This document shows, one piece after another, positions 1-9,514 of a stretch of 9,514 nt of DNA. How positions within the stretch are numbered: the first letter of the stretch is position 1; the number at the start of each line of letters is the position of its first letter. Where the stretch lies: the NCBI GenBank assembly GCA_964565125.1, contig CAZMCX010000010.1, positions 7,369 to 16,882 of the forward strand. Direction: 5' to 3'. A program made the translations under genes and the position numbers. The notes under the pieces are model-generated. The model was not told the origin of the DNA and made no database searches. It saw only the letters and a list, made by a program, of their open reading frames with translations. The DNA comes from an uncultured archaeon. Lineage in GTDB: Archaea > Iainarchaeota > Iainarchaeia > Iainarchaeales > 0-14-0-20-30-16.

Positions 1-17
1 CGTATCTTTGTTTTATT

Positions 18-183
18 CTAGGAACCATAAAAATTACTTCCTAATTTTTTGTGTTCCAAGAATGCATTTTGCAGTTAAGCAAAATGTTTCTGGGCCTAAA
101 GCAATTTGCCCTGGCAAATTGGCTTTTTGCCTGTTTGGTATTTTTGCTTTGAGGCAATAAATCCAAACTTGGAACCATAATAT
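18..183. repeat. Three copies of a ~16-nt GGAAC-containing motif, enclosing three consecutive palindromes/hairpins
   Basis: Read directly. Motif copies: 18-33 CTAGGAACCATAAAAA (+), 45-60 reverse complement CTTGGAACACAAAAAA (-), 168-183 CTTGGAACCATAATAT (+). The 10-mer GGAACCATAA is identical at 21-30 and 171-180. Palindromes: 65-72/79-86 CATTTTGC/GCAAAATG (8 bp); 102-108/115-121 CAATTTG/CAAATTG (7 bp as a hairpin, 9-bp inverted repeat 102-110/113-121 as DNA); 127-132/152-157 TTGCCT/AGGCAA (6 bp). 53-60 GTTCCAAG can also pair with 169-176 CTTGGAAC. Confidence 0.6.
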
Positions 184-201
184 TGTTTTTATCACAAACG
201 C

Positions 202-217
202 TTTATATTCTATATGT
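202..217 (+). promoter_or_regulatory. Candidate archaeal TATA box(es) upstream of the first CDS
   Basis: TTTATATT at 202-209 followed by TCTATATG. This would start transcription near 230, giving a ~55-nt leader to ATG 290. No Shine-Dalgarno sequence is visible, so this is weak. Confidence 0.3.
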
Positions 218-289
218 TAGCTGTGGCGTGCGCTTGCTTACAGATATTAAAGATTGCTTTTTATATCTTATAGCTGTTATTTTTACATC

Positions 290-937
290 ATGGGGAACTT
301 ATATACCTCCTTTGCGCAATTTGAAAAAGCATATGAGAATGAAGTGAAAAAAATAAAATCTAAAGAGAAGAATGCTCTAGTTTTCTATTTTAGAAAAGGG
401 GGTCTTGTAAAAACCAAGTATACCCCTCAATTAAGAGTTACATATCCAAGTAAGCAAAAAGTTAAAGAAGAACTTGTAAATTTATCTGCAAGAAGGGCAG
501 AAACAATGATCAAACTTAAGGAATGGGGCAAGATAAAATATGATGCAGATAACTACCTTAAAAAAACAAAGAGAAAGAGATTTTTTGATTCTTTATATTG
601 GAAACATAAAATGAAATCTCTTACTGATAAAGATTATCGAGAAGAAATAAAAAAATTAAAAATTCCGATGGATTTGATGGCAGATCCAAAGTTAAAAAAG
701 ATATTACATGCTTTTATGACAAACCAAACATATAGAGAAACTGTAATTGATACTGTTGAAAATTCGGTAGTTTATAGAGACAAAGGTTTTGGAGAACAAA
801 TTCTACAGGCAATAGAAATAAAAAAAGGAATTTCAGAAAAGAAAATAACTCTGTTTTCTGAAGTTTTGCAAGGTATTGATAATCTAATCCTTGGCTACAA
901 AGTTATAAATAGGTGGGTAAGTGTTAACAAAGACTGA
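290..937 (+). CDS. Hypothetical lysine-rich protein (~215 aa from ATG 290; ORF track extends to TTG 254)
   Basis: Long ORF in the ORF track. ATG at 290 corresponds to residue 13 of the listed translation. No motif I recognise. Its 3' end overlaps the hel308 GTG start by 17 nt, suggesting co-transcription and coupling. Confidence 0.6.
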   Translation: MGNLYTSFAQFEKAYENEVKKIKSKEKNALVFYFRKGGLVKTKYTPQLRVTYPSKQKVKEELVNLSARRAETMIKLKEWGKIKYDADNYLKKTKRKRFFDSLYWKHKMKSLTDKDYREEIKKLKIPMDLMADPKLKKILHAFMTNQTYRETVIDTVENSVVYRDKGFGEQILQAIEIKKGISEKKITLFSEVLQGIDNLILGYKVINRWVSVNKD

Positions 938-3002
938 GCTTTTAAACAAAGTTAAAGAGCTTAATAACATTGCTGATTTTAATGAAGTTCAAAATAAAGC
1001 AATTCCATTATTAGAAAAAAATATTGTAGTTTCTAGTCCAACTTCTTCTGGGAAAACTTTAATTGCCGAAATTGCATCTCTTGGCATTATTCTTAACAAA
1101 AAAAGAAAGGTAATTTACACCTGCCCATTAAAAGCGTTAGCAAGTGAGCATTATTCTAATTTCAAGAAAAAATATGAAAAAGAATTTGGAATAAAATGTG
1201 CGATATCTATTGGAGATTTAGATTCAAGTTCAAAGTATTTGGAAAATTACAACATTATTTTTACTACCTATGAAAAATTAGACTCTTTAATTAGGCACAA
1301 ATCTTTTTGGCTTTATTCTGTTGGGCTTTTGGTTATTGATGAATTGCATATGTTAGATTCTGATAGGGGGCCAACAATAGAAGTTTCTGTAATACAACTT
1401 AGCATAATGGTGAAAGACCTGCAAATTCTTGGATTGAGTGCTACAATTCCAAATTACAAACAGTTGGCAGAATGGCTAAATGCTGAGGCAGTATATTCGG
1501 AATATAGGCCCGTGGCTTTGAGAAAAGGGGTATTGGTAGAAAATAAACTTTATTTTGAAAAAGAAATAGAAGAAATAAATTTTGACAGTGCAAAAGAGTT
1601 ACATAACTTGATAAAAGACACTTTGAAAAAAAATAAGCAGGCTTTGATATTCACAAATACCCGAAAAAATGCACAGTCTTTAGCAAACCAAATAAAAACA
1701 ACAACATTAAATGAAAAAATAAATGAATATGATTTTGATTCCGAAAATCTAACTTCTTTTGATAAAGAAATTATTGATTTGATGCAACATGGTGTTGCAT
1801 TCCACCATGCCGGATTGAGGGCAGAGTTAAGAGAAAAAATAGAGGCTGATTTTAGAACTGGAAAAATAAAAATAATTTCTGCCACTCCAACTTTGGCCGC
1901 AGGAATTAATCTGCCAGCATTTAGAGTGATCATTCATACTCTTTTTAGACATGGTATTAACGGAATGCAAAAAATACCAATAAGGGAATATCACCAAATG
2001 GCTGGAAGAGCGGGGAGAGTAGGATATGATGAAAAAGGAGAGGCAATAATTCTTGGAAAAAATGAATACGAAAAAGATAAATTGTTTGAAGAATATATTT
2101 TTGCGGAACCAGAAGAAGTCCTTTCTCAAATAGGGAACTTAAGTGTTTTGAGAACTTTATTATTGTCATTAATTGCAAATGGAATAGTTTATGATGATGA
2201 AAGTATGCTTAATTTTTTTAAGAAAACATTGTATTATTTGCAATTTAAAAATGAGTCTTTGCTTTATGAAAGAGTCCGCTCTGTTTTAGACGAACTATTG
2301 TCTTATAGTTTCATAAAAATAACTTCAAAAATAGAAGCAACAGAAATTGGGAAAAGAGTTTCAGAACTTTATATTGATCCGTTTTCAGCGTATAATATAA
2401 TTAATTATTTTGAGTTCTTGGGCAAGCATAATAACGAGTTTGCGCAGCTTTATTGTTTAGTTAATACAGTGGAATTAAAGCCATATCCTACAGTTTCAAA
2501 AACAATGAGAGATATAGGTATAGAATTAAATGAAAAAAGTTCTTATTTTTTAGCAGACCCGTACGCAATTTTTGAAGAGTATGATATGCCAAACAAATTC
2601 TTGCTTGTAAAAATATTTTATGACTGGATAAGTGAAGTTTCGGATCAAGAGCTTTTGGATAGATATGATATGCAGCCCGGGATCTTGCATCAAAAGATAG
2701 AATCAATGAAGTGGATTGCTTATGCAACAAAGGAGTTGGCAGAACTCTCTGGTAGAGAAAAATATAAAGATTTGATAAAAGAAATTTCATTGTTTGAAAA
2801 GAGGTTGCAGTACGGAATAAGAAAAGATCTGCTATTTTTAGTAGAGCTTCCAGGAATAGGAAGAGTAAGAGCAAGAAAATTGTTTGCAGCAGGAGTTAGA
2901 AACATCGGAGATCTCAAGGGCGCAGACCCAATTAAGCTTGCAGGTTTAATAGGTCAAAAAGTAAGAGACAAATTATATGAACATCTGAAAATATTAAAGT
3001 AA
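921..3002 (+). CDS. hel308: Hel308/Ski2-like superfamily 2 DNA helicase
   Basis: 693 aa. Walker A SPTSSGKT (GKT codons 1050-1058), motif II DELH (1338-1349), SAT motif III, HHAGL and QMAGRAGR helicase motifs, and a C-terminal helix-hairpin-helix LPGIGRVRARKL typical of Hel308 domain 5. GTG start preceded by AGGTGG at 911-916. Confidence 0.9.
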   Translation: MLTKTELLNKVKELNNIADFNEVQNKAIPLLEKNIVVSSPTSSGKTLIAEIASLGIILNKKRKVIYTCPLKALASEHYSNFKKKYEKEFGIKCAISIGDLDSSSKYLENYNIIFTTYEKLDSLIRHKSFWLYSVGLLVIDELHMLDSDRGPTIEVSVIQLSIMVKDLQILGLSATIPNYKQLAEWLNAEAVYSEYRPVALRKGVLVENKLYFEKEIEEINFDSAKELHNLIKDTLKKNKQALIFTNTRKNAQSLANQIKTTTLNEKINEYDFDSENLTSFDKEIIDLMQHGVAFHHAGLRAELREKIEADFRTGKIKIISATPTLAAGINLPAFRVIIHTLFRHGINGMQKIPIREYHQMAGRAGRVGYDEKGEAIILGKNEYEKDKLFEEYIFAEPEEVLSQIGNLSVLRTLLLSLIANGIVYDDESMLNFFKKTLYYLQFKNESLLYERVRSVLDELLSYSFIKITSKIEATEIGKRVSELYIDPFSAYNIINYFEFLGKHNNEFAQLYCLVNTVELKPYPTVSKTMRDIGIELNEKSSYFLADPYAIFEEYDMPNKFLLVKIFYDWISEVSDQELLDRYDMQPGILHQKIESMKWIAYATKELAELSGREKYKDLIKEISLFEKRLQYGIRKDLLFLVELPGIGRVRARKLFAAGVRNIGDLKGADPIKLAGLIGQKVRDKLYEHLKILK

Positions 3003-3004
3003 AA

Positions 3005-4915
3005 CTATAACACCCCTTCTTCCCAATGACCTTTGGTGTATTTGCTCTTTTCAACTTTTACTGATTTCTTTGCAAGAATATCTTGATAAAGTAGCAATGT
3101 TTCTGGGACTTTGGAATCTAAATCAAAAAAGAATTTCTTTATTCCAACTTCTTTTAGAGCCAAAACTTTTTGGAATAACCCAAGTTCTACACTGTTTAAG
3201 ATTTGATAATAAGTGTGCTCTCGTCTAACTGGAAATACATAATTCTTTTCATCTTTTAGTTCGTTAGGAAGATGATCATATTTTGTATTCATGAAAATTA
3301 TCCTCCCATGTGTTAATACTGCAAAATTCCTATTTCTAAACTCAGATAATTCCTTAAAAGAAAGTTCTGGAGAAATAATTGGTATCGCGTTTTCAAAAAA
3401 TAAAAGATCATAATCATTGAATACATTTGCAGAATAATCTAAATACAAATTTAGATCTGAATTTTTTAATAAAGCATAAACTCCCAAATCTCCAATAAGA
3501 ATATCTTTTATTTTGAAATCATTTATTAGTTTTACTGCCCTTTCAACTTCAAAATCTGCTAATATTCTTGGTACAAAAGCACCAAATTTGGGGTCAAAGT
3601 CTTTAGCAAAAATATTATAGAAAACCTTTACACCAACATCTTGTGCTTTTTCCCCATCTGCAACAGAATATACTTTAACTAATTGTTCATCTTTTTTTGA
3701 ACGCACAACAGGAATTTCAGGCAAAATAAGATTTTTGTAATCCCTTTTTGGGGTAAAAATTGGTTCGTTCTTTTCAAATCTTATTGCTTTTGGAGTAAAC
3801 TCTTTTTTTGAGGATGTCTTGTAAATGCTTGTGCCAGGTGTTGCTTTAATTTGTAATTTTACTGTATCTCCTGCTCTTGCAAAATTTACTGATACTCCAT
3901 CTCTATCCATTTTTTTTAGTACTGCGCCATCCACTTTATTTTTGAACCAGATTCCTAAACCATCCCCTACAGATAAATCTTCTTCTAATTTGATGATTTT
4001 GTCTGCATCTATAGTTCCTAAAAATAATCCTCTTGCTATTGGCTTTTCAGAACTAACTAAATTTTTGTCTTCTGAAAAATAGCCTTCAGTAAATTCTCTA
4101 TTAAAAGATAATTTCAGGTCTTTGTAATAAAGATAATTTACTCCAAACTTTCCACTATAATACGAATCAATTGCAAGTCTGTAAGCTTTTGCTGCCGCGG
4201 TAACATACTTTGGAGTTCTTAATCTTCCTTCTACTTTTAGACTTGATACCCCGCTTTCAATAATTTGTGGGATTTTTTCAATTAAGCAAAGCTCTTTCAT
4301 GCTTAATAAATGTGAGCCAGAATATTTTTTTCTGCATGGCTGTGCACAAAGCCCTCTGTTTCCAGATCTTCCACCAAGAAAGCTAGAAAATAAACATTTA
4401 CCACTATAAGAAAAACATAGTGCACCCTGTACAAATATTTCTGCAGGTATTTTTGTTTTTTCAACGAAGTTTTTGACTTCTTTTTGGCTGAATTCTCTTG
4501 GTAAAATTACTCTATCAACATCTTTGACTAAATCATAAAAATAAGTGTTGCTAACTGAGGCTTGTGTTGAAAGGTGTATTTCTAGGCCTGGAAAGTTTTG
4601 TTTTAAAATCGAAATAAATGAAAAGTGCTGAATGATTATCGCATCAACAGCAGCTAAATAAAGCTCTTTTACAGTTCCCCAGAACTCAGTCATTTCTTTG
4701 TTTTTTATAAGTGTATTTAGGGTACAATATGCCTTAACCCCGTTTTTGTGGCAATAATCAACTACTTTTTTTACCTCATCCAAGGAAAAATTGTTTGCTT
4801 TTCTGCGGGCATTGAAGTTTTGGACTCCGAAATATATGGCATCTGCCCCGTTTTCTACTGCTGCTTTAAGGCAATCCCAGTTCCCTGCAGGTAAAAGTAA
4901 TTCTATTTTTTCCAT
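3005..4915 (-). CDS. Peptidase U32 family protein, long form (collagenase-like / RlhA-TrhP-UbiU-type Fe-S protein)
   Basis: 636 aa. N-terminus MEKIELLLPAGNWDCLKAAVENGADAIYFG is typical of U32. Near-perfect U32 signature EIFVQGALCFSYSGKCLFS. Four Cys (C167, C174, C190, C194; nt 4334-4441) are arranged as in the Fe-S-binding U32 members. Confidence 0.88.
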   Translation of the reverse strand: MEKIELLLPAGNWDCLKAAVENGADAIYFGVQNFNARRKANNFSLDEVKKVVDYCHKNGVKAYCTLNTLIKNKEMTEFWGTVKELYLAAVDAIIIQHFSFISILKQNFPGLEIHLSTQASVSNTYFYDLVKDVDRVILPREFSQKEVKNFVEKTKIPAEIFVQGALCFSYSGKCLFSSFLGGRSGNRGLCAQPCRKKYSGSHLLSMKELCLIEKIPQIIESGVSSLKVEGRLRTPKYVTAAAKAYRLAIDSYYSGKFGVNYLYYKDLKLSFNREFTEGYFSEDKNLVSSEKPIARGLFLGTIDADKIIKLEEDLSVGDGLGIWFKNKVDGAVLKKMDRDGVSVNFARAGDTVKLQIKATPGTSIYKTSSKKEFTPKAIRFEKNEPIFTPKRDYKNLILPEIPVVRSKKDEQLVKVYSVADGEKAQDVGVKVFYNIFAKDFDPKFGAFVPRILADFEVERAVKLINDFKIKDILIGDLGVYALLKNSDLNLYLDYSANVFNDYDLLFFENAIPIISPELSFKELSEFRNRNFAVLTHGRIIFMNTKYDHLPNELKDEKNYVFPVRREHTYYQILNSVELGLFQKVLALKEVGIKKFFFDLDSKVPETLLLYQDILAKKSVKVEKSKYTKGHWEEGVL

Positions 4916-4938
4916 TAGATACTAAAGAGTGTGTTACC

Positions 4939-4946
4939 TTTTTAAA
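4939..4946 (-). promoter_or_regulatory. Candidate TATA box for the U32 gene (leaderless geometry)
   Basis: The minus strand reads TTTAAAAA, centred ~27 nt upstream of the ATG at 4915. No SD in between. Confidence 0.4.
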
Positions 4947-4948
4947 CA

Positions 4949-4967
4949 TTTTATATCAAATATATAG
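4949..4967 (+). promoter_or_regulatory. Candidate TATA box(es) for the thermosome gene
   Basis: TTTTATATC and AAATATATAG lie 60-75 nt upstream of ATG 5025. This is compatible with a leadered mRNA carrying the SD at 5013-5017. Confidence 0.3.
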
Positions 4968-5012
4968 ATAGATCTTATTTTTTGGTTATGAAAACATAAC
5001 TTATAATGATTT

Positions 5013-5017
5013 GGAGG
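5013..5017 (+). promoter_or_regulatory. Shine-Dalgarno-like ribosome binding site of the thermosome gene
   Basis: GGAGG (within GGAGGAG) lies 7 nt upstream of ATG 5025. It is the only strong SD in the window. Confidence 0.6.
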
Positions 5018-5024
5018 AGAGAAA

Positions 5025-6653
5025 ATGGCAGAAATGCAGAATCAGCAAAATGCGTTCTTGGAAGAGGGTGCAAAGAGAGTTAGAGGAAAAGATGCTCAAA
5101 GAATTAATATCTTGGTTGCGAGAGCAGTAGCTAACGCAGTTAGATCTACTTTGGGCCCAAAAGGAATGGACAAGATGATAGTTGACGAAATGGGGGATGT
5201 AACAATCTCAAATGATGGTGCAACTATTCTGAAAGAGATATCTATAGAACACCCAGTTGGGAAGATGATGGTTGACATTGCAAAAACTCAAGATACTGAG
5301 ATCGGGGACGGAACAACTACTGCGGTAGTGGTGGCTGGAGAGCTTCTTGCTGAGGCAGAAAAGCTTTTGGATAATGGAATACATCCTTCAAGTATAATTA
5401 ATGGTTATAGGTTGGCAACAACAAAAGCAATAGAATACTATAATGATATTTCTTACAAAGTTGACTATAAAGATGAAAAGAAATTATATAATATTGCAAT
5501 TACAGCTATGACTGGAAAGGCAGCGGAATCTTGTCAGAAATTAGCAAAACTTGTAATTGATGCAATTTCACAAATTATTGTTGTCGAAGATAACAAAATA
5601 ATTTATGATAATGATTATATAAAAATAGAAAAAAAATCAGGCGGAAGCTTAGAAGATAGTGAATTAATAAAAGGAATAGTAATAGATAAAGAAATAGTAA
5701 GTAATAGTATGCCAAAGAAAATAAACCTGGCAAAAATACTTCTTTTAGATGTTGCTTTGGAGATAAAAAGCCCAGAAACAGATACAAAAGTACAAATTAG
5801 TAGCCCAGATCAATTAGAGCAATTCTTAGAGCAAGAAGAAAGAATGATTTCTGATATGACTGAGAAAATAAAAGCATCCGGTGCAAATGTGGTAATTTGC
5901 CAAAAAGGAATTGATGATTTGGCCCAGCATTTCTTGACAGAAGCAGGAATTATTGCAATAAGAAGGGTAAAGAAATCAGATATCGATAAATTGTCAAAAG
6001 CAACAGGCGCAAAAGTTGCATCTAGAATAAAAGAAATAAATAAAACCTATTTAGGAAACGCAGATATAGTTCAAGAAAAGAAAATATCTGGTGAAGAGAT
6101 GGTATTTATTGAAGGCTGCAAAGATGCAAAGGCAGTAACGATATTTGTTCGGGGCGGAACAGATCATGTTGTAGATGAGGCAGAAAGAGCAATAGCTGAT
6201 GCTTTGGGTGCTGTAACTTCTGCATTAAAATCTGGCAAATATGTTGCTGGCGGCGGATCCTGTGAAATGGAAGTAGCGATAAGATTAAGGGATTATGCGA
6301 AGGAGATTGGCGGAAGAGAACAATTGGCAATAGATGCTTTTGCAAGTGCTTTAGAAATAATCCCGAGAACTTTAGCAGAATCTGCTGGAATGAATCCCTT
6401 AGATATGCTAGTTGCATTAAAGAACAGGCACAAGAAGGGGGAAATTGCTTCGGGCGTTGATGTATTGAATAGCACAATTGCTGATATGGAAAAGCTTAAT
6501 GTTATTGAACCAACAAACATAAAAGTTCAAGCAATAAATCTGGGATCTGAAGTATCTCAAATGATTCTGAGAATTGATGATATAATTGCAGGAAGCGGAA
6601 GATCCAAAGGCGGAATGCATAATATGCCACCGGGGATGGGGGATGCGGATTGA
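5025..6653 (+). CDS. ths: Thermosome subunit (group II chaperonin, Cpn60/TCP-1 family)
   Basis: 542 aa with classic motifs [26 protein letters not shown] and VAGGG, plus a Gly/Met-rich C-terminal tail [11 protein letters not shown]. Confidence 0.95.
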
Positions 6654-6670
6654 ATCCGTGATCCTTAACA

Positions 6671-6687
6671 TTTTTTTTATTTTTTTT
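6671..6687 (+). terminator. Oligo-T termination tract downstream of the thermosome gene
   Basis: Two T8 runs (6671-6678, 6680-6687) start 18 nt after the stop codon. They are preceded by a short inverted repeat CGGATT/AATCCG spanning the stop. Confidence 0.5.
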
Positions 6688-6739
6688 AAATTAACTGAAT
6701 CTAATTTTTCTTTCTTCTAAGGCTATGCTTGAATTTAAA

Positions 6740-7079
6740 TGGGGTCACAGGGACTCGAACCCTGGTCCGCAGGTTTCTCCCGAGCCTTTTAATAAAGGCT
6801 ACGCTCGCCAAAATTGGGCTCATCTTCGAGAAGTGGCTTCATGCCACTAAAATGCCGGCTTTTTTTGAAGCCGCTCGATAACCCTTATCTTGGCCTTACC
6901 TGCTAATATCATCATCGCTAATTTAACAAATTAGCTCCGTCTTCACGCTCTCTTTACCTAAAGTTGTAAATGCCATTTATGGCATCCTTTTTTCTTTTGG
7001 TGAACTTATGCTTTTCTTTTTTTGAAAAAGAAAAGATTGCGACTGGAGCCTGAAGTGCTAGCCGCTACACTATGACCCC
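6740..7079 (-). tRNA. trnW: tRNA-Trp (anticodon CCA) with a ~268-nt intron between positions 37 and 38
   Basis: Folded by hand. 5' exon 7079-7043: GGGGTCA TA GTGT AGCGGCTA GCAC T TCAGG CTCCAG. 3' exon 6774-6740: A CCTGC GGAC CAGGG TTCGAGT CCCTG TGACCCC A. Seven-bp acceptor stem, A14, G18G19, A21, T54T55C56, A58 and archaeal-type discriminator A73 are present. No encoded CCA. One U27-C43 mismatch. Anticodon CCA at 7046-7044. Confidence 0.85.
6775..7042 (-). ncRNA. tRNA-Trp intron; candidate stable or circular intron-derived RNA
   Basis: Canonical hBHBh' motif. The anticodon stem is followed by a 4-bp helix C32-C35 (CTCC) paired with intron GGAG (6780-6777). This helix is flanked by 3-nt bulges A36-G37-T and A-A-A38, then a 2-bp outer helix CG/CG. 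Perfect hairpins on the minus strand: 7011-7035 (11 bp), 6970-6985 (6 bp), 6917-6935 (8 bp), 6856-6873 (6 bp), 6832-6848 (6 bp), 6783-6800 (7 bp). C-box-like AUGAUGA at 6915-6909. Confidence 0.75.
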
Positions 7080-7106
7080 CATTTAATAATAAAAAAGTAG
7101 AGATAA

Positions 7107-7115
7107 TTTAATAAA
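7107..7115 (-). promoter_or_regulatory. Candidate TATA box for tRNA-Trp
   Basis: The minus strand reads TTTATTAAA, centred ~32 nt upstream of the mature tRNA 5' end (7079). This is consistent with a ~5-nt leader. Confidence 0.4.
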
Positions 7116-7121
7116 GAAGTG

Positions 7122-7568
7122 TTACTTTTTAGGAGAAAAGCCCCAAATCTCGTCACCAACATAATGCAGATTCTTTATTACTTTCCCTTTATCCATGGCC
7201 TTGATTTCTGTTGAGCTATACATTGCAAGACCCAAAGCAAGATTTTTCTTGTGCTCTGCATCCGCAATAAAAACTGAGCTTTCTTTGGGAAACTCCTCTA
7301 CAGATATAATCCCTGGACGCATTAAGTCAGCACCTTTAACAACAAAAGGAATTGCACCTTTGTCTACATAAACATGTGGAAAAATAAGTGTGGTATTTTT
7401 TAGAGTGGGGTATATTGTCCCCCCAAGTTCAAAAAGCATTGGTACCCCATTTTGTAAAAATAAGTTTCTTGCTTTTTGGACTCGGTCTTTCACATCAAAA
7501 GAAATTTTGTATTTGGAAATTTTTTTGTTTAATTCTTTTATTTCTTTTTTGCTTAAAGTCTGTAACAT
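7122..7568 (-). CDS. PUA-domain RNA-binding protein (archaeal MCT-1/Tma20-like, pre-PUA plus PUA)
   Basis: 148 aa. The central and C-terminal segment DKGAIPFVVKGADLMRPGI resembles the PUA-domain GAxxMxPG signature. Size matches stand-alone archaeal PUA proteins. Confidence 0.7.
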   Translation of the reverse strand: MLQTLSKKEIKELNKKISKYKISFDVKDRVQKARNLFLQNGVPMLFELGGTIYPTLKNTTLIFPHVYVDKGAIPFVVKGADLMRPGIISVEEFPKESSVFIADAEHKKNLALGLAMYSSTEIKAMDKGKVIKNLHYVGDEIWGFSPKK

Positions 7569-7598
7569 ATAATCCCTAATAACTTATTTAATAATTAA

Positions 7599-7607
7599 TT
7601 TTATATA
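7599..7607 (+). promoter_or_regulatory. Candidate TATA box for the deaminase gene (leaderless geometry)
   Basis: TTTTATATA is centred ~26 nt upstream of ATG 7629, with no SD. Confidence 0.4.
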
Positions 7608-7628
7608 TTGTAACGCCTTATATTTTGC

Positions 7629-8096
7629 ATGTACGAAAAAAAATATATGTTAATGGCTATTGATGAAGCAAAGAAGGCAGTAAAAAACAAACATGGCGGA
7701 CCTTTTGGCGCTGTACTTCTTGTTGACGGAAAGATATTTAAAGCACATAATATGGTTTTGAAAGACCATGATCCTACTAGGCACGCAGAAATAAGAGTTA
7801 TTTCTAAGTGTTGTAAAAAACTAAAGAAAGAAAAACTGAAAAATGCAGTTTTATACTCTTCTACGGAACCTTGTCCTATGTGTTTATCTGCAATCCATTG
7901 GGCTGGAATTAACACAGTATATTATTCTACAGAAATTGAAGATGCAGACAAAGCAGGATTTGATGAAATTAATTTGCATGCAAAAGAAATAATTAAAATT
8001 GCAAAATTAAAAATGAAAGTCCAAGGCGGCTTAGAACGAGAAAAAGGATTAGAAGTATTTGAATTATTGAAAAAAATTAAATTAAAGAGATATTAA
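7629..8096 (+). CDS. CDA-fold zinc deaminase, GuaD-like (probable guanine deaminase; nucleoside/nucleotide deaminase family)
   Basis: 155 aa. Zinc motifs HAE (DPTRHAEI) and PCPMC (STEPCPMCLSAIHWAG). GGPFGAV near the N-terminus and DADKAGFD after the zinc site closely resemble Bacillus subtilis GuaD as I remember it. TadA-type or dCMP deaminase cannot be excluded without alignment. Confidence 0.75.
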   Translation: MYEKKYMLMAIDEAKKAVKNKHGGPFGAVLLVDGKIFKAHNMVLKDHDPTRHAEIRVISKCCKKLKKEKLKNAVLYSSTEPCPMCLSAIHWAGINTVYYSTEIEDADKAGFDEINLHAKEIIKIAKLKMKVQGGLEREKGLEVFELLKKIKLKRY

Positions 8097-8116
8097 ATTC
8101 CGAGGGCTTCTCTTAC

Positions 8117-8126
8117 TTTTCTTTTT
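8117..8126 (+). terminator. Oligo-T tract after the deaminase gene
   Basis: TTTTCTTTTT lies ~20 nt after the stop codon in the 37-nt convergent gap. Confidence 0.4.
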
Positions 8127-8133
8127 GTAAGAT

Positions 8134-8373
8134 CTAAAGTGTATTTTCCTCTGTTAAGTAAACCTTTCTTTGTGGCCCTTTTTCTCTTGGCGCACGAAAT
8201 CTATTATTTTTAATTTTGATTGCGGATTCTAATAATGAGTGCATTAGTTCTTTGCTTGCTCCTTGTTGTCTTGCACTTTCTAGAATAGATTTTAATCTTA
8301 GATCTACAGAATTAGTTTGTTTTCTTCTTAAAATGCTTTCAAGATGTCTTTCTGGTTTGTATGGTTTGGGCAT
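8134..8373 (-). CDS. Small basic hypothetical protein (79 aa) coupled to the GGDEF gene
   Basis: The ATG starts 1 nt after the upstream TAA stop (minus strand TAA-T-ATG). It contains three similar helical segments: HLESILRR, LKSILESARQ, HSLLESAIK. No recognised domain. Confidence 0.5.
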   Translation of the reverse strand: MPKPYKPERHLESILRRKQTNSVDLRLKSILESARQQGASKELMHSLLESAIKIKNNRFRAPREKGPQRKVYLTEENTL

Positions 8374-8374
8374 A

Positions 8375-9268
8375 TTAACGCCTTGCTTCTTTCATTCTTG
8401 CTTTGTTTTCTTTCATTCTTGTATCTGCTCTGTCTCTTAAATTAAGGATATACCTGTCAATTTCTCTTTTGTCATTGTTAGTTAATTGATTATACCTTGC
8501 TAATGAATTAACAGTTACTGGGCCTTTTTCTAAAGACATAGTGTGCCCTACAGCAAAGGATATTTCGGGAATATTAATTTGTGCAACTTCTAGGGCTTTA
8601 GTAACTCTGTGTCTCTTTTCGTTCCAAATTTTTTTTGCAATCCTTGTCAAATGTTCTACAAATCTGGTTACTACTTTCTCATATCTTTGATTTTTCCGTC
8701 TTGGCATACTAAGTAGAATTTCAAATTCATCTCCACCAGTTCTTGCCATTGTGAATTTTATGTCTGATTTATCATATAGTTTTGCTAACTCAACACCCAT
8801 CTGGCCCATAGTTCTTAAATAATTGTCACCTAAGCTGTGAGAGATAGAATCGTTTATTTTCTTTAAATTATTCATATCTATAACAAAGTAGGAAAAAACC
8901 CTGTCTGAATTTGTAACATAATGCCTTATCCTATTGTTGAAAGCGTCTTTGTTTAACAGGCCAGTAGTTTTGTCTCTTTCTGCCATAGCAGTAATAATAC
9001 CTAAATTTTTTGTAACTAAACGAGGATATGCTTGATCAAATTCTCTTAAAAACTCGTGTGCCCCCCCTTCCTTTGCTCTTTCTCGTAGTTCAGGGTAATT
9101 TAGGGCCATTCTTTCTAATAATTGTGCTCTTCCCATGGGGGTATTTAATGGTTGTTTTCTTCTATCTAACTCTACTACGCCGTGTTCAGGAATAATCGAC
9201 CTTGTTGTTCTTCGTTCATAATGTCTTAAATTAGGACTTACTTTCACCAATTTCCTTACTTTTGCCAT
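8375..9268 (-). CDS. GGDEF-domain protein (putative diguanylate cyclase) with an uncharacterised ~95-aa N-terminal region
   Basis: 297 aa. Linker TTGLLNKDAFNN. Motif VIDMNNLKKINDSISHSLGDNYL matches the GGDEF-domain consensus DxDxFKxINDxxGHxxGD. Intact RTGGDEF (GGDEF codons 8723-8737). C-terminal LRDRADTRMKENKA matches the ADxAmYxAK helix. The domain spans roughly 8414-8971. Confidence 0.85.
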   Translation of the reverse strand: MAKVRKLVKVSPNLRHYERRTTRSIIPEHGVVELDRRKQPLNTPMGRAQLLERMALNYPELRERAKEGGAHEFLREFDQAYPRLVTKNLGIITAMAERDKTTGLLNKDAFNNRIRHYVTNSDRVFSYFVIDMNNLKKINDSISHSLGDNYLRTMGQMGVELAKLYDKSDIKFTMARTGGDEFEILLSMPRRKNQRYEKVVTRFVEHLTRIAKKIWNEKRHRVTKALEVAQINIPEISFAVGHTMSLEKGPVTVNSLARYNQLTNNDKREIDRYILNLRDRADTRMKENKARMKEARR

Positions 9269-9290
9269 AATGAATTATAACTGGCTCAGG

Positions 9291-9298
9291 TATAAAAA
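9291..9298 (-). promoter_or_regulatory. Candidate TATA box for the GGDEF operon (leaderless geometry)
   Basis: The minus strand reads TTTTTATA, centred ~26 nt upstream of ATG 9268, with no SD. Confidence 0.4.
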
Positions 9299-9381
9299 GA
9301 TTTCTATGATATAAAATGTATAAATTACTAGAATATAAGTATGCTTGAGCATAGCGAAACATACTGTTTTTGGGCAACTTA

Positions 9382-9400
9382 CCCTTTTTTTAAAAAAGGG
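9382..9400. repeat. Perfect T-run/A-run palindrome just upstream of tRNA-Gly
   Basis: CCCTTTTTT-T-AAAAAAGGG ends 4 nt before the tRNA 5' end. Confidence 0.5.
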
Positions 9401-9404
9401 CAGA

Positions 9405-9476
9405 GCGGTTGTGATGTAACGGTTAGCATAATGGCCTTCCAAGCCATTCGTTCGGGTTCGAATCCCGGCGACCGCA
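9405..9476 (+). tRNA. trnG: tRNA-Gly (anticodon UCC), intronless
   Basis: Folded by hand: GCGGTTG TG ATGT AACGGTTA GCAT A ATGGC CTTCCAA GCCAT TCGT TCGGG TTCGAAT CCCGG CGACCGC A. 72 nt. G18G19, TTCGAAT T-loop and discriminator A73 are present. No encoded CCA. Confidence 0.93.
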
Positions 9477-9484
9477 TTTCTAAG

Positions 9485-9514
9485 CTTTTTCTTTCTTAAA
9501 AAGAAAGGAAAAAG
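9485..9514 (+). terminator. T-rich hairpin or bidirectional oligo-T element downstream of tRNA-Gly (truncated by window end)
   Basis: CTTTTTCTTTCTT-AAA-AAGAAAG(G)AAAAAG forms a ~13-bp stem with one bulged G. It starts 9 nt after the tRNA 3' end. Confidence 0.4.

Follow-up and report, generated by a model that had tools for sequence, protein, structure and literature searches.

A tRNA-Trp gene with a 268-nt bulge-helix-bulge intron in an archaeon of the Iainarchaeota

A tRNA-Trp(CCA) gene that is split between nucleotides 37 and 38 by 268 nt raises the question whether an insertion of this size can be an ordinary, protein-spliced archaeal intron, and what the additional sequence might represent. 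Archaeal tRNA introns have been reported to range from 11 to 129 nt, with a median of 65 nt for tRNA-Trp (PMC4090602), and a 121-nt intron in the tRNA-Asp gene of Aeropyrum pernix was termed 'unusually long' (PMC4307357). Measured against these figures, the length of the present intron lies far outside the known range, as the original prediction for this DNA had claimed. Our search of the literature returned no report of longer archaeal tRNA introns or of tRNA-Trp introns in DPANN archaea, an absence that does not amount to proof. The locus and its relatives extend the size range known for protein-spliced tRNA introns two- to three-fold, which matters for annotation.

The gene lies on a stretch of 9,514 nt (the window), which is the host DNA that was examined for tRNA-Trp and has a G+C content of ~32%. 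Genes around the tRNA-Trp gene encode a Hel308-type helicase, a U32 peptidase, a thermosome, a PUA/DUF1947 protein, a dCMP deaminase and a GGDEF protein. Closest genomic relatives of the thermosome were found in an uncultured archaeon MAG (94%) and in Candidatus Iainarchaeum sp. (85%), and the closest named database matches belonged to Iainarchaeum / Diapherotrites. The host, a tiny uncultured archaeon, was therefore assigned to the Iainarchaeota, a DPANN lineage.

The tRNA-Trp gene and its splice sites

With its intron option (-i), ARAGORN called a tRNA-Trp(CCA) in the window at c[6740,7079], on the minus strand, with an intron of 268 nt. Without this option the program missed the gene and reported a tRNA-Gly at 9405-9476 as the sole tRNA in the window. 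An Rfam scan of the window at gathering thresholds likewise found only this tRNA-Gly, as expected for an unspliced tRNA-Trp. A genome annotated by either route would therefore seem to lack tRNA-Trp. Since 200 dinucleotide-preserving shuffles of the window (1.9 Mb) gave only 1 ARAGORN call, the tRNA-Trp call is unlikely to be due to chance.

The minus strand of 6740-7079 reads GGGGUCAUAGUGUAGCGGCUAGCACUUCAGGCUCCAG, then the 268 nt, then ACCUGCGGACCAGGGUUCGAGUCCCUGUGACCCCA. Exon 1 (7043-7079) comprises nt 1-37 with the anticodon CCA at 7044-7046 and is identical in three of the related loci described below (L003, L017 and L018), and exon 2 (6740-6774) comprises nt 38-73 with the discriminator A73 at 6740. 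Spliced in silico, the 72-nt tRNA-Trp was folded by ARAGORN into a clean cloverleaf with anticodon CCA, in which U27.C43 is the sole non-standard pair. The fold had been described as fully canonical, which holds for the cloverleaf but not for this mismatch. Upstream of the gene, TTTATTAAA (7107-7115, minus strand) is a putative TATA box, as its position suggests (-36 to -28 relative to the 5' end of the mature tRNA).

A purpose-written scanner for the bulge-helix-bulge (BHB) motif found the same gene and the same splice sites as ARAGORN, and by both programs the predicted split at 37/38, with its coordinates and junctions, was correct. The intron (6775-7042, minus strand) occupies the canonical position, with a strict BHB exactly at 37/38 that consists of a central helix of CUCC (nt 32-35) and GGAG between two 3-nt bulges, A36-G37-U and A-A-A38; the predicted cuts follow nt 37 and the last nt of the intron, nt 268. 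The 5' strand of the motif spans 7040-7048 (CUCC at 7045-7048, bulge at 7042-7044, inner CG at 7040-7041, cut 7043/7042) and its 3' strand 6774-6782 (inner CG at 6781-6782, GGAG at 6777-6780, bulge at 6774-6776, cut 6775/6774). It is flanked by an outer helix of 4 bp plus U27.C43 and by an inner helix of only 2 bp (CG/CG), stacked beside a hairpin termed H_last. Of the clean hBHBh' structure that had been proposed, the strict 3-4-3 BHB was thus recovered, but its inner helix is short. The motif CGGGAGA at the 3' intron end is invariant in all four long introns (window, L017, L018 and L002). The excised intron is expected to circularise, a property common to any BHB intron and not peculiar to this one. 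Scanner matches to nested BHB introns inside the 268 nt were only A/U-rich and at chance level, and were rejected.

Orthologous tRNA-Trp loci were located by anchoring on two neighbouring genes, for the thermosome and the PUA protein, and by one scan of metagenomes with exon 1. This comparison among related genomes, which had been proposed along with the original prediction, yielded seven distinct loci (window, L017, L018, L002, L003, L021 and L022), four of them with long introns, and the covariation statistics are thin for a set of this size. All relatives carry the intron at the same site as the window, with lengths of 88 nt in L003 (Ca. Iainarchaeum sp.), 90 nt in L021, 105 nt in L022, 213 nt in L018, 269 nt in L017 and 385 nt in L002. 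Intron length is highly labile inside one small clade. The suspicion that the insert might be an assembly chimera was excluded, because L017, on an independent JGI metagenome contig that is 99% identical to the window, has the same gene and because the 385-nt form is identical in two separate assemblies (L002 and L016). More distant PUA-gene neighbourhoods (L024-L028) contained no tRNA-Trp, synteny being lost there. Further look-ups added no lineage to the set, P0072 being the L018 population and P0058 a contig of 2 kb.

The spliced tRNA-Trp sequences of the seven loci are almost identical, with few differing positions, among them a compensatory change in the acceptor stem from C6-G67 to U6-A67; neighbouring proteins across the same lineages are only 62-87% identical. 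The near identity of the spliced tRNAs together with the compensatory change argues for a functional tRNA-Trp gene. According to the BHB scan, the motif is strictest in the long-intron lineage.

A guide-like module at the centre of the intron

A central module of ~57 nt (6951-6895 in the window, minus strand) is common to seven of seven introns, which are 88 to 385 nt long. It consists, in this order, of antisense element 1 (AGAGCGUGAAGA, 6940-6951), a D'-like box CGGA (6936-6939), the 8-bp hairpin H3 (GCUAAUUU-GUU-AAAUUAGC, 6917-6935), a C'-like box (GAUGAUGA, 6909-6916) and antisense element 2 (UAUUAGCAGGUAAG, 6895-6908). Element 1 complements the 5' strand of the anticodon arm, its duplex with tRNA nt 25-34 containing a single G.G mismatch, and the GCAGGU of element 2 pairs with nt 38-43; both pairings are part of the minimum free energy (MFE) fold of the precursor. 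Element 2 has the same partner in all loci but L003, where only GCAGG (5 bp) is able to pair and was not chosen by the automated register search.

Between the two antisense elements, CGGA, the hairpin and (GAU)GA-UGA are predicted to form a K-turn of the box C'/D' type. Its pairs would be a tandem G.A followed by U.G and G-C, with CGGA as the non-bulged strand and H3 as the canonical stem. This reading is supported by the boxes, since CGGA is invariant in all seven loci and the C'-like box is kept in all of them as RUGAYGA, and by the replacement of H3 in L021 and L022, where an unlike hairpin (GUUUAG-GAAA-CUAAAC) occupies the same slot.

In tRNA-Trp introns of other archaea a box C/D RNA guides the modifications Cm34 and Um39 (PMC4090602, PMC3326292), and the intron of Haloferax volcanii has a length of 105 nt (PMC3326292). 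The register expected for C34 was found in two of the relatives. In L021 and L022, element 1 pairs with nt 31-40; the guide, UGGAGCG directly followed by CGGA, forms a duplex that includes G31-G37 and extends further, and the nucleotide 5 upstream of CGGA pairs with C34, a textbook N+5 match. The window lineage (window, L017, L003, L018 and L002) carries six extra nt (UGAAGR) between GAGCG and CGGA. Its best duplex covers nt 25-34 with one mismatch, so that N+5 falls on C28 and not on C34. Instead of G27 this lineage has U27, which fits an A of the guide at the expense of the 27-43 pair.

The internal C'/D' motif is present in the window module, with a D' box that departs from CUGA at position 2. 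Terminal C/D boxes were found in none of the seven introns when these were inspected by hand, circularly permuted readings included. The window has no CUGA after element 2, no C box before element 1, and no D box at the spacing required for a second guide to nt 39, GCAGGU pairing with nt 38-43. Rfam C/D families gave no match to 6650-7150 at E <= 10. Because the terminal boxes are absent and N+5 is at C28, we did not class the window module as a canonical box C/D guide. Read from its sequence, the central ~57 nt is a homologue of the box C/D guide module of tRNA-Trp introns, degenerate here. With its geometry off C34, the module in the window lineage is probably a degenerate or re-purposed guide or chaperone. 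The contrast that had been drawn between this intron and the classical guide intron is accordingly justified for the extra length, but not for the core.

The MFE fold of every precursor is the guide-duplex form, with both strands of the anticodon stem paired with the intron. Relative to the MFE, the BHB form of the window costs +8.0 kcal/mol; the loci taken together range from +3.4 to +15.3 kcal/mol. Similar guide-form and BHB conformers have reportedly been described for the pre-tRNA-Trp of Haloferax and Pyrococcus.

Structure and origin of the expansion blocks

Compared with L003, the window intron has two added blocks of together ~210 nt. The 5' block (91 nt, 7042-6952, minus strand) contains hairpin H1, segment A2 and hairpin H2. 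H1 (7011-7035), at the start of the block, is predicted by folding to pair a U-run with an A-run (CUUUUCUUUUUC/AAAAAGAAAAG) and is present in L018, L002 and L022. A2 (CAUAAGUUCACCAAAAGAAAAAA, 6988-7010) shares 21 identical nt with positions 7335-7315 of L002, in the 3' flank of the L002 tRNA-Trp, and H2 (GGAUGCCAU/AUGGCAUUU, 6968-6987) was found by alignment and folding only in the version shared by the window and L017. The 3' block (120 nt, 6894-6775) starts with a closed domain (6807-6894) that is shared with L018 and L002 and is composed of a closing stem (GCCAAGAU/AAUUUUGGC), a second stem (GGGUUAUC/GAUGAGCCC) and two apical hairpins. The domain is followed by H_last (AGCCUUUAUUAAAAGGCU, 6783-6800), which adjoins the 3' splice site and has a homologous hairpin in L021, and then by CGGGAGAA.

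Both blocks fold much better than shuffled sequences (z = -3.9 and -4.2, with -4.2 for the 3' domain); the core has z = -0.7. In L002 the stem GGGUUAUC/GAUGAGCCC shows two compensatory pairs (AU to GC and UA to CG), and the closing stem shows wobble changes only. Intron columns are 74-79% identical, a value taken over alignable columns only and thus biased upward, whereas the neighbouring PUA gene reaches 41-62% at its third codon positions. Whole hairpins differ among the 268-, 213- and 385-nt versions of the window, L018 and L002, with stems that still pair, and L002 carries ~150 extra nt inside the loop of H_last. The short introns of L003, L021 and L022 (88-105 nt) lack the blocks, and the tRNA there is essentially the same. 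Well folded, conserved beyond the synonymous rate and covarying, the blocks could, as judged from these sequence comparisons, be functional rather than merely tolerated.

No RNA family was recovered when 6650-7150 was scanned against Rfam at E <= 10, a check that the original prediction had suggested: nothing meaningful was matched in the intron, and the best match, Plasmodium RUF1 on the opposite strand, was dismissed as an A/T artefact. The intron has no conserved ORF; a reading frame of 22 codons spotted by eye is broken by indels in the relatives, and viral contigs scanned with three intron motifs gave no matches. Several other candidate features were rejected. A second K-turn in the 3' domain was ruled out by covariation, which favours Watson-Crick pairing of AUC with GAU, and for the long-range helix CCAAAA/UUUUGG proposed by RNAalifold the 3' strand pairs better locally with GCCAA. 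The loop of H_last, UUUAUUAAAA, was considered as a promoter for exon 2; its spacing is wrong and the count of the motif in the window is not above chance.

Similarity searches related both ends of the intron to sequences beside tRNA genes. H1 and A2 match the region just downstream of the L002 tRNA-Trp (84% over 49 nt, E 2.7e-6), and H1 also resembles the hairpins that follow tRNA-Gly both in L018 and in the window (9484-9514). At its other end, the intron finishes with ~35 nt (AUUUUGGCGAGCGUAGCCUUUAUUAAAAGGCUCG) that recur, with 88% identity for 6784-6814, as the end of a 69-nt insertion in L018; two directly repeated copies of the final 19 nt of tRNA-Gly enclose this insertion. The same architecture is seen immediately 5' of tRNA-Gly, both in L018 and in the window (9367-9403), and immediately 5' of tRNA-Ser in L002. 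L002 also has a further 69-nt insertion, which ends in the same way and is flanked by two copies of the tRNA-Ser 3' end, each of 40 nt. Judged by these matches, the intron opens with a 'tRNA 3'-flank' module and closes with a 'tRNA upstream' module. The more economical reading of this arrangement would be that an ancestral guide intron of ~90 nt was inflated by small tRNA-associated insertions or by recombination. Such insertion-driven growth parallels the mobile-element model of tRNA disruption (PMC3293823).

Alternative readings and comparison with known systems

We consider it probable that the locus is a working tRNA-Trp(CCA) gene whose 268-nt BHB intron is built of three layers: the splice-site elements, a core derived from box C/D, and expansion hairpins related to tRNA flanks. 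The first layer, comprising a 5' UCG, the 3' hairpin and CGGGAGAA, would form the 3-4-3 BHB with the anticodon loop. The second would be the ~57-nt core derived from a box C/D guide, with its K-turn of CGGA, hairpin and GAUGAUGA placed between two antisense stretches, one for each strand of the anticodon arm. The third would be the 91- and 120-nt hairpin blocks, related to tRNA-flank modules and to small tRNA-associated insertions. The whole gene would be transcribed as a single 340-nt precursor, and the nascent RNA would at first adopt the favoured guide conformer, in which the intron holds the strands of the anticodon stem. The K-turn would then be bound by L7Ae and possibly by Nop5-fibrillarin, and the RNA would next switch to the BHB conformer. 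Splicing endonuclease would cut between 7043 and 7042 and between 6775 and 6774, and an RtcB-type ligase would join the exons and circularise the 268-nt intron. Most likely, the gene tolerates the expansions as insertions whose good folding is maintained so that both splice sites can still meet.

The original prediction had instead seen in the extra length a cargo such as a novel stable RNA. If so, the blocks would be a new structured RNA domain within a stable 268-nt circular RNP with a function beyond the ancestral guide, which we regard as rather doubtful. Folding far better than in shuffles, the two compensatory pairs of the stem GGGUUAUC/GAUGAGCCC, a closing stem that changes by wobble only, and the conservation of alignable columns above synonymous sites would fit such a domain, as would the unusual stability of tRNA-Trp intron circles in Haloferax and Sulfolobus (PMC3326292). 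The identity over alignable columns, however, is biased upward, and Rfam gave no match. Moreover, the blocks are missing in L003, L021 and L022, entire hairpins were gained or lost between the window, L018 and L002, and block sequences were recycled from tRNA-flank modules. Extra cargo was thus only partly supported, because the blocks are structured and partly conserved yet dispensable and recycled, and a novel stable RNA was not demonstrated. The blocks might also be copies of a family of small tRNA-associated elements, mobile or spread by recombination, in which case the tRNA gene would have been caught mid-split, as an intermediate from an intron-containing to a split gene; we think this unlikely. 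An 88-nt guide intron would have gained a terminator-like module after exon 1 and an upstream-like module before exon 2, and, with equally little probability, the same proposed family would have left the 69-nt insertions between duplicated tRNA 3' ends. If true, this intermediate would lie in the same superphylum as Nanoarchaeum. That the gene is already cis-split or splitting, with halves transcribed apart and joined in trans via the BHB as in Nanoarchaeum equitans, seems very improbable to us. The start of the intron does copy a hairpin module that trails tRNA genes, so that the U-tract of H1 might serve as terminator of exon 1; its end is the module that precedes the 5' ends of tRNA-Gly and tRNA-Ser and that accompanies duplicated tRNA 3' fragments; and this order of modules is the one expected for two half genes, split tRNAs being known in another DPANN lineage (PMC3218864). 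Against this, the U5 of H1 is unconvincing as a terminator because T5+ runs on the sense strand are common inside coding regions (3.2 per kb). The upstream module is unlike the TATA boxes of protein genes (TTTATATA type), and its A/T loop, at -22 to -13, is too close to start transcription upstream of exon 2. A 2-bp inner BHB helix would also be poor for trans association, and the conserved guide core in mid-intron argues for read-through transcription.

Two readings under which the intron would not be spliced by the archaeal endonuclease from a working gene fare worse still. We give hardly any credence to a dead tRNA gene that was broken by an insertion, with a fortuitous BHB and another tRNA-Trp at work: the U27.C43 mismatch and the likeness of the extra blocks to insertion remnants at other tRNA genes would agree with it, but the exons stayed near-identical among lineages whose neighbouring proteins diverged and show compensation in the acceptor stem, the BHB is at its strictest where the intron is long, and the intron ends are invariant. 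The chance that the anticodon loop holds a self-splicing intron of group I (or group II) is negligible. Size and site recall the group I introns of cyanobacterial tRNAs, a class of ~250 nt in the anticodon loop (PMC8450103), but the intron families of Rfam remained without match over 6650-7150 even at E <= 10, the host is archaeal and the BHB is perfect. The homologues of 88 nt, furthermore, cannot be ribozymes.

Under the favoured reading of a working gene with a three-layered intron, the series of 88, 213, 268 and 385 nt in one small clade represents a natural experiment on the growth of a spliceable BHB intron. The series bears on the decay or re-targeting of the tRNA-Trp methylation guide, and on tRNA-flank modules and mini-insertions that feed intron growth and hence on the origin of split tRNA genes.

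The closest known counterpart is the box C/D tRNA-Trp intron of Haloferax and Pyrococcus, which we compared through the descriptions given in reviews rather than through intron sequences. Both occur in the same tRNA with the BHB at 37/38; both contain, in order, an antisense to the 5' exon, a D'-type box, a C'-type box and an antisense to the 3' exon, and the relatives L021 and L022 also have N+5 at C34. Guide duplexes and BHB are reportedly mutually exclusive conformers there too. The window intron differs in its length (268 nt versus ~60-105 nt), in the absence of terminal C/D boxes and of a D box after the second antisense, in a D' box that is CGGA and not CUGA and is joined to C' by an 8-bp hairpin, and in the 6-nt shift of its lineage with C28 as predicted target. 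The intron of Sulfolobus solfataricus (65 nt) is likewise without consensus C/D boxes and has two 7-bp complementary stretches around nt 34 and 39 (PMC3326292). Like the window intron it thus retains a double antisense to the anticodon arm beside degenerate boxes, and it illustrates that box-poor tRNA-Trp introns exist outside Euryarchaeota; it is, however, four times shorter and has no expansion blocks, and the window keeps a good K-turn signature. With the long archaeal introns reported previously (PMC4307357, PMC4090602) the window intron shares a BHB at the canonical position and the lack of an ORF, and it exceeds the reported maximum of 129 nt 2.1 times, the 385-nt intron of L002 3 times. 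The disrupted tRNA-Thr of Caldiarchaeum subterraneum (PMC3293823) and the split tRNAs of Nanoarchaeum are similar in the partial tRNA copies and small insertions beside tRNA genes, and the window intron shares material with tRNA-adjacent insertions of the same genomes. Unlike in those cases, there is no recombinase gene, the insertions are only 69 nt long, and the material lies inside an existing intron of a gene that is contiguous. What is new here is a familiar tRNA-Trp BHB/guide intron that has grown two- to three-fold by recycled hairpin modules and whose guide register is shifted.

Repeats and conserved elements flanking tRNA genes

Directly 3' of intact tRNA genes on two contigs of relatives we found insertions of 69 nt, one following tRNA-Gly on the minus strand of L018 (977-1045) and the other following tRNA-Ser on L002 (11097-11165). 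The L018 insertion carries the 3' end of tRNA-Gly, 19 nt in length (TCGAATCCCGGCGGCCGCA), as a direct repeat at its borders, and the bordering direct repeat of the tRNA-Ser 3' end in L002 comprises 40 nt, flank included. These direct repeats around both insertions represent an att-like signature, as expected from the integration or recombination of very small elements. In the relatives' contigs L022 (~1796-1810) and L023 (781-795), the last 15 nt of tRNA-Trp recur (TGGGGTTACAGGGAC in the displayed orientation) ~90 nt past the true 3' terminus of the gene, as a further partial tRNA copy.

A conserved module, TTTTTGGGCAACTTACCC-TTTTTTTAAAAAA-GGGCAG, precedes tRNA-Gly on the plus strand of the window (9367-9403), with further copies in L018 (1155-1119) and, before tRNA-Ser, in L002 (10957-10992). 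A gap of 1-2 nt separates its end from the mature tRNA 5' terminus, which belongs to tRNA-Ser in L002 and to tRNA-Gly in the window and L018. The module contains a U7 run, despite a placement expected of a leader or promoter. The 3' flank of the window tRNA-Gly (9477-9514, plus strand) holds a U-run/A-run hairpin (CTTTTTCTTTCTT/AAGAAAGGAAAAAG), within which the window edge falls. This hairpin is a near-copy both of the one following tRNA-Trp in L002 and of H1, the hairpin that starts the 5' expansion block of the window tRNA-Trp intron.

tRNA-Trp exons and introns among relatives

Nucleotides 27/43 of tRNA-Trp (7053 and 6769 in the window) are U27.C43 in the window lineage, whereas L021 and L022 encode G27-C43. 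Antisense element 1, the intron stretch antisense to the 5' strand of the anticodon arm, has in its lineage-specific portion an A complementary to U27, and this match may reflect exon-intron co-variation. The short-intron relatives have no strict BHB, as they form 3 of the 4 central pairs. For the L021 tRNA-Trp gene (1041-1204), whose intron measures 90 nt, ARAGORN wrongly reported tRNA-Arg(CCT) and displaced the intron.

Neighbouring protein genes

By its thermosome (5001-6626; 94% aa identity) L002 was the closest relative of the window, but by the adjacent PUA protein (7868-8314; 62% aa identity, 41% at third codon positions) it was the most distant, a discordance suggestive of recombination or transfer in the neighbourhood of the tRNA locus. 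Three window ORFs, of 227 aa (254-937, plus strand, overlapping the helicase gene start by 17 nt) and of 104 and 79 aa (7601-7915 and 8134-8373, minus strand), had no match in Pfam. The minus strand of this DPANN archaeon further encodes a GGDEF (diguanylate cyclase) domain protein of 297 aa (8375-9268), which is also conserved in L018; as far as we are aware, few archaea use c-di-GMP signalling.

Follow-up and report, generated by a model that had tools for sequence, protein, structure and literature searches.

Reviews treat c-di-GMP and its enzymes as essentially bacterial and regard GGDEF and HD-GYP domains in archaeal bins as possible contamination (PMC5847659, PMC10249747, PMC10086821, bioRxiv 10.1101/2021.11.05.467447), and no archaeon has yet been found to contain c-di-GMP (PMC10249747). 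The picture of absence from Archaea has already been softened by the more than 300 BLAST matches in archaeal metagenome-assembled genomes (MAGs) reported by Braun et al. 2021 (PMC8646023), although others view archaeal GGDEF matches as possible contamination (PMC5847659; bioRxiv 10.1101/2021.11.05.467447). The window analysed here, a 9,514-nucleotide stretch of a contig from an uncultured, small-genome DPANN archaeon of the Iainarchaeota, contains an open reading frame (ORF) with an intact GGDEF motif. It raises the question of whether an archaeon encodes a GGDEF enzyme of its own and, if so, which nucleotide that enzyme makes.

Domain identity, active site and predicted product

The gene is a minus-strand ORF with an ATG start, and its product is 297 aa long (ORF listing of the window; Table 1). 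This protein matches PF00990 over residues 97–210 with a score of 56.4 bits (E = 3.9e-15; cut-off, 23.8 bits) and TIGR00254 with 53.4 bits, which exceeds the curated threshold of 37.4 bits; the domain match is far above chance. A sequence search of the PDB gave 38 matches, all to GGDEF-domain proteins and mostly to ones named as diguanylate cyclases. The AF2 monomer model has an overall pLDDT of 75.5, with values of 81–93 in the GGDEF domain, and its best 50 Foldseek matches in the PDB are all GGDEF-domain proteins, nearly all diguanylate cyclases (E down to 8e-8), led by PleD, SiaD, SadC, DgcZ and WspR. Non-cyclase palm families (Cas10, adenylate cyclase and polymerase) were rejected, as the sequence and fold searches gave GGDEF matches only.

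No Pfam domain was found in residues 1–96, and the protein, which is very basic (pI 10.2), has no hydrophobic or transmembrane segment (maximum Kyte–Doolittle 19-residue mean, 0.90). Residues 1–45 are predicted to be disordered (AF2 pLDDT below 50). The two helices that follow, at residues 44–67 and 71–96, are modelled with pLDDT of 53–75 and contain prolines, and the Foldseek alignments reach into the stalks of SiaD, DgcB and WspR; to judge from the model, residues 44–96 may form a dimerization stalk. Both profile and fold thus agree with the preliminary description of the locus, which had assigned the ORF to the GGDEF family and had noted neither a transmembrane segment nor a sensor motif in its N-terminal ~95 aa.

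Table 1. Features of the window, with positions counted from its first nucleotide
Feature	Position	Strand	Basis
Stand-alone GGDEF protein gene	8375..9268	-	ORF; PF00990; TIGR00254; AF2 model; Foldseek; orthologues P0002-P0005, P0023, P0024
GGDEF catalytic domain, residues 97-297	8378..8980	-	19-sequence alignment A3; HMMER register to DgcR 6zxm; AF2 secondary structure
GGDEF signature motif, GGTGGAGATGAATTT on the minus strand	8723..8737	-	Translation, residues 178-182
N-terminal Arg-rich family motif, residues 15-46	9131..9226	-	Conservation among relatives; pLDDT; no Pfam match
Two predicted helices, residues 44-67 and 71-96, running into the GGDEF domain	8981..9139	-	AF2 secondary structure; Foldseek
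79-aa basic (pI 10.4) helical orphan protein, 'MPKPYKPERH...'	8134..8373	-	ORF listing; homologues in L001, L002
Promoter block with TTTTTATA box at 9291-9298	9269..9325	-	Alignment A8; L134 upstream sequence
tRNA-Gly(UCC), divergent from the GGDEF gene	9405..9476	+	tRNA search; same arrangement in L001, L002, L004, L133, L134
Thermosome	5025-6653		Pfam
Hel308-type helicase	921-3002		Pfam
Intron-containing tRNA-Trp	c[6740..7079]		

In GG(D/E)EF motifs, the acidic residue at the third position is a metal ligand and the Glu at the fourth is the general base. The translation contains G178-G-D-E-F182 intact, R176 two residues ahead of it, and D131, N139 and D148 at the spacing D-x7-N-x8-D, all as first described. 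We take D131 to be the counterpart of PleD D327, the Mg-binding Asp on strand beta-1, and N139 and D148 to be those of N335 and D344, which recognize guanine; the phosphate-binding basic residues of PleD are R366, K442 and R446. The putative phosphate-binding residues of the window protein are R176, K289 and K293, the last of which stands where Arg is usual. The register relative to bacterial cyclases was checked on a HMMER alignment to DgcR (6zxm). Across 19 relatives that are 26–69% identical (alignment A3), D131, N139, H144, G147, R176, the GGDEF residues and K289 are invariant; D180, E181 and F182 hold in all 19, and one distant relative reads GSDEF. D131 shows no substitution in the family or in any of 257 other GGDEF domains. 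The RxxD inhibitory site (I-site) is absent, in line with the initial reading: the segment five residues upstream of GGDEF is D169-I-K-F172, and the only RxxD strings of the protein lie at residues 75 and 268.

Judged from its sequence, the gene product is most likely a dimeric c-di-GMP synthase. Its own TATA promoter, whose geometry is seen, would give a leaderless or near-leaderless mRNA shared with the small downstream ORF. The helices at residues 44–96 would pair two GGDEF domains, each of which would bind one Mg-GTP, with D131 and D180 holding the metal, N139 and D148 the guanine, and R176, K289 and K293 the phosphates. The identity of these residues is observed; their roles are assigned by analogy with PleD-type enzymes. 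E181 of one subunit would then deprotonate the 3′-OH of the GTP bound by the other, leading to c-di-GMP. With no RxxD I-site, the protein lacks classical product inhibition, and the disordered, conserved Arg-rich motif at the N terminus would, speculatively, be the leading candidate for regulation or for binding a ligand or a partner.

A different product is the strongest competing reading, although we consider it rather unlikely. The protein would be an active GGDEF-fold synthase whose physiological product is cGAMP, another mixed or linear dinucleotide, or one that depends on the subtype. This reading draws on the cross-dimer Arg, the first R of an N-R-R motif, which is typical of cyclases but not strictly defining. 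Presumably this is the residue called Arg537 in PMC6456294, which is kept in 94% of predicted diguanylate cyclases and is proposed to stack on guanine. The alignment places K107 at this position in the window protein; the family has K (11), E (8) or other residues there, with Glu, Thr, Val or Ala in more distant relatives, and the 257 other GGDEF domains have mostly R (197/257), followed by K (38). In Hypr enzymes, changes at the same position shift the product ratio (PMC6456294). At the position of D148, which faces the Watson–Crick edge of the base, subtype B (P0004, P0005 and P0023) and P0033 have Asn, a residue found there in none of the 257 other domains. Moreover, the motif is GGDEF and not GGEEF, so that under the 'Goldilocks' model a shorter base-reading residue would be compatible with activity (PMC6456294). 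Against this, the allele in the window combines Asp148 with Asn139, and mutational work shows that an Asp here directs the enzyme towards GTP even when the background is Hypr (S348D; PMC6456294). Nor does any family member have Ser or Thr at the base-reading position, which is always D or N. The original prediction of GTP use, as opposed to Hypr-type cGAMP synthesis, keeps the support of D148, N139 and the missing Ser/Thr, but it needs a caveat, because the cross-dimer Arg is Lys here and sister alleles have Asn at the base-reading position. The Asn of the subtype-B orthologues at the same locus suggests that the product may vary within the family.

A divergent family and a small downstream protein

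The window protein is one of a rare clade, ~21 clusters of proteins 230–330 aa long. All full-length close relatives and the distant relatives have the N-terminal Arg-rich motif, which reads R15-H-Y-E-R-R20 ... L-D35-R-R-K-Q-P40-L-N-T-P-M-G in the window protein and R-x-x-E-R-R ... L-D-R-R-x-x-P in its general form. The clusters fall into one clade in a domain-only neighbour-joining (NJ) tree, in which the wide clade has weak bootstrap support (19/200). The long helix at residues 196–226, which contains the invariant W215, is also specific to the family. Wherever the genomic context of a clade member includes marker genes (PriS, PriL, GINS, eIF2-alpha or class-III signal pilin), that context is archaeal. 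Metagenome and viral scans returned only generic GGDEF domains, and a motif check of those loci revealed no further family member; the PHROG matches of the protein are likewise only to generic GGDEF families of unknown function. Distant relatives adjoin PriL (L005 and L011) or PriS–GINS (L006–L009). A functional link to primase was rejected, as the arrangement is not conserved: in L132 the upstream genes are retained, but the downstream one is pyruvate-kinase-like. The upstream membrane protein of the distant relatives is unrelated to the 79-aa protein described below.

Sequence divergence of the GGDEF protein is 6–12 times that of the flanking genes, and the dN/dS of its gene is 0.12–0.42, which indicates purifying selection. 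Two deeply divergent subtypes, A and B, lie between near-identical flanks and promoters and differ at the base-reading residue (Asp versus Asn).

The 79-aa ORF starts 1 nt past the GGDEF stop codon. Homologues of its product lie directly downstream of the GGDEF gene in L001 and L002, either alone or fused to a ~170-aa C-domain, so that the protein or a homologue occurs in three of five loci and is absent from L133 and L134. It has no match in Pfam, NCBIfam, PADLOC, PHROG, the PDB or fold searches and no significant similarity to the N terminus of the cyclase (E = 0.34); its structure model is of low confidence (pLDDT 66). As the only downstream-target candidate seen, it is a candidate partner or receptor. 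Pfam identified no EAL, HD-GYP or PilZ domain in any ORF of the window, as the first inspection had indicated, nor in ~70 kb of related loci, and it showed no MshEN receptor there either; Rfam identified no c-di-GMP riboswitch in the window or in eight loci.

The GGDEF protein could alternatively be the signal generator of a conflict or defence module with CBASS-like logic, in which the variable downstream proteins serve as sensor or effector. The GGDEF gene lies in a small variable islet beside a tRNA gene, where it occurs alone or with an N-domain protein, a C-domain protein or N+C fusions, and the two alleles and the 6–12-fold excess of amino-acid change point in the same direction. We nonetheless regard a defence role as unlikely. 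PADLOC has no match for the cyclase, the 79-aa partner or the C-domain proteins; there is no recognizable effector domain (nuclease, TIR, patatin or transmembrane) and no integrase or repeat in the islet; the partner is missing from two of the five loci; more distant relatives lie among housekeeping genes; and dN/dS is below 1. Of the early suggestion of an archaeal cyclic-dinucleotide signalling or defence module, the defence half finds no backing in PADLOC.

It is less plausible still that the domain is catalytically silent and, as is the case for many degenerate GGDEF domains of bacteria, works as a receptor for nucleotides or as a scaffold. The high pI, the missing canonical cross-dimer Arg and the lack of a turnover enzyme nearby would fit such a role. 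Degenerate GGDEF domains, however, normally lose the motif or the metal and base ligands, all of which are invariant here over deep divergence, and GGDEF domains that act as receptors usually bind c-di-GMP through the RxxD I-site, which this protein lacks.

Native status of the locus

The gene order tRNA-Gly, GGDEF, dCMP deaminase, PUA, thermosome, U32, Hel308 is found again in as many as four other loci of archaea. Synteny of the tRNA-Gly, dCMP deaminase and PUA genes is kept in four further loci; it reaches the thermosome and U32 peptidase in L001 and L002 and extends to Hel308 in L001, which is part of a Ca. Iainarchaeum contig of 238 kb. In all close-family loci the tRNA-Gly gene is the conserved border of the variable islet. 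Relative to the GGDEF ATG, the TTTTTATA box occupies −30 to −23, a leaderless geometry, and the promoter block is near-identical in L001 and L134 even though the proteins are only 47–69% identical. The GGDEF gene has a GC content of 34.5%, compared with 33.1% for the window, its codon-usage correlation (r = 0.80) is within the range of its neighbours, and no tetranucleotide break occurs at the gene within the window. Contamination and chimerism were rejected on the composition, codon and tetranucleotide profiles together with synteny, and the gene is native. The preliminary description had called it native or well domesticated on account of its archaeal neighbours (tRNA-Gly, thermosome, Hel308 and an intron-containing tRNA, all of which we located) and its leaderless TATA geometry, and had named a chimeric contig as one possible refutation; its view is borne out on each of these points.

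That bacterial DNA was mis-assembled or mis-binned into an archaeal contig is effectively refuted: general worry over GGDEF and HD-GYP matches in archaeal MAGs (PMC5847659; bioRxiv 10.1101/2021.11.05.467447) and the bacterial, Clostridia-type GGDEFs that are the closest non-family matches speak for it, but those matches cover only ~31–40% of the length at 33–46% identity, the gene sits without a compositional break between an archaeal tRNA-Gly and archaeal housekeeping genes behind an archaeal TATA-type promoter conserved between loci, and the arrangement is repeated in independent NCBI, ENA and JGI assemblies, including contigs of 51 kb and 238 kb.

Synteny across independent assemblies, the archaeal promoter, matching composition and purifying selection together mean that there is at least one GGDEF lineage that truly belongs to the Archaea. 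We judge it probable that the GGDEF-family protein of the window is a genuine nucleotide cyclase that archaea have inherited vertically. More tentatively, the protein could be the founding member of a clade of DPANN-archaeal cyclic-dinucleotide synthases with an Arg-rich N-terminal module, fast-evolving Asp/Asn alleles, non-bacterial receptors (possibly the 79-aa protein), perhaps a product that varies with the allele, and a possible role in symbiont–host or virus conflict.

Significance and comparison with known systems

If the clade does consist of such synthases, Archaea would have their first bona fide second-messenger system based on GGDEF. The defined 297-aa protein makes archaeal c-di-GMP-type signalling a question that can be tested at the bench, and the natural Asp/Asn variants at the base-reading position are material for the study of GGDEF product specificity. 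The N-terminal motif and the orphan 79-aa protein are places to seek non-bacterial regulation or receptors.

Like the archaeal c-di-AMP system (DacZ) and the Cas10 cyclic-oligoadenylate synthase, the window protein is (by prediction) a nucleotide second-messenger synthase. The palm domain of Cas10 is distantly related to GGDEF. In profile and fold searches, however, the window protein falls only among the PF00990 diguanylate cyclases, with no DAC or Cas10 match.

With the bacterial stand-alone or stalk-linked cyclases (PleD, WspR and DgcZ), it has in common the GGDEF fold, the Mg-binding Asp, the Asn/Asp guanine pair, the Arg before GGDEF, the general-base Glu and a C-terminal Lys. The resemblance to SiaD and DgcB extends further, as an N-terminal helical stalk is present there and a predicted N-terminal helix runs straight into the domain here too. 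The window protein differs in its archaeal host, in having no receiver, PAS, GAF or transmembrane sensor domain and no RxxD I-site, in the change of the cross-dimer Arg to Lys, in its very basic character, and in its Arg-rich N-terminal motif and long helix insertion with W215. Its C-terminal end reads A-D-x-R-M-Y-x-x-K-x-x-M-K, whereas that of bacterial cyclases reads AD-ALY-AK-GRN.

The Hypr GGDEFs that make 3′,3′-cGAMP (GacA and Bd0367) also have GGDEF in place of GGEEF and a residue other than Arg at the cross-dimer position (PMC6456294). They have Ser or Thr at the Watson–Crick-face position (S348 in GacA), in contrast to Asp in the window protein and Asn in subtype B, and the window protein has no receiver domain.

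An archaeal precedent is RCIX2274 of Methanocella arvoryzae (CAJ37382), described in 2018 as the sole GGDEF domain detected in any archaeon (PMC5847659). Both are GGDEF domains in archaeal genomes, but RCIX2274 has the bacterial-type multidomain architecture REC-PAS-PocR-GGDEF-HD-GYP in a single protein (bioRxiv 10.1101/2021.11.05.467447), a description that sets it apart from the window protein, which is short, stands alone and belongs to a lineage-specific clade whose synteny is conserved among DPANN archaea.

An intact GGDEF domain

Translation of the GGDEF gene bore out the motif reading of the preliminary description: GGDEF is intact at residues 178–182, D131, N139 and D148 are spaced D-x7-N-x8-D, and no RxxD is present at the product-inhibition site (I-site), where D169-I-K-F172 stands instead. 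R176 lies two residues ahead of the motif, and with a pI of 10.2 the protein is strongly basic. As also claimed for its N-terminal part, no hydrophobic segment was found in the protein and no domain was matched in residues 1–96. Profile searches, proposed earlier together with a structure prediction, matched PF00990 at 56.4 bits (E = 3.9e-15; cut-off 23.8) and TIGR00254 at 53.4 bits (cut-off 37.4). With the close-family profile, 38 sequences in the PDB were matched; every one is a GGDEF-domain protein, most are named diguanylate cyclases, and DgcR (6zxm) is the best. In the AlphaFold2 model (mean pLDDT 75.5, with blocks of 81–93 covering most of the domain), disordered residues 1–45 are followed by helices 44–67 and 71–96 and an alpha/beta core. 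The best 50 Foldseek matches in the PDB were all GGDEF domains, PleD, SiaD, SadC, DgcZ, WspR, DgcB and a bacteriophytochrome cyclase among them. Assignment to a non-cyclase palm family was rejected, because profile and fold matches were to GGDEF only.

In an alignment of 19 sequences (relatives 26–69% identical), D131, N133, L135, K136, N139, D140, H144, G147, R176, G178, D180, E181, F182 and K289 are invariant. From the residue roles of PleD, placed in the DgcR register, we take this set to comprise the Mg ligand, the Asn and Asp for guanine, the Arg and Lys for phosphate, and the Glu that serves as general base. It was Hallberg et al. 2019 (PMC6456294) who assigned this last role to the GGDEF Glu. 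These observations establish the protein as carrying a GGDEF cyclase-type domain with its residues conserved.

Archaeal setting and rapid divergence

The Iainarchaeota are a DPANN (Nanobdellati) lineage, and the archaeal neighbours named in the preliminary description (tRNA-Gly, thermosome, Hel308 and intron-bearing tRNA) were all found. The gene has a GC content of 34.5% (GC3 0.26) versus 33.1% for the window, its codon-usage correlation (0.80) lies inside the range of its neighbours (0.71–0.92), and the tetranucleotide correlation over it is 0.89–0.92 with no break, which argues against a chimeric contig. The order tRNA-Gly, GGDEF, variable ORFs, dCMP deaminase and PUA is common to the related loci L001 (238-kb contig, Ca. 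Iainarchaeum MAG GCA_028710695.1), L002 (51-kb contig, uncultured archaeon GCA_964480435.1) and L134 (ENA assembly). Thermosome and U32 peptidase genes come next in L001 and L002, Hel308 is also reached in L001, and in L133 (ENA assembly) tRNA-Gly and GGDEF are retained together with the end of the deaminase gene. A TTTTTATA box at −30 to −23 from the GGDEF ATG lies within a block of ~55 nt that is nearly identical among the window, L001 and L134. Composition, synteny and this promoter block agree: the gene is native to the archaeon. The geometry of the promoter and the spacing of the operon are likewise shown by the sequence.

Features of the window and of related loci
Locus	Feature	Coordinates	Strand	Description
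Window	227-aa ORF	254–937	+	TTG start; 17-nt overlap with Hel308 start
Window	Hel308-type helicase	921–3002		archaeal domain 4
Window	Thermosome subunit	5025–6653		
Window	tRNA-Trp(CCA)	6740–7079	−	268-nt intron
Window	dCMP/cytidine deaminase	7629–8096		
Window	Islet, GGDEF to deaminase	8097–8374		79-aa N-domain protein
Window	Partner ORF	8134–8373	−	79 aa; ATG 1 nt beyond GGDEF stop codon
Window	GGDEF ORF	8375–9268	−	297 aa (ORF listing, translation)
Window	tRNA-Gly(UCC)	9405–9476		
L001	GGDEF gene	1087–1968		
L001	Islet	1969–3535		86-aa N-domain, 174-aa C-domain, 267-aa N+C fusion
L002	GGDEF gene	10001–10990		
L002	Islet	10991–11749		251-aa protein, N-domain fused to ~170-aa C-domain
L133	Islet	1407		no genes
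L134	Islet	2155–2184		no genes
L004	Extended partner ORF	5786–6739		317 aa
L005	GGDEF with primase gene	2434–4144		
L011	GGDEF with primase gene	2515–4237		
L006	GGDEF with primase gene	8001–10603		
L009	GGDEF with primase gene	974–2321		
L006	Membrane protein	7051–7878		directly upstream of GGDEF
L009	Membrane protein	55–870		directly upstream of GGDEF
L132	Membrane protein	3039–3902		directly upstream of GGDEF

Between the window and L001, protein identity is 92% for U32, 91% for the deaminase, 86% for PUA, 85% for the thermosome and 77% for the partner, but only 47% for the GGDEF protein. Flanking DNA is 82–86% identical, and half of the GGDEF gene is unalignable. The dN of the GGDEF gene is 0.50 versus 0.04–0.09 for its neighbours (6–12 times), and its dN/dS is 0.12–0.42 with dS saturated. 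With L002 included, GGDEF identity is 47–52%, and that of neighbouring proteins 85–92% (L001) and 61–94% (L002); a like contrast separates the distant loci L006 and L009 (PriS 88%, GGDEF 38%). The thermosome is 94% identical to that of L002 and 85% to that of L001, whereas U32, PUA and deaminase show the reverse (92, 86 and 91% to L001; 71, 61 and 71% to L002). These opposite patterns suggest that the lineages have recombined or form a mosaic.

The islet that separates the GGDEF gene from the convergent deaminase gene varies in content from locus to locus. The partner encoded in it is predicted to be a basic, three-helix protein, and neither N- nor C-domain matched Pfam, NCBIfam, PADLOC, PHROGs, PDB sequences or PDB folds; it is a candidate accessory or receptor protein, and a non-obligatory one. 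L004 is a form of the L002 locus with an extended partner ORF and no deaminase gene, which looks like a deletion polymorphism. The housekeeping-looking deaminase of the window weakly matches a dCTPase-type defence model in PADLOC (29.9 bits, ~50 residues of the zinc-binding motif), probably through mere deaminase-fold similarity.

Elsewhere in the window, the tRNA-Trp was missed by default ARAGORN and by Rfam at gathering score; the ends of its exons are also preserved in L001, where the Rfam tRNA model scores 44 bits, and in L002. Euryarchaeal pre-tRNA-Trp introns carry box C/D RNA, which the C-box-like GATGATGA in this intron brings to mind. Searches of Pfam, NCBIfam, PADLOC and PHROGs gave nothing significant for the 227-aa ORF.

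A rare clade with two subtypes

Close relatives of the GGDEF protein number only five among 5.8 billion clusters, and the close family occurs in only 2 of 185,579 GTDB species representatives. An exhaustive search of representatives returned four proteins at E ≤ 1e-30 and a second tier of 230–330-aa proteins whose match reaches the N-terminus; both tiers carry R-x-x-E-R-R ... (L/V)-D-R-R-x-x-P-x-x-[ST] before the helices. In a neighbour-joining tree of 90 GGDEF domains, the 21 motif-bearing proteins form a single clade. Neighbour-joining bootstrap is weak for the wide clade (19/200 for 17 members); it is 180/200 for the close family, 172/200 for subtype A and 177/200 for subtype B.

Distant members lie in archaeal surroundings: in L005 and L011 the start of GGDEF is overlapped by PriL, beside T2SSF and a pilin with a class-III signal, and PriS, GINS51, eIF2-alpha, PAC2 and SMC lie downstream of GGDEF (L006–L009). 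Adjacency to archaeal primase genes thus takes two forms, the PriL overlap in one lineage and PriS-GINS51 just downstream in another. This association may be coincidental, because L132 keeps the upstream genes and has a pyruvate-kinase-like gene downstream instead. In one distant lineage, a 271–287-aa membrane protein of no known family directly precedes GGDEF; it is 37–60% identical among loci, diverges as fast as the cyclase, and could be its sensor partner. The closest bacterial GGDEFs are Clostridia-type proteins, which have the D-x-N-x-L-K variant of strand beta-1 in common with the family. Of the bacterial donor sought in the preliminary description, this likeness gives a hint and not a proof.

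Subtype A (the window protein and its orthologues P0002 and P0003) has Asp at position 148; subtype B (P0004, P0005, P0023) has Asn where the position is present, and the truncated P0024 probably belongs with it. Both subtypes occur at one locus. None of the 257 other GGDEFs that were retrieved has Asn at this position. Where the N-R-R motif has its first Arg, the window protein has Lys (K107) and distant relatives have Glu, Thr, Val or Ala; 197 of the 257 have Arg there. We equate this residue with the cross-dimer Arg, which is conserved in 94% of cyclases, is proposed to stack on the guanine of the other subunit, and tunes the product ratio in Hypr enzymes, which make cGAMP (PMC6456294).

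Putative mechanism and published archaeal GGDEFs

The best-supported reading is a stalk-dimerised cyclase, in which a dimer joined via the stalk helices would condense two GTP to c-di-GMP. Such an enzyme would be free of I-site feedback, and the conserved N-terminal segment, rich in Arg, might regulate it; the dimerisation, the substrate and product, and any part played by this motif or by the partner are inferred. No EAL, HD-GYP, PilZ or riboswitch was found in the window and related loci, in line with the earlier remark that the window holds no such protein partner. The original observation is confirmed and its interpretation supported, making the GGDEF finding a solid lead that is open to direct testing.

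In 2018, the only archaeal GGDEF known was a multidomain Methanocella arvoryzae protein, and contamination was raised as a possible source of MAG matches (PMC5847659; bioRxiv 10.1101/2021.11.05.467447). No archaeon has yielded c-di-GMP so far (PMC10249747, PMC8646023). More than 300 BLAST matches in archaeal MAGs, many from Asgard and DPANN lineages, were mentioned without analysis by Braun et al. 2021 (PMC8646023), and in the view of Römling 2022 these proteins 'need to be confirmed in archaeal contigs' (PMC10086821). We found no description of an archaeal GGDEF family in the published literature. Recognition of the domain is no novelty, because P0004 is already labelled 'GGDEF domain-containing protein' by NCBI. 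The new elements are the demonstration that the gene is native, the clade and the N-terminal motif that marks it, the subtypes with Asp or Asn, and the rapid evolution.
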